From: a virus | Lineage: Duplodnaviria; Heunggongvirae; Uroviricota; Caudoviricetes | DNA: 5,171 nucleotides | Direction: 5' to 3' (one strand) | Virus record (IMG/VR): IMGVR_UViG_2602041644_000005 | Shown: in pieces, positions 1 through 5,171 of the stretch | Layout: the number at the start of each line of letters is the position of its first letter | Numbering within the stretch: position 1 is the stretch's first letter | The notes under the pieces: generated by a model | Databases searched by the model: none | What the model was told of the DNA's origin: nothing | Seen by the model: the letters and a program-made list of their open reading frames with translations, nothing else | Made by a program: the position numbers and the translations under genes

Positions 1-138
1 AATGGTTTCAATTGATGGCCAGCACACACCTTCGTCATTACTGAAATCAGCCAGGCGGGCCATAATTGCCACGCTGGATAATTTCATGCCTGATGCAGCG
101 CAACCATCCCATACATAGCCGGTTAATTTAGTGCTCAT
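1..138 (-). CDS. 5' end of a phage replication-initiator-like protein (winged-helix/HTH N-terminus); CDS continues past the window start
   Basis: Minus-strand ATG at 138-136 with AGAGG about 6 nt upstream; frame stays open to position 1. Hand translation: MSTKLTGYVWDGCAASGMKLSSVAIMARLADFSNDEGVCWPSIETI. This resembles N-terminal DNA-binding domains of phage O/DnaD-like replication proteins (from memory, not searched). It starts 10 nt after the stop of the 148-486 gene, and the expected position after cro/cII-like genes fits. Confidence 0.6.
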   Translation of the reverse strand, partial: MSTKLTGYVWDGCAASGMKLSSVAIMARLADFSNDEGVCWPSIETI

Positions 139-147
139 GACCGACCT

Positions 148-486
148 CTATTTCCCTGAATTTACGACGAAACTGTTCGAGCGGGCTGAAGCACTCATGC
201 TCATAGCCTTCGCGGAGGTAGATAACACGTTGTGTTTCCGGTTCCCAACGAATGACTCTGACGGGCACTCCGTAGTGATCTTTGAACCAGCGGTTAACTT
301 GTCGCAAAGGACTGTCTCCTTCTGCCGGTTGAAATCACCCACAGCCCACTCAGCAAAGCTGTGGGTTACAATTTCCCTGTCACCTGGTACATTCACTGCA
401 TAGCAATATTCCACCTTCGCTTTTCCACCCGGTACAGGAAGCGCAATCAGTTGCGAGCGACGGTAGTGTGTTGTTAAACTGTTCAT
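148..486 (-). CDS. hypothetical early-operon protein (112 aa)
   Basis: ORF from the six-frame track. Its start ATG (486-484) overlaps the upstream gene's stop as ATGA (483-486). GGAG lies about 9 nt upstream on the minus strand. Its TAG stop (150-148) sits inside the SD of the next gene starting at 138. This translational coupling supports the minus ORF over the overlapping plus ORF 131-403. No recognisable motif. Confidence 0.6.
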
Positions 487-1040
487 GCGTTAGTTTCTCC
501 ACAACCAGAAGCAATCGACGCCACGACGCCCGGAGCTGCACACTCGCGGGCGTCATTACTTTCTGAAACACAAAAGATTTTGTAGACCAGTGCTGCATGC
601 TCCTGCAGCTTCGAAATTGAGAGGTACAGCTCGTCGTTAATTGCTGTCTTCTCATGCGGTTCCACTACACCGTCTTCGATTGCTGAACGAATCTGTTTTG
701 AATAACTGCCGATCTGTTCAATGACTTCCAGCAGACGCTGGTTAATATCGGCGTTGTCCACATCCTCGACGTCAGGAAGAGACACAAATACGCCATTTGC
801 AGACTGCGCCACAGCATCAGCAATGAAGTGAGTGCCACCAGCACGCTGTAAAACCATTGCCCATCCCAGCGGGAAAATCTGATCGCCATCGGCACGAAGG
901 CGGTTAAATAATGCGTTCTCTGTTACGTCCAGCCAGTCAGCAGCTTCAGCGTAACCCCCCGGCAACGCTGCGATAGTTTTTCTGACAGCTTTCACGTACC
1001 ACTCAGGCTGTTTTTCTATTTTCCAGTGATGCTTACCCAC
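483..1040 (-). CDS. phage early regulatory protein, possibly CII/YdaT-like (about 185 aa from a GTG start; maximal ORF extends to 1151)
   Basis: The maximal ORF 483-1151 (222 aa) would overlap the cro-like gene by 83 nt. An in-frame GTG at 1040-1038 is preceded on the minus strand by AGGAG (plus 1047-1051) with a 6-nt spacer and lies 28 nt after the cro-like stop (1069-1071), so it is the preferred start. Alternative ATG starts at 1118 and 1115 lack an SD. Family call rests on gene order (cro then cII/YdaT-like then replication) and weak recollection. Confidence 0.6.
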
Positions 1041-1068
1041 GGTTAACTCCTCGTTTCTGTGGTTACGT

Positions 1069-1332
1069 TTACGCAGCTGAACCGCTAACTTTTGAATAGC
1101 ACTCAGGTAATCCATCATTTGGATTGGGGTAAATATCAGGACGCAGTTCATGAGGGGTCACGGACCAGTTTCCCAACTCACAAAGTTGTAAAACCCGTTC
1201 TGACGGGACTTGATTGTTAATTACCCAATTAGCGACGGATTGAGTGGACTTAAAACCAAAGTGACGGGCTACTTCAGATAAAGATTTTCCCGCAGCTTTT
1301 ACTGCTTTCTCTGTGTAGTTTTGAGATGACAT
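1069..1332 (-). CDS. Cro-like / YdaS-family HTH transcriptional regulator (87 aa)
   Basis: ATG at 1332-1330 with AGGAG 6 nt upstream on the minus strand (plus 1333-1345 reverse complement is agaggagaaaggt). It is divergent from the CI-like gene across an operator-bearing intergenic region. The protein carries an HTH-like segment (LSEVARHFGFKSTQSVANWV) and an ELRPD motif typical of prophage Cro/YdaS-type regulators. Confidence 0.8.
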   Translation of the reverse strand: MSSQNYTEKAVKAAGKSLSEVARHFGFKSTQSVANWVINNQVPSERVLQLCELGNWSVTPHELRPDIYPNPNDGLPECYSKVSGSAA

Positions 1333-1341
1333 ACCTTTCTC

Positions 1342-1356
1342 CTCTGAAATTCAGAG
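1342..1356. promoter_or_regulatory. 15-bp dyad CTCTGAA-A-TTCAGAG overlapping the cro-like RBS
   Basis: Two perfect 7-bp inverted arms around one central base, read directly. It sits 10-24 nt upstream of the cro-like ATG on the minus strand and overlaps its SD. Its sequence is unrelated to the CTACTT operator repeats. Confidence 0.45.
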
Positions 1357-1364
1357 GGATGATG

Positions 1365-1400
1365 CTACTTAAAATAGCAGAATGCAACTACTTAAAATAG
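1365..1400. promoter_or_regulatory. Two copies of a 13-bp operator-like repeat CTACTTAAAATAG (1365-1377 and 1388-1400), candidate OR sites with PRM/PR-like promoter hexamers
   Basis: Exact 13-bp direct repeat with a 23-bp period. Each copy is an imperfect dyad (CTA.TT.AA.TAG, one mismatch). Each contains TAAAAT (a -10-like hexamer) 5-7 nt upstream of an in-frame ATG of the CI ORF (1382 and 1403). On the minus strand TTGCAT (-35-like) faces the cro-like gene. Confidence 0.5.
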
Positions 1401-2143
1401 AAATGACTAGCGTATGTGATGCGAGTAACCTTCTACCTATGGTAGAAGAACAGAAGTATCCAGATTTCGCCAAGAGACTAAACGAGCTAATGACAAACAA
1501 GGGAATTTCTGTCACCCAACTCAAAAGTCTTGTGGGCGTTACATATGAAATGGCGCGGCGATACACAATCGGCGCTGCGAAGCCTCGTGCCTCTGTCATG
1601 AATAAACTTGCATTGGCTCTGGGGGTATCAGCTTCATATTTAGAATATGGTGTTGGCGAGAGAGAAGGATGTAAGGAAATGGCAAGCATCCCCAATCCAA
1701 CAAAACCCGATGTATACAGGATAGAAGTTTTGGATCTTAGCGTTAGCGCAGGACCTGGAACCTATATGCTTTCAGACTATGTTGATGTGCTCTACGCCAT
1801 TGAGTTCACAACAGAGCATGCCCGTTCTCTTTTCGGTAATCGTTCTCAAGATGATATTAAAGTTATGACTGTAAATGGCGACAGCATGTCCCCTACTCTA
1901 GTTTCCGGAGATCGACTGTTTGTCGACATTTCTGTTCGCAACTTCCAAACTGATGGTGTTTACTCTTTCGTTTATGGTAAGACGTTCCACGTTAAACGTC
2001 TACAAATGCAAGGCAACAAACTCGCCGTTCTTTCGGATAATCCAGCCTATGAGAAATGGTACATTGATGAGAAGTCCCAAGATCAACTTTATGTTATGGG
2101 CAAAGCATTGATACACGAATCAATTAAATACAACCGGCTTTAG
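1382..2143 (+). CDS. cI: CI-like phage repressor: N-terminal XRE-type HTH plus C-terminal S24 (LexA-like) self-cleaving peptidase domain
   Basis: HTH segment FAKRLNELMTNKGISVTQLKSLVGVTYEMARRY. The C-terminal domain carries the catalytic Ser motif VNGDSMSPTL and a downstream Lys (HVKRL), as in LexA/CI/UmuD. It is divergent from the cro-like gene. The start is uncertain among in-frame ATGs at 1382, 1403 and 1439; none has an SD, which fits a leaderless PRM-type transcript. The gene symbol is used functionally, not as an identity claim. Confidence 0.85.
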   Translation: MQLLKIEMTSVCDASNLLPMVEEQKYPDFAKRLNELMTNKGISVTQLKSLVGVTYEMARRYTIGAAKPRASVMNKLALALGVSASYLEYGVGEREGCKEMASIPNPTKPDVYRIEVLDLSVSAGPGTYMLSDYVDVLYAIEFTTEHARSLFGNRSQDDIKVMTVNGDSMSPTLVSGDRLFVDISVRNFQTDGVYSFVYGKTFHVKRLQMQGNKLAVLSDNPAYEKWYIDEKSQDQLYVMGKALIHESIKYNRL

Positions 2144-2170
2144 TTCTTCGTTTAGACTATAGAACTAAAG
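2138..2170 (+). other. 10-bp stem-loop (CTTTAGTTCT ... AGAACTAAAG) spanning the cI stop codon
   Basis: Perfect 10-bp inverted repeat with a 13-nt loop. It is followed by an A-run, not a T-run, so it is not a canonical intrinsic terminator. It could be an RNA-stability or processing hairpin, or mark the insertion boundary of the AT-rich segment. Confidence 0.3.
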
Positions 2171-2313
2171 GTGAAAAAATAATATTTATCAAGCAAGTGC
2201 TATTACTAATAGTTGTTTTACTCTCTTATTTTTATTAAACATTATCATTAACAATATAAAATAATCACCCAGCGTAAATTACAATATGCTGGGGGTCGAA
2301 AGGATAGAGAAAT

Positions 2314-3390
2314 ATGACAAAATCAATTTGTTTTTTTAATCATAAAGGTGGGGTAAGTAAAACCACAACAACCTTCAATCTTGGATGGGCACTTGCGGAT
2401 GAAGGCAAGAAAGTATTGATGGTTGACCTTGATTCGCAATGTAATCTAACAGGAATGGTTCTTGGCTATGAAAAGATTGATGAGGGTTTAGATTCTTTTT
2501 ATTCTAGCAGAGATAACTTAACTCTTGGACCTATTGTAGAATATTTGATTAATGGCGGACAACCTGAAGCATACCTTGAAAAAGAAACGGGAAAATTACA
2601 CCCTACACTGCATGAAAACCTTCTGCTTCTTCCCGGACATTTAGATGTTTCGGACTTAGATTCACAGATAAGTGTTTCTCTAAAAATTGCTGCTGGTATT
2701 CCTGCTACAAGAAATATACCAGGGAACCTGCCAAAAATATTACAGCTAATCGCCATGAAGAATAATATTGATTACATTCTTTATGATCTCAGCCCTAATG
2801 TTGGAGGTTTAAATGAAGTAGTTCTCATGTCAAGTGACTATTTTATCGTACCTGTAGCTCCAGACTTTTTTTGCTGGCAAGCAATTCGCTCTCTCTCAAA
2901 AAATATACCTCGCTGGCACAAAGAATTAGCATTATTTAAAGAAAATAATGATGGTAACTCTTCACAATCAATTAAAAATGCACCGCAGTTTCTAGGTATG
3001 ATTCAGCAGAGATACAGGCCGCGTAAAGGAGCACCTGTAAAATCTTTCGAAAAATGGATGGCAGCTATCCGTGATGCTGTTGATTCGATCTTAGTGCCAA
3101 ATCTAGAAAAAATTACCTGCATAATTCCACGAGATAAAGTGCAACATGCAATTAACAAAACAACAGTCAGTGGAGATTTATCAGCCTATGATCTTGCGCA
3201 TATTTCCGATTTCAACTCATTAATCGCAATAAGCCAACAACTAGCGACACCTGTTTTCTCCATCAGTGATCAGCAAATTCGCGATTCAGGGCAATTTGGG
3301 CATGCCTTAAATACAATGAAATCAAGCAGAGACGCCTTTAACGAACAATTTAAAGGGCTGGCTCAACGAGTTCTAGAACTTACAAAGTAA
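2314..3390 (+). CDS. ParA/MinD-family P-loop ATPase (deviant Walker A) with an uncharacterised C-terminal extension, 358 aa; orphan, no ParB partner
   Basis: N-terminus MTKSICFFNHKGGVSKTTTTFNLGWALADEGKKVLMVDLDSQCNLT matches the ParA/Soj/MinD deviant Walker A (KGGxxKT[TS]) and the following hhhhDxD motif. A mid-protein hydrophobic beta-strand plus Asp (YILYDLSPN) resembles ParA Walker B. AAGGA lies 9 nt upstream of the ATG. The gene is clearly more AT-rich than its neighbours (hand counts of 60-nt samples give roughly 28-45% GC against about 50% in the cro-side genes). The final about 150 aa are not recognisable. Confidence 0.85.
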   Translation: MTKSICFFNHKGGVSKTTTTFNLGWALADEGKKVLMVDLDSQCNLTGMVLGYEKIDEGLDSFYSSRDNLTLGPIVEYLINGGQPEAYLEKETGKLHPTLHENLLLLPGHLDVSDLDSQISVSLKIAAGIPATRNIPGNLPKILQLIAMKNNIDYILYDLSPNVGGLNEVVLMSSDYFIVPVAPDFFCWQAIRSLSKNIPRWHKELALFKENNDGNSSQSIKNAPQFLGMIQQRYRPRKGAPVKSFEKWMAAIRDAVDSILVPNLEKITCIIPRDKVQHAINKTTVSGDLSAYDLAHISDFNSLIAISQQLATPVFSISDQQIRDSGQFGHALNTMKSSRDAFNEQFKGLAQRVLELTK

Positions 3391-3397
3391 TGCATGT

Positions 3398-3420
3398 GCC
3401 CGGCCGCATAACCGGGCTTT
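3398..3420 (+). terminator. Intrinsic terminator after the ParA-like gene
   Basis: GC stem GCCCGG (3398-3403) pairs with CCGGGC (3412-3417) around an 8-nt loop, followed by TTTACTCTTCTTT. It lies 8 nt after the TAA stop at 3388-3390. Confidence 0.55.
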
Positions 3421-3575
3421 ACTCTTCTTTCTCCCTGATTAATCTCATAAAAAACTCCCTCCTCATAATTCACTATGCTCAATACCTACTCCAACTTCGT
3501 GCGATATTTTCAGTTTACAGCATAGTAAATCAGCAAAAACATTTAACTTTCAATTAATTATAGAAAAATCATAGA

Positions 3576-3633
3576 CAACAACAAATATCTACTTTTTGTT
3601 GTTGATTTTTGCTACTTTAAGTAGCAACATAAT
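3576..3633. promoter_or_regulatory. Candidate OL-type operator/promoter: perfect 19-bp dyad TTGCTACTT-T-AAGTAGCAA (3609-3627), an upstream CTACTT half-site (3589-3594), a flanking 10-bp inverted repeat (3576-3585 / 3595-3604) and CATAAT (3628-3633)
   Basis: The dyad core CTACTTTAAGTAG matches the cI-proximal repeats CTACTTAAAATAG at 11 of 13 positions. The two CTACTT half-sites here are 22 bp apart, against 23 bp at the cro/cI site. -35-like TTGCTA and -10-like CATAAT overlap the dyad. Everything is read directly from the sequence; function is inferred. Confidence 0.45.
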
Positions 3634-3736
3634 GTAAGCTATCACGGACAGGCAGGACGCCCACGAAGTAGCCGCCGGTGGCGTATGAATGACCGGATGA
3701 TTCGTTAGCAACAAAAAAGCGCCCTACCGGACGCTT

Positions 3737-3750
3737 CGCTCTTTAAAAAT
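3737..3750 (+). promoter_or_regulatory. boxA-like element CGCTCTTTAAAAAT (possible nut-site component)
   Basis: Near-identical to the boxA consensus (GCTCTTTAACAA in rrn; CGCTCTTAAAAATT in lambda nutL as I recall it). It sits about 110 nt downstream of the OL-like promoter on the plus strand. No convincing boxB hairpin follows, so this is tentative. Confidence 0.3.
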
Positions 3751-3853
3751 CAGTAACCCTCACTTTGGGCCTGGATCTGGTGGCCTGGGACGAGGTGGAA
3801 TATGAAAAGGCTCTATTGGTCGACTCATTATCCAATCCTATTATGTCTCATTT

Positions 3854-3880
3854 CTTCGGTTTCGGTGGTTTCGGCTTCGG
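3854..3880. repeat. Short hexamer repeat block CTTCGG-TTTCGG-TGG-TTTCGG-CTTCGG (mirror-symmetric)
   Basis: Read directly. It lies 23-50 nt beyond the stop of the minus-strand 164-aa gene, in its 3' flank. Confidence 0.5.
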
Positions 3881-3902
3881 AGGCACATGTCCGTGAACTG
3901 GA

Positions 3903-4397
3903 TTATGCTTGTTGGTCATCATTAATATCCGTTAGTTCATTCTCTAGAGGTAGATCTCCCGCACACCAAGCTATAAATTTTTCTTTGGTTGTTAAATCGT
4001 ACTTAGTTGGAACACCAGCAAAAATACAGGCCCGAATGAAAGCCGCTCGTTCAAGTGATTTCCATGGATTACTATCAGTATCTTGGATTTTTAAATACCT
4101 AGCTTGCAACTGATCTTCAGGAAGGGTATCAGACTCAATCAGCAGTCTTTTGTAATGCCTCGCTTGCTCTTTAGACATTCCAGCCTCTTGGCCAAACTGA
4201 TAGACCAACTGAAGAACCGAAAGTACGGCAACAAACAAACCGAAAATAAATAAATTACTGTACGGGGCGAAAACTGAAAAACCGAGAACGATTAACATCA
4301 ACGTTATTAATTTATCAATGCGAGTTAACAACGTGTAATTCATCTTCTCCAATACATAAGAGTAGTGAACATAAAATTTATAATCGTCTCTGGTCAT
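3903..4397 (-). CDS. Small inner-membrane protein (164 aa; two predicted N-terminal TM helices plus charged C-terminal domain); candidate SieB-like superinfection-exclusion or abortive-infection protein
   Basis: A 495-nt ORF in AT-rich DNA, where stop codons are frequent, so unlikely by chance. The hydrophobic hairpin LITLMLIVLGFSVFAPYSNLFIFGLFVAVLSVLQLVY is followed by a K/E/D-rich soluble region. It is oriented opposite to cI and convergent with the ParA-like gene. The start is ATG 4397, or ATG 4343 with GGAG 3 nt upstream. SieB-like is a guess from size, topology and genomic context only. Confidence 0.65.
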   Translation of the reverse strand: MTRDDYKFYVHYSYVLEKMNYTLLTRIDKLITLMLIVLGFSVFAPYSNLFIFGLFVAVLSVLQLVYQFGQEAGMSKEQARHYKRLLIESDTLPEDQLQARYLKIQDTDSNPWKSLERAAFIRACIFAGVPTKYDLTTKEKFIAWCAGDLPLENELTDINDDQQA

Positions 4398-4496
4398 ATT
4401 AGTCTCAGTTTTCCTTGGGTGGTTTTGGAGGAACTGGAGGCTTTTGTCTTAACGGCACATGCCTCTCCTCATACTTATCTACACATAGATCCATAT

Positions 4497-4553
4497 AAAT
4501 CCTTATCGTTGTTGGGGAGGGTTACATAATAACCAAATCCTTGTTGTTGGGGA
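4497..4553. repeat. Direct repeat AAATCCTT(ATC)GTTGTTGGGGA (4497-4518 and 4535-4553) flanking a small inverted repeat GGTTA-cataa-TAACC (4520-4534)
   Basis: Read directly. It lies in the non-coding region upstream (on the minus strand) of the 164-aa gene, near the right edge of the AT-rich segment. Confidence 0.5.
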
Positions 4554-4782
4554 ATAACCAGGTCCACCTCGCCTGATGTGGCTAAAAGCAGGCACATAAC
4601 AGCTAAGTATTTTCAACCAGAGAGAATCCTTAGCGTTGTGGTGAATGCGCAGGCTGATGCGCGAAAGACATTGCAGCTATTGCGGAAAAGAGCTGTTCGG
4701 CGGGGCAATTAAACGCCCGTGAGAGTCTGAAATAACCGCAAGCCGGAGATCAGCACCGGTCACCACAACAGCCACTGCTTTG

Positions 4783-4828
4783 GCGGTACCAGTTTGTACA
4801 CTTGCTTCCGGCTGGTACCGCTCTTTTT
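4783..4828 (+). terminator. Intrinsic terminator or attenuator (10-bp stem GCGGTACCAG / CTGGTACCGC, 19-nt loop, then TCTTTTT)
   Basis: Perfect 10-bp stem 4783-4792 pairs with 4812-4821, followed by a run of five T at 4824-4828. It is plus-oriented (the minus strand has no T-run after the stem). It lies about 140 nt upstream of the ATG at 4966. Confidence 0.55.
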
Positions 4829-4917
4829 ACAAAACAGAGAAGAGCATCACCGGACGACGGGCTCATAACCCAATCCATCCGGGCGGCTGCCACCGCAGGT
4901 GTTCTTCTCTGTTTTGT
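4829..4917 (+). other. Long-range inverted repeat forming a potential 20-bp RNA helix (4829-4848 with 4898-4917) that encloses about 49 nt, immediately upstream of the RBS of the 4966 gene
   Basis: ACAAAACAGAGAAGAGCATC pairs with GGTGTTCTTCTCTGTTTTGT; 17 of 17 core positions pair if one G-U is allowed, and the helix extends to 20 bp with a second wobble. A stem this long is unusual for a simple terminator and has the length RNase III recognises. Confidence 0.4.
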
Positions 4918-4965
4918 GGAGAAACCAACCGACCTTGCAGGGTCGATATGATGAGGAGCAGCAAA

Positions 4966-5171
4966 ATGGCTAGCGAACGCAGTACTGATGTGCAGGCATT
5001 TATCGGGGAGCTGGACGGCGGCGTATTTGAAACCAAAATCGGCGCAGTTCTCAGTGAAGTCGCTTCCGGTGTGATGAACACGAAAACCAAAGGTAAGGTC
5101 TCGCTCAACCTGGAAATCGAACCGTTTGATGAGAACCGTGTGAAAATCAAACACAAACTCTCATATGTTCG
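4966..5171 (+). CDS. 5' end of a hypothetical phage early protein (open to window end)
   Basis: ATG at 4966 with GAGGAG 9 nt upstream; alternative in-frame ATGs at 4948 and 4951. Translation MASERSTDVQAFIGELDGGVFETKIGAVLSEVASGVMNTKTKGKVSLNLEIEPFDENRVKIKHKLSYV has no stops and ordinary enterobacterial composition. No family recognised. Confidence 0.7.
   Translation, partial: MASERSTDVQAFIGELDGGVFETKIGAVLSEVASGVMNTKTKGKVSLNLEIEPFDENRVKIKHKLSYV

What the first reader, a model, noticed from the sequence alone, without database searches (positions are those of the whole stretch)
1342..1356. A second, unrelated palindrome (CTCTGAA-A-TTCAGAG) sitting on the cro-like ribosome-binding site
This dyad differs in sequence from the CTACTT operators and directly overlaps the SD/5' UTR of the cro-like gene. 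It could be the site of a different regulator, such as Cro itself or a host factor, or an RNA hairpin that occludes the SD. Either would add a regulatory layer beyond the standard CI/Cro switch.
Basis: inference. Interest (0 to 1): 0.42.

Follow-up and report, generated by a model that had tools for sequence, protein, structure and literature searches.

The report
Hairpin hiding the cro ribosome site
The palindrome is real and is one version of a conserved stem-loop in a family of lambda-like prophages that pairs the ribosome-binding site of the cro-like gene with the bases just after its promoter's -10 box, so it is most likely an RNA-level brake on Cro translation and not a protein-binding site.

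Summary
The dyad is real and slightly longer than reported: a perfect 8+1+8 palindrome, CCTCTGAA-A-TTCAGAGG, at 1341-1357. On the cro-sense (minus) strand its 3' arm covers AGAGG of the Shine-Dalgarno (SD) sequence AGAGGAG, 7 nt before ATG 1332..1330. Alone it is weak evidence (-10 kcal/mol, z -1.95). Comparison is decisive. Among 35 distinct leaders (34 from relatives in Salmonella, Citrobacter, Klebsiella, Serratia, Yersinia, Erwinia, Pectobacterium and others, plus the window), 27 keep an SD-pairing hairpin at this place. Stem sequences, loop lengths (3-13 nt) and registers all differ, with compensatory changes (C-G/G-C/A-U) and G.U pairs mostly on the cro-sense strand. The CI/Cro operators and the Cro recognition helix stay constant. 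One problem remains. The 5' arm always starts 1-3 nt after the -10 hexamer of the only consistent leftward promoter (TTGCAT-17-CATCAT), so the predicted start, G1352, falls inside that arm. I therefore favour (0.4) a start-site-split hairpin, as in IS10/IS50: mRNA started at PR is translatable, and cro-sense transcripts entering from upstream are silenced. The main rival (0.3) is an ordinary leader attenuator. No start site has been mapped.

The parts
1341..1357 (-). Perfect 8+1+8 inverted repeat. As cro-sense RNA it reads CCUCUGAA-U-UUCAGAGG (7-bp stem with a 3-nt loop in the MFE fold, -10.0 kcal/mol).
   Evidence: invariant in the close E. coli copies that were aligned, and one E. coli allele carries an A->G change in the 5' arm (L003)
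1350..1357 (-). 5' arm (anti-SD, CCUCUGAA). It occupies positions 2-9 after the -10 hexamer, i.e. the promoter discriminator and the predicted +1.
   Evidence: in 27 hairpin variants the first paired base is at position 1 (20 variants), 2 (6) or 3 (1) after the -10
1341..1348 (-). 3' arm (UUCAGAGG), which overlaps the SD.
1339..1345 (-). SD AGAGGAG of the cro-like gene (core GGAG at 1342..1339, 6 nt before the AUG).
   Evidence: read from the sequence; AGGAG is invariant in the alignment of 21 leaders
1069..1332 (-). cro-like gene (87 aa, YdaS-family HTH).
   Evidence: (PF15943, E 2e-11)
1359..1364 (-). Predicted PR -10 hexamer CATCAT (CATTAT or TATTAT in relatives).
   Evidence: the only leftward promoter found consistently (28 of 34 variants). 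Its register co-shifts by 3 nt with the -35 in class B relatives.
1382..1387 (-). Predicted PR -35 hexamer TTGCAT, 17 nt from the -10.
1352..1352 (-). Predicted PR transcription start (7th nt after the -10, at a T-G step). This is a prediction, not a mapped site.
   Evidence: RNA starting here folds at only -0.6 kcal/mol
1365..1377 (.). Operator O1, CTACTTAAAATAG, between the PR -35 and -10.
1388..1400 (.). Operator O2, CTACTTAAAATAG, 23 bp from O1.

Best explanation
The dyad is the E. coli allele of a conserved, fast-evolving stem-loop on the cro-sense strand. A pyrimidine-rich anti-SD stretch sits directly after the -10 hexamer of the rightward-type early promoter (PR) and pairs with the Shine-Dalgarno (SD) region of the cro-like gene. 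As RNA, this blocks 30S binding.

The canonical start of PR (about G1352) lies inside the 5' arm. mRNA started at the CI-controlled promoter should therefore lack the anti-SD and be freely translated. Any cro-sense transcript that enters from upstream, running antisense through cI (from convergent accessory genes inserted beside cI, spurious promoters or read-around), carries both arms and is translationally silent. The element would then be an insulator that ties Cro synthesis strictly to initiation at PR. This is the logic known for IS10/IS50 transposase genes (fold-back inhibition).

Shown: the palindrome, its overlap with the SD, and its conservation with covariation. Also shown: a G.U-pair bias to the cro-sense strand, its fixed position relative to the -10, and the constancy of the operators and the Cro HTH. 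Inferred: the promoter and its start site, the existence of read-in transcripts, and the effect on translation.
For: 1. Conservation. 27 of 35 distinct leaders (34 from relatives plus the window) have a stem of -6.7 to -13.6 kcal/mol that pairs the SD. There are at least 10 different stem sequences, loops of 3-13 nt and several registers.
2. Covariation. In 12 same-register sequences 90.6% of cells are paired and 3 pairs change on both sides (CG7/GC4/AU1; GC7/AU5). The covariation score is 0.339 against 0.136 in shuffles (0 of 500), and slid controls give 34-53% paired. RNAalifold recovers the stem.
3. Arm swapping. Cognate arms fold at -9.43 kcal/mol and swapped arms at -6.09 +/- 0.52 (0 of 2000 permutations).
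4. Strand. There are 16 G.U pairs in sense stems against 3 in antisense stems; mean energy is -9.1 against -7.0 kcal/mol (Wilcoxon p = 0.011).
5. Promoter. TTGnnn-16 to 18-YATYAT is the only consistent leftward promoter (28 of 34 variants). The -35 and -10 shift together by 3 nt in class B relatives. PL in the window has the same layout.
6. Geometry. The 5' arm starts 1-3 nt after the -10 in all 27 variants. The predicted start falls at position 7-8, at a pyrimidine-purine step in 23 of 27, and removes 76% of the stem pairs. Energy drops from -9.6 to -0.85 kcal/mol; for the window it drops from -10.0 to -0.6.
7. Covariation reaches position 5 after the -10, upstream of the predicted start. RNAs that start further upstream therefore appear to be under selection.
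8. Possible source of read-in. Cro-sense genes convergent with cI lie just beyond cI in L206, L213, L217 and L223.
Against: No transcription start is mapped, so the split of the hairpin rests on consensus promoter geometry. No source of leftward read-in transcription is demonstrated in this window. The neighbours of cI here (the ParA-like gene and PL) point away from cro. The nearest minus-strand gene has a terminator-like site at 3737..3716. No conserved upstream leftward promoter was found. Family members without the hairpin exist (the Providencia phages, L220, L222; L005 and L006 are weak), so it is not essential. The window's own dyad is a perfect palindrome, so it gives no strand information itself. 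The strand asymmetry rests on about 5 lineages against 2.
Confidence: 0.4

Rival explanations
1. Ordinary leader attenuator. The real start of PR lies at or before the first base of the stem, so every cro mRNA carries a 5'-terminal hairpin. The hairpin lowers Cro translation constitutively and may also stabilise the 5' end.
For: The covariation and SD-pairing evidence is the same as for the best explanation. A stem that begins 1-3 nt after the hexamer is also what a 5'-terminal hairpin would look like. Covariation at position 5 after the -10 shows that this base is in a functional single strand.
Against: It needs a start no more than 2-5 nt after the -10 hexamer, outside the usual 6-10 nt range (established knowledge of sigma-70 promoters). 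No alternative promoter placed further upstream is conserved. The only hexamer that would fit, TAAGTA inside O1, lacks the -7 T and has no -35. Stems of -10 to -13.6 kcal/mol over the SD of a protein needed for lytic growth would be costly. The mapped start of the related Rac ydaS promoter fits canonical geometry (PMC9638921).
Confidence: 0.3
2. Antisense stem-loop. The hairpin functions in a rightward (cI-sense, PRE-type) transcript. Its loop pairs with the 5' end of cro mRNA, as RNA-OUT pairs with RNA-IN in IS10, and speeds antisense inhibition of Cro.
For: The predicted 5' end of the PR message (GAAUUUC...) is exactly complementary to the top of the hairpin on the other strand. The window's palindrome folds equally well on both strands (-10.0 kcal/mol). 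A CII-like gene (PF06892) lies downstream of cro, so a PRE-type promoter is expected.
Against: In at least 5 lineages the antisense version is poor (-1.2 to -5.6 kcal/mol against -6.7 to -11.9 for sense), because the sense G.U pairs become C.A mismatches. No rightward promoter was located.
Confidence: 0.08
3. Protein operator. The dyad is the DNA site of a dimeric regulator (the Cro-like protein, the CII-like protein or a host factor) that sits over +1 of PR.
For: It is a perfect 17-bp palindrome spanning -5 to +12 of the predicted PR, a classical repressor position.
Against: The span varies from 17 to 27 nt and the spacer from 1-3 to 13 nt. Half-site sequences differ between phages whose Cro recognition helix is the same (KSTQSVANW) and whose O1/O2 operators are conserved. 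It is a single copy in the prophage. The invariant part is simply the SD. A host factor shared by enteric bacteria would need a conserved site.
Confidence: 0.04
4. No function. It is a chance palindrome, or a quasi-palindrome kept perfect by template-switch mutation.
For: 36% of shuffled windows contain a perfect 8-bp-arm palindrome, and the hairpin z-score is only -1.95. Template switching can mimic compensatory change (established knowledge).
Against: The element persists at the same place across many genera, in different registers, always pairing the SD. The cognate-arm test gives 0 of 2000 and the covariation controls give 0 of 500.
Confidence: 0.06
5. Non-template-strand DNA hairpin. The two arms pair in the single-stranded non-template DNA of the open or scrunched initiation complex at PR and tune promoter escape.
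For: The arms flank the predicted +1, and G.T-tolerant pairing is favoured on the non-template (cro-sense) strand. A small non-template hairpin is functional at ops sites (abstract of PMC5995543, listed).
Against: There is no precedent for 7-11-bp stems in an initiation bubble. Spans of 17-27 nt exceed the unwound region. This model has no need for the 3' arm to track the SD in several registers.
Confidence: 0.05

Closest known systems
IS10 / IS50 'fold-back inhibition' of transposase translation (Davis, Simons & Kleckner 1985, Cell 43:379; content from my own knowledge, existence of the reference confirmed)
   Same: An inverted repeat whose distal arm covers the ribosome-binding site. The element's own promoter starts between or inside the arms, so only transcripts reading in from outside form the hairpin and are not translated.
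   Different: Here the protected gene is the cro-like arm of a phage immunity switch, not a transposase. The proximal arm lies in the promoter discriminator. Neither the start site nor any read-in transcript has been shown.
SD-sequestering 5'-UTR hairpins such as the IS200 tnpA leader (PMC4513863)
   Same: A short cis stem pairs the Shine-Dalgarno sequence and represses translation initiation.
   Different: In IS200 both arms lie inside the mapped 5' UTR. Here the predicted start removes most of the 5' arm.
Lambda promoter-dependent RNA structures: sib retroregulation of int, the N-leader RNase III site, and the alternative cIII mRNA folds (own knowledge)
   Same: Lambdoid early genes whose expression depends on which transcript carries a complete RNA structure.
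   Different: Those structures act through RNase III or lie 3' of the gene. None is an anti-SD placed in the PR discriminator, and lambda cro itself has no such complementarity.
Lambdoid OR operators bound by CI and Cro
   Same: A palindrome in the cI-cro intergenic region that overlaps PR.
   Different: Its sequence is unrelated to the CTAC-N5-GTAG operators. It is variable in spacing and sequence while the repressor and Cro HTH stay constant, and it is a single copy.

Membership tests
cis-acting SD-sequestering mRNA hairpin | The stem includes the Shine-Dalgarno sequence of the downstream gene | tested here: met
   The 3' arm 1348..1341 covers AGAGG of AGAGGAG. The SD was scored as paired (3-4 of 4 core bases) in 21 variants. 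In the window's own group only GG of the GGAG core lies in the stem (2 of 4).
cis-acting SD-sequestering mRNA hairpin | The structure is conserved through compensatory change | tested here: met
   CG/GC/AU and GC/AU pairs; 0 of 500 shuffles; 0 of 2000 permutations
cis-acting SD-sequestering mRNA hairpin | Both arms are present in the gene's own mRNA | tested here: inconclusive
   The predicted PR start (position 7-8 after the -10) removes 76% of the stem pairs. No experimental start site is available.
cis-acting SD-sequestering mRNA hairpin | The stem lowers translation, and this is relieved by arm mutations | not testable with these tools
   Needs reporter fusions or toeprinting.
IS10/IS50-type fold-back inhibition (promoter-selective RBS occlusion) | The resident promoter's start lies between or inside the repeat arms | tested here: met
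   Met by prediction only. TTGCAT-17-CATCAT gives a start at G1352, inside the 5' arm 1357..1350. The same geometry holds in all 27 variants.
IS10/IS50-type fold-back inhibition (promoter-selective RBS occlusion) | Transcripts from outside exist and are translationally silent | not testable with these tools
   There is only indirect support: covariation upstream of the predicted start, and convergent genes beyond cI in some relatives.
CI/Cro-type protein operator | Fixed half-site spacing and sequence that track the DNA-binding protein | tested here: not met
   Span 17-27 nt and hypervariable arms, against an invariant Cro recognition helix and conserved operators.
CI/Cro-type protein operator | Repeated sites in the regulatory regions | tested here: not met
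   No second copy with 3 or fewer mismatches in the window or in the 41-kb prophage locus.
Intrinsic terminator | A GC-rich stem followed by a U tract | tested here: not met
   The stem is followed by AGAAAGGUAUG. No terminator was called in 1200-1600.
Any Rfam family | A covariance-model match | tested here: not met
   No hit at E <= 1 in the whole window.
Antisense RNA stem-loop (RNA-OUT-like) | A stable hairpin on the antisense strand across lineages | tested here: not met
   The antisense fold is -1.2 to -5.6 kcal/mol in 5 lineages in which the sense fold is -6.7 to -11.9.

The most novel reading that the evidence does not exclude
A lysis-lysogeny switch carries a built-in translational insulator. 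The anti-SD arm is placed in the PR discriminator, so that only RNA started at the repressor-controlled promoter can make Cro, and any read-in transcript folds back on the ribosome-binding site. Non-orthologous YdaS-type cro genes (L025, L031/L038, L042) appear to have arrived at the same layout, which would make it a general design rule for mosaic prophage immunity modules.
Probability: 0.4. Interest if true: 0.65.

Novelty: new member of a known kind. Interest (0 to 1): 0.42.

Why it matters
CI/Cro switches are usually described as purely transcriptional. A conserved, co-varying SD-occluding stem at cro adds a post-transcriptional layer in a prophage family found in about 200 of 5,426 complete E. 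coli genomes and in many other Enterobacterales.

If the start site does split the hairpin, the element would show how a mosaic prophage protects lysogeny from stray transcription coming from variable neighbouring genes. That would be the same solution insertion sequences use. It would also be a ready-made, portable 'promoter-specific translation' part.

If instead the hairpin is inside PR mRNA, it sets the Cro dose and so the bias of the switch. Either outcome can be tested with one 5'-end mapping experiment and a few reporter fusions.

Tried and rejected
1. Megablast of the immunity region against 50,697 phage records found only a 66-bp ymfL match, so no characterised phage shares this module. 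tblastn found only uncharacterised relatives: Phi06_2987 and two Providencia phages.
2. An exact search for the 15-mer in viral contigs returned mostly chance hits plus near-identical E. coli prophages, which was uninformative.
3. I looked by eye for known host transcription-factor consensus sites (LexA, CRP, FNR, Fur, ArgR, Cra and others). None has this spacing (own knowledge, not a tool test).
4. I looked for a second copy or half-sites in the prophage and found none.
5. I looked for an alternative conserved leftward promoter upstream that would put the hairpin into the RNA. There is none. A TATTTT hexamer inside O2 scores in 11 of 34 variants but has no conserved -35.
6. A crude promoter-plus-hairpin survey of 80 distant YdaS-like loci was too noisy to use.
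7. The Rac ydaS leader was checked as an experimentally mapped analogue. It has no anti-SD hairpin, so it does not test the model.
8. P(SD unpaired) with 60 nt of upstream sequence is low even in hairpin-less relatives, so that measure is not specific.
9. Literature searches found no description of this element. Mahillon & Chandler 1998 was not available.

Full report
**Context.** The window is the immunity region of a lambdoid prophage inserted at tRNA-Arg in E. coli. It is 100% identical to strain Z247 and others, and 205 of 5,426 complete genomes carry at least 80% of the module.
- The minus strand carries a cro-like gene (1069-1332, 87 aa, Pfam YdaS family) followed by a CII-like gene (Phage_CP76, annotated ymfL).
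- The plus strand carries a CI-like repressor (HTH plus S24 peptidase) and a ParA-like ATPase.
- Two copies of CTACTTAAAATAG (1365-1377 and 1388-1400) lie between cro and cI.

**The observation.** The dyad is real and one base longer on each side than reported: CCTCTGAA-A-TTCAGAGG at 1341-1357.
- On the cro-sense strand it reads CCUCUGAA-U-UUCAGAGG-AGAAAGGU-AUG.
- The 3' arm therefore contains AGAGG of the Shine-Dalgarno (SD) sequence AGAGGAG.
- Taken alone it is not compelling. Shuffled windows contain 0.48 such palindromes on average.
- The fold is -10.0 kcal/mol with z = -1.95.
- It is a single copy in the 41-kb prophage locus and matches no Rfam family.

**Comparative evidence.** I collected orthologous cro-like loci through protein relatives. 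I also scanned viral and metagenome contigs for the operator-plus-hexamer motif.
- This gave 34 distinct leaders from relatives, 35 with the window. They come from E. coli, Salmonella, Citrobacter, Klebsiella, Serratia, Yersinia, Erwinia, Pectobacterium, Rouxiella, Pantoea and Providencia phages.
- The operators, the TTGnnn -35 and the YATYAT hexamer are conserved. The segment between the hexamer and the ATG is hypervariable.
- Even so, 27 of the 35 leaders fold into a hairpin of -6.7 to -13.6 kcal/mol whose 3' arm is the SD region.
- Examples of the stems:
  - UCCUCUA/UAGAGGA
  - CCUCUAC/GUAGAGG
  - UCCUGUGAA/UUCACAGGA
  - UCCUGUGAG/CUCACAGGA
  - UCCUAUGA/UCAUAGGA
  - CCUUCUG/CAGGAGG
  - CUCUUGG/CCAGGAG
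  - CCCUUUUGUAG/CUAUAGGAGGG
  - CUACUC/GAGUAG
- Loops range from 3 to 13 nt, and the total span from 17 to 27 nt.

**Tests of the structure.**
- On 12 sequences that share one register, 90.6% of cells are paired and three pairs change on both sides (CG7/GC4/AU1; GC7/AU5). The covariation score is 0.339 against 0.136 in shuffles (0 of 500). Sliding the partner by 1-3 columns drops pairing to 34-53%.
- RNAalifold finds the same stem independently.
- Joining each 5' half to its own 3' half gives -9.43 kcal/mol. Joining it to another variant's 3' half gives -6.09 +/- 0.52 (0 of 2000 permutations).
- Sense-strand stems contain 16 G.U pairs against 3 in antisense folds. They are more stable on average, -9.1 against -7.0 kcal/mol (p = 0.011; about 5 lineages against 2).

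**Why it is not a protein site.** A dimeric HTH site needs fixed spacing and should co-vary with its protein.
- Here spacing and sequence vary freely, while the Cro recognition helix (KSxQSVANW) and the O1/O2 operators are constant.
- The only invariant part of the dyad is the SD.

**The complication.** The only leftward promoter conserved across the family is TTGnnn-16 to 18-YATYAT (28 of 34 variants). In the window it is TTGCAT (1387..1382), a 17-nt spacer, and CATCAT (1364..1359).
- The assignment is supported by a coupled 3-nt shift of both hexamers in class B relatives (L006, L220-L222).
- It is also supported by the paralogous PL region of the window itself (see the 'In passing' paragraph below).
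- Canonical geometry then puts +1 at the 7th-8th base after the hexamer, G1352 here.
- In all 27 hairpin variants the first paired base is 1-3 nt after the hexamer. In 23 of 27 a pyrimidine-purine step sits at position 6/7 or 7/8.
- Starting there removes 76% of the stem pairs. Mean energy drops from -9.6 to -0.85 kcal/mol, and for the window from -10.0 to -0.6.
- Yet covariation is seen at position 5 after the hexamer, upstream of that start.
- Two well-supported inferences therefore conflict, unless the selected structure forms in RNAs that start upstream of PR.

**Resolution I favour (0.4).** This is a start-site-split hairpin, as described for IS10/IS50 transposase genes (Davis, Simons & Kleckner 1985; own knowledge, reference seen).
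- PR-initiated mRNA lacks the anti-SD and is translated. Cro-sense transcripts entering from upstream fold back on the SD.
- This would keep Cro synthesis dependent on the CI-controlled promoter, whatever gene lands next to cI in these mosaic phages.
- The slot next to cI is variable (ParA-like, HigB, DUF3626, NYN and others). In L206, L213, L217 and L223 it holds genes that point toward cro.
- Weak points: no start site is mapped, no read-in transcript is shown, and the neighbours in this window point away from cro.

**Main rival (0.3).** The start may be non-canonical, so that the hairpin sits at the 5' end of every cro mRNA as a plain attenuator.

**Minor rivals.** These are an antisense RNA stem-loop, a non-template-strand DNA hairpin, a protein operator, and no function at all. 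They are listed with their tests in the rivals section.

**Comparison with what is known.** SD-sequestering stems are common (for example IS200; PMC4513863), and promoter-dependent RNA structures are a lambdoid theme.
- Two full-text searches of the paper library, plus a look at the Rac/CP-933P papers on YdaS-type switches, found no description of this element.
- The Rac ydaS leader has no such stem.
- I file it as a new member of a known kind. The split-hairpin reading is the more novel possibility.

**In passing.**
- The family shows a conserved third palindrome over cI codon 13.
- It has an always-open 12-codon N-terminal extension of cI that starts next to the PRM -10.
- The PL region has the same architecture as PR:
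  - OL2 at 3589-3601
  - TTGATT at 3602-3607
  - OL1 at 3612-3624
  - CAACAT at 3625-3630

Noticed in passing
window 1430-1448: A third perfect palindrome, CTTCTACC-TAT-GGTAGAAG, lies over ATG 1439 of the cI-like gene. It contains CTAC-N5-GTAG like the operators and is conserved across all genera. Pantoea L006 carries a two-sided change (TCTTCCAC...GTGGAAGA). It could be a third operator (O3) or an RNA structure.
   Followed up: partly
window 1403-1441: ATG 1403, 4 nt after the PRM-like -10 hexamer TAAAAT (1393-1398), opens a 12-codon in-frame extension of the cI-like gene. The extension is open and of constant length in 44 of 45 distinct sequences that match the motif, a few of which lie outside the family. 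Codons 3-8 vary freely and (C/S)NLLPMVE is conserved. This suggests a leaderless or near-leaderless cI mRNA, as for lambda cI and RacR. Annotations disagree on the start (1382 or 1439).
   Followed up: partly
window 3589-3630: The PL/OL region has the same architecture as PR/OR: OL2 CTACTTTTTGTTG (3589-3601), -35 TTGATT (3602-3607), OL1 CTACTTTAAGTAG (3612-3624, inside a perfect 19-bp palindrome at 3609-3627) and -10 CAACAT (3625-3630). The operator spacing is the same 23 bp.
   Followed up: partly
L006, L220, L221, L222 compared with window 1359-1387: The family has two promoter registers. In class A the TTG follows O2 and the -10 follows O1. In class B both hexamers sit 3 nt further upstream and overlap the operator ends. 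The class B members examined lack a strong anti-SD hairpin (L006 has only a weak one).
   Followed up: partly
window 1359-1364 and 1382-1387, compared with L001-L004: Several of the few substitutions among E. coli copies of the intergenic region fall in the predicted PR hexamers (TTGCAT/TTGCAA, CATCAT/CATTAT). The operators do not vary among the close copies in the alignment, though the more diverged L003 has one O1 substitution. The dyad varies only by one A->G change and one extra C, both in L003. These may be promoter-strength alleles.
   Followed up: no
L025, L031/L038, L042 (upstream of the cro-like start, about 2440-2490): Non-orthologous YdaS-type cro genes with different operators also have an anti-SD arm right after the predicted -10: CUCCGU/ACGGAG, UCUCAU/AUGAGG and CUUCG/CGAGG. 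The layout may be recurrent. This was judged by eye only.
   Followed up: partly
window 2314-3390: An orphan ParA/AAA_31-type ATPase (358 aa) sits between cI and PL, with no partner ParB-like gene in the window. Relatives carry other cargo in this slot: HigB toxin, DUF3626, an NYN nuclease and unknown genes.
   Followed up: no
window 4829-4853 / 4893-4917: A 25-nt inverted repeat (84% complementary, 39 nt apart) lies upstream of the ORF that starts at 4966. It may be a leader structure of the early-left operon.
   Followed up: no
window 3903-4397 (minus strand) and 3716-3737: A 164-aa minus-strand ORF has no Pfam match and a predicted hydrophobic segment. It is followed by a terminator-like hairpin with a T tract at 3737..3716. 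It is the nearest leftward transcription unit upstream of cro.
   Followed up: no
PMC9638921 (Rac prophage): The authors report that the near-consensus ydaS promoter is very strong in vitro but barely detectable in vivo with an in-frame lacZ fusion, and leave this unexplained. The Rac leader has no obvious SD hairpin.
   Followed up: partly

What the first reader, a model, noticed from the sequence alone, without database searches (positions are those of the whole stretch)
1365..1400. Two CTACTTAAAATAG operator repeats between cro and cI that match a distant dyad at 3609-3627 (OR/OL pairing about 2.2 kb apart)
The 13-bp repeat occurs twice at the divergent cro/cI promoter region. A perfect 19-bp dyad with the same CTACTT...AAGTAG core occurs once more, about 2.2 kb away, just beyond the cI-ParA transcription unit, with a second CTACTT half-site at similar spacing. 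This mirrors lambda, where CI bound at OR and OL loops the intervening DNA containing cI and rex. Here the loop would enclose cI and the ParA-like gene.
Basis: partly seen in the sequence, partly recalled or inferred. Interest (0 to 1): 0.6.

Follow-up and report, generated by a model that had tools for sequence, protein, structure and literature searches.

The report
Prophage repressor operators OR and OL
The repeated 13-bp motif is the binding site of this E. coli prophage's CI-type repressor, placed at both early lytic promoters as in lambda and HK022; this is an ordinary switch layout with a binding specificity not seen in any studied phage.

Summary
CTACTTAAAATAG lies at 1365-1377 and 1388-1400. 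The 19-bp dyad lies at 3609-3627, with a weaker site 23 bp upstream at 3589-3601.

All 55 related loci with enough downstream sequence carry the same five sites: three upstream of cI and a 23-bp pair beyond whatever genes follow cI. At least 12 different gene sets occupy that position. Loci with the same repressor C-terminal domain but another DNA-binding domain and another cro lack the motif. In 1.25 Mb of other lambdoid DNA only one site scores as high as the weakest window site.

The sites fit promoter geometry. O1 fills the 17-bp spacer and O2 abuts the -35 of both PR (leftward) and PL (rightward). So these are OR1-3 and OL1-2 of an HK022-family switch: CI is 42% identical to HK022 CI overall and 55% in the C-terminal domain.

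OL-OR looping is plausible, because HK022 CI loops in vivo, but I could not test it here. This is a new member of a known kind, of low to moderate interest.

Side lead: PL is followed at once by a strongly covarying structured RNA that is absent from Rfam.

The parts
1365..1377 (.). OR1, CTACTTAAAATAG (17-bp dyad TGCTACTTAAAATAGCA at 1363-1379). It fills the spacer of PR and abuts its -10.
   Evidence: score 18.6. Present at -74/-73 from the cI ATG in every locus with this cI N-terminal domain.
1388..1400 (.). OR2, CTACTTAAAATAG. It abuts the PR -35 and lies 2 bp upstream of the inferred PRM -35.
   Evidence: score 18.6. Present at -51 in every related locus. Mean pairwise identity 0.94 across 23 distinct OR sequences.
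1433..1445 (.). OR3 candidate, CTACCTATGGTAG (17-bp dyad TTCTACCTATGGTAGAA). It overlaps the inferred PRM start point and the cI ATG.
   Evidence: Scores 15.0 with a matrix built without it. Invariant in 23 distinct OR sequences although the neighbouring PRM spacer is only 52% conserved. HK022 likewise has a dyad, GAACTTATGGTTC, over its cI ATG.
3589..3601 (.). OL2, CTACTTTTTGTTG. A weaker site that abuts the PL -35, 23 bp from OL1.
   Evidence: (score 13.8). A partner site 23 bp upstream of OL1 is present in all 55 loci.
3609..3627 (.). OL1, a 19-bp dyad with core CTACTTTAAGTAG at 3612-3624. It fills the PL spacer and abuts the -10.
   Evidence: (score 21.3, a perfect match to consensus). The OL block has 0.89 mean pairwise identity against 0.38 for its upstream flank.
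1359..1387 (-). Inferred PR: -35 TTGCAT (1387-1382), 17-bp spacer, -10 CATCAT (1364-1359); it reads toward cro.
   Evidence: Read from the sequence. TTG of the -35 and A2/A5/T6 of the -10 are kept in diverged relatives (CATTAT, TATTAT). It is in the same register as PL (I1). Inferred, not mapped.
1403..1431 (+). Inferred PRM: -35 ATGACT (1403-1408), 17-bp spacer, -10 TAACCT (1426-1431; TAATCT in most relatives). The start point falls at or next to the cI ATG, giving a leaderless or near-leaderless mRNA.
   Evidence: Both hexamers are conserved (0.94-0.98) while the spacer between them is 0.52. There is no Shine-Dalgarno sequence before ATG 1439. Inferred.
3602..3633 (+). Inferred PL: -35 TTGATT (3602-3607), 17-bp spacer holding OL1, -10 CAACAT (3625-3630) or the overlapping CATAAT (3628-3633).
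   Evidence: TTGAT is invariant and the -10 keeps A2/A5/T6 in 27 distinct OL sequences. The early-left genes yfdP, yfdQ and yfdR lie downstream on the + strand. Inferred.
1439..2143 (+). cI: a 234-aa repressor with an HTH domain and an S24 autopeptidase domain.
   Evidence: Pfam HTH_3 and Peptidase_S24. PGAP start at 1439. 42% identical to HK022 CI: N-terminal domain 28%, C-terminal domain 55%.
1069..1332 (-). cro-like gene, 87 aa (YdaS-type HTH).
   Evidence: The same Cro family accompanies the motif in all relatives, and a different Cro is present where the motif is absent.
2314..3390 (+). ParA-superfamily ATPase, 358 aa. Exchangeable cargo between cI and OL; GC content 31-41%.
   Evidence: below the cut-off of every partition or MinD family. 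Composition. Replaced by at least 11 other gene sets in relatives.
3398..3417 (+). Intrinsic-terminator-like hairpin that ends the cI-side transcription before OL/PL.
   Evidence: 6 G-C pairs followed by a T run.
3636..3709 (+). Conserved structured leader RNA at the 5' end of the PL transcript.
   Evidence: 95.6% of cells paired and 9 of 15 pairs with compensatory changes. No Rfam match.

Best explanation
The five CTACTTnAAGTAG-type dyads are the operators of a lambdoid (HK022-type) immunity switch. CI dimers, and Cro during lytic growth, bind OR1 and OR2 at 1365-1377 and 1388-1400. OR1 occupies the spacer and abuts the -10 of the leftward promoter PR, and OR2 abuts its -35, so PR and the cro, cII-like and replication genes are shut off. 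An inverted copy of the same arrangement, OL2 at 3589-3601 and OL1 at 3612-3624, shuts off the rightward promoter PL, which drives the yfdP, yfdQ and yfdR early-left operon. The 23-bp centre-to-centre spacing within each pair is the spacing used for pairwise cooperative binding in lambda and HK022. A third, weaker dyad (OR3, 1433-1445) lies on the start point of the cI promoter and on the cI ATG, and would let excess CI or Cro turn cI transcription down. The genes between cI and OL, here a ParA-like ATPase, are interchangeable cargo at the position of lambda rexAB. What is shown: site positions, statistics, co-occurrence with the repressor's DNA-binding domain, and conservation. What is inferred: actual binding, promoter start points, cooperativity, activation of PRM by OR2-bound CI, and OL-OR looping. 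I put looping at roughly 0.55, by homology of the C-terminal domain to HK022 CI.
For: The OR and OL regions form a 46-nt inverted repeat. In all 55 loci with this cI N-terminal domain and enough downstream sequence (cI 71-100% identical), there are exactly five sites: at -74/-73, -51 and -6 from the cI ATG, plus a 23-bp pair 1.5-3.0 kb downstream. That pair always lies beyond the cargo, which differs among at least 12 types. Eight loci with a homologous C-terminal domain but another N-terminal domain and another Cro have no such sites. The predicted recognition region GVTYEM[A/V]RRY is nearly invariant while its surroundings diverge. There is a phylogenetic footprint: the OL block has 0.89 mean pairwise identity against 0.38 for its upstream flank, and OR2, the PRM hexamers and OR3 have 0.94-0.98 against 0.52 for the PRM spacer. 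Gene order and strands match a lambdoid prophage. HK022 CI is 42% identical overall, and its operators G[T/A]ACYTnAAGT[T/A]C are the same 13-bp dyad type at 24-25-bp spacing, one of them over the cI ATG.
Against: No binding, footprint or transcript-start data exist for this immunity type. No cultured phage in the collection carries this N-terminal domain at more than 55% identity, and the searchable literature does not mention the motif. The consensus scan did not call PR or PL, because their hexamers are weak (TTGCAT/CATCAT and TTGATT/CAACAT). OR3 partly lies in coding sequence, so some of its conservation could be due to the protein. OR2-OR3 spacing is 45 bp, unlike lambda. A perfect palindrome at 1341-1357 overlaps the inferred PR start and is unexplained.
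Confidence: 0.87

Rival explanations
1. The sites are operators as above, and in addition CI tetramers on OR1-OR2 and OL1-OL2 join into an octamer. This would loop out the 2.2 kb that holds cI and the ParA-like gene, tightening PR/PL repression and modulating PRM.
For: Each side has two paired sites at 23-bp spacing. The C-terminal domain, which carries oligomerisation in lambdoid repressors, is 55% identical to that of HK022 CI. HK022 CI, lambda CI and phiKO2 CB all looped OL-OR in the loopometer assay, and its authors suggest looping is widespread (PMC8053113). OR-OL distances of 1.5-3.0 kb in relatives lie in the range where lambda looping works.
Against: Nothing in the sequence requires a loop, since OL is needed anyway to repress PL. 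The OR-OL distance is free to vary with cargo. There is no OL3 to partner OR3. 933W shows that a lambdoid repressor can lack even adjacent-site cooperativity and an OL3 site (PMC5977221).
Confidence: 0.55
2. The repeats are centromere-like (parS/parC) sites for the adjacent ParA-like ATPase rather than repressor operators.
For: They flank a ParA-superfamily gene, and partition sites are often short repeated dyads.
Against: The same five sites occur in loci whose cargo has no ParA at all (toxin-antitoxin-like pairs, kinase plus phosphatase, and others) and in loci with an unrelated ParA-like protein. There is no ParB-like ORF. The prophage is integrated and has an integrase. The protein is below the cut-off of every partition family.
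Confidence: 0.02
3. The similarity is chance, or reflects AT-rich low-complexity intergenic DNA or a conserved recombination junction for cargo exchange, with no protein binding.
For: The regions are AT-rich, and the OL block does sit at a module boundary where cargo is swapped.
Against: 0 of 200 shuffles reach the observed count. 0.03 sites are expected against 5 found. The background rate is 1 per 1.25 Mb. Dyad symmetry, identical 23-bp spacing and identical register with the -35/-10 hexamers on both sides are not expected of a junction. The other cargo boundary (cI stop) has no such block.
Confidence: 0.02
4. The sites are bound mainly by the Cro-like protein or another regulator, and CI recognises something else.
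For: Cro co-occurs with the motif just as strictly as the CI N-terminal domain does, so co-occurrence alone cannot separate the two.
Against: In every studied lambdoid switch CI and Cro share the same operators (established knowledge). No other repeated dyad is present at the cI-cro intergenic region or at PL.
Confidence: 0.05

Closest known systems
Coliphage HK022 immunity switch (CI, Cro, OR1-3, OL1-3, extra operator after cro)
   Same: The repressors are homologous: 42% identical overall and 55% in the C-terminal domain. The operator is the same type, a 13-bp dyad xxACYTnAAGTxx, with 23-25-bp spacing of adjacent sites. A dyad overlaps the cI ATG in both. Gene order is divergent cro/cI with PL beyond cI. 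HK022 CI binds adjacent sites cooperatively and loops OL-OR (PMC8053113, which cites Carlson and Little 1993).
   Different: The N-terminal DNA-binding domain is only 28% identical. The outer half-site is CTAC here against G[T/A]AC in HK022. There are two OL sites here and three in HK022, and no extra operator was found downstream of cro. OR-OL distance is 2.2 kb with cargo here and about 0.7 kb in HK022. HK022 has put RNAs after PL and PR, whereas this window has a different leader RNA after PL only.
Phage lambda OR/OL and the CI octamer loop
   Same: A LexA-like CI is divergent from cro. Adjacent operators are 23-24 bp apart (17-bp sites with 6-7-bp spacers, from my own knowledge). O1 and O2 overlap the lytic promoters. 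A weak third site lies on PRM. The cI mRNA is leaderless. Accessory genes (rexAB) lie between cI and OL, with OR-OL about 2.3 kb apart.
   Different: There is no significant sequence similarity between the repressors (E 0.027 over 76 residues). The operator sequence is unrelated. OR3 is 45 bp from OR2 rather than 23 bp. OL has two sites, not three.
Shiga-toxin phage 933W switch
   Same: Three OR sites and only two OL sites (no OL3) (PMC5977221).
   Different: The repressor and operators are different. 933W repressor does not bind OR1 and OR2 cooperatively, and whether this one does is unknown.
HK022/HK639 put antiterminator RNAs (for the PL leader RNA noticed in passing)
   Same: A structured RNA of about 70 nt begins within a few nucleotides of the PL start (PMC9378689). 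It shares short strings with the put RNAs: CGAAC..GG at the 5' end and GGAUGA near the 3' end.
   Different: There is no alignable similarity to HK022 putL or putR. The architecture differs, with a closing helix enclosing two hairpins. There is a single copy per phage and none after PR. In HK639 and L055 a diverged copy sits upstream of a true put-like RNA, so it is a separate element.

Membership tests
Lambdoid CI/Cro immunity switch with OR and OL | An HTH plus S24 autocleavable repressor gene divergent from a small cro-type gene, followed by a cII-like gene and replication genes | tested here: met
   Pfam HTH_3 + Peptidase_S24, YdaS-type HTH and Phage_CP76. PHROGs repressor and CII-like. 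Prophage context.
Lambdoid CI/Cro immunity switch with OR and OL | Several dyad-symmetric sites of one consensus in the cI-cro intergenic region, overlapping divergent promoters | tested here: met
   Three sites at 1365, 1388 and 1433. Register with the -35/-10 hexamers read from the sequence and conserved. Promoters are not mapped experimentally.
Lambdoid CI/Cro immunity switch with OR and OL | A second cluster of the same sites at the early-left promoter on the far side of cI | tested here: met
   Sites at 3589 and 3612, inverted relative to OR. They lie upstream of yfdP, yfdQ and yfdR on the + strand. Present in all 55 relatives beyond variable cargo.
Lambdoid CI/Cro immunity switch with OR and OL | Operator sequence goes with the repressor's DNA-binding domain (immunity specificity) | tested here: met
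   The motif is present with the N-terminal domain MVEEQK..GVTYEM[AV]RRY and absent from 8 loci with the same C-terminal domain but another N-terminal domain and Cro.
Lambdoid CI/Cro immunity switch with OR and OL | Repressor and Cro physically bind the sites and repress PR and PL | not testable with these tools
   Needs EMSA or footprinting and reporter fusions.
Lambdoid CI/Cro immunity switch with OR and OL | Long-range OL-OR looping by repressor oligomers | not testable with these tools
   Only indirect evidence: 55% C-terminal-domain identity to HK022 CI, which loops (PMC8053113).
HK022-type CI family | Sequence homology to HK022 CI over the whole length | tested here: met
   BLASTP E 6e-67, 42% identity over 239 columns.
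HK022-type CI family | Same immunity (same operator sequence and DNA-binding domain) as HK022 | tested here: not met
   N-terminal domain 28% identical. Outer half-site CTAC against G[T/A]AC. It is therefore hetero-immune: a new specificity.
ParABS partition locus | Centromere repeats that go with a ParA/ParB pair | tested here: not met
   No ParB ORF. The repeats go with cI, not with ParA. The ParA-like protein is below all partition-family cut-offs.
put-type antiterminator RNA (side lead) | Sequence or model similarity to HK022 putL/putR, and one copy after each of PL and PR | tested here: not met
   No similarity. A covariance model finds one copy per phage, on the PL side only.
put-type antiterminator RNA (side lead) | Promotes terminator read-through by binding RNA polymerase | not testable with these tools
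   Needs terminator read-through reporters.

The most novel reading that the evidence does not exclude
The OL dyad marks a CI-controlled PL whose first 70 or so transcribed nucleotides (3636-3709) form a conserved, strongly covarying structured RNA. This RNA is absent from Rfam and from the searchable literature. It is shared by e14, SfV, SfIV, ST64B, ZF40, phiNP and Yersinia and Pantoea phages of many immunity types. The most novel reading still open is that it is an undescribed class of cis-acting leader RNA, for example a processive antiterminator or another RNA-polymerase-directed element distinct from put, that governs early-left transcription in this large group of N-less lambdoid phages. 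For the operators themselves, the most novel open reading is only that a two-plus-two operator loop encloses and co-regulates swappable cargo.
Probability: 0.3. Interest if true: 0.6.

Novelty: new member of a known kind. Interest (0 to 1): 0.27.

Why it matters
The work defines, from sequence alone, the operator consensus (CTACTTnAAGTAG), the five-site layout and the likely PR, PRM and PL promoters of an immunity type. That type is present in 232 of 5426 complete E. coli genomes, yet no cultured phage in the collection carries it. This gives a ready set of fragments for binding and looping assays. It adds a hetero-immune relative for studying how HK022-type repressors change specificity with a small change in half-site. 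It also shows that the slot between cI and OL is a hot spot holding at least 12 alternative accessory gene sets under the lysogenic regime. It does not change the understanding of how lambdoid switches work.

Tried and rejected
(1) Rfam scan of the window at E<=1 found nothing.

(2) blastn of the immunity region against 50,697 phage records matched only the C-terminal-domain part of cI, in HK639 and LMessi. tblastn of the N-terminal domain gave at most 54% identity.

(3) The genome-contig scan with cI returned only two loci, both with a different N-terminal domain. They served as negative controls.

(4) PDB sequence search with CI gave no hit at E<=0.01.

(5) PADLOC on the ParA-like protein, the 164-aa ORF and eight cargo proteins of relatives gave only weak partial hits, so no known defence system is assigned.

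(6) I looked for homology of the PL leader RNA to HK022 putL/putR and rejected it. I also looked for a second copy downstream of PR and found none.

(7) Full-text search for the operator strings and for the RNA core strings gave no relevant paper.

(8) King et al. 2011 (J Bacteriol 193:5784), which describes the HK639 put-like RNAs, is not held. I therefore could not check whether it mentions the leader element.

(9) A third OL site was sought with the weight matrix. The candidates at 3551 (6.3) and 3625 (5.9) are weak and lie in non-conserved sequence, so they were rejected.

(10) I considered that the ORF starts at 1382 or 1403. This was rejected because the upstream sequence is non-conserved, all relatives begin MVEEQK/MIEEQK, and PGAP starts the gene at 1439.

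Full report
**What the window is.** The 5171 bases are 100% identical to a stretch of an integrated lambdoid prophage of E. coli, for example strain B20123 at 2,440,143-2,445,313.
- On the minus strand lie a DUF4222 gene, a cII-like ymfL gene (483-1040) and an 87-aa cro-like gene (1069-1332).
- On the plus strand lie a 234-aa repressor with HTH and S24 peptidase domains (cI, 1439-2143), a 358-aa ParA-superfamily ATPase (2314-3390) and a terminator-like hairpin (3398-3417).
- Further right are a 164-aa ORF on the minus strand (3903-4397) and the start of yfdP (4966 onward). yfdP opens the early-left operon yfdP, yfdQ, yfdR.

**Checking the observation.**
- CTACTTAAAATAG is at 1365-1377 and 1388-1400.
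- TTGCTACTTTAAGTAGCAA at 3609-3627 is a 9+1+9 dyad.
- A CTACTT half-site at 3589 begins a weaker full site, CTACTTTTTGTTG.
- The spacing within each pair is the same, 23 bp.
- The repeat finder independently reports 1359-1404 and 3585-3630 as a 46-nt inverted repeat, 78% complementary. The left cluster is therefore an inverted copy of the right one.

The consensus is the 13-bp dyad CTACTTnAAGTAG, and the two OR copies depart from it at one non-central position. No shuffle of the window reached the observed number of near-matches.

A symmetrised weight matrix built from related loci separates five sites from everything else in the window. They score 21.3, 18.6, 18.6, 15.0 and 13.8, and the next best site scores 8.3. 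Under a uniform base model 0.03 sites of this quality are expected in 5171 bp. In 1.25 Mb of lambdoid prophage DNA of other immunity types there is one site >=13.7 and none >=15. In the whole 29-kb prophage locus only these five sites reach 10.

**Comparative test.** This immunity region occurs in 232 of 5426 complete E. coli genomes, in two sequence variants: >=99% and 91-95% identity. Three diverged copies were fetched (L002-L004), and 59 IMG/VR loci were found with the cI protein as query.
- In all 55 loci that encode a CI with the same N-terminal domain (MVEEQK...GVTYEM[A/V]RRY; whole protein 71-100% identical) and that extend far enough, the matrix finds the same five sites. They lie at -74/-73, -51 and -6 from the cI ATG, plus a pair 23 bp apart 1.5-3.0 kb downstream. 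Almost nothing else in the roughly 12.7 kb of each locus scores as high.
- The downstream pair always lies just beyond whatever follows cI, and what follows differs. There are two unrelated ParA-like proteins, several two-gene sets of unknown function, HigB/HigA-like and HicA/HicB-like pairs, a kinase with a PP2C-like phosphatase, a lipoprotein and others, at least 12 sets in all.
- Eight loci whose CI has a homologous C-terminal domain but a different N-terminal domain and a different Cro carry no such sites.
- The motif therefore travels with the DNA-binding domain and cro, not with ParA or any other cargo.
- Conservation is a footprint. Among 27 distinct OL sequences the block from OL2 to OL1 has 0.89 mean pairwise identity, while the 34 bp upstream have 0.38. 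At OR, OR2, the flanking hexamers and OR3 have 0.94-0.98, while the 15 bp between the hexamers have 0.52.

**Anatomy and likely mechanism.** This part is read from the sequence.
- *PR (minus strand):* TTGCAT (1387-1382), a 17-bp spacer, then CATCAT (1364-1359), followed by the cro Shine-Dalgarno sequence and ATG. OR1 fills the last 13 bp of the spacer, and OR2 directly abuts the -35.
- *PL (plus strand):* the same arrangement, with OL2, TTGATT (3602-3607), a 17-bp spacer holding OL1, then CAACAT (3625-3630), which overlaps CATAAT at 3628-3633.
- In diverged relatives the TTG of each -35 and A2/A5/T6 of each -10 are kept while other positions drift. The simple consensus scan did not call either promoter because the hexamers are weak. 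These promoters are inferences.
- *PRM:* to the right of OR2 a conserved ATGAC[T/G] (1403-1408), a non-conserved 17-bp spacer and a conserved TAA[C/T]CT (1426-1431) place a start point at or next to the cI ATG at 1439. That ATG has no Shine-Dalgarno sequence. This gives a leaderless or near-leaderless cI mRNA as in lambda, and OR3 sits on that start point.

The most likely mechanism is the classical one. CI dimers on O1 and O2 of both sides repress PR and PL. OR2-bound CI may help PRM. OR3 allows negative autoregulation and lets Cro shut off cI. Binding, cooperativity and activation are inferred, not shown.

**Closest relatives.** The repressor is 42% identical to HK022 CI (E 6e-67), with 28% in the N-terminal domain and 55% in the C-terminal domain. 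It has no significant similarity to lambda CI.
- HK022's own operators, read from its genome, are of the same 13-bp dyad type: GTACTTAAAGTTC, GTACCAATAGTAC, GTACTTTTAGTAC and GAACCATAAGTTC. Adjacent sites are 24-25 bp apart, and one dyad lies over the HK022 cI ATG.
- The window therefore carries a hetero-immune member of the HK022-type family whose half-site is CTAC instead of G[T/A]AC.
- No cultured phage in the 50,697-record collection has this N-terminal domain above 55% identity. The operator strings do not occur in the searchable literature in any relevant paper.
- Two sites at OL with three at OR is the count also reported for 933W, which has no OL3 (PMC5977221).

**Looping.**
- *In favour:* two paired sites on each side; a C-terminal domain homologous to that of HK022 CI; and the finding that lambda CI, HK022 CI and phiKO2 CB all loop OL-OR in vivo, which led the loopometer authors to suggest that looping is widespread (PMC8053113).
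- *Neutral or against:* OL is fully explained by the need to repress PL. The OR-OL distance varies freely with cargo. There is no OL3 to partner OR3. 933W shows that cooperativity is not universal.

I put looping at about 0.55.

The 'cI-ParA transcription unit' is also unproven. No terminator was detected between the two genes. However, they are separated by 170 bp of AT-rich DNA with promoter-like matches, and the ParA-like gene has 31-41% GC, against 42-47% across most of cI.

**Rivals rejected.**
- *Partition (parS) sites for the ParA-like protein:* excluded because the sites go with cI in loci without any ParA, there is no ParB, and the prophage is integrated.
- *Chance or low complexity:* excluded by the statistics above.
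- *A pure recombination junction:* does not explain the dyad symmetry, the identical spacing and the promoter register on both sides.

**Noticed beyond the finding.** Immediately after PL, at 3636-3709, lies a sequence conserved at 85-97% in phages of quite different immunity: e14 in E. coli K-12, SfV, SfIV, SfII, ST64B, ZF40, phiNP, Yersinia YeP1-3 and Pantoea AH07. In the annotated records checked it always lies about 90-125 nt after the cI stop, directly downstream of their PL.
- It folds into a closing helix that encloses a short hairpin and a 5-bp stem-loop.
- In 78 distinct sequences, 95.6% of pair cells are standard pairs and 9 of 15 pairs show compensatory changes. The closing helix occurs as CGAAC/GUUCG-, GUCAUC/GAUGAC- and CCACC/GGUGG-type variants. 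The covariation score is 0.49, against 0.01-0.11 for slid controls.
- It matches no Rfam family and no searchable paper.
- It is not alignable to HK022 putL or putR, and occurs once per phage, on the PL side only.
- In HK639 and in locus L055 a diverged copy sits between PL and a genuine put-like RNA.

Its function is unknown. A role in early-left transcription elongation or leader processing is a guess. I could not read King et al. 2011 to see whether it is described there.

**Verdict.** The OR/OL operator reading is strongly supported and extended to five sites and three promoters, with HK022 as the closest relative. Looping is plausible but untested. This is a new immunity specificity within a textbook architecture: a new member of a known kind, of low to moderate interest.

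Noticed in passing
window 3636-3709 (+); also L066 2489-2563 (e14), L067 2492-2565 (ST64B), L068 3147-3220 (SfV), L071-L074 1992-2065: A conserved structured RNA lies at the very start of the PL transcript and is shared by many lambdoid phages of different immunity. It has a closing helix plus two hairpins; 95.6% of cells are paired and 9 of 15 pairs show compensatory changes. The invariant core AGGACGCCCACGAAGUAGC occurs in at least 120 viral contigs. It has no Rfam match, is not alignable to HK022 put, and occurs once per phage.
   Followed up: partly
window 2144-3588; L002-L065 between the cI stop and OL: The slot between cI and OL/PL (the position of lambda rexAB) holds at least 12 different gene sets among phages with the same immunity. 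These include two unrelated ParA-like ATPases, HigBA-like and HicAB-like pairs, a kinase with a PP2C-like phosphatase, and a lipoprotein. PADLOC recognises none of them as a known defence system. The window's ParA-like protein is below the cut-off of every partition or MinD family and has no ParB partner.
   Followed up: partly
window 1341-1357: A perfect 17-bp palindrome, CCTCTGAAATTCAGAGG, lies between the inferred PR -10 and the cro Shine-Dalgarno sequence. Its arms are conserved in all relatives while the centre varies. It overlaps the inferred PR start, so it is either a site for another regulator or a 5' hairpin that touches the cro ribosome-binding site.
   Followed up: no
window 3716-3749 and 4819-4917: There are two boxA-like sequences on the PL strand. 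CGCTCTTTAAAAA (3737-3749) directly follows a hairpin that also reads as a minus-strand terminator. CGCTCTTTTTACAA (4819-4832) is followed by a long imperfect hairpin (arms 4829-4853 and 4893-4917, 84% complementary) just upstream of yfdP. Relatives carry GCTCTTTAACAA, the rrn-type boxA. These look like nut sites, but no N-like gene was identified.
   Followed up: no
window 3903-4397 (-): A 164-aa ORF with predicted hydrophobic stretches lies antisense to the PL transcript, between PL and yfdP, and a terminator-like hairpin (3737-3716, minus strand) lies about 165 bp downstream of its stop codon. It matches PHROG families of unknown function only and is replaced by other genes in relatives. It is probably a second lysogen-expressed accessory gene.
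   Followed up: no
L039 8326-8523 (-), L046 8146-8352 (-), L195 (HK639) 4989-5225 (-): In non-E. coli relatives and in HK639 a small conserved ORF of 65-79 aa lies on the opposite strand directly upstream of OL, facing cI. It is absent from the window. It might be driven by a promoter divergent from PL.
   Followed up: no
L064 8344-8847: One otherwise identical prophage has an IS1-like transposase insertion between the ParA-like gene and OL. This stretches the OR-OL distance to about 3.0 kb without loss of the operators.
   Followed up: no

What the first reader, a model, noticed from the sequence alone, without database searches (positions are those of the whole stretch)
2138..2293. Two hairpins bracketing the cI to ParA-like intergenic region
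A 10-bp stem-loop spans the cI stop codon (2138-2170) but lacks a U-tract. A second hairpin (CCCAGC, 14-nt loop, GCTGGG at 2268-2293) sits in the 5' UTR of the ParA-like gene about 7 nt upstream of its SD. These could modulate read-through from cI or translation of the ATPase.
Basis: seen in the sequence. Interest (0 to 1): 0.28.

Follow-up and report, generated by a model that had tools for sequence, protein, structure and literature searches.

The report
Two seam hairpins between cI and ParA
Two real RNA/DNA stem-loops flank the short AT-rich spacer between a prophage repressor gene and an imported ParA-like gene, but they are not terminators or ribosome-site masks, are not conserved, and natural strains carry broken versions, so they look ordinary.

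Summary
Both inverted repeats exist. Hairpin 1 is a perfect 10-bp stem with a 13-nt loop (2138-2170) over the cI stop codon. Hairpin 2 (2268-2293) is really 9 bp, including one G-U, with an 8-nt loop. Both are rarer than shuffles predict and fold with pair probabilities of at least 0.96.

The window is the immunity region of an SfIV/SfV-like E. coli prophage. Its order is OR, cI, a 170-nt AT-rich gap, a ParA-like gene, terminator-like sites, then OL. The ParA gene is a 'moron' in the slot that rexAB fills in lambda.

Neither hairpin has a U-tract on the + strand. The first terminator-like signals come after ParA, so cI-ParA co-transcription is the likely default.

The hairpins sit on the two seams of a 155-nt lineage-specific linker (2144-2298). 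Hairpin 2 replaces the ribosome site and start codon of an 11-residue N-terminal extension that homologues keep. It is absent from the closest homologue found outside this lineage (95% aa). Natural E. coli variants weaken it (A2271T, G2288A) without compensating changes, and ParA stays intact.

I see no evidence for a regulatory switch. At most the hairpins are weak RNA decay barriers. Interest is low.

The parts
1365..1400 (.). OR: two copies of the operator-like 13-mer CTACTTAAAATAG (1365-1377, 1388-1400) between cro (-) and cI (+)
   Evidence: 8 matches to CTACTTNAANTAG against 1.7 expected; exact copies occur only here and at 3612-3624
1439..2143 (+). cI-type repressor gene (234 aa, HTH_3 + Peptidase_S24); stop TAG at 2141-2143
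2138..2170 (+). Hairpin 1: perfect 10-bp stem (3 G-C pairs), 13-nt loop, straddling the cI stop and the left homology breakpoint (2145)
2144..2298 (.). 155-nt lineage-specific linker (27% GC; the 97 nt between the hairpins are 18.6% GC), found only at this locus
2236..2265 (+). Weak sigma-70-like match TAAACA-18-AATAAT; overlaps TATAAAATAA (2255-2264), a motif shared with ParA homologues
   Evidence: (9/12 matches; the count for the window is not above shuffles)
2268..2293 (+). Hairpin 2: 9-bp stem (one G-U), 8-nt loop, dG -13.1; the 3' arm contains the relic start codon ATG 2286-2288
2300..2304 (+). Shine-Dalgarno AAGGA for the ParA-like gene. In homologues this stretch is coding sequence (K-D) of the N-terminal extension
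2314..3390 (+). ParA-like P-loop ATPase gene (358 aa), 37.7% GC; a moron cargo in the rexAB-equivalent slot
3398..3417 (+). First + strand terminator-like site after cI: GCCCGG-loop-CCGGGC followed by a T-rich tail
3576..3604 (+). Perfect 10-bp hairpin CAACAACAAA/TTTGTTGTTG followed by ATTTTTG, just before OL
3612..3624 (.). OL: palindromic operator CTACTTTAAGTAG

Best explanation
The two stem-loops are real and would fold stably in + strand RNA, but they are structural punctuation rather than switches. They lie on the two seams of a 155-nt AT-rich linker. That linker joins the cI repressor gene to an imported ParA-like moron sitting between cI and OL, where lambda has rexAB.

Neither hairpin terminates + strand transcription, and terminator-like signals appear only after ParA. 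In the lysogen, cI and ParA are therefore most likely made on one PRM transcript, possibly topped up by a weak promoter in the linker.

Within that RNA the most probable effect (inferred, not shown) is on decay. Hairpin 1 re-forms behind the terminating ribosome and could block 3' exonucleases from entering cI after cleavage in the 81% A+U spacer. Hairpin 2 caps the ParA segment, buries the out-of-frame relic AUG (2286) and leaves the SD free. Hairpin 2 arose where an ancestral SD and start codon decayed. It is under no detectable purifying selection, so any contribution is small and dispensable.
For: Shown:
- The hairpins exist, beat shuffles and have pair probabilities of at least 0.96.
- There is no U-tract on the + strand, and terminator scores are far below those of in-window terminator-like sites and the SfV cI terminator.
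- Terminator-like sites lie at 3398-3417 and 3576-3604, before OL at 3612-3624. OR is at 1365-1400.
- SfV and SfIV place a canonical terminator directly after their cI, a different allele whose gene shares no DNA match with the window. A near-identical cI (97% aa) is followed by an unrelated ParA (23% identity) with its own terminator. The slot therefore exchanges cargo.
- HK639 has the same order: cI, three extra genes, terminator, pL.
- Homology to other cI alleles stops at 2145. Homology to the 95%-aa ParA locus L033 runs only over 2299-3390.
- The linker occurs nowhere else.
- Homologues carry TATAAAATAAAGG-N7-ATG plus an 11-codon extension. In the window the ATG at 2286 is out of frame, and a TAG at 2305 closes the ParA frame upstream.
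- Population SNPs: the hairpin 2 stem is hit three times. Two changes are disruptive, one gives G-U, and none is compensated. The gap has 12 mutation events in 170 nt, against 6 variable sites in 1782 nt of cI plus ParA.
Against: - Both hairpins are statistically unusual, which invites a functional reading.
- The hairpin 1 stems carry no SNP in the sample, but only about 0.8 would be expected.
- A different 9-bp hairpin sits at the end of cI in the sister locus L004, which hints at convergence.
- No transcript ends, half-lives or reporter data exist, so co-transcription and any decay role are inferences.
Confidence: 0.55

Rival explanations
1. Hairpin 2 is the 5'-terminal stem-loop of a ParA mRNA made from the moron's own promoter. 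The -10 would be TATAAA at 2255-2260 and the start near 2267. The structure would protect the message from 5'-end-dependent RNase E attack, as the ompA 5' hairpin does.
For: TATAAAATAA is the one upstream motif shared with distant ParA homologues. An RNA starting at 2267 keeps the full hairpin one nucleotide from its 5' end. Morons typically carry their own promoter (established knowledge: Juhala et al. 2000). The spacer is 18.6% GC.
Against: The -35 match is poor. The only scanner hit (2236-2265) would start the RNA near 2272, inside the 5' arm, leaving a 5-bp stem. Promoter-like hits in the window are not above shuffles. Homologues with the same motif have no hairpin. Natural variants break the stem.
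Confidence: 0.15
2. Hairpin 1 attenuates transcription read-through from cI, through pausing or a factor-dependent stop. Hairpin 2 tunes translation of ParA.
For: The structures are stable and well placed: one at the cI stop and one 6 nt before the SD. In the MFE, but not the centroid, the SD region pairs weakly with U-rich codons 5-8.
Against: There is no U-tract, and the hairpin 1 stem has only 3 G-C pairs. A terminating ribosome would melt hairpin 1 (inference from ribosome footprint size). The spacer is C-poor (11% C), a weak substrate for Rho. The SD and AUG are not in the hairpin. There is no conservation, and there are uncompensated stem SNPs.
Confidence: 0.15
3. The hairpins act on the minus strand as weak terminators or insulators. 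They would stop antisense transcription from inside the moron before it runs into cI.
For: On the minus strand hairpin 2 is followed by TGATTATTTTATATTG (5 T in 8, 8 in 12). Hairpin 1 is followed by CCGG then TTGTATTTAATT. The minus-strand score of hairpin 2 (-13.5) equals that of the 3576-3604 site and approaches the post-ParA site at -5.8. A promoter-like site lies on the minus strand at 2562-2533.
Against: There is no minus-strand gene upstream of them. The scanner did not call either one. The minus-strand stem of hairpin 2 has a mismatch and a 14-nt loop. The score formula was recalled from memory and is only relative. The same SNPs weaken the stem.
Confidence: 0.07
4. The inverted repeats are DNA-level sites. 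They could be binding sites for a dimeric regulator, or the ends of a small hairpin-ended mobile element that delivered the linker.
For: Inverted repeats sit at both ends of a discrete 155-nt segment of unknown origin. There is also a 13-bp palindrome CTATTACTAATAG at 2200-2212.
Against: The arms occur nowhere else in the window. They do not match the operator 13-mer. The linker is single-copy across 5426 E. coli genomes and absent from the phage collection; its one hit in the plasmid collection is this same E. coli chromosome locus (NZ_CP141089.1). That rules out an active repeat family.
Confidence: 0.05

Closest known systems
Lambda immunity operon cI-rexA-rexB (PRM transcript ending at tImm before OL/PL)
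   Same: Gene(s) on the same strand directly after cI and before OL. There is no terminator between cI and the cargo, and terminator-like sites come just before OL. The cargo is probably expressed in the lysogen.
   Different: The cargo is a single ParA-like ATPase unrelated to RexAB. A 170-nt AT-rich gap with two hairpins separates it from cI. Co-transcription is inferred, not shown.
Phage 'morons' (HK97/HK022; Juhala et al. 2000, from memory)
   Same: An extra gene sits between genes that are adjacent in relatives (SfV/SfIV). It has lower GC (37.7%) and its own terminator, and alternative cargo occupies the same slot.
   Different: Its own promoter is not demonstrated. The seams carry hairpins that are not part of the moron definition.
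Intrinsic terminator directly after cI in SfV/SfIV (annotated in NC_003444)
   Same: A stem-loop immediately 3' of the cI stop codon.
   Different: The SfV element has a G-C-rich stem, a 4-nt loop and 7 T. Hairpin 1 has 3 G-C pairs in 10, a 13-nt loop and an A-rich tail.
Intercistronic stem-loops that set differential mRNA stability (malE-malF REP, papBA), and the ompA 5' stabiliser hairpin (established knowledge)
   Same: Stable hairpins flank an AU-rich, RNase E-prone spacer inside a likely polycistronic RNA. One lies at the 3' end of the upstream cistron and one at the 5' edge of the downstream one.
   Different: There are no decay data, no conservation, and natural stem-breaking variants. 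This is only a 'works like' analogy.
IS200 left-end hairpins (one terminator, one RBS mask; from memory)
   Same: Two hairpins lie upstream of a gene at the edge of an inserted segment.
   Different: The linker is single-copy. Hairpin 2 does not mask the RBS. Hairpin 1 is not a terminator.

Membership tests
Rho-independent terminator (+ strand) | G-C-rich stem with a short (3-8 nt) loop | tested here: not met
   Hairpin 1 has 3 G-C pairs in 10 and a 13-nt loop. Hairpin 2 has an adequate stem (9 bp, 8-nt loop). Neither was called by the scanner.
Rho-independent terminator (+ strand) | U-tract immediately 3' of the stem | tested here: not met
   The tails are GTGAAAAA and GGTCGAAA, with 1 T in 8 each. 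Relative scores are -73 and -52, against -6 to +15 for control sites.
Any curated RNA family (Rfam 15) | Covariance-model match | tested here: not met
   No match at E-value up to 1 anywhere in the window.
Conserved cis-regulatory RNA structure | Structure kept in homologous loci, with covariation | tested here: not met
   No equivalent hairpin lies upstream of ParA in about 25 non-redundant homologous loci. Within the E. coli lineage, stem SNPs are uncompensated.
Phage moron | Insertion between genes that are adjacent in relatives, with deviant composition | tested here: met
   SfV/SfIV have cI, then a terminator, then OL-side DNA. L004 carries different cargo. ParA is 37.7% GC and the linker is 27% GC, against 49-50% GC at the window's left end and about 50% GC for the E. 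coli host, the latter from general knowledge.
Phage moron | Own terminator downstream | tested here: met
   Site at 3398-3417 with a T-rich tail. L033 and L004 also end their ParA genes with terminators.
Phage moron | Own promoter upstream | tested here: inconclusive
   There is only a 9/12 consensus match at 2236-2265, and the scan count is not above shuffles.
Lambda-type cI read-through operon | Cargo on the cI strand, between cI and OL, with no intervening terminator | tested here: met
Lambda-type cI read-through operon | Single PRM transcript covering cI and the cargo | not testable with these tools
   Needs Northern blotting or RNA-seq of a lysogen.
nut (boxA/boxB) or put antitermination site | Lies downstream of PL or PR within the early transcript | tested here: not met
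   The hairpins lie between cI and OL, upstream of PL. A boxA-like CGCTCTTTAA is instead at 3738-3747, past OL.
5'-terminal mRNA stabiliser hairpin (ompA type) | Stem-loop within a few nt of the primary 5' end | not testable with these tools
   The transcription start is unknown. A TATAAA at 2255-2260 would fit, but the scanner's promoter would start inside the stem.
Hairpin-ended mobile element (IS200/IS605-type derivative) | Multiple copies in genomes | tested here: not met
   The linker is single-copy: 110 places in 109 of 5426 genomes, none on plasmids; every place inspected is this cI-ParA junction. It is absent from phages, and its one plasmid-collection hit is the same chromosomal locus.

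The most novel reading that the evidence does not exclude
The cI-ParA gap might be a tuning knob under diversifying selection. It shows 12 mutation events in 170 nt, while cI plus ParA show 6 variable sites in 1782 nt. Three of the twelve fall in the hairpin 2 stem and give -13.1, -12.4, -8.5 and -7.1 kcal/mol versions. If hairpin 2 sets the half-life or the start-site choice (relic AUG 2286 versus AUG 2314) of a lysogen-expressed ParA-like defence or exclusion gene, natural alleles would be a graded series of expression levels.
Probability: 0.08. Interest if true: 0.4.

Novelty: new member of a known kind. Interest (0 to 1): 0.14.

Why it matters
The hairpins themselves matter little. They show how a moron junction looks after the native cI terminator is displaced and an ancestral start site decays. 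They also caution against reading every stable stem-loop as a regulator.

The context is more useful. The slot between cI and OL in this prophage family exchanges cargo, and twice holds very different orphan ParA-like ATPases. That slot is where lysogen-expressed exclusion or defence genes usually sit. Knowing that transcription probably reads through from cI tells an experimenter how to express and test that gene.

Tried and rejected
- Rfam scan of the whole window at E-value up to 1: nothing.
- Search for the linker elsewhere, in phages and plasmids (distant mode) and in E. coli genomes (near and distant modes): only this locus. This rejects a repeat or mobile-element origin.
- Operator test: the 13-mer CTACTTNAANTAG occurs exactly only at OR and OL. 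The gap palindrome CTATTACTAATAG and the hairpin arms do not match it. The hairpin 2 arms occur only in hairpin 2.
- Covariation: impossible across families because the hairpins are absent from homologues. Within the lineage only uncompensated SNPs were found.
- Recurrence of 'a hairpin at the stop of the upstream gene': several loci show one. However, two top hairpins in 350 nt would fall near the ORF end about 45% of the time by chance, so I did not count this as evidence.
- Metagenome scan for more haplotypes: 6 loci, all identical to the window.
- Small ORFs in the gap: only a 21-aa minus-strand TTG ORF, with no support.
- Literature: no paper mentions these proteins by accession or describes a ParA-like gene downstream of cI.
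- PADLOC: only P-loop-limited hits, so ParA is not a member of a listed defence system.
- Comparison of the 4783-4922 structure with the HK639 putL-like RNA: no convincing similarity.

Full report
**Observation.**
- Hairpin 1 has arms at 2138-2147 and 2161-2170. They are 10/10 complementary with a 13-nt loop.
- The cI stop codon TAG (2141-2143) lies in its 5' arm.
It has nine pairs (2268-2276 with 2285-2293, one G-U) and an 8-nt loop.
- As RNA the two fold at -9.3 kcal/mol (z = -2.9) and -13.1 kcal/mol (z = -4.5).
- In a 246-nt context both appear in the MFE and the centroid. Every pair has a probability of 0.96-1.0.
- Dinucleotide shuffles give 0.09 perfect stems of at least 10 bp per window, and 0.012 for the 231-nt region. 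None of 300 regional shuffles reached -13.1 kcal/mol.
- The repeats are therefore real and non-random. The same window has two more perfect 10-bp inverted repeats, so this is a common feature of this DNA.

**Context.**
- The window matches 108 of 5426 complete E. coli genomes at 99% identity or more.
- It is the immunity region of an integrated SfIV/SfV/mEp460-like lambdoid prophage. In strain Z247 the prophage lies next to intD and a tRNA-Arg gene.
- Pfam confirms a CII-like gene, a YdaS/Cro-type gene, a cI repressor (HTH_3 + Peptidase_S24) and a ParA/AAA_31 ATPase.
- The 13-mer CTACTTAAAATAG occurs twice between cro and cI. Its palindromic form CTACTTTAAGTAG occurs once at 3612-3624.
- The order is therefore OR, cI, gap, ParA, OL. 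This puts the ParA-like gene where lambda has rexAB.
- HK639 is the nearest sequenced phage by cI (59% aa). It is annotated with the same plan: cI, three extra genes, terminator, pL.

**Not terminators.**
- The scanner called nothing in 2138-2293.
- Its first + strand calls after cI's last codons (an internal, low-ranked match at 1912-1926 aside) are at 3398-3417, and there is a hairpin plus T-run at 3576-3604.
- The + strand tails of the two hairpins hold one T in eight.
- I used a d'Aubenton-Carafa-style score recalled from memory, as a relative yardstick only. The hairpins score -73 and -52. The in-window control sites score -13 to +3, and the SfV cI terminator scores +15.
- In SfV and SfIV a canonical terminator, GAACCTGCTTCGGCAGG followed by a T-run, follows cI directly.
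- Here that element is absent and termination signals come after ParA. The simplest reading is that PRM transcription runs through cI into ParA. This step is inferred, not shown.

**Seams.**
- DNA homology with the sister prophage L004 (cI 97% aa) ends at 2145, two bases past the stop codon.
- L004 then carries a different ParA-family gene (23% identity) with a different 235-nt gap and its own terminator.
- L033 is the closest relative of the window's ParA found outside this lineage (95% aa, 81% DNA). It sits after a different, short repressor. Its homology covers only 2299-3390.
- So 2144-2298 is a 155-nt lineage-specific linker with 27% GC. The 97 nt between the hairpins are 18.6% GC.
- The linker is found nowhere else in phages or E. 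coli genomes; the single hit in the plasmid collection is this same chromosomal locus.
- Hairpin 1 straddles its left edge. Hairpin 2 ends five bases before its right edge.

**Origin of hairpin 2.**
- Enterobacterial homologues carry TATAAAATAAAGG, about seven bases, an ATG and an 11-codon variable extension before the conserved Met-Pro/Thr-Lys-Ser.
- The window keeps TATAAAATAA (2255-2264) and AAAGGATAG (2299-2307).
- Between them the SD is gone. The ATG at 2286 is out of frame, and a TAG at 2305 closes the ParA frame upstream.
- The former Lys-Asp codons now serve as the SD (AAGGA, 2300-2304) for the ATG at 2314.
- The relic ATG lies in the 3' arm of hairpin 2, with an unpaired probability of 0.0. 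The SD and the true AUG are not in the hairpin (0.40 and 0.52).

**Constraint.**
- No equivalent hairpin lies upstream of ParA in about 25 non-redundant homologous loci.
- Within the E. coli lineage I compared 11 viral contigs, 7 variant genomes and 6 metagenome contigs.
- The 170-nt gap shows 12 mutation events: 2150, 2173, an A insertion, 2189, 2198, 2246, 2266, 2267, 2271 twice, 2288 and 2313.
- By contrast, 1782 nt of cI plus ParA show six variable sites.
- Three events hit the hairpin 2 stem:
  - A2271T lowers the stability to -8.5 kcal/mol.
  - G2288A lowers it to -7.1 kcal/mol. It also destroys the relic ATG and is seen in two sources.
  - A2271G keeps a G-U pair at -12.4 kcal/mol.
- None is compensated. 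ParA stays intact where checked: identical protein in SM107 (G2288A) and 99.7-100% aa identity in the viral contigs.
- The hairpin 1 stems carry no SNP. Only about 0.8 would be expected in the 14 non-coding stem positions, so this is uninformative.
- G2173A, fixed in the variant clade, breaks the 2-bp extension of hairpin 1.

**Mechanism.**
- I commit to the following. The hairpins are passive structures at moron seams inside a probable cI-ParA co-transcript.
- If they do anything, it is as decay barriers around an AU-rich, RNase E-prone spacer.
- Hairpin 1 would re-form after the terminating ribosome leaves and shield the cI 3' end.
- Hairpin 2 would cap the ParA segment and hide the relic AUG.
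- This role is an inference from established RNA decay biology, and the SNP data suggest it is dispensable.

**Rivals.**
- Hairpin 2 could be a 5'-terminal stabiliser of an mRNA made from the moron's own promoter.
- Both hairpins could be minus-strand terminators. They have T-richer tails on that strand.
- They could be DNA-level sites. This is weakened by the single-copy status and the lack of motif repeats.

**Verdict.**
- The feature is an ordinary, lineage-specific pair of intercistronic stem-loops, and interest is low.
- The surrounding cargo slot and the conserved structured RNA at 4783-4922 are more interesting than the hairpins.

Noticed in passing
window 4783-4922 (+): There are two large adjacent stem-loops: 4783-4821 with a 12-bp stem, and 4824-4922 with a stem of about 25 bp closing a branched top. 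The MFE is -79 kcal/mol for 4745-4935, z = -6.0. The 168 nt at 4761-4928 are 99.4% identical in L004, although the DNA immediately upstream (about 3640-4760) and the gene that follows 4928 do not match, and there is no Rfam hit. The element lies in the presumed PL leader, just before the first early-left ORF (ATG 4966). It could be an antiterminator-type or other leader RNA. It shows no clear similarity to the annotated HK639 putL-like RNA.
   Followed up: partly
window 2314-3390 versus L004 2879-3964: Near-identical cI genes (97% aa) are followed by two very different orphan ParA-family ATPases (23% identity) in the same slot between cI and OL. Relatives of the window's ParA recur next to repressor genes in many prophages. 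There is no ParB-like partner and no full-length PADLOC match. The nearest solved relative is the uncharacterised 3pg5. This is a candidate lysogen-expressed exclusion or defence gene.
   Followed up: partly
window 2144-2313: The cI-ParA gap is a polymorphism hot spot: 12 mutation events in 170 nt, against 6 variable sites in 1782 nt of the flanking genes. The OR region and post-ParA non-coding DNA are also more variable than the coding DNA.
   Followed up: partly
window 3738-3771 (+): A boxA-like CGCTCTTTAA (3738-3747) is followed by a small hairpin (about 3757-3771), downstream of OL. This is a possible nutL-type site. On the minus strand 3737-3716 is a terminator-like hairpin, probably ending the minus-strand genes to the right.
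   Followed up: no
window 1365-1400 and 3612-3624: The operator-like 13-mer CTACTTAAAATAG occurs twice at OR. Its perfect palindrome CTACTTTAAGTAG occurs at OL. Together they define the immunity specificity of a cI allele not present in sequenced phages; the best match is HK639 at 59% aa.
   Followed up: partly
window 2196-2212: GTGCTATTA matches the conserved GTGCTATTAACA box found 20-25 nt upstream of TATAAAATAAAGG in ParA homologues. Here it lies about 50 nt further away and forms a 13-bp palindrome, CTATTACTAATAG. Its function is unknown.
   Followed up: no
window 3752-4760 versus L001 (strain Z247): Downstream of about 3751 the window differs from Z247, which annotates a different 171-aa minus-strand ORF and a frameshifted pseudogene. 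The window's 164-aa membrane-like ORF (3903-4397, phrog_6315) is found in L026 only. This is a second variable cargo spot in the early-left region.
   Followed up: no

Follow-up and report, generated by a model that had tools for sequence, protein, structure and literature searches.

A stand-alone 'long' ParA/Soj-like ATPase of 358 residues (WP_000167381.1) is encoded on the + strand at positions 2314-3390 of the window, the 5,171-nt stretch of DNA analysed here, as called from its open reading frame and characterised by Pfam, PHROGs and an AlphaFold2 model. We consider it fairly probable that lysogens express this ATPase as a defence or exclusion factor of the GiPD474 kind, its gene being 'moron' cargo of a lambdoid prophage. 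This reading is backed indirectly but strongly by genomic context and homology, because the same slot, next to a near-identical cI, holds a 93%-identical GiPD474 orthologue in other prophages, because profile homology to this orthologue extends over 303 columns, and because relatives of the ATPase recur after repressors and in cargo sites, some relatives are coupled to effectors, the gene has a low GC content and the ATPase residues are invariant. Since only 23% identity is shared with GiPD474, the function could differ. The preliminary description of the window had proposed an uncharacterised type of defence gene, a claim that was overtaken in November 2025 by the GiPD474 paper (PMC12724215); the window ATPase probably represents a divergent, candidate family within the defence kind described late that year.

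The segment between cI and OL

The window comprises the immunity region of a lambdoid Escherichia coli prophage (e14/SfV/mEp460-like), with cI oriented on the + strand. Its left part contains a further phage gene (148-486), a ymfL/cII-like gene (483-1151, − strand) and a cro-like gene (1069-1332, − strand), followed by OR-type operators (1363-1402) between the cro-like gene and cI, which were recognised by repeat search and sequence reading as two copies of the 17-bp palindrome TGCTACTTAAAATAGCA at 1363-1379 and 1386-1402. The cI-type repressor gene (1439-2143, + strand) encodes HTH_3 and Peptidase_S24 domains and was identified through Pfam, PHROGs and RefSeq (WP_001535858.1); its frame is open from 1382, with the RefSeq start at 1439 and the stop at 2143. 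The palindrome recurs as TGCTACTTTAAGTAGCA at 3610-3626 within an OL-type operator region (3585-3630), an inverted copy of OR that was delimited by the repeats and by alignment with sister prophages, so that OR and OL form an inverted pair of 46 nt. These cI operators were the only meaningful repeats found by the search of the window. The position originally assigned to the ATPase gene, directly 3′ of a CI-like repressor on the same strand and between cI and an OL-like operator, was thereby borne out on both counts. The prophage annotation covers 25 kb, and the prophage is integrated at yecE with the integrase adjacent.

Alignment with sister prophages demonstrated that cI is conserved to about position 2146 and that conservation resumes with OL from about 3559/3584, the OL region serving as the right conserved flank (3559/3584-3706 is conserved in loci L092 and L093), and that the intervening sequence is swapped. 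On this alignment, the segment from about 2147 to 3559/3584 is an exchangeable cassette, in agreement with the suggestion that the gene occupies a slot equivalent to that of rexAB. Of 5,426 complete E. coli genomes, 109 carry the window gene with an identity of at least 99%, and in every one of them it follows the same cI, which answers positively whether the same gene stands next to cI in other prophages. Among prophages whose cI is 91-94% identical, the slot is filled by the window gene, by WP_000606712.1, a 361-aa 'ParA family protein' (for example in O157:H7 strain 146N4), or by small ORFs, as in strain CX08, which has two small hypothetical ORFs and no window gene.

The slot between cI and OL is the known position of rexAB and bstA (PMC8585504). 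RexAB of lambda and BstA of BTP1/P22-like phages are encoded at the same place, 3′ of the repressor and 5′ of OL/N, and have their lysogen-expression logic in common with the window gene (PMC8585504), whereas the window protein is unrelated to either in sequence and fold. RexAB is a two-protein sensor/ion-channel system, unlike the single gene of the window, and BstA, unlike the window ATPase, is a KilA-N-type DNA-binding protein that comes with a self-immunity element.

The ATPase gene was described at the outset as markedly more AT-rich than the flanking phage genes, and the composition agrees, with a GC content of 37.7% (GC3 27.6%) against 43.3% for cI (GC3 40.4%) and 49% for the cII-like gene. 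The left edge of the cassette is an AT-rich spacer of 170 nt between cI and the ATPase gene (2144-2313, + strand; 27% GC), in which no convincing terminator was detected (fold z −0.75). The spacer does contain a weak promoter-like site (2236-2265) and, just 5′ of the ribosome-binding site of the ATPase gene, a 9-bp hairpin (2268-2293; −15.8 kcal/mol, z −3.8). Solely from the missing terminator in the spacer, we infer that cI and the ATPase gene may be co-transcribed. A GC-rich hairpin with a T-rich tail, a weak terminator-like site on the + strand at 3398-3417 (−12.5 kcal/mol, z −1.5), starts 8 nt past the ATPase stop codon and would end the cI-ParA transcript. Transcription from the cI promoters, possibly also from the weak promoter at 2236-2265, could thus read through the spacer and stop at this hairpin, and such read-through would allow the ATPase to be made while the lytic genes are repressed.

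Only this hairpin and an overlapping 55-aa ORF (3390-3557) are present 3′ of the ATPase gene, and the next real gene lies beyond OL on the opposite strand. The 55-aa ORF was rejected as a hidden effector, as it overlaps the terminator hairpin and is of low complexity, and no homologous downstream gene was found at other loci of ATPase relatives. Beyond OL, a second variable slot holds a gene for a 164-aa protein with two transmembrane segments (3903-4397, − strand), which has its own terminator on the − strand (3737-3716). This slot is occupied by unrelated 167-aa and 171-aa genes in NCTC86 and APEC O18 and has no such gene in 146N4. A partnership between the 164-aa gene and the ATPase was rejected, because this gene lies on the opposite strand beyond OL and is also replaced or absent in at least three other carriers examined.

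Fold and family of the ATPase

The protein matches Pfam AAA_31 over residues 3-204 (E 2e-29), and the match to phrog_164 ('ParA-like partition protein') spans its full length. Its deviant Walker A motif, FNHKGGVSKTT, occupies residues 8-18 (KGGVSKT, 11-17), and Lys11, Lys16, Asp38/Asp40 and the Walker B Asp158 are invariant across 44 homologues. The deviant Walker A and ParA-like core recognised earlier are therefore well founded, with both the AAA_31 match and the invariance of the signature residues behind them. As judged from the alignment and the structural model, the window protein retains every residue of the ParA ATP-sandwich-dimer switch.

The further claim of a novel C-terminal domain of about 150 residues did not stand. 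The AlphaFold2 model (pLDDT 84, pTM 0.88) shows one single domain, in which further core strands lie at residues 225-232 and 293-297, and Foldseek aligned the model over its whole length with Soj and with DIP2308 (PDB 3PG5). According to the model, the extra sequence of roughly 100 residues consists of helical insertions (about residues 50-100, 185-218 and 243-282) together with a long terminal helix. Nor is the C-terminal part peculiar to the window gene, since the extra residues are conserved in full-length homologues across many phyla. These homologues share 38-100% identity over residues 1-357, form 132 clusters at 50% identity with E values below 1e-30, and occur in Proteobacteria, Firmicutes, Cyanobacteria, Chloroflexota, Acidobacteriota, Bacteroidota and Spirochaetes. 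The same architecture of about 360 residues is found in DIP2308 of Corynebacterium diphtheriae, which is about 24% identical to the window protein and was deposited by structural genomics as an 'uncharacterized protein'.

The sequence and fold features by which partition ParAs are recognised, namely a deviant Walker A of the form KGGxxK[ST], the signature lysine and the ParA/MinD fold, are all present in the window protein. Membership of the curated ParA, MinD, BcsQ and RepA families was nevertheless rejected, as their models match the P-loop region only, with scores far below the cut-offs. The best NCBIfam match, to ParA_partition, reached 55.8 bits against a cut-off of 180 and covered residues 5-43 only, and the scores against the respective cut-offs were 40.8/348 bits for RepA, 21/725 for SopA and 32/400 for PrgP. 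The MinD equivalog model minD_bact gave 35.3 bits against a cut-off of 212.9, and neither minC nor minE is present nearby in the 25-kb prophage annotation. The reported lack of ParB and of an obvious centromere also stands: neither the window nor the 25-kb annotation contains a gene for ParB or an adaptor, and neither tandem repeats nor the parS consensus (with up to three mismatches) were found. As evidence against a defence role, we looked for a partition ParA that is characterised, matches strongly over the full length and is accompanied by a ParB gene and parS, and found none. Compared with the partition ParAs (Soj, P1 ParA, F SopA, TP228 ParF and pNOB8 ParA), the window gene lacks ParB, parS and a replicon that it could segregate, and its product has about 100 residues of family-specific insertions.

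The PADLOC defence models do not capture the protein either. No PADLOC 2.0 model matches the window ATPase over its full length, the match to the candidate PDC-M28B being confined to the P-loop (residues 3-40, aligned to positions 129-166 of the 438 in the model). Scans of the alternative slot occupants and of the 164-aa protein likewise gave no full-length match to a PADLOC defence model; the sole full-length match was that of DUF3024 to PDC-S43, in other phages.

Relationship to GiPD474 and distribution of relatives

GiPD474 (STM474_RS13505), described by Bosma, Noireaux & Bowden (AEM, November 2025; PMC12724215), is encoded by a single gene for 361 residues in the immunity region of Gifsy-1 in Salmonella Typhimurium 4/74. 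Its fold is of the ParA/MinD/Soj type, it matches AAA_31, and its Walker A motif, GGVGKT, lies at residues 29-34; the gene adjoins a repressor/cro/cII module and is strongly expressed in lysogens (PMC12724215). Deletion of gipd474 restored plating of FO1 and complementation brought the resistance back, and expression of GiPD474 in LT2 or in E. coli K-12 lowered the plating of T4 and Alf5 by about 5 logs and significantly reduced FO1 plaquing, with no effect on T7, SP6 and others (PMC12724215).

The published lambda-Red knockout arms of gipd474 translate to DNGRVEATDRPTE and ALESDVSTVVKC. The former is the N-terminus of the S. Typhimurium protein P0403, and the latter matches the C-terminal end of the E. 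coli orthologue P0391 (…EALESDVSTVVKCL) and also overlaps the final residues of P0403, the record of which is incomplete. P0403 and WP_000606712.1 fall into one cluster at 90%, share 93% identity, and have GGVGKT at residues 29-34. A nucleotide BLAST search with the knockout-primer arms gave no match, owing to nucleotide divergence. On account of the translated arms, the common cluster and the 93% identity, WP_000606712.1 is taken to be the GiPD474 orthologue. Since this orthologue sits in exactly the cI-OL slot of the window gene, behind a cI that is 91-94% identical, the window gene and a validated ParA-like defence gene are alternative cargoes of one slot.

The window protein and GiPD474-type proteins are both stand-alone ATPases of about 360 residues that adopt a ParA/MinD/Soj fold and match AAA_31. 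Both have a deviant Walker A, which starts at residue 11 in the window protein, where an N-terminal leader is missing, and at residue 28 in GiPD474. The placement beside a repressor/cro/cII module is also the same. By BLASTP the two are only 23% identical, whereas the authors of GiPD474 delimited its family by at least 70% identity and at least 70% coverage (PMC12724215), so that homology is seen at the profile level only. Comparison of the two family alignments by hhalign gave a probability of 99% (E 7e-18) over 303 columns, covering window residues 1-323, and several motifs outside the generic ParA core are common to both (LLPGhLDV/LLPGDVDL, D-x-x-P, IVP..PD/IIPCTAD, QQRYRPR/VQNRSRT and DFNSLIAI/DGNTLAAI). 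Judging from these alignments, the window and GiPD474 families each form a branch of a 'long ParA-like' group, to which DIP2308 also belongs. The window ATPase would then be a distant paralogue and functional counterpart of GiPD474.

Relatives of the window ATPase recur at similar positions in other prophages. They are found directly 3′ of the repressor in Salmonella lambdoid prophages and in Klebsiella, Pseudomonas capeferrum, Morganella and Pectobacterium, beside Arc/Ant modules in Acinetobacter and Chromobacterium prophages, and between Q and the lysis genes in a Serratia prophage. The Salmonella P22-like phages ST160 and SE1 have the order c2, DUF3024, ParA-like gene and gene 24, in the slot that holds bstA in the P22-like prophage BTP1, and it is their DUF3024 protein that matches the PADLOC candidate PDC-S43 over its full length. 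Further relatives adjoin HicAB, DarTG and a type I restriction-modification system in satellite-like islands of D. gigas, a primase and a P2-type capsid gene in Aeromonas, and ParE and PBECR4 in Mannheimia, and a 30%-identical relative is found in a Pf-type filamentous prophage, at its repressor end. In IMG/VR, relatives are present on 148 viral contigs; among the two genes upstream in 43 non-redundant contexts, HTH_3 was counted 15 times, Peptidase_S24 eight times, YdaS/cro-like six times, CI_repr four times and P22_Cro three times, and RloB, HicA, RelA_SpoT, HipA and Tlde1 were also seen as neighbours of the relatives. Several near-clade homologues in MAGs adjoin housekeeping genes, which counts against the defence reading. 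Our search of the literature on ParA-like ATPases in prophage defence and superinfection exclusion returned nothing on the window family itself.

Effector-coupled relatives and possible functions

At 14 of the loci examined, which belong to a sister branch, the ATPase gene is followed by an overlapping gene for a RiboL-PSP-type HEPN protein (PF18735), and at four further loci the downstream gene encodes a 310-aa protein with an RNDAIH motif. The HEPN-coupled ATPases (L064-L088) are full-length homologues of the window protein (38-41% identity), and a neighbour-joining tree places the HEPN- and RNDAIH-coupled clades apart from the solo branch to which the window protein belongs. Members coupled to HEPN are mostly from Chloroflexota, Acidobacteriota and Cyanobacteria, with few Proteobacteria and one uncultured Enterobacterales MAG. 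The ParA-like domain is also found fused to a Peptidase_C48/RickCE protease, in four of the ten long proteins examined, and, in representative searches, to Schlafen AlbA_2 and HATPase_c_4. Such HEPN-coupled and protease-fused relatives exist for the window family, whereas none was reported for GiPD474.

Dyads of a ParA/Soj-like ATPase and a HEPN protein were predicted as toxin-antitoxin-like conflict modules by Anantharaman et al. in 2013 (PMC3710099), and the ATPases encoded next to HEPN genes in the sister branch are homologues of the window protein. The HEPN type differs, being RiboL-PSP (PF18735) beside the relatives of the window protein and of the MAE_18760 family in the published dyad (PMC3710099). 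Unlike these dyads, neither the window gene nor any other member of its clade is accompanied by HEPN or another conserved partner: no downstream HEPN (Rx4-6H) gene is present at the window locus or at the near-clade loci, and no recognisable effector was found in the solo clade. A conserved near-clade partner was rejected, as no neighbour is conserved among the loci examined and the genes at position +1 encode a shikimate kinase, a polyprenyl synthetase, a UvrA-like protein and similar products.

The HEPN-coupled relatives and those fused to C48 or Schlafen/AlbA domains suggest that the ATPase could act as a nucleotide-dependent sensor or switch; in the sister branch, the ATPase is translationally coupled to HEPN RNases. 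In the solo form, it might be speculated that the ATP-bound dimer itself blocks a step after injection, with phage DNA, a phage protein or a host factor as its conceivable target.

Three other functions were weighed against defence. The first, to which we give a low probability, is that the ATPase modulates lysogeny or host physiology in the manner of Soj, FleN or MinD, acting on a DNA-bound process such as repressor function, induction, or host replication or division for the benefit of the prophage. Linkage to a repressor is also typical of the defence genes bstA, rexAB and gipd474; the slot is dispensable and exchangeable, with unrelated small ORFs in prophages of the same immunity, and members of the family are not confined to the neighbourhood of repressors, being found in satellites and in moron sites of the tail and lysis regions too.

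Slightly less probable still is an orphan 'antitoxin' or anti-defence function, by which the solo ATPase would neutralise ParA-HEPN-type toxins or another defence of the host, so that the phage could establish itself or survive in hosts with such systems. The ATPase was postulated to be the antitoxin of the ParA/Soj-HEPN dyads (Anantharaman et al.; PMC3710099), and the coupling of HEPN genes to the sister branch, together with their absence from the window clade, would be in line with an orphaned antitoxin. GiPD474, nevertheless, as a homologue in the same slot, gives resistance on its own in a heterologous host, and the window gene lies in the presumed lysogeny transcription unit rather than among the early lytic genes. 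The HEPN-coupled members are, moreover, mostly outside the Proteobacteria, with one in an uncultured Enterobacterales MAG, and the conservation of all catalytic residues shows that the protein is no decoy.

A partition or maintenance ATPase for an excised or pseudolysogenic genome, working through a host or unrecognised adaptor, or a variant that destabilises competing plasmids or phage-plasmids, is very unlikely, given the missing ParB/adaptor gene and centromere-like repeats, the lack of a conserved neighbour at near-clade loci, the sub-threshold P-loop matches to curated partition ParAs, the integration of the prophage at yecE beside its integrase and the absence of the gene from sister prophages of the same immunity.

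If the defence reading were confirmed, single-gene ParA-like defences would gain a second family, deeply divergent, in the window ATPase. Two ATPase families that are 23% identical and interchangeable in one slot provide a natural comparative pair, which could help to explain how a positioning-type ATPase that lacks an obvious effector stops phages, and the HEPN-coupled and protease-fused relatives tie what experiments showed for GiPD474 to the 2013 prediction of ParA-HEPN modules. More tentatively, and on balance doubtfully, the long ParA/Soj-like ATPases of about 360 residues (the window, GiPD474 and DIP2308 families) might form a broad, unrecognised superfamily of immune-type NTPase switches, whose solo forms would defend by a novel mechanism that needs no effector. 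These switches would then derive from DNA-positioning ATPases and would, in some branches, control HEPN RNases, C48 proteases or Schlafen domains, whereas the solo prophage forms might, for instance, use ATP to capture the DNA of an invading phage or plasmid, or a protein of replication or packaging, and the window family would differ from GiPD474 in its target spectrum. The window gene could plausibly be a hidden factor in phage susceptibility, which bears on phage therapy and phage typing. About 2% of the complete E. coli genomes carry it, among them those of Escherich's strain NCTC86 and APEC O18, and the family, which also occurs in satellites and in prophages of Salmonella, Klebsiella and Pseudomonas, is as yet unflagged by PADLOC-DB 2.0.

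Neighbouring genes and fused domains among relatives of the ATPase

Within the family, one sister branch has an HEPN gene that lies downstream of the ATPase gene and overlaps it. The gene immediately following the ATPase gene encodes a RiboL-PSP-type HEPN protein at 14 loci (among L064-L088); at four others (L048, L049, L067, L076), its product is 310 aa long, contains the motif RNDAIH and has no Pfam match. The ATPase and HEPN genes form a candidate two-gene module, akin to the ParA-HEPN dyads that Anantharaman et al. predicted in 2013 (PMC3710099). The ParA-like domain also occurs in five fusion proteins (P0181, P0182, P0184, P0195, P0241), four of which contain a C-terminal Peptidase_C48/RickCE-like protease, while one contains an N-terminal Schlafen AlbA_2 plus HATPase_c_4.

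In P22-like phages and one Morganella prophage, the order is repressor, DUF3024 gene and ParA-like gene; the DUF3024 gene (113 aa) lies at 4521-4862 in Salmonella phage ST160 (L002) and at 7418-7759 in the Morganella prophage (L010). The PADLOC defence candidate PDC-S43 matched the DUF3024 proteins over their full length (E values 2e-41 and 2e-30). A ParA-like ORF annotated as "putative regulatory protein", Orf317, was found at 5079-6032 in the Pf-type filamentous prophage AY324828 (L009) of Pseudomonas, with 30% identity and located at the att/regulatory end.

Hairpin upstream of the ATPase gene and cargo beyond OL

A GC-rich, 9-bp hairpin (2268-2293) lies about 20 nt 5' of the ParA-like start codon, with a folding energy of -15.8 kcal/mol (z -3.8) that was equalled by none of 200 shuffles. 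Since it is not followed by a T-run, a terminator was ruled out, and the hairpin may serve the cassette in RNA stability, RNA processing or regulation.

Directly past OL is a second variable cargo slot (3707-4632). Its minus-strand gene (3903-4397; terminator at 3737-3716, minus strand) is transcribed toward OL and encodes a 164-aa two-TM protein that matched phrog_6315 and had no match in Pfam, PADLOC or NCBIfam. In sister prophages, the same slot is empty or holds unrelated minus-strand genes of 167 or 171 aa. The 164-aa gene could be another accessory or exclusion gene expressed in the lysogen.

Mosaicism at the right end and carrier genomes

The match between the window and strain AVS0542 ends at position 4928, and 4928-5171 resembles yfdP-type prophages (99% to the relative L092), a sequence comparison that shows mosaicism where the early-left operon begins. 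The 134-aa minus-strand ORF at 4750-5154 (phrog_3651), overlapping the 5' end of the plus-strand yfdP-type gene, is probably spurious.

The E. coli genomes carrying the ATPase gene include APEC O18 and the historic strain NCTC86. In two of the 109, NZ_CP058223.1 (H48/H91) and NZ_CP096587.1 (H111), the cI-ParA region is broken by IS3 and IS1 insertions.

What the first reader, a model, noticed from the sequence alone, without database searches (positions are those of the whole stretch)
3576..3640. Perfect 19-bp palindrome with overlapping promoter-like hexamers: candidate OL/pL, or alternatively a centromere-like site for the ParA-like ATPase
TTGCTACTT-T-AAGTAGCAA is a perfect dyad, rare by chance. 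It is flanked upstream by a 10-bp inverted repeat (CAACAACAAA / TTTGTTGTTG) and overlapped by TTGCTA and CATAAT. Two readings are possible: a repressor-controlled pL-like promoter, or a parS-like site recognised by a partner of the adjacent orphan ParA. The shared half-site with the cro/cI operators favours the first.
Basis: partly seen in the sequence, partly recalled or inferred. Interest (0 to 1): 0.5.

Follow-up and report, generated by a model that had tools for sequence, protein, structure and literature searches.

The report
Prophage OL/pL operator plus leader RNA
The palindrome is an ordinary repressor-binding operator over the early-left promoter of a lambda-like prophage, not a partition site. 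The transcript it controls begins with a widespread, strongly conserved structured RNA that matches no Rfam 15 family and that I could not find in the literature I could search.

Summary
The 19-bp perfect palindrome (3609-3627) is real. Its core CTAC-N5-RTAG occurs only four times in the window: three times in the cro/cI intergenic region and once here (0.18 expected). A weaker copy lies 23 bp upstream, the same spacing as at OR.

Across relatives the site follows the CI repressor, not the ParA-like gene:
- 99%-identical CI without ParA: site kept.
- 97%-identical CI with an unrelated ParA (23% identity): site kept.
- 60%-identical ParA with a different repressor (phage ST160): site absent.

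So the OL/pL reading is supported and the parS reading is rejected.

The likely promoter is TTGATT-17-CAACAT, reading rightward.

Directly downstream (about 3641-3706) lies a roughly 65-nt three-helix RNA:
- It has a 23-nt segment that was fixed by my search seed, and 10 of 14 pairs change on both sides yet stay paired.
- It sits at the 5' end of pL transcripts in many N-less lambdoid phages.
- It is in 1,534 of 5,426 E. coli genomes, including K-12 e14.
- It matches no Rfam family and is not HK022 put.

I infer, without a test, that it is a cis-acting antitermination element.

The parts
3609..3627 (.). OL1: perfect 19-bp palindrome, core CTACTTTAAGTAG at 3612-3624. Predicted high-affinity CI/Cro operator lying in the spacer of pL and overlapping its -10.
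   Evidence: Kept in relatives with the same CI whether or not ParA is present.
3587..3603 (.). OL2: degenerate operator ATCTACTTTTTGTTGTT, core 3589-3601. Its centre is 23 bp from the centre of OL1, and it abuts or overlaps the -35.
   Evidence: Repeat family D3 and inverted pair I1. L130 has the better dyad CTACTTTTTGTAG at the same place, and L131 and L008 keep TCTACTTTTTGTTGTTG.
3602..3630 (+). Predicted pL: -35 TTGATT (3602-3607), 17-bp spacer, -10 CAACAT (3625-3630). CATAAT (3628-3633) is an overlapping alternative -10. Predicted start about 3636-3641.
   Evidence: Best sigma-70 match in the zone is 7 of 12. The -10 ends 19 nt before AGGCAGG, which is the modal distance in 168 related loci. 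It mirrors the putative pR, TTGCAT-17-CATCAT, on the other side of cI (read). It is not called by the consensus scan.
3576..3604 (+). 10-bp inverted repeat CAACAACAAA / TTTGTTGTTG enclosing the OL2 half-site. As RNA it forms a -10.4 kcal/mol hairpin followed by AUUUUUG. It may be a weak insulator terminator for cI-parA read-through, or it may be fortuitous.
   Evidence: The left arm is absent in L130, L131 and L008.
3641..3706 (+). Conserved pL-leader RNA. P1 pairs 3644-3648 with 3701-3705. Pa pairs 3651-3653 with 3659-3661 and has the loop AGGAC. P2 pairs 3675-3679 with 3692-3696. The 23-nt segment AGGCAGGACGCCCACGAAGUAGC lies at 3650-3672, and the junction AUGA at 3697-3700.
   Evidence: Covariance model hit at 3638-3713, 84.7 bits.
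3716..3737 (.). G+C-rich hairpin. On the minus strand it is a terminator-like site for the convergent 3903-4397 gene. On the plus strand it directly precedes boxA.
   Evidence: It recurs as a module with boxA in other phages.
3741..3753 (+). boxA-like CGCTCTTTAAAAA. It is close to lambda nutL CGCTCTTAAAAAT. SfIV-type relatives carry GCTCTTTAACAA here.
1363..1402 (.). OR operators TGCTACTTAAAATAGCA (1363-1379) and AACTACTTAAAATAGAA (1386-1402), 23 bp apart, between cro (1069-1332, minus strand) and cI.
1432..1446 (.). Third site of the same motif, TCTACCTATGGTAGA, over the cI start codon (ATG at 1439).
1439..2143 (+). cI-type repressor (HTH_3 plus Peptidase_S24): the protein predicted to bind the operators.
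2314..3417 (+). ParA-like ATPase gene (2314-3390) with its own terminator (3398-3417). It is a moron in the slot between cI and OL, where lambda carries rexAB. It is not functionally tied to the palindrome.

Best explanation
The palindrome is OL1, the main operator of the early-left promoter (pL) of an SfV/e14-like lambdoid prophage.

Proposed mechanism:
1. Dimers of the LexA-like CI repressor (1439-2143) bind OL1 and the weaker OL2 23 bp upstream. They probably bind cooperatively, as at the two OR sites that have the same spacing.
2. Binding occludes a rightward sigma-70 promoter, TTGATT-17-CAACAT (3602-3630).
3. After SOS-induced CI self-cleavage, transcription starts near 3637-3641.
4. The first ~65 nt of the transcript fold into a conserved three-helix RNA, followed by a hairpin and a boxA.
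5. I propose that this leader makes RNA polymerase resistant to termination. The polymerase could then cross about 1.3 kb of untranslated sequence, antisense to a reverse-oriented moron, and reach the recombination and xis/int genes.

Shown here: motif recurrence, spacing, position, co-variation with CI, and the RNA structure with its distribution.

Inferred only: CI binding, the exact start site, cooperativity or looping, and the antitermination role.
For: Operator family:
- CTACNNNNNRTAG occurs only at 1365, 1388, 1433 and 3612, against 0.18 expected, with 0 of 200 shuffles reaching that count.
- OR and OL are 46-nt mirror images, 78% complementary, each with two sites 23 bp apart (I1 and D3).

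Position:
- The site lies after the ParA terminator and upstream of same-strand genes that run to excisionase and integrase.

Co-variation test:
- L130: CI 99% identical, no ParA, both operators kept.
- L131: CI 97%, ParA only 23% identical, GCTACTTTTAGTAGC kept.
- L008: CI 45% (HTH region 54%), no moron, CTACTTAAAGTAG lies between TTGCAA-18-TATAGT.
- ST160: ParA 60% identical in the same slot, repressor 37%. No such palindrome; it has its own operators, shared with its own OR.

Promoter:
- 51% of 168 related upstream zones have a sigma-70 match of at least 9 of 12, against 3.6% of control zones.
- The -10 most often ends 19 nt before AGGCAGG. The window's CAACAT does the same.

RNA:
- 95.4% of cells are paired, against 22-43% when partners are slid.
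- 10 of 14 pairs show compensatory change, and RNAalifold predicts the same structure independently.
- The top mutual-information pairs are the predicted pairs.
- There is one copy per locus.

Need for antitermination:
- SfII, SfV and SfIV have no N (PMC3851460).
- 66 of 80 loci have opposite-strand terminator-like sites within 2.5 kb downstream.
- The first ORF downstream is not conserved: 59 clusters.
Against: - The window's pL hexamers are weak (7 of 12), and the consensus scan calls no promoter there.
- There is no transcript or binding data.
- OL2 is a poor dyad in this window.
- For the RNA's role:
  - The covariance model finds nothing in HK022 or HK639, so it is not a put RNA.
  - No second copy lies downstream of pR.
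  - Only 22 of 80 loci show a same-strand intrinsic terminator within 2.5 kb.
  - boxA accompanies the RNA in at most 18 of 100 downstream contexts, and that count allows two mismatches, so it includes some chance matches.
  - The single-sequence minimum-energy fold differs from the conserved structure and is no better than shuffles.
Confidence: 0.85

Rival explanations
1. The palindrome is a parS-like centromere recognised by, or through a partner of, the adjacent orphan ParA-like ATPase.
For: It lies 220 bp downstream of the ParA-like gene. Partition sites are often palindromic and sit next to par genes. The gene matches AAA_31/CbiA and phrog_164, 'ParA-like partition protein'.
Against: - The site is kept where ParA is absent (L130, L008) or replaced by a protein only 23% identical (L131).
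- It is absent next to a 60%-identical ParA in ST160.
- No ParB-type gene is present in the window or in the 18.5-kb context.
- The Walker A motif starts at residue 11, so there is no N-terminal DNA-binding domain.
- A terminator separates the gene from the site.
- The prophage is integrated and has an integrase.
- The same motif also flanks cI on the other side.
Confidence: 0.03
2. The site is a genuine CI operator but serves mainly as a looping or cooperativity anchor for OR. Under this reading it is not the control of a functional promoter, and pL has decayed in this lineage.
For: The hexamers are weak (7 of 12) and the scan makes no promoter call. OL lies about 2.25 kb from OR, close to the lambda OL-OR distance as I recall it. 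L131 keeps the operators but has lost the leader RNA.
Against: - The -10 register is the modal one among 168 loci.
- The leader RNA directly downstream is intact and scores 84.7 bits.
- The prophage context still has xis and int downstream.
- Close relatives have the same architecture with better -10 hexamers, CATCAT and TATAGT.
Confidence: 0.07
3. The leader RNA is not an antiterminator. Alternatives: a 5' stabiliser or processing signal; a ligand- or protein-sensing regulatory element; the body of a small RNA ending at the 3716-3737 hairpin; or a nut-like site for a phage protein encoded elsewhere.
For: - A compact three-way junction with junction nucleotides that vary little is also typical of aptamers.
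- No put similarity and no pR copy.
- In the window a hairpin with a short U-rich tail follows it.
Against: - There is no conserved expression platform or terminator after it: 59 different first ORFs and varied downstream sequence.
- No conserved protein is encoded next to it.
- Its conservation across phages of many genera with unrelated repressors points to a conserved host partner.
Confidence: 0.5

Closest known systems
Lambda OL/pL, the CI- and Cro-controlled early-left operator-promoter
   Same: - Position after the cI-plus-moron operon and before the early-left genes.
- Operators of the same motif as at OR.
- Adjacent sites about 23-24 bp apart.
- Mirror symmetry with OR.
- The promoter reads away from cI.
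   Different: - The operator sequence is different (CTAC-N5-RTAG).
- I can see two sites, not three.
- The hexamers are much weaker than lambda pL.
- A ParA-like gene replaces rexAB.
- No N gene follows.
HK022 and HK639 putL, the cis-acting antiterminator RNA
   Same: A structured RNA of about 65-70 nt at the very 5' end of the pL transcript of an N-less lambdoid phage (PMC9378689; HK639 annotation).
   Different: - No sequence or structure match: the covariance model finds nothing in HK022 or HK639.
- It is a three-helix junction closed by P1, not two tandem stem-loops.
- There is no second copy after pR.
- The activity is untested.
Lambda and P22 nutL (boxA plus boxB, N-dependent)
   Same: - boxA CGCTCTTTAAAAA at 3741-3753 against lambda CGCTCTTAAAAAT.
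- The lambda and ST160 pL leaders share CAGCAGGACGC with the RNA's conserved segment.
   Different: - No N-like gene.
- No boxB with an N-type loop.
- boxA is present in only a minority of phages that carry the RNA.
ParABS partition sites (P1 parS, F sopC)
   Same: A palindromic DNA site close to a ParA-family ATPase gene.
   Different: - No ParB.
- The site does not co-vary with ParA.
- The element is an integrated prophage.

Membership tests
Lambdoid OL/pL operator-promoter | Operator sequence shared with the OR region of the same phage | tested here: met
   CTACNNNNNRTAG occurs only at 1365, 1388, 1433 and 3612, against 0.18 expected. The 15-mer with up to 3 mismatches occurs only at 1364, 1387 and 3611.
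Lambdoid OL/pL operator-promoter | Two or more adjacent sites spaced for cooperative binding | tested here: met
   23 bp centre to centre at both OR and OL (D3 and I1). The same spacing is seen in L130, L131 and L008.
Lambdoid OL/pL operator-promoter | Site specificity follows the repressor allele across mosaic relatives | tested here: met
   Kept with CI 97-99% identical, with or without ParA. A related half-site is seen with CI 45% identical. Absent with an unrelated repressor.
Lambdoid OL/pL operator-promoter | Overlapping sigma-70 promoter reading away from cI into the early-left genes | tested here: inconclusive
   TTGATT-17-CAACAT scores only 7 of 12 and is not called by the scan. However, it is in the modal register of 168 homologous loci, 51% of which score at least 9 of 12. 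Direction is fixed by synteny.
Lambdoid OL/pL operator-promoter | Repressor binding and repression demonstrated | not testable with these tools
   Needs EMSA or footprinting and reporter assays.
ParABS centromere (parS) | Cognate centromere-binding protein (ParB or equivalent) encoded alongside | tested here: not met
   No such gene in the window or in the 18.5-kb context.
ParABS centromere (parS) | Site co-occurs and co-varies with the par genes | tested here: not met
HK022-type put RNA | Sequence and secondary-structure similarity to putL/putR (two tandem stem-loops) | tested here: not met
   Model R1 gives no hit at E up to 10 in HK022 (L002) or HK639 (L133, annotated putL-like RNA). The consensus is a three-helix junction.
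HK022-type put RNA | Located just downstream of pL, with a second copy downstream of pR | tested here: inconclusive
   The pL position is met. The second copy is not found: one hit per locus in 100 loci, apart from one partial relic in L099.
HK022-type put RNA | Factor-independent antitermination that depends on the beta-prime zinc-binding domain | not testable with these tools
   Needs read-through assays in wild-type and rpoC mutant hosts.
N-dependent nut site | boxA followed by a boxB hairpin, with an N gene downstream | tested here: not met
   boxA is present at 3741-3753. I recognised no N-like ORF by eye among the plus-strand ORFs between 3754 and 4948; they were not scanned against any protein library. 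SfII, SfV and SfIV are reported to lack N. The hairpin at 3758-3771 does not have an N-type loop.
Any Rfam 15 family | Covariance-model match | tested here: not met
   No hit at E up to 1 on the whole window. At E up to 10 on 3630-3780 the only hit is a sub-threshold ctRNA match to the minus-strand terminator.

The most novel reading that the evidence does not exclude
The RNA at about 3641-3706, which the palindrome-controlled promoter transcribes first, may be a previously undescribed class of cis-acting processive antitermination RNA. It would be a functional analogue of HK022 put but unrelated to it in sequence and fold. Under this reading, N-less lambdoid phages of Enterobacterales and Aeromonas, including E. 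coli K-12 prophage e14, use it to carry pL transcription through untranslated, antisense and terminator-containing DNA.
Probability: 0.3. Interest if true: 0.8.

Novelty: new member of a known kind. Interest (0 to 1): 0.5.

Why it matters
The operator itself only defines one more immunity specificity among lambdoid prophages, with an experimentally addressable consensus (CTAC-N5-RTAG, sites 23 bp apart). It also shows that the ParA-like gene is a moron in the cI-to-OL slot, where lambda carries rexAB.

The wider value is the leader RNA:
- It is in about 28% of complete E. coli genomes, including K-12.
- It is in prophages of at least 57 species assemblies. Almost all are Enterobacterales; one is labelled Pseudomonas lundensis and one Chryseobacterium.
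- Its covariation support is very strong.
- It is absent from Rfam 15.

It offers a concrete, testable candidate for a long-standing gap: how SfV-, e14- and ST64B-type phages, which have no N protein and no put RNA, express their distal early-left genes.

Tried and rejected
- **Rfam.** A scan of the whole window and a lax scan of 3630-3780 gave no family.
- **put membership.** I read HK022 putL/putR and the annotated HK639 putL-like RNA and searched both with the new model. No match.
- **Single-sequence folding.** The minimum-energy fold of the leader is no better than shuffles and differs from the conserved structure, so thermodynamics alone is uninformative.
- **Second copy.** None after pR or elsewhere, except a truncated relic in L099.
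- **Conserved partner protein.** The first ORFs downstream fall into 59 unrelated clusters.
- **Same-strand intrinsic terminators downstream.** Only 22 of 80 loci have one, so the antitermination argument rests more on antisense and untranslated read-through.
- **Exact k-mer sharing between the OL zone and the 0.3-4.1 kb upstream region across loci.** The enrichment is modest (k=13: 9 of 84 against 2 of 84) because operators are degenerate.
- **PADLOC for the ParA-like protein.** Only weak hits restricted to the Walker-A region.
- **Literature.** Full-text searches for the conserved 14- to 20-mers found nothing. King 2011 (PMC3187212) is not held.
- **TTGCTA/CATAAT as the promoter pair.** Rejected because the spacer is 13 bp.

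Full report
**Context**

The window is the immunity region of a lambdoid prophage, drawn in the opposite orientation to the lambda map. Its features, in order:
- A YmfL/CP76 (cII-like) gene, 483-1043, minus strand.
- A YdaS/Cro-like gene, 1069-1332, minus strand.
- A CI-type repressor with HTH_3 and Peptidase_S24 domains, 1439-2143, plus strand.
- A ParA-like ATPase, 2314-3390, plus strand, with its own terminator at 3398-3417.
- The finding, at 3576-3640.
- A reverse-oriented 164-aa gene, 3903-4397, minus strand.
- A plus-strand gene starting at about 4948.

An identical copy sits in E. coli AVS0542, integrated next to yecE. There the plus-strand genes continue through rdgC and yfdR to excisionase and integrase. 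Any early-left promoter must therefore read rightward in window coordinates.

**Observation**

The palindrome TTGCTACTTTAAGTAGCAA is exact at 3609-3627. The arms CAACAACAAA (3576-3585) and TTTGTTGTTG (3595-3604) are exact complements. TTGCTA (3609) and CATAAT (3628) are both present.

A perfect palindrome with arms of at least 9 turns up in about 5% of Markov-1 shuffles of a window this size, so alone it is only mildly unusual. What is far beyond chance is recurrence:
- The 15-mer with up to 3 mismatches hits only 1364, 1387 and 3611, and 0 of 200 shuffles reach three hits.
- The core CTACNNNNNRTAG hits only 1365, 1388, 1433 and 3612, against 0.18 expected.

A further degenerate copy, CTACTTTTTGTTG (3589-3601), lies 23 bp upstream of the palindrome. 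That is exactly the spacing of the two sites between cro and cI. The two regions are 46-nt mirror images of each other, 78% complementary (D3 and I1).

**Which protein owns the site**

Mosaic relatives give a clean two-by-two test.

| Relative | Repressor vs window CI | ParA-like gene | Site |
|---|---|---|---|
| L130 | 99% (HTH region 100%) | none; two unrelated genes instead | both operators kept, 23 bp apart, in front of the same leader RNA |
| L131 | 97% | present, only 23% identical | GCTACTTTTAGTAGC and the upstream site kept |
| L008 | 45% (HTH region 54%) | none; no moron | CTACTTAAAGTAG between a good TTGCAA-18-TATAGT promoter, same half-site at its OR |
| ST160 (P22-like) | 37% | 60% identical, same slot | no match to the palindrome with up to 3 mismatches; own operators, shared with its own OR |

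The site follows CI, not ParA.

In addition:
- There is no ParB-type gene.
- The ParA-like protein begins directly with its Walker A motif, so it has no N-terminal DNA-binding domain.
- A terminator separates it from the site.
- The element is integrated in the chromosome.

The parS reading is rejected. The ParA-like gene is a moron in the slot between cI and OL, where lambda carries rexAB.

**Promoter**

TTGCTA and CATAAT are 13 bp apart and cannot form a sigma-70 promoter. The consensus scan reports nothing there.

By mirror symmetry with the other side of cI, where I read pR as TTGCAT-17-CATCAT on the minus strand, the homologous pL hexamers are TTGATT (3602-3607) and CAACAT (3625-3630), 17 bp apart. 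Relatives have CAATAT, CATCAT or TATAGT at the -10 position.

Across 168 distinct homologous upstream zones:
- 51% have a sigma-70 match of at least 9 of 12, against 3.6% of control zones.
- The -10 most often ends 19 nt before the motif AGGCAGG.
- The window's CAACAT also ends 19 nt before it.
- The window's own match is weak, 7 of 12.

OL1 therefore fills the spacer and overlaps the -10, and OL2 abuts the -35. This is the classic arrangement for repression by occlusion. The predicted start is about 3636-3641. This is inferred, not shown.

The upstream 10-bp inverted repeat is not conserved. Relatives lack its left arm, and its right arm is the degenerate half of OL2. As RNA it would form a -10.4 kcal/mol hairpin followed by AUUUUUG. 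It may weakly insulate pL from cI-parA read-through, but I give that low weight.

**What the promoter transcribes**

A distant DNA search showed that 3641-3751, and especially 3645-3704, is 85-97% identical in unannotated intergenic DNA of phages of many genera. These include SfV, SfII, SfIV, ST64B, mEp460, ZF40, Yersinia YeP1-3, Pantoea AH07, Citrobacter phiNP and Aeromonas pAEv1818.

In the seven loci I examined in detail it lies on the cI strand, after the terminator of cI or of cI plus a moron. It starts a few nucleotides after a promoter that carries phage-specific palindromes; the wider set shows the same upstream layout.

*Structure.* Exact-seed scans gave 120 viral loci and 120 genomic loci. 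From 54 distinct sequences, my manual model and RNAalifold gave the same structure:
- P1, 6 bp, pairing the 5' leader with the 3' tail.
- A 3-bp hairpin, GGC-AGGAC-GCC.
- P2, 5 bp, with the conserved loop G-GC-R-UA-Y-GAA.
- The junction AUGA.
- The 23-nt segment AGGCAGGACGCCCACGAAGUAGC. The retrieval seeds lie inside it (a 20-nt seed, an 18-nt seed), so its invariance among retrieved loci is partly circular.

*Support.*
- 95.4% of cells are paired, against 22-43% when partners are slid.
- 10 of 14 pairs show compensatory change. P1 appears as GCGAA/UUCGC, GUCAUC/GAUGAC, CCACC/GGUGG and GCAAA/UUUGC. P2 appears in at least ten versions.
- Mutual information over 174 unique sequences ranks exactly these pairs first.

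*Window coordinates.*
- P1: 3644-3648 with 3701-3705.
- Hairpin: 3651-3653 with 3659-3661.
- P2: 3675-3679 with 3692-3696.
- Model hit: 3638-3713, 84.7 bits.

**Distribution and identity of the RNA**

Distribution:
- The conserved 3641-3751 stretch, which contains the RNA, matches in 1,534 of 5,426 complete E. coli genomes by DNA similarity.
- It is in K-12 MG1655 prophage e14, between ymfK (cohE) and ymfJ, at NC_000913 positions 1,202,105-1,202,181 on the minus strand, scoring 74 bits.
- Hits above 70 bits occur in 57 species assemblies. Almost all are Enterobacterales, including Xenorhabdus, Photorhabdus, Yersinia, Serratia, Pantoea, Klebsiella, Citrobacter and Enterobacter. One assembly is labelled Pseudomonas lundensis and one Chryseobacterium.
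- The seed matches in Planctomycetota and other high-G+C genomes score only 22-27 bits. I take them as chance.

Identity:
- It matches no Rfam 15 family, even with lax filters.
- None of its 14- to 20-mers appears in the searchable literature.
- It is not a put RNA. The model finds nothing in HK022 or in HK639, whose putL-like RNA is annotated and clearly resembles HK022 putL.
- There is one copy per locus, with no pR counterpart. The exception is a truncated relic in L099.

**Likely function of the RNA (inferred)**

Arguments for a termination-resistance role:
- The SfIV genome paper states that SfII, SfV and SfIV lack N, cII and cIII (PMC3851460).
- In the window, pL transcripts must cross about 1.3 kb with no plausible plus-strand gene, antisense to the 3903-4397 gene, before reaching the next gene at about 4948.
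- Among 80 loci, 66 have opposite-strand terminator-like sites within 2.5 kb downstream. Reverse-oriented morons are therefore the rule.
- The first downstream ORF is not conserved (59 clusters), which argues against a gene-specific element or an adjacent protein partner.
- Near-invariance across hosts and immunity types suggests a conserved host partner such as RNA polymerase or Nus factors.
- The leader is followed by a hairpin (3716-3737) and a boxA-like CGCTCTTTAAAAA (3741-3753). That sequence closely resembles lambda nutL CGCTCTTAAAAAT. SfIV-type relatives carry GCTCTTTAACAA, which from memory equals the rrn boxA core.

These observations fit a cis-acting device that makes the elongation complex resistant to termination.

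Arguments against:
- boxA accompanies only a minority of elements.
- Same-strand intrinsic terminators are seen in only 22 of 80 loci.
- The fold is unlike put.

I rate antitermination at about 0.4-0.5 among the possible functions. I rate the stronger statement, that this is an undescribed class of antiterminator RNA, at about 0.3.

**Verdict**

The finding itself is an ordinary, correctly interpreted OL/pL operator of an uncharacterised immunity type. It is a new member of a known kind, held with confidence 0.85. The noteworthy result is what lies immediately outside its right-hand boundary.

Noticed in passing
window 3641-3706 (model hit 3638-3713): A three-helix RNA at the 5' end of the pL transcript, with strong covariation support. 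It is present in many N-less lambdoid phages, in 1,534 of 5,426 E. coli genomes and in K-12 e14. It is not in Rfam and is not a put RNA.
   Followed up: yes
window 3716-3771: A hairpin, then the boxA-like CGCTCTTTAAAAA, then a second small hairpin (CCC-UCACUUU-GGG). The layout resembles lambda nutL, but no N gene is present. The hairpin-plus-boxA unit recurs as a module in other phages, at different distances from the leader RNA.
   Followed up: partly
window about 4400-4947; L131 3960-4550: A long non-coding stretch upstream of the gene at about 4948. It carries a 25-nt inverted repeat (4829-4853 / 4893-4917) and three copies of AAATCCTT-N-GTTG (4497, 4535, 4624). The part from about 4620 onward is conserved in L131, where about 590 nt of untranslated sequence lies between pL and yfdP. 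Function unknown.
   Followed up: no
window 1432-1446: A third site of the operator motif, TCTACCTATGGTAGA, lies exactly over the cI start codon and is conserved in L130 and L131. It may be an OR3-like autoregulatory site.
   Followed up: partly
window 2314-3417; L132 2501-3574; L131 2538-3623: ParA-like ATPase genes occupy the slot between the repressor gene and OL in unrelated lambdoid phages. ST160 (P22-like) has one 60% identical, and L131 has one only 23% identical. No ParB accompanies them. This suggests a lysogen-expressed moron function rather than partition.
   Followed up: partly
L255 (lambda, read on the minus strand, locus positions about 560-585); L132 3975-4000: The lambda and P22-like pL leaders begin ATCAGCAGGACGC. 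They share CAGGACGC, and in ST160 also GUAGCC, with the conserved segment of the leader RNA. This may mark common ancestry, or a recombination joint between nut-type and RNA-type leaders.
   Followed up: partly
window 3903-4397 (minus strand): A reverse-oriented 164-aa gene with hydrophobic segments sits in the position where lambda has sieB. It matches only PHROGs of unknown function (phrog_6315).
   Followed up: partly
L131 3895-3960: This relative keeps both operators and a CATCAT -10 but lacks the leader RNA. A different non-coding sequence follows pL there.
   Followed up: no
L099 976-1038 (minus strand): A second, truncated copy of the leader RNA lies about 650 nt downstream of the intact one, beyond what looks like an inserted reverse-oriented gene. 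It has P1 and P2 but lacks the AGGCAGGACGCC hairpin.
   Followed up: no

What the first reader, a model, noticed from the sequence alone, without database searches (positions are those of the whole stretch)
3737..3750. Consensus boxA (CGCTCTTTAAAAAT) without a recognisable boxB or N-like gene
The motif is a near-perfect NusB/NusE-type boxA located downstream of the OL-like promoter in the plus orientation, as expected for a nutL site. I cannot find a lambda- or P22-style boxB hairpin after it, and no Arg-rich N-like ORF follows; the only plus ORF overlaps the membrane-protein gene in antisense. This could be a degenerate nut site, a nut site split from its gene by the insertion of the AT-rich membrane-protein gene, or a protein-independent antitermination element.
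Basis: partly seen in the sequence, partly recalled or inferred. Interest (0 to 1): 0.48.

Follow-up and report, generated by a model that had tools for sequence, protein, structure and literature searches.

The report
N-independent boxA in phage leader
The motif is a genuine, conserved docking signal for host anti-termination factors (boxA) in the early-left transcript of an E. coli prophage that has no N protein, and it is paired with an apparently undescribed, widely conserved structured leader RNA, which may explain how N-less lambda-like phages keep early transcription going.

Summary
It equals the lambda nutL boxA plus one extra T, which gives it the high-affinity rrn-type core GCUCUUUA. 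Within the window alone the match is not compelling. Comparison settles it: the same module (A6, hairpin, GCTCTTTAA[C/A]AAT) occurs in at least 120 viral contigs and 23 Enterobacterales species. The boxA is invariant, and homology breaks right after it. No boxB, no N-like ORF and no PR-side twin were found in any relative, so it is not a lambda-type nut site. It is neither degenerate nor split from an N gene.

- The hairpin directly 5' of boxA is a terminator for a convergent, AT-rich cargo operon. It is about 5 kcal/mol stronger on the minus strand.
- At 3642-3709 there is a 68-nt structured RNA ("R1") with strong covariation. It is absent from Rfam and starts at the 5' end of PL transcripts in many phages, including E. 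coli K-12 e14 and T5-like phages. R1 is followed by boxA in about 40% of loci, sometimes with no hairpin between.

Best reading: an N-independent leader made of R1 plus an rrn/T7-type boxA, which protects PL transcription across untranslated antisense cargo. No function has been tested.

The parts
3612..3624 (.). OL operator (palindrome CTACTTTAAGTAG), same motif as the two OR sites at 1365-1377 and 1388-1400
   Evidence: 6 strand-matches; 0 of 200 shuffles reach that number
3628..3633 (+). Inferred PL -10 hexamer CATAAT; transcription start inferred near 3640 (not mapped)
   Evidence: Aligns with TTGACA-N16/17-CATAAT promoters in the same place in SfIV, SfV and e14. The -35 in the window itself is poor.
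3642..3709 (+). R1: 68-nt structured leader RNA. P1 is 3644-3648/3701-3705. An invariant GGC-AGGAC-GCC hairpin is at 3651-3661. P2 is 3673-3679/3692-3696 plus 3698-3699. The junction core CACGAAGUAGCC is invariant.
   Evidence: 85.5 bits. Covariation score 0.626 against 0.166 in shuffles (0/500). No Rfam match at E<=1.
3706..3737 (-). Intrinsic terminator of the convergent cargo operon: stem 3737-3716, U6 tail on the minus strand. The same hairpin is weak on the + strand because of a C.A mismatch.
   Evidence: called on the minus strand only.: -12.3 kcal/mol on the minus strand against -6.9 on the plus strand.
3737..3750 (+). boxA CGCUCUUUAAAAAU (8-nt NusB/S10 core GCUCUUUA at 3738-3745)
3760..4458 (-). 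Convergent AT-rich cargo operon. It holds a 164-aa membrane protein (3903-4397) and three small proline-rich ORFs (3760-3828, 3847-3885, 4405-4458). PL transcripts must cross it antisense and untranslated.
   Evidence: (WP_001513551.1), and 70 (GC 37.6% over 3901-4400)
4635..4769 (+). Structured part of the yfdP leader, closed by the long-range helix GUUGUGGUG (4635-4643) / CACCACAAC (4761-4769)
   Evidence: z = -6.25 for 4600-4965. The closing helix is kept in SfV, SfIV, ST64B and mEp460 with different interiors.
4782..4828 (+). Intrinsic terminator (GGCGGUACCAG ... CUGGUACCGC UCUUUUU) in front of yfdP. PL transcription must read through it.
   Evidence: Conserved with compensatory changes in ST64B, SfV and SfIV.
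4829..4917 (+). Long hairpin (ACAAAACAGAGAAGAGC ... GUUCUUCUCUGUUUUGU) between the terminator and yfdP, which starts at 4966
   Evidence: Conserved in SfV, SfIV, ST64B and mEp460.

Best explanation
The motif is a functional rrn/T7-type boxA in the nascent PL transcript of an N-less lambdoid prophage of the SfIV/SfV/ST64B/e14 type.

The leader reads: OL/PL, then R1 (a 68-nt structured RNA starting a few nt after the transcription start), then an A6 tract with a hairpin, then boxA, then about 1.2 kb without + strand coding, then yfdPQR and on to int. That 1.2 kb is antisense to an AT-rich convergent cargo operon and then a structured leader containing an intrinsic terminator.

Inferred mechanism: on induction, host NusB-S10 bind boxA. 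Together with NusA and NusG (possibly SuhB, as at rrn) they make RNA polymerase resistant to Rho while it crosses the untranslated antisense cargo. No phage N or boxB is involved.

The hairpin just 5' of boxA is mainly the terminator of the convergent cargo operon. It is strong on the minus strand and weakened by a C.A mismatch on the plus strand, so it shields OL and cI from cargo transcription without stopping PL.

R1 is a separate, more widespread leader element. I think it acts on the elongation complex in a put-like way and helps with intrinsic terminators such as 4782-4828.

Shown here: the sequences, their conservation, orientation and co-occurrence, the RNA structure, and the absence of N and boxB. 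Inferred: Nus binding, Rho protection, and the role of R1.
For: - Identity. The window boxA equals the lambda nutL boxA plus one T, which gives U8-A9 as in Ec rrn boxA. NusB-NusE recognise 8 nt and bind the rrn-type better than lambda's (PMC3177189).
- Conservation. All 16 distinct versions keep GCTCTTTAA[AC]AAT, while the loop, the linker and everything downstream vary. The module is in at least 120 viral contigs and 23 Enterobacterales species.
- Orientation. In 79 of 79 loci where both are found, boxA is on the R1 strand and 17-666 nt downstream.
- Independence from the terminator. R1 is followed by boxA within about 10-20 nt, with no hairpin, in T5-like Providencia phages (the identical CGCTCTTTAAAAAT) and in two other lineages. 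The 17-mer GCTCTTTAACAATCTGG also sits 63 nt after T7 promoter A3 and in many other phage leaders, often right after a hairpin.
- Enrichment. 52 of 124 distinct R1 loci have a boxA-like motif in sense within 800 nt, against 6 of 124 in antisense.
- Context. 13 of 14 boxA+ loci have a convergent gene next, from at least 5 unrelated families. The 600 nt after boxA are AT-richer, at 42% GC against 49%. Most boxA-negative loci start a translated ORF 30-80 nt after R1.
- No N. PMC3851460 states that SfIV, SfII and SfV lack N. PMC12315714 says the same for LLS, whose early-left operon is ST64B-like.
- Precedent. boxA alone protects untranslated CRISPR arrays from Rho (PMC7665894).
Against: - No experiment: the transcription start, Nus binding and read-through are all untested.
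- About 58% of R1 leaders, including ST64B with a ~650-nt untranslated leader and e14 with the convergent ymfI, have no boxA. So boxA is not obligatory for crossing untranslated or antisense DNA.
- rrn-type complexes are known (from memory: Albrechtsen & Squires 1990) to act mainly on Rho-dependent terminators, so boxA alone may not explain passage of 4782-4828.
- boxA can also stimulate Rho termination in some contexts, as at suhB and hisG (PMC12360218).
- The association statistics are not corrected for relatedness of the loci.
- The -35 of the proposed PL in the window is poor.
Confidence: 0.6

Rival explanations
1. An unconventional nut site that does use a phage protein. R1, or the hairpin, would be a large boxB-equivalent bound by an unrecognised, non-Arg-rich N analogue, which assembles with the Nus factors at boxA.
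For: A structured RNA lies next to boxA in the sense strand, as in nut and rrn leaders. One conserved 64-75-aa ORF family (MHKTEPKIVAP...) follows boxA in several lineages.
Against: No ORF is shared by all R1/boxA-bearing lineages. The window, e14 and the T5-like phages lack the 68-aa ORF. The 27-nt R1 core is invariant from Escherichia to Pectobacterium, Aeromonas and Providencia phages. That fits a conserved host target better than a fast-evolving phage protein.
Confidence: 0.12
2. The boxA acts negatively, as at suhB or hisG. NusB/S10 binding would promote Rho-dependent attenuation of PL transcripts before they run antisense into the cargo, or would repress translation of a downstream small ORF.
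For: boxA can enhance Rho termination depending on context (PMC12360218). In SfIV-type loci a Shine-Dalgarno sequence and ATG lie about 35-45 nt after boxA.
Against: The essential early-left genes (yfdPQR and on to xis/int) lie downstream, so attenuation would be counterproductive on induction. Most boxA contexts, including the window, have no ribosome-binding site near boxA. T7 and T5-like early leaders carry the same motif at the head of operons that must be expressed.
Confidence: 0.1
3. The hairpin plus the U-rich boxA (UUCGCUCUUU) is a bidirectional terminator. Its + strand role would be to end a roughly 100-nt PL-derived small RNA consisting of R1, and the boxA resemblance would be secondary.
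For: An A6 tract, a hairpin and a U-rich tail are arranged like a bidirectional terminator. R1 is a compact structured RNA at the 5' end of the transcript.
Against: The + strand hairpin is weak at -6.9 kcal/mol, has a C.A mismatch, and was not called as a + terminator. Most R1 copies have no terminator after them and run straight into ORFs. R1-boxA pairs without any hairpin exist.
Confidence: 0.08
4. The boxA-like string has no + strand function. It would simply be the conserved 5' flank of a mobile minus-strand terminator that travels with cargo genes.
For: The boxA and the minus-strand terminator co-occur in the lambdoid loci: 16 of 20 boxA+ loci have the terminator against 0 of 73 boxA-negative loci. 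The hairpin is clearly selected on the minus strand.
Against: It is an exact 13-mer match to rrn boxA. The same motif occurs in sense, without the terminator, after R1 in three other lineages and in T7. The cargo genes differ while the module stays constant, so the module belongs to the leader and not to the cargo.
Confidence: 0.06

Closest known systems
E. coli rrn leader antiterminator (boxB hairpin, boxA, boxC; NusA/B/E/G, S4, SuhB)
   Same: The order is hairpin then boxA with 0-2 nt between them. The boxA core is identical: GCUCUUUAA, 13/13 in most relatives and 12/13 in the window. No phage protein is needed. It protects long untranslated RNA from Rho (PMC12360218).
   Different: There is no GU-rich boxC. 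The upstream hairpin is primarily a terminator for the opposite strand. It sits on a phage PL transcript and is preceded by the R1 RNA, which rrn leaders lack.
Lambda nutL (boxA-boxB plus N)
   Same: Same position, tens of nt downstream of PL/OL. The boxA is identical except for one extra U: CGCUCUU-AAAAAU against CGCUCUUUAAAAAU.
   Different: No boxB 3' of boxA, no N gene, and no nutR counterpart in the PR operon. The boxA is the high-affinity rrn type rather than the weak lambda type.
Phage T7 early-leader boxA (between promoter A3 and gene 0.3)
   Same: The relatives' module shares the identical 17-mer GCTCTTTAACAATCTGG with T7; the window itself has GCTCTTTAAAAATCAG. It lies in a host-RNAP early transcript of a phage without N.
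   Different: T7 has no R1 and no convergent terminator next to it. As far as I know (from memory), the function of the T7 boxA has never been established.
boxA upstream of CRISPR arrays (Salmonella and others)
   Same: A stand-alone boxA protects a long untranslated transcript from Rho through Nus factors (PMC7665894).
   Different: That is a chromosomal, non-phage setting with no associated structured leader RNA.
HK022/HK639 put RNA (closest analogue for R1, not for boxA)
   Same: A structured RNA of about 65-70 nt that starts within a few nt of the PL transcription start in a lambdoid phage lacking an N-type antiterminator. It is highly conserved and lies upstream of terminators.
   Different: The architecture differs: R1 has a closing helix P1 enclosing two hairpins, where put has two tandem stem-loops. 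The R1 covariance model does not detect HK022 put. There is no PR-side copy. R1 is often paired with boxA, which HK022 putL lacks.

Membership tests
boxA (NusB-NusE/S10 binding RNA element) | 8-nt core GCUCUUUA as in E. coli rrn boxA (U at position 8) | tested here: met
   3738-3745 is GCTCTTTA. The rrnB boxA was read directly. The 8-nt recognition and the U8 pocket come from PMC3177189.
boxA (NusB-NusE/S10 binding RNA element) | Lies in the sense strand of a transcript, downstream of a promoter | tested here: met
   OL/PL lie at 3612-3633. boxA is always on the strand of the leader RNA R1 and downstream of it, in 79 of 79 loci. The transcription start is inferred, not mapped.
boxA (NusB-NusE/S10 binding RNA element) | Conserved among homologous loci while the flanks diverge | tested here: met
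   16 of 16 distinct versions keep it. Homology to SfIV ends 2 nt after the motif.
boxA (NusB-NusE/S10 binding RNA element) | Bound by NusB-S10 and changes termination in a nus-dependent way | not testable with these tools
   Needs binding assays and genetics.
Lambda-type nut site | boxB hairpin (5-bp stem, GNRA-like pentaloop) a few nt 3' of boxA | tested here: not met
   The sequence after boxA (CAGUAACCCUCACUUUGGGCC) offers only a 3-bp stem and is not conserved. Downstream sequence differs in every lineage.
Lambda-type nut site | Arg-rich N-family protein encoded by the phage | tested here: not met
   None is annotated in the prophage. There are no Pfam hits for the small ORFs, no Arg-rich ORF after boxA in about 60 contexts, and the Arg-rich-motif scan of the prophage gave only spurious ORFs. 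PMC3851460 reports no N in SfIV, SfII or SfV.
Lambda-type nut site | Second site (nutR) in the PR operon | tested here: not met
   There is no GCTCTT-type boxA on the PR-sense strand of the PR operon and no second R1.
rrn-type antiterminator leader | Hairpin (boxB) immediately 5' of boxA | tested here: met
   The hairpin at 3717-3736 ends 0-1 nt before boxA. The rrnB boxB ends 2 nt before boxA. Caveat: the hairpin is 5 kcal/mol weaker on this strand than on the opposite one.
rrn-type antiterminator leader | GU-rich boxC (UGUGUGGG) downstream of boxA | tested here: not met
   Absent from 3751-3800. Present 17 nt after boxA in rrnB.
HK022 put RNA (for R1) | Sequence and structure similarity: two tandem stem-loops | tested here: not met
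   The R1 model gives no hit with E<1 at HK022 putL. R1 has a closing helix and two internal hairpins.
HK022 put RNA (for R1) | Begins at the 5' end of the PL transcript | tested here: met
   R1's P1 starts 10-16 nt after the -10 hexamer in the window, SfIV, SfV, ST64B, ZF40, e14 and PSTCR5.
HK022 put RNA (for R1) | Binds the RNAP beta' zinc-binding domain and suppresses termination without protein factors | not testable with these tools
   Needs in vitro transcription and rpoC mutants.
Intrinsic terminator (minus strand) | GC-rich hairpin followed by a U-tract | tested here: met
   9-pair stem plus UUUUUUGUUG on the minus strand, -12.3 kcal/mol. A convergent gene follows in 13 of 14 loci.

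The most novel reading that the evidence does not exclude
R1 plus boxA would be a new, N-independent early antitermination leader used by a large group of phages that lack N: SfV, SfIV, ST64B, LLS, e14, mEp237, ZF40 and even virulent T5-like phages. In this reading R1 is a new class of nascent RNA that acts directly on host RNA polymerase or Nus factors. It would be functionally like put but structurally unrelated, and boxA would add Rho resistance. That would answer the open question of how N-less lambdoid phages read through their early terminators. It is testable in E. coli K-12, because e14 carries an intact R1.
Probability: 0.4. Interest if true: 0.8.

Novelty: new variant of a known kind. 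Interest (0 to 1): 0.62.

Why it matters
Lambdoid phages are the textbook case of processive antitermination, yet a large group of them (SfV, SfII, SfIV, ST64B, LLS, e14-type) has no N. Recent work could only guess that they 'may have a put-like mechanism' (PMC12315714).

This locus shows what their PL leaders actually contain. There is a consensus host-type boxA without boxB or N. Immediately upstream is a 68-nt structured RNA with strong covariation that is not in Rfam and is conserved from Escherichia to Aeromonas and Providencia phages.

If these two elements are the antitermination device, that would be a third solution alongside N/nut and put. It also shows a tidy design. A terminator that is strong in one direction only insulates the immunity region from a convergent cargo gene, and the boxA next to it may help the phage's own transcript cross that cargo.

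The K-12 e14 copy makes the hypothesis directly testable.

Tried and rejected
- Rfam scan of the whole window at E<=1 gave no family. This also rules out AgvB (RF02702), which I suspected for the CACAACA-plus-terminator stretch at 4761-4828.
- Single-sequence folding of 3636-3760 was uninformative (z = +0.6). Only the alignment revealed R1.
- Homology of R1 to HK022 put: only short shared strings, and no covariance-model hit.
- A PR-side twin of R1 or boxA: none.
- N-like proteins: Pfam, PADLOC and an Arg-rich-motif scan were negative. The 44-aa Arg-rich ORF at 4578-4712 has no Shine-Dalgarno sequence and its frame is not conserved.
- My first ORF-orientation script used a wrong boxA regex and naive ORF calls. 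It was redone.
- Low-scoring R1 copies look like decayed prophage copies and gave no extra covariation for the small hairpin.
- Full-text searches for the R1 core sequence, or for a described leader RNA in ST64B, SfV or ymfJ, found nothing. King et al. 2011 on put-like RNAs is not held in the library.
- C>G windows as a crude indicator of Rho loading sites are only modest in 3751-4780, so the Rho sensitivity of this stretch remains an inference.

Full report
**Where the window comes from.** The window is 100% identical to an E. coli prophage (NZ_CP142930 and about 100 other genomes). The prophage is integrated between int and late genes and is of the SfIV/SfII/SfV/ST64B/e14 type.

Its layout is as follows:
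- PR points left: a cro-like gene at 1332-1069, then a CII/YmfL-like gene at 1040-483.
- The cI repressor is at 1439-2143 (+).
- A ParA-like ATPase is at 2314-3390 (+).
- An intergenic region follows.
- A 164-aa membrane protein lies on the minus strand at 3903-4397.
- A 570-nt non-coding stretch follows.
- yfdP starts at 4966, followed by yfdQ, yfdR and on to int.

The annotated prophage has a Q antiterminator but no N.

**The observation.** CGCTCTTTAAAAAT is at 3737-3750 (+), once only. It is downstream of a real operator. CTACTTWAARTAG occurs at 1365-1377 and 1388-1400 (OR, between cro and cI) and as a perfect palindrome at 3612-3624 (OL). That gives six strand-matches, and 0 of 200 shuffles reach six. 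A CATAAT -10 follows at 3628-3633.

Within the window alone the motif is not significant, because the 9-mer core turns up in 21 of 200 shuffles. I read the comparators directly. Lambda nutL is GACGCTCTTAAAAATTAAGCCCTGAAGAAGGGC. The rrnB leader has a boxB hairpin, then 2 nt, then TGCTCTTTAACAATTTATCAG, then boxC TGTGTGGG. The window motif is therefore the lambda nutL boxA with one extra T. That T gives it the U8-A9 of the rrn boxA, which is the version NusB-S10 bind more tightly (PMC3177189).

**Comparative evidence that the boxA is real.** SfIV has a different immunity region with its own consensus PL. It shares with the window a module of about 110 nt that begins about 15 nt after the promoter and ends 2 nt after boxA. 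Homology breaks on both sides. SfIV's boxA is GCTCTTTAACAAT, identical to rrn.

- I anchored a scan on an upstream sequence unrelated to boxA and found 16 distinct hairpin+boxA versions. All keep GCTCTTTAA[A/C]AAT, while the hairpin loop, the linker and the downstream sequence vary.
- A scan for the module itself saturated at 120 viral contigs. It also found 23 species representatives, essentially all Enterobacterales.
- The 17-mer GCTCTTTAACAATCTGG is also the boxA of T7. It lies 63 nt after promoter A3 and before gene 0.3.
- The same 17-mer occurs in many other phage early leaders, often directly after a hairpin.

**What it is not.** There is no boxB after it, and the sequence following boxA differs in every lineage. 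I examined about 60 distinct downstream contexts and none starts an Arg-rich N-like ORF. Pfam finds nothing in the small ORFs. An Arg-rich-motif scan of the whole prophage gives only spurious frames. The SfIV genome paper states that SfIV, SfII and SfV lack N (PMC3851460). The PR operon has no boxA and no second leader element. Relatives without cargo after the leader (SfV, ST64B, ZF40, e14) lack the boxA module entirely. This argues against a nut site that was split from N by an insertion.

**The hairpin in front of boxA.** The promoter/terminator scan calls 3737-3716 a terminator on the minus strand only, with nine pairs followed by UUUUUUGUUG. The hairpin folds at -12.3 kcal/mol as minus-strand RNA but only -6.9 as plus-strand RNA. 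The reason is that a U.G wobble on one strand becomes a C.A mismatch on the other. The same asymmetry holds in five of seven versions.

- In 13 of 14 boxA+ loci with distinct downstream sequence, the longest ORF in the next 700 nt is on the minus strand. These ORFs belong to at least five unrelated families. They include the window's 164-aa membrane protein, SfIV gp36, and proteins of 171 aa, 173 aa and 71 aa (a Zn-finger protein).
- Among loci that have the upstream leader RNA, 16 of 20 boxA+ loci have a strong minus-strand terminator there. None of the 73 boxA-negative loci does.

So the hairpin ends a convergent cargo operon and shields OL and cI from it, while being weak in the PL direction.

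**The leader RNA R1.** The first half of the shared module (window 3642-3709) matches 58 phage records from many genera. An alignment of 101 distinct versions shows the following:
- A closing helix P1.
- An invariant GGC-AGGAC-GCC hairpin.
- An invariant single-stranded CACGAAGUAGCC.
- A helix P2 with a conserved loop GGCRUAYGAA.

Of all cells, 90% are paired against 66% in shuffles. The covariation score is 0.626 against 0.166 (0/500 shuffles), and slid controls reach at most 0.14. P2 is 98% paired, with all five pairs changed on both sides. A nearly invariant G.U pair (99 of 101) fixes the structure to the + strand.

Rfam has no match. A covariance model finds exactly one copy per phage, always just after PL. 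It finds none on the PR side and none in HK022, whose put RNA has a different architecture.

R1 is also present elsewhere:
- E. coli K-12 cryptic prophage e14: NC_000913 1,202,109-1,202,177, 73 bits, between the repressor ymfK and ymfJ, just after TTGACA-N17-CATAAT.
- mEp237, in front of kil and exo.
- The virulent T5-like Providencia phage PSTCR5, with compensatory P1 and P2.

**R1 and boxA belong together.**
- In 79 of 79 module-bearing loci with an R1 hit, boxA is on the same strand and 17-666 nt downstream.
- 52 of 124 distinct R1 loci have a boxA-like motif in sense within 800 nt, against 6 of 124 in antisense.
- In PSTCR5 and its relatives, R1 is followed after 8 nt by AACGCTCTTTAAAAAT. 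This is the window's exact 14-mer, with no hairpin in between.
- Two further temperate-looking lineages have R1, then 15-17 nt, then CGCTCTTTAACAAT.

The boxA is therefore not just the flank of a minus-strand terminator. It is a recurrent partner of R1 in the sense strand.

**Why boxA here.** After boxA, PL transcription must cross about 1.2 kb with no + strand coding. The first part is antisense to the cargo (GC 37.6% over 3901-4400). The second part is a highly structured leader (z = -6.25) with a conserved intrinsic terminator at 4782-4828.

Across loci, the 600 nt after boxA have a median GC of 42%. In boxA-negative loci the 600 nt after R1 have 49%. These counts are not corrected for phylogeny. 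In most boxA-negative loci a translated ORF starts 30-80 nt after R1.

Untranslated, unstructured RNA is the substrate of Rho. A stand-alone boxA protects rRNA and CRISPR transcripts from Rho (PMC7665894, PMC12360218). I therefore infer that this boxA recruits NusB-S10 to make PL transcription Rho-resistant across the cargo.

This is inference. ST64B and e14 cross untranslated or antisense stretches without any boxA. boxA can also enhance Rho termination in some contexts. From memory, rrn-type complexes act mainly on Rho-dependent terminators. R1 is therefore the better candidate for reading through 4782-4828, but nothing tested here shows what R1 does.

**Verdict.** It is an rrn/T7-type, N-independent boxA that forms a composite leader with a previously undescribed structured RNA. 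In this lineage it is interleaved with a one-way terminator for a convergent cargo operon. On its own the boxA is a new member of a known kind. The R1-boxA leader is a new variant of processive-antitermination leaders, and it is directly testable in E. coli K-12.

Noticed in passing
NC_000913.3 1,202,109-1,202,177 minus strand (L308 6110-6178): E. coli K-12 cryptic prophage e14 carries an intact copy of the R1 leader RNA (73 bits). It lies between the repressor ymfK and ymfJ, right after a consensus TTGACA-N17-CATAAT promoter. No RNA feature is annotated there.
   Followed up: partly
L311 1982-2075 (Providencia phage PSTCR5); also L312, L313, L316: Virulent T5-like phages have R1 followed after 8 nt by CGCTCTTTAAAAAT, at the head of an operon leading toward the 'DNA transfer protein' genes. 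One copy lies in an annotated terminal repeat of phage PR1.
   Followed up: partly
window 3760-3828, 3847-3885, 4405-4458 (all minus strand): Three tiny proline-rich ORFs flank the 164-aa membrane-protein gene: MSRPIEPFHIPPRPRPPDPGPK, MPPKPKPPKPKK and VPLRQKPPVPPKPPKEN. A related motif, PIIPNH.PP.PRPP, is kept in homologous cargo operons (L026, L072). They may be polyproline leader or stalling peptides, or small proteins.
   Followed up: partly
window 4600-4965 (+): The yfdP leader is extremely structured (z = -6.25). It has a long-range helix at 4635-4643/4761-4769 with a variable interior, an intrinsic terminator at 4782-4828, then an 89-nt hairpin at 4829-4917. The scaffold is conserved in SfV, SfIV, ST64B and mEp460, and partly in e14. 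It has no Rfam match.
   Followed up: partly
window 2314-3390 (+): A ParA/AAA_31-family ATPase sits between cI and OL, in the position of lambda rexAB. It has a weak PADLOC hit to the candidate defence protein PDC-M28B (E = 6e-9 over 38 residues only). It is possibly lysogen-expressed cargo or a defence gene.
   Followed up: no
L002 4778-4984 (+) (SfIV, unannotated): A 68-aa ORF with a strong Shine-Dalgarno sequence starts 44 nt after boxA (MHKTEPKIVAPGYTNEEIYEW...). Diverged homologues of 64-75 aa follow boxA in several other lineages (L126, L130, L211), each converging on a ~145-aa minus-strand gene. It has no Pfam or PADLOC hit.
   Followed up: partly
L270, L281, L230 (viral contigs): Sequences very like HK022 put stem I (GTCGAACGGCGCGACTTTAAACCATGCGTCGG) are followed immediately by GCTCTTTAACAATCTGG. 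boxA therefore also pairs with put-like leaders.
   Followed up: no
L003 4150-4500 (mEp460); L131, L141, L185, L216: A second, unrelated PL-leader type (GGAATGTGCAAG ... CCAGCGTGGCG ... GGTGTGAC.CCTCGGAAGAGACGAGG) replaces R1 in mEp460. In other contigs it precedes the same hairpin+boxA module. This suggests several interchangeable leader RNA classes.
   Followed up: no
L307 (lambda) 585-560 minus strand, compared with window 3649-3664: The first ~20 nt of the lambda PL transcript (AUCAGCAGGACGCACUGACC) resemble the 5' part of R1 (ACAGGCAGGACGCCCACGA). This may be a remnant of shared ancestry of PL leaders, or chance.
   Followed up: no

Follow-up and report, generated by a model that had tools for sequence, protein, structure and literature searches.

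In the immunity region of an Escherichia coli lambdoid prophage lies a real, conserved, AT-rich accessory gene for a small two-helix membrane protein, which belongs to an uncharacterised phage family, probably has a SLATT-like fold and stands without the partner that accompanies known SLATT effectors. We read its product as a putative stand-alone membrane effector of abortive infection or superinfection exclusion, expressed in the lysogen, and give this reading a probability of roughly 0.45. The gene is a reasonable defence candidate, and one that would hold no surprise for a specialist. The DNA analysed, referred to here as the window, is a stretch of 5,171 nucleotides from a caudovirus record (IMGVR_UViG_2602041644_000005). 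It represents the immunity region of a prophage of the e14/CPS-53/SfV/SfIV/mEp460 type, and nine complete E. coli chromosomes contain a 2.6-kb stretch of it without a mismatch (100% identity), inside a prophage integrated beside yecE. The features of the window are the following.

Left edge of the window: end of a replication gene
483–1151, minus strand: YmfL/CII-like gene
1069–1332, minus strand: Cro-like gene
1439 (equivalent of the RefSeq start) to 2143, plus strand: cI repressor, with HTH and S24 peptidase domains
2314–3390, plus strand: ParA/AAA_31-like ATPase
3585–3640, plus strand: OL operators and putative PL promoter (TGCTACTTTAAGTAGCA at 3610–3626, inverted copy of OR; homology break at 3641)
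3716–3737, minus strand: stem-loop and T-run, likely terminator of the cassette gene (terminator scan; centroid fold)
3750–4490, no strand assigned: exchangeable cassette (alignment and BLAST boundaries; genome counts)
3903–4397, minus strand: coding sequence of WP_001513551.1, the 164-residue membrane protein from phrog_6315 (supported by the ORF, its annotation, family membership and purifying selection)
3903–4193, minus strand: predicted cytoplasmic helical domain, codons 69–164 (AF2 helices 68–88, 94–105, 113–127, 137–145 and 153–163)
4194–4310, minus strand: two-helix transmembrane hairpin, codons 30–68 (TM1 about 30–46, APYSN loop, TM2 about 49–68; hydropathy, charge distribution and AF2)
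4490–4650, minus strand: common backbone upstream of the cassette, candidate promoter region (repeats; no room for a promoter in the alternative cassette)
About 4952 onward, plus strand: rdgC, at the start of the early-left operon

The ORF at 3903–4397 opens with an ATG and encodes 164 amino acids, and RefSeq places WP_001513551.1, a 'hypothetical protein', at the same coordinates. The first-pass annotation had taken this ORF for a gene, and several lines of evidence now confirm it. The HMM of phrog_6315 matches the protein over nearly all of its length (E = 9e-64; residues 1–150 aligned to profile positions 2–151 of 152), and phrog_23697, which probably consists of gene calls truncated to the C-terminal half, matches residues 74–164 (2e-63); PHROGs annotates both families as 'function unknown'. 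Conservation from the first methionine is seen in 72 close homologs across Enterobacterales, and a family profile search among 1.84 billion representatives returned at least 222 clusters at 50% identity; the clusters listed are nearly all single-domain proteins of 150–180 residues, and nearly all of them align from residue 1. Furthermore, purifying selection acts on the gene in the minus frame: third codon positions hold 9 of 12 and 8 of 10 nucleotide differences between near-identical copies, and 91 of 180, 100 of 191 and 96 of 193 differences between orthologs at about 60% protein identity. The AT-richness that had been proposed as common to this gene and the ParA-like gene was likewise borne out, with GC contents of 37.8% and 37.7%, respectively, against 48.6% (1–1332) and 50.1% (4491–5171) in the backbone. 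Pfam, NCBIfam and PADLOC scans of the protein gave no match above threshold, and a literature search on two RefSeq accessions retrieved no paper. The reading frame of the Enterobacter homolog P0002 is 22 residues longer, and because the minus-strand sequence past the stop in the window (3750–3902) still encodes a peptide resembling this C-terminal extension (…SRTCSSEAETTETK…), the position of the stop differs between lineages.

An overlapping plus-strand ORF of 103 amino acids (3802–4113) had been named at the outset as a competitor, in which case the minus-strand ORF would be a frame open by chance. This ORF matches no PHROG, and Pfam only below threshold, whereas hundreds of full-length homologs exist for the minus-strand protein and the substitution pattern tracks the minus frame. 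These last two observations rule out the plus-strand ORF as the real gene, and we regard a chance origin of the minus-strand frame as almost certainly wrong.

The position of the gene follows from the operators around it. The palindromic operator TGCTACTTAAAATAGCA occurs in two copies between cro and cI, within OR (1359–1404), and an inverted copy of this whole region lies at 3585–3630, between the ParA-like gene and the 164-codon gene. In prophages with three other repressor types, the DNA held in common with the window starts at 3641–3648, a break that is the classical immunity-region boundary at the start of the PL transcript. On the basis of the inverted OR copy and of the heteroimmune sharing from 3641, PL is expected to fire rightward from about 3640; the promoter hexamers at 3585–3640 are weak, and we infer PL from this arrangement. 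Together these data support a location of the gene within the PL transcription unit, on the opposite strand and convergent with both cI and the ParA-like gene, in keeping with the initial proposal that it belongs to the immunity region, runs against the early transcript and faces the ParA-like gene.

The gene is carried by an exchangeable cassette, which we find, with the gene, in 51 of 5,426 E. coli genomes. Strain PF9285 is identical to the window through the ParA-like gene, OL/PL and the stem-loop at 3716–3737; identity breaks at about 3750 and resumes at about 4488, and between these two points PF9285-type prophages hold an unrelated minus-strand gene for a protein of 171 amino acids. This alternative product, WP_000559922.1 (locus L003, 6632–7147, minus strand, equivalent to window 3750–4490), has an N-terminal coiled coil and a C-terminal CxxC...CxxC motif, with no significant match to a Pfam family. 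Its ORF leaves 24 nt free at the left boundary of the slot and at most 5 nt at the right, where it starts, and so fills the slot almost completely; its promoter and terminator must therefore lie in the common backbone, and the same backbone promoter and terminator would then serve the 164-codon gene as well. On the downstream side, the segment at 3716–3737 folds in the centroid structure into a 9-bp stem of −14.2 kcal/mol, and its sequence is backbone DNA common to loci L003–L006, which are prophages with different cassettes.

On the upstream side, a promoter reading into the cassette is probably located within 4490–4650. The backbone between the cassette and the early-left genes contains repeats of the form AAATCCTT(A/G)T(C/T)GTTG(TTGGGGA) that begin at 4497, 4535 and 4624, in a stretch that matches DNA in about 2,400 E. 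coli genomes. These are three direct repeats (4497–4511, 4535–4549 and 4624–4638), the first two with GTTGTTGGGGA extensions, and the AAATCCTT repeats could be regulator-binding or nut-like elements. A scan of the window against Rfam at E ≤ 1 returned no RNA family. Upstream of the gene there is no consensus sigma-70 promoter and none matching 9 of 12 positions; the best candidate, TATTAT at 4531–4526, is not conserved in the alternative-cassette prophage. The gene is probably transcribed in the lysogen from a promoter in the conserved upstream DNA, with its transcript ended at the hairpin at 3737–3716.

Hydropathy places two hydrophobic segments in the protein, at about residues 30–46 and 49–68, which are separated by an uncharged loop of about five residues, APYSN. 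Because lysine and arginine residues flank this hairpin on both sides, the protein is assigned an N-in/C-in topology. The tight transmembrane hairpin and the charged cytoplasmic domain described in the first-pass annotation are retained, the C-terminal 96 residues containing 12 K/R and 17 D/E; the hairpin does not lie at the very N terminus, being preceded by a charged helix of 29 residues. The AF2 model is confident when built on a diverse alignment (pLDDT 94.2, pTM 0.86; pLDDT 75 in a first, weaker model). In it, helices 3–41 and 49–88 form a long hairpin, and the membrane-distal halves of this hairpin pack against three to four further helices. In the family alignment, the tail of the protein beyond about residue 150 is variable, and R26, D28, Q63, Y66 and the run S75-K76-E77-Q78 are among the conserved positions.

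When this model was compared with BFVD using Foldseek, the top matches were almost all giant-virus proteins, about ten of which are named as SLATT-domain proteins (probability 0.99–1.00, E 0.015–0.05, TM score on the query 0.45–0.66). Foldseek E-values never fell below 0.01, and the same families topped the search with the weaker first model. In the PDB we found nothing comparable and no solved SLATT-like structure. At the sequence level, the protein itself has no match to SLATT or DUF4231 profiles at E ≤ 10, and hence none above a curated threshold. A few relatives match NCBIfam or Pfam SLATT_4 (0.04–0.06), SLATT_5 (0.066) or DUF4231 (0.071), all sub-threshold at about 13 bits against cut-offs of 55–60. 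Sub-threshold matches to NCBIfam TIGR04402 occur in 21 of the 28 close members (best E 6e-4), and a few members match SLATT_4 or SLATT_5. Among the 75 distant members, Pfam SLATT_4 matches two below threshold, the PADLOC model of the CBASS '2TM Effector' (PDLC00712) matches eight weakly (best 7.6e-5), and the PADLOC 'RTasSLATT' models of DRT systems match five. The CBASS 2TM matches that were resolved individually lie at 0.02–0.03, over TM2 and the next helix, and the resolved weak alignments as a whole cover TM2 and the following helix in a consistent register. All of these weak family signals point to SLATT/2TM effectors, which is suggestive; they are far below the curated cut-offs and fall largely on hydrophobic helices, over which similarity is often spurious.

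SLATT names are attached to three UniRef entries of the family, and we suspect these to be automatic name predictions; a third homolog search retrieved no protein with a precomputed SLATT Pfam domain. In an excerpt of the supplement to PMC9122126, SLATT_5 loci appear on draft contigs only. The same work reports that HHpred weakly links P4 gop to SLATT_4; a relationship of the present family to gop was rejected at an hhalign probability of 0.5%. On these data we consider a SLATT-like fold likely and the protein a candidate for formal SLATT membership. SLATT proteins and the 164-residue protein would both consist of a two-helix membrane hairpin set into a cytoplasmic domain that is all-helical and about 150–190 residues in size, and both are found on mobile elements. 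SLATT proteins are described as predicted pore-forming effectors that work downstream of CBASS cyclases, of RADAR and of several defence reverse transcriptases, as in DRT systems (PMC9226505; bioRxiv 10.64898/2026.04.29.721553), and the transmembrane effectors encoded in hotspots of prophages and satellites are generally believed to bring about the death of the infected cell (PMC9122126).

The topology and the fold also bear on how such a protein might exclude a phage. It could act as an entry block in the manner of P22 SieA, T4 Imm or HK97 gp15, that is, as an inner-membrane bar to incoming DNA that involves no killing. The protein is small, prophage-encoded, located in the inner membrane and carried in a slot that is expected to be expressed in the lysogen, and it needs no partner gene, as is also the case for the known injection blockers. 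However, its periplasmic loop amounts to about five uncharged residues, its conserved mass is cytoplasmic and would leave little surface for an injection apparatus arriving from outside, and its nearest folds are SLATT proteins of the effector type. Because almost nothing is exposed to the periplasm, we consider entry blocking less likely than an effector role, and quite unlikely overall.

The comparison made at the outset was with SieB, on the grounds of size, topology and position. Pfam PF14163, which detects lambda SieB at 1e-29, matches neither the protein nor any of its 28 close (E ≤ 10) and 75 distant (E ≤ 1) relatives; BLASTP against lambda SieB is null, and hhalign of the family against it gives a probability of 0.15%. 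Homology to SieB is therefore rejected at the level of both sequence and profile. What stands is the arrangement. In lambda, cI, rex, OL/PL and N are followed by sieB on the opposite strand (34482–35036, plus strand, amid the leftward genes of the PL operon), and the gene in the window has the same placement. SieB, in lambda and in P22, and the protein studied here are thus both products of prophage accessory genes that lie downstream of PL and run against the early-left operon, and both are small, with hydrophobic helices close to the N terminus and a C-terminal part in the cytoplasm. Ranade and Poteete are said to have described abortive exclusion as the mode of action of SieB in 1993. The internal start of P22 esc has no conserved counterpart; an Esc-like start at Met74, where phrog_23697 begins, was discarded because Met74 is not conserved in the alignment. 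On the basis of the models, the SLATT class of 2TM effectors offers the better structural analogy than SieB.

A second comparison is with RexB of lambda, which is expressed in the lysogen and has been proposed to depolarise the membrane. Both are membrane proteins encoded in an immunity region, and both would be made in the lysogen. RexB differs in having four transmembrane helices, in its need for RexA and in its co-transcription with cI, whereas the protein in the window has two such helices and is solitary. Furthermore, the position of rex is here taken by the unrelated ParA-like gene, and the 164-codon gene lies beyond OL/PL, on the other strand.

The first-pass annotation had left open whether the gene and the ParA-like gene are independent morons or parts of one defence locus. 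In the window the two genes are adjacent, convergent and both AT-rich, and in the supplement to PMC9122126 pairs of a ParA/AAA_31 ATPase and a hypothetical protein are among the candidate defence cassettes of P4 hotspots, so a single two-gene defence system could be envisaged. The genome counts contradict this: of the 5,426 complete E. coli genomes, 109 carry the ParA-like gene and 51 the cassette, and only 9 have the two side by side. An identical ParA (WP_000167381.1) precedes the unrelated 171-residue gene, in the same slot, in many genomes, and in the other cassette-bearing genomes that we examined the gene follows directly after cI of three other immunity types, with no ParA; moreover, OL/PL sits between the two. 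The gene and the ParA-like gene are independent, as the first of the two alternatives had it, and we hold a two-gene system to be highly improbable.

The ParA-like ATPase (WP_000167381.1) merits a description of its own. It is encoded directly downstream of cI, which is the position of lambda rexAB, and shows at least 99% identity across 109 E. coli genomes. Its match to partition ATPases is confined to the N-terminal P-loop and lies far below equivalog cut-offs, and it has a weak PADLOC match to PDC-M28B. It may be a separate accessory or defence gene expressed in the lysogen.

Homologs of the 164-codon gene were examined in more than 15 contexts, and none had a recurrent defence partner: no SMODS/CD-NTase, cyclase, SLOG, reverse transcriptase, RADAR or other recurrent partner was adjacent. 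Characterised SLATT effectors act downstream of a sensor, whereas this family has neither a nucleotide-signal nor a reverse-transcriptase partner in any context; for the protein in the window, there is neither a match to PDLC00712 nor an adjacent cyclase of the kind that accompanies CBASS 2TM effectors. In the prophage and phage contexts (E. coli prophages of three immunity types, Enterobacter, a 26%-identity relative, Fels-2, a P2-like Yersinia phage, a lambdoid Providencia phage and EKP1), the gene is solitary and points against the phage operon around it. In the Enterobacter prophages, and for the 26%-identity relative, it stands alone and reversed within the early operon, which runs leftward, of a lambdoid prophage. 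The PL operon of Providencia phage PSTNGR2lys likewise contains it in reverse orientation, and in phage EKP1 it lies, again reversed, between the antiterminator and the holin. In the two P2-like phages, Fels-2 and Yersinia phage vB_YenM_42.18, the homolog is antisense within the early operon.

Some of these homologs are overlooked in current annotation. Those of Fels-2 (locus L001, 4001–4462, plus strand) and vB_YenM_42.18 (locus L008, 3501–3947, plus strand), each about 35% identical to the protein in the window, are unannotated and are overlain by opposite-strand gene calls (STM2733.1 and STM2735 in Fels-2, vBYenM4218_008 in the Yersinia phage), which look like mis-annotation. A small same-strand ORF of 38 or 48 amino acids lies immediately upstream of the homolog in PSTNGR2lys (L009, 3375–3491) and EKP1 (L010, 3347–3493), and no equivalent conserved small ORF is evident in the window. 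In plasmids, tblastn retrieved family members only, each of them labelled 'hypothetical' or lacking annotation.

A distant branch of the family, at about 27% identity, is fixed in Salmonella enterica beside sopE2, pphA-like and DUF1398 genes (loci L011, L012 and L017–L019, 5001–5477), with 1,564 member sequences in one cluster, and lies outside any intact prophage, in a region that we take to be a prophage remnant. Fixation of such a homolog, in more than 1,500 member sequences, is in line with a non-defence membrane role, be it in lysogenic conversion, as a modulator of induction or lysis, or as a toxin-like addiction element; alternatively, antisense transcription might damp a leaky PL, and the arrangement itself entails convergent transcription against PL. 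No function is assigned to the protein in any database searched, which is also in line with such a role. However, the slot also takes an unrelated gene, a typical trait of variable defence or accessory cassettes rather than of core regulation, and the strong conservation at the protein level argues that the protein matters, and not just the act of transcription. We consider a non-defence role unlikely.

We return to the reading that we prefer, a self-contained effector, which fits the sieB-like placement, the AT-rich cassette, the exchange with an unrelated gene and a conserved surface that is almost entirely cytoplasmic. The gene product would be a solitary inner-membrane protein with both termini in the cytoplasm, a minimal periplasmic loop and, after the hairpin, about 95 residues that form a helical domain in the cytoplasm. 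This domain would sense a cue from the infecting phage, whereupon the hairpin would oligomerise and permeabilise or depolarise the inner membrane, so that the infection is aborted. Functionally, such a protein would be analogous to SieB, RexB and the SLATT effectors, with sensing and killing combined in one small protein. Against the effector reading we counted that the protein has no SLATT, CBASS or PADLOC match, no adjacent sensor and no consensus sigma-70 promoter, and that the copy beside sopE2 in Salmonella, outside an intact prophage, is also compatible with a non-defence role. A more far-reaching version, in which one SLATT-like protein of 164 residues, acting with no partner enzyme, would detect infection and also make the membrane lesion as a functional replacement of SieB, and in which e14/CPS-53/SfV-like prophages would swap single-ORF defence cassettes in a slot antisense to PL whose promoter and terminator are supplied by the backbone on either side, seems to us unlikely as a whole.

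On the practical side, the homologs in Fels-2 and vB_YenM_42.18 can now be recognised as genes that are unannotated or called on the wrong strand, and a related gene as one that is fixed beside sopE2. Should the gene confer no phenotype, it would be one more prophage accessory gene with no assigned function. If it does exclude phages, it would represent a minimal, partner-less SLATT-like effector and would bear on what activates SLATT proteins and how they act, questions that the DRT10 preprint leaves unresolved. It would also mark the interval between the PL leader and the early-left genes as an easily recognised small hotspot for the exchange of single-gene defence cassettes, in prophages of a family that is very common in E. 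coli.

What the first reader, a model, noticed from the sequence alone, without database searches (positions are those of the whole stretch)
4783..4965. Structured leader: intrinsic terminator followed by a 20-bp long-range helix directly upstream of the next gene's RBS
A plus-strand terminator (4783-4828) is immediately followed by a long inverted repeat (4829-4848 with 4898-4917) that ends about 35 nt before the SD of the gene at 4966. This layout fits an attenuator plus an RNase III processing site controlling the first gene of the leftward-equivalent early operon, as in the lambda N leader. A near-palindrome GACCTTGCAGGGTC (4931-4944) lies between the helix and the SD. The reading frame of the 4966 gene is open back to 4723 but has no plausible start, so this stretch is probably leader, not coding.
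Basis: partly seen in the sequence, partly recalled or inferred. Interest (0 to 1): 0.55.

Follow-up and report, generated by a model that had tools for sequence, protein, structure and literature searches.

The report
Conserved structured leader RNA before phage yfdP
The stretch is a real, non-coding and widely conserved RNA leader (a terminator hairpin followed directly by a 20-25 bp helix that closes a three-armed RNA) in front of the first early gene of a common family of E. coli prophages; it is in no RNA family library and its function has not been tested.

Summary
A GC-rich hairpin (4783-4792/4812-4821) with a U5 run (4824-4828) is followed directly by a helix, 4829-4848/4898-4917. That helix has 20 pairs, or 25 with the U-run paired to GGAGA. 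Simulated windows reach only 11-15 pairs. The window is the immunity and early-left region of an SfV/ST64B/mEp460-type prophage, and the gene at 4966 is yfdP.

The layout recurs in 41 distinct versions upstream of yfdP homologs across Enterobacterales: terminator, long helix, purine run, small hairpin, Shine-Dalgarno sequence, AUG. The helix and terminator sequences change while pairing is kept (97.8% paired against 42-56% in slid controls; 11 compensatory pairs). G.U outnumbers A.C 58 to 7, so the plus-strand RNA is what is selected. No reading frame is conserved. Rfam has no match. The element is in 2,493 of 5,426 complete E. coli genomes.

The helix encloses a three-way junction. Its most conserved loop carries 14 bases identical to the anticodon stem-loop of initiator tRNA. 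The same module occurs in P1-like phages next to STnc100-like RNAs.

Most likely reading: a partial terminator plus an RNase III-type processing helix. Neither cleavage nor termination was tested.

The parts
4782..4822 (+). Terminator hairpin: stem 4783-4792/4812-4821, 19-nt loop
   Evidence: Ten perfect pairs (I8). RNAfold gives about -22.5 kcal/mol. A hairpin of -12 to -33 kcal/mol ends 1-2 nt before the U-run in 39 of 41 distinct homologs, with unrelated stem sequences.
4824..4828 (+). U5 tract of the terminator. In read-through RNA it pairs with GGAGA at 4918-4922.
   Evidence: U-runs of 4-8 occur in all 41 versions. The U-run is invariant in alignment A3 and pairs as U-A or U.G in 28 of 28 sequences.
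4829..4848 (+). P1, 5' strand of the long helix
   Evidence: Twenty contiguous pairs with 4898-4917. Covariation is shown.
4898..4917 (+). P1, 3' strand of the long helix
   Evidence: Same evidence as the 5' strand. G.U 58 against A.C 7 among non-Watson-Crick pairs shows selection on the plus-strand RNA.
4850..4882 (+). P2 arm of the three-way junction. 4858-4871 (CGGGCTCATAACCC) equals the anticodon stem-loop of initiator tRNA.
   Evidence: The P2 stem covaries (3 of 5 pairs). The loop is nearly invariant in A3. The tRNA sequence was checked against annotated tRNA-Met genes present at 4 copies per genome. The motif ACGGGNTCATWNCCCAATC is in at least 120 viral contigs.
4883..4896 (+). P3 arm, a hairpin of variable length
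   Evidence: Three of 4 pairs have compensatory changes. Homologs carry insertions of up to about 25 nt here.
4918..4925 (+). Conserved purine run GGAGAAAC
   Evidence: GGAGA is invariant in A3. The wider family has GGAGUA, GAAGUG or GAGUAA.
4930..4945 (+).
   Evidence: Position and structure are conserved while the stem sequence changes (CGGCGG..CCGCCG, GGCUG..CAGCC). The loop motif U(G/U)GCAG recurs.
4953..4958 (+). Shine-Dalgarno sequence GAGGAG, 7 nt before the ATG
   Evidence: Read directly from the sequence.
4966..5171 (+). 5' part of yfdP; the window ends inside the gene
   Evidence: RefSeq annotates yfdP starting here in a locus 100% identical to the window. Homologs are listed.
4635..4769 (+). 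Context: STnc100-like structured RNA module just upstream, closed by helix 4635-4644/4760-4769
   Evidence: Ten-bp perfect inverted repeat (I6). Copies 97.9% identical occur in P1, RCS47 and IME207. The ST64B and RCS47 versions hit Rfam STnc100 at 35-38 bits, below the gathering score of 47.
3645..3705 (+). Context: conserved 5' module of the early-left transcript ('module 0')
   Evidence: It matches the start of the ST64B leader and many other phages. It has a covarying hairpin. A promoter-like site lies just upstream in MS8345, and an operator-like site is at window 3612-3624.

Best explanation
4783-4965 is the promoter-distal part of a long untranslated leader of the early-left (PL-type) operon of an SfV/ST64B/mEp460-type temperate phage. 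It has two coupled parts.

1. An intrinsic terminator ends the upstream non-coding leader RNA, which includes an STnc100-like module. It lets only a fraction of polymerases continue into yfdP-yfdQ-yfdR and the rest of the operon. It also shields these genes from transcription arriving from upstream.

2. In RNA that reads through, the U-tract and the next 20 nt pair with 4898-4922. This gives a 20-25 bp duplex that closes a three-way junction. A duplex of that length is the substrate of host RNase III. Cleavage would cut the yfdP message free of the long structured leader. It would release the junction RNA as a small stable molecule. It would leave a message that begins with the purine run, the P4 hairpin and the Shine-Dalgarno sequence, and so would set its stability and translation.

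Shown here: the structure, its conservation and covariation, the strand, the absence of coding, and the genomic position. Inferred: termination, read-through and RNase III cleavage.
For: - Structure and chance.
- Identity of the locus.
- Forty-one distinct versions have a hairpin plus U4-8, then directly a helix of 17-26 pairs, then a purine run, with the AUG 42-51 nt downstream in most.
- Terminator stems are replaced by unrelated sequences while hairpin and U-run stay.
- Covariation on a MAFFT alignment: 97.8% paired against 42-56% when the partner is slid; 11 pairs with compensatory changes; 0 of 500 shuffles reach the observed value.
- A covariance model finds divergent members at the same place on the plus strand. 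Thirty of 38 pairs show compensatory pair types.
- G.U 58 against A.C 7.
- Not coding.
- Helix length stays at about two turns even where the enclosed RNA differs or is absent (L071), which fits a sequence-independent reader of double-stranded RNA.
- In P1-like phage RCS47 the same framed module alternates with STnc100-like modules in an array downstream of tRNA genes, as expected for units cut out of a precursor.
- From established knowledge: RNase III cleaves duplexes of about 20 bp or more, processes the lambda N leader, the T7 early RNAs and the rRNA flanking stems, and produces DicF from a prophage early operon.
Against: - No transcript ends or cleavage sites were measured.
- The near-invariant P2 loop and the recurring P4 loop are more sequence conservation than a plain RNase III site needs.
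- The terminator hairpins are unusually large (21-68 nt), so their efficiency is unknown.
- In Mixta (L040) the helix follows a promoter with no terminator, so the two parts can work apart.
- RNase III antideterminant positions were not evaluated.
- The covariance-model alignment is fitted to the structure and leans towards it.
Confidence: 0.45

Rival explanations
1. The functional part is the enclosed three-way junction, not the helix. On this reading it is a small non-coding RNA or protein-binding module whose P2 hairpin imitates the anticodon stem-loop of initiator tRNA, and the long helix is only a scaffold or excision frame. It could act as a decoy or competitor for something that recognises initiator tRNA (a nuclease such as VapC, MetRS, or the 30S P site). 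It could also be an operator for a translational regulator of yfdP.
For: - 14 of 14 bases are identical to the tRNA-fMet anticodon stem-loop, and 17 of 19 with the flanks.
- This loop is the most conserved part of the element.
- The P2 motif is carried by at least 120 viral contigs and appears in front of different genes and in P1-like phages.
- tRNA genes or tRNA-like pieces lie nearby in several loci.
- Enterobacterial VapC toxins cleave initiator tRNA (PMC5175351, abstract). Phage tRNAs have been proposed to counter tRNA-targeting defences (PMC10264068).
Against: - Only UCAU and the GGG/CCC pairs are constant. Loop positions 32, 37 and 38 vary (CUCAUUA, CUCAUUC, GUCAUAU, UUCAUAU), and some members have two G-C pairs.
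- The resemblance was noticed after the fact. A 14-mer match to some anticodon stem-loop in a 5-kb window has roughly a 0.002 chance.
- Other subfamilies keep the helix with a different interior or none.
- ARAGORN calls no tRNA here.
Confidence: 0.2
2. The helix is not cleaved. It acts as a stable 5' structure that protects the downstream message from RNase E and keeps Rho from loading on a long untranslated leader.
For: - The leader is 600-1300 nt, untranslated and densely folded.
- The P4 hairpin and the helix sit at a fixed distance from the start codon.
Against: - An uninterrupted 20-25 bp duplex is expected to be an RNase III substrate in E. coli (established knowledge).
- Protection does not explain why helix length stays near two turns, or why the U-run always abuts the helix.
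Confidence: 0.15
3. The element is a cis-acting processive antiterminator RNA of the HK022 put or EAR kind. It would modify RNA polymerase so that it reads through terminators further down the early-left operon of these N-less phages.
For: - No N-like protein or nut site is present.
- The element stands at the head of the operon. In L040 it directly follows a promoter, as putL does (put position from PMC9378689).
- It has conserved loops.
Against: - No sequence similarity to HK022 putL/putR or to the annotated HK639 putL.
- The covariance model finds nothing in those loci.
- put is two stem-loops of about 70 nt, not a helix-closed junction.
- The element lies downstream of the conserved terminator.
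- No strong plus-strand terminators were found in the downstream operon of MS8345.
- The promoter-proximal 'module 0' is a better candidate for such a role.
Confidence: 0.08
4. A short leader peptide is translated through the terminator and helix, and the ribosome controls termination as in pyrBI-type attenuation.
For: One class of terminator hairpins carries GGAGGA, then 8-9 nt, then AUG or GUG, followed by UUCUG inside the loop.
Against: - The window's version has no such start and no Shine-Dalgarno sequence.
- Two members have ACG at that position.
- The GGAGGAAG pairs with an upstream CUUCC in the fold.
- No frame is conserved across the element.
Confidence: 0.03
5. The inverted repeat works at the DNA level, as the ends of a miniature transposable element or as a recombination site.
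For: - The module is mobile among unrelated phages.
- Up to 5 copies occur per E. coli genome.
Against: - The arms differ between versions but keep pairing.
- Non-Watson-Crick pairs are G.U on the plus strand 58 to 7 over A.C.
- A conserved U.G occupies helix position 19 in 26 of 41 versions.
- The U-run pairs with GGAGA only as RNA.
Confidence: 0.03

Closest known systems
RNase III processing hairpin in the lambda N leader (between nutL and the N ribosome-binding site)
   Same: Both are long helices in the untranslated leader between the early-left promoter and the first early-left gene, ending a few tens of nt before the Shine-Dalgarno sequence. Both are expected to tie expression of that gene to host RNase III.
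   Different: This element has no nutL (boxA/boxB) and no N. An intrinsic terminator abuts the helix. The helix closes a three-way junction with a conserved loop. There is no sequence relation to lambda, and cleavage is untested.
RNase III stems that flank 16S/23S rRNA, the T7 early RNase III sites, and DicF maturation
   Same: All have a duplex of about two turns formed by sequences on either side of a structured RNA that is cut out of a longer transcript. The array arrangement in P1-like phage RCS47 fits this picture.
   Different: The enclosed RNA here is only 40-75 nt. No mature product has been observed.
HK022 putL/putR and HK639 putL antiterminator RNAs
   Same: These are also structured cis-acting RNAs in the early leaders of lambdoid phages that lack N.
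   Different: put has a different fold (two stem-loops of about 70 nt), no sequence or model similarity, and lies upstream of the terminators it overrides. This element lies downstream of one.
Rfam STnc100 (RF02076), a prophage-borne sRNA of unknown function
   Same: A relative of STnc100 lies directly upstream (4635-4769), and in P1-like phages it alternates with copies of the helix-closed module.
   Different: The STnc100 model covers only the neighbouring module (model positions 31-147). It does not cover 4783-4965. Even the neighbour scores below the family threshold.
mRNA operators that imitate a tRNA anticodon arm (thrS operator) and bacterial Y RNAs (YrlA: long stem plus tRNA-like domain)
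   Same: Both combine a hairpin with an anticodon-loop sequence, or a tRNA-like domain, with a long closing stem.
   Different: No binding partner is known here. The mimicry is limited to one hairpin. There is no Rfam match to YrlA or Y RNA.

Membership tests
Intrinsic (Rho-independent) terminator | GC-rich hairpin directly followed by a U-run | tested here: met
   The stem is 4783-4792/4812-4821 and the U5 run is 4824-4828. In 41 distinct homologs the hairpin ends 1-2 nt before U4-8 in 39 cases, with a median of -20 kcal/mol.
Intrinsic (Rho-independent) terminator | Function conserved while sequence drifts | tested here: met
   At least four unrelated stem classes occupy the same position.
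Intrinsic (Rho-independent) terminator | Transcript 3' ends at the U-run | not testable with these tools
   This needs Term-seq or in vitro transcription.
RNase III processing site | Double-stranded RNA of about 20 bp or more on the transcribed strand | tested here: met
   There are 20 uninterrupted pairs, or 25 with the U-run. The range is 17-26 pairs in 41 versions. The plus strand is shown by the G.U excess.
RNase III processing site | No antideterminant base pairs in the proximal and distal boxes | not tested
   The cleavage positions are unknown, so the boxes cannot be placed.
RNase III processing site | RNase III-dependent cleavage | not testable with these tools
   This needs a comparison with an rnc mutant or an in vitro assay.
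Lambda-type nut site with N antitermination | boxA (CGCTCTTA-like) conserved | tested here: not met
   The window reads CGCTCTTTTTAC at 4819-4830. Homologs have GCCCTTTTT, GCAATTTTTT or GACCTTTTT. What is conserved is a U-run, not boxA.
Lambda-type nut site with N antitermination | boxB hairpin plus an arginine-rich N protein as first gene | tested here: not met
   The first gene is yfdP, which has no arginine-rich N-terminus. No boxB-like hairpin with a GNRA-type loop is present; the P4 loop is UUGCAG.
HK022-type put antiterminator RNA | Sequence or structure similarity to putL/putR | tested here: not met
   blastn-short found nothing beyond chance. Direct reading of HK022 and HK639 put shows no similarity. 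Model R1 has no hit in L008, L009 or L090.
HK022-type put antiterminator RNA | Located between the promoter and the terminators it overrides | tested here: not met
   The element lies downstream of the conserved terminator.
Rfam STnc100 (RF02076) | Score at or above the gathering score of 47 bits over the region | tested here: not met
   There is no Rfam hit in window 3600-5000 at E<=10 apart from chance-level ones. In ST64B and RCS47 only the neighbouring module matches, at 35-38 bits.
tRNA or tRNA-like gene | Cloverleaf recognised by a tRNA finder | tested here: not met
   ARAGORN finds no gene in the window.
tRNA or tRNA-like gene | Anticodon stem-loop sequence of a real tRNA | tested here: met
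   CGGGCTCATAACCC at 4858-4871 equals the anticodon arm of the tRNA-Met gene that occurs at 4 copies per genome. Its identification as the initiator tRNA rests on my own knowledge.
Leader-peptide attenuator | Conserved short ORF with a start codon and a Shine-Dalgarno sequence | tested here: not met
   Seventeen to 26 of 28 homologs have stops in every frame, and lengths are not multiples of 3. The window has no start codon at that position.

The most novel reading that the evidence does not exclude
The helix-closed junction is one of a family of small RNA cassettes that phages place in their earliest transcripts: the early-left leader of lambdoid phages, and the tRNA region of P1-like phages. 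RNase III would cut them out. They would then imitate parts of tRNAs, here the anticodon arm of initiator tRNA. The purpose would be to soak up or mislead host factors that attack or use that tRNA, for example VapC-type toxins of Shigella and Salmonella that stop translation by cutting initiator tRNA.
Probability: 0.08. Interest if true: 0.85.

Novelty: new variant of a known kind. Interest (0 to 1): 0.6.

Why it matters
SfV, SfII, SfIV, ST64B, cdtI, mEp460 and several Stx2 phages share this early region and have no N-type antiterminator. How they meter their early-left genes is not known. The element sits in 46% of complete E. coli genomes and across Enterobacterales, is left unannotated, and is in no RNA family library. 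It gives a concrete, mutable handle (terminator, helix, loop) for testing early gene control in these serotype-converting and toxin-carrying phages. If the junction RNA proves to be a released product with a tRNA-like face, it would add an RNA-based player to phage-host conflict. On the practical side, several database ORFs drawn across this stretch are probably spurious: N-terminally extended YfdP, small minus-strand ORFs in mEp460 and cdtI, and perhaps plp/upl in P1-like phages.

Tried and rejected
1. Pairing between the promoter-proximal module (CCGGAUGAUU, about 3690-3700) and the P2 flank (AAUCCAUCCGG). Rejected: loci with CCAGGAUGAUU keep AUCCGG, so there is no covariation.
2. A pseudoknot between the CUCAU loop and AUGAG at the start codon or Shine-Dalgarno sequence. 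Duplex energies are no better than for shuffled initiation regions, with a mean z of 0.05. Unsupported, but not excluded.
3. boxA or a nut site. Rejected: what is conserved is a U-run.
4. Homology to put. Rejected.
5. Coding, either as extended YfdP, as the 49-aa plus-strand ORF 4802-4951, or as minus-strand ORFs. Rejected.
6. Leader-peptide attenuation. The start codon is not conserved.
7. A DNA-level repeat. Rejected on strand asymmetry.
8. An internal promoter between the terminator and yfdP. The consensus scan finds none.
9. Rfam at permissive thresholds on the window and on ST64B finds nothing for the element itself. The long hairpin in RCS47 gives only chance-level microRNA-precursor hits.
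10. Literature searches for yfdP, ST64B leader RNAs, HK639, STnc100 and VapC decoys found no description of this element.
11. Pfam gives no family for YfdP in the library copy used, so the regulated gene gives no clue.

Full report
**Observation**

The window sequence shows the hairpin GCGGTACCAG (4783-4792) / CTGGTACCGC (4812-4821) with a 19-nt loop, then TCTTTTTA. Directly after it, 4829-4848 pairs with 4898-4917. The repeat finder reports both: I8 with 10 of 10 pairs, and I1 with 25 nt at 84% complementarity. The consensus terminator scan missed the hairpin only because it allows loops of 3-8. An MFE fold of 4700-4970 contains both structures, with z = -5.4 and none of 200 shuffles folding as well.

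If the U-run 4824-4828 is paired with GGAGA 4918-4922, the helix has 25 uninterrupted pairs and is the longest in the window. Sixty simulated windows reached 11-15. The near-palindrome is a 5-bp hairpin at 4930-4945. GAGGAG lies at 4953-4958 and the ATG at 4966.

**Where it is**

The window carries:
- a YmfL/cII-like gene and cro on the minus strand;
- an S24 repressor at 1382-2143 (+);
- a ParA-like ATPase at 2314-3390 (+);
- a 164-aa ORF at 3903-4397 (-);
- the start of yfdP at 4966.

4400-5171 is 100% identical to an E. coli MS8345 prophage. There RefSeq annotates yfdP-yfdQ-yfdR and about seven more genes downstream, and no gene in the leader. The same leader is found in mEp460, SfV, SfIV, SfII, cdtI and several Stx2 phages. 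It occurs at about 85% identity in ST64B, Citrobacter phiNP and Klebsiella phages.

Operator-like sites CTACTTAAAATAG occur twice between cro and cI, and CTACTTTAAGTAG occurs at 3612-3624. Just after the latter lies a 60-nt module (3645-3705) that matches the beginning of the ST64B leader. In MS8345 it follows a promoter-like site. The early-left transcript therefore most likely starts near 3640. It would run through a convergently inserted gene to reach 4783-4965; this step is inferred. In ST64B and mEp460 the leader is 600-700 nt with no credible gene.

**Comparative evidence**

I fetched 80 loci encoding YfdP relatives from one genome per species. About 50 Enterobacterales loci, giving 41 distinct versions, share one layout:
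- a GC-rich hairpin ending 1-2 nt before a U-run of 4-8;
- directly afterwards a helix of 17-26 pairs spanning 40-114 nt;
- a purine run (GGAGAA, GGAGUA, GAAGUG);
- a small hairpin;
- the Shine-Dalgarno sequence, with the AUG 42-51 nt after the helix in most.

The terminator stems fall into at least four unrelated sequence classes. The helix strands share 56% identity on average and as little as 5%, yet still pair.

On a MAFFT alignment of 28 sequences of the closest subfamily, RNAalifold recovers P1, P2, P3 and P4. The pair count gives 97.8% paired cells against 42-56% when partners are slid. Eleven pairs have changes on both sides, against 0-5 in the slid controls. No shuffle of 500 reaches the observed covariation.

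A covariance model built from 21 sequences finds the divergent Yersinia, Serratia, Rahnella, Providencia, Proteus and Morganella versions at the same position on the plus strand. On those 26 rows, 30 of 38 pairs show compensatory pair types. That alignment is fitted to the model and leans towards the structure.

With helices anchored by Watson-Crick pairs only, the remaining pairs are G.U 58 times and A.C 7 times. The plus-strand RNA, not the DNA, is therefore under selection.

**Not coding**

Element lengths differ by non-multiples of three. In each of the six frames, 17-26 of 28 homologs have stops. The yfdP frame is open back to 4723 in this window only. Longer YfdP versions in databases (148 and 174 aa) and small ORFs annotated across the leader in mEp460 and cdtI are probably artefacts.

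**Anatomy of the interior**

The helix closes a three-way junction. P2 (4850-4882) has a covarying stem and a nearly invariant loop, CGACGGGCUCAUAACCCAAUCC. P3 (4883-4896) is a covarying hairpin of variable length.

The 14 bases CGGGCUCAUAACCC equal the anticodon stem-loop of the tRNA-Met gene present four times per E. coli genome. That this gene is the initiator tRNA, with its three G-C pairs and CAU anticodon, is from my own knowledge.

The resemblance is limited. Homologs have CUCAUUA, CUCAUUC, GUCAUAU or UUCAUAU, and some have two G-C pairs. Only UCAU and the flanking GGG/CCC and CCCAAUC are constant. Other subfamilies keep the helix with a different interior, and one Yersinia version has a plain loop.

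**A mobile module**

It is nearly always framed by a 19-27 bp helix of varying sequence. It is usually followed by GGAGAA, a hairpin with a UGCAG loop, and yfdP, but sometimes by other genes.

In the P1-like phage RCS47, downstream of tRNA-Asn and tRNA-Thr and on their strand, two such modules alternate with two STnc100-like modules and end in a U-run. That stretch folds with z = -6.35. The Rfam STnc100 model matches only the neighbouring modules, at 35-38 bits, below its threshold of 47. In the window the STnc100-like neighbour is 4635-4769. It is 97.9% identical to copies in P1, RCS47 and IME207. Nothing in Rfam matches 4783-4965 itself.

**Mechanism**

The U-run always abuts the helix, and helix length is held near two turns whatever the interior. 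I therefore commit to this reading. The hairpin plus U-run is a partial terminator. It ends a non-coding leader RNA and limits entry into the early-left genes. The read-through RNA forms a duplex that host RNase III cuts. Cleavage detaches the yfdP message, which would then begin with the purine run and the P4 hairpin, and releases the junction RNA.

It works like the lambda N leader and like rRNA or T7 processing stems (established knowledge). It is not a member of the nut/N system: boxA is not conserved, there is no boxB, and there is no N. It also differs from lambda in having a terminator before the first gene. Termination and cleavage are inferred, not shown. I put 0.45 on this reading.

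**Rivals**

- The junction is itself the active part, a tRNA-like decoy or operator (0.2).
- The helix is an uncleaved protective structure (0.15).
- It is a put-like antiterminator (0.08). There is no similarity to HK022 or HK639 put by sequence or model, and its position relative to the terminator is wrong.
- Leader-peptide attenuation (0.03).
- A DNA-level repeat (0.03).

A pseudoknot between the CUCAU loop and the start region was tested and is no better than chance. A long-range pairing with the promoter-proximal module fails covariation.

**Prevalence and novelty**

4776-4965 is present in 2,493 of 5,426 complete E. coli genomes, with up to five copies, mostly with no annotation under it. 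Literature searches found no description of it. STnc100, its frequent neighbour, is itself of unknown function (PMC12370729). I class the element as a new variant of a known kind: a structured early-operon leader with a terminator and a processing helix. It is well supported as a conserved RNA and open as to function.

Noticed in passing
window 4630-4770: This 135-nt structured RNA module is closed by a perfect 10-bp helix (4635-4644/4760-4769). Copies 97.9% identical occur in phage P1, P1-like RCS47 (right after tRNA-Asn and tRNA-Thr, on the same strand) and the T1-like phage IME207. Diverged copies in ST64B and RCS47 hit Rfam STnc100 at 35-38 bits, below its threshold of 47.
   Followed up: partly
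window 3645-3705: This is a highly conserved 60-nt module at the presumed 5' end of the early-left transcript, with a covarying hairpin (CCGGU/ACCGG, CCUGG/CCAGG, CCCCA/UGGGG). It is found in lambdoid phages, Pectobacterium ZF40, Yersinia, Pantoea and Aeromonas phages and T5-like Providencia phages. It is a candidate promoter-proximal regulatory or antiterminator RNA, with no clear similarity to put.
   Followed up: partly
window 1365-1377, 1388-1400, 3612-3624: The operator-like repeat CTACTTAAAATAG occurs twice between cro and cI, and CTACTTTAAGTAG occurs once upstream of the conserved 5' module. These are probably OR and OL. The same operator with a TTGATT-18-TATAGT promoter sits directly in front of the helix, with no terminator, in Mixta tenebrionis (L040).
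   Followed up: partly
window 4498-4512, 4536-4550, 4625-4639: There are three copies of AATCCTTATCGTTGT-like sequence, each followed by a G-rich run. They resemble the 3' strand plus GUGGUGAA/GUGGAGAA junction of the helix-closed modules and may be remnants of further modules.
   Followed up: no
window 2314-3390 and 3398-3417: A ParA/MinD-type ATPase gene with its own terminator is inserted between the repressor gene and the early-left promoter. It is absent from the otherwise matching MS8345 prophage.
   Followed up: no
window 3716-3737 and 3903-4397 (-): A 164-aa ORF with no Pfam family lies on the opposite strand inside the early-left leader, with a strong terminator for its own strand. 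The plus-strand sequence after that hairpin reads CGCTCTTTAAAAA, which resembles boxA.
   Followed up: no
L003 (RCS47) 2501-3330: The CDSs annotated as plp and upl lie on the strand opposite to an array of conserved structured RNA modules: helix-closed junction, STnc100-like, helix-closed junction, STnc100-like, U-run. These ORF calls may be wrong.
   Followed up: partly
L058 about 1400-1470, L029 about 1500-1560, L027 1322-1400: tRNA-like sequences with T-arm GGTTCGAATCC or GGTTCAAATCC, and one ARAGORN-called tRNA-Ile(aat), lie inside the leaders upstream of yfdP homologs in Proteus, Erwinia and Phytobacter. In P1 and RCS47 a long helix (ACAACAGGUAAGGG/CCCUUACCGUUGU) encloses a T-arm-like hairpin.
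   Followed up: no
L015, L025, L026, L057, L064 (Buttiauxella, Kluyvera), about 1390-1600: In these loci the STnc100-like module directly replaces the terminator and helix. It is followed by the same GUGUAUGGAGA run, P4 hairpin and Shine-Dalgarno sequence. The last 45 nt of the yfdP leader are thus a constant cassette behind interchangeable RNA modules.
   Followed up: no
L090 (HK639) 10188-10313 and 13911-13970: The HK639 record annotates a 'putL-like antiterminator RNA' and an 'M3-like RNA'. Neither resembles anything in the window.
   Followed up: partly
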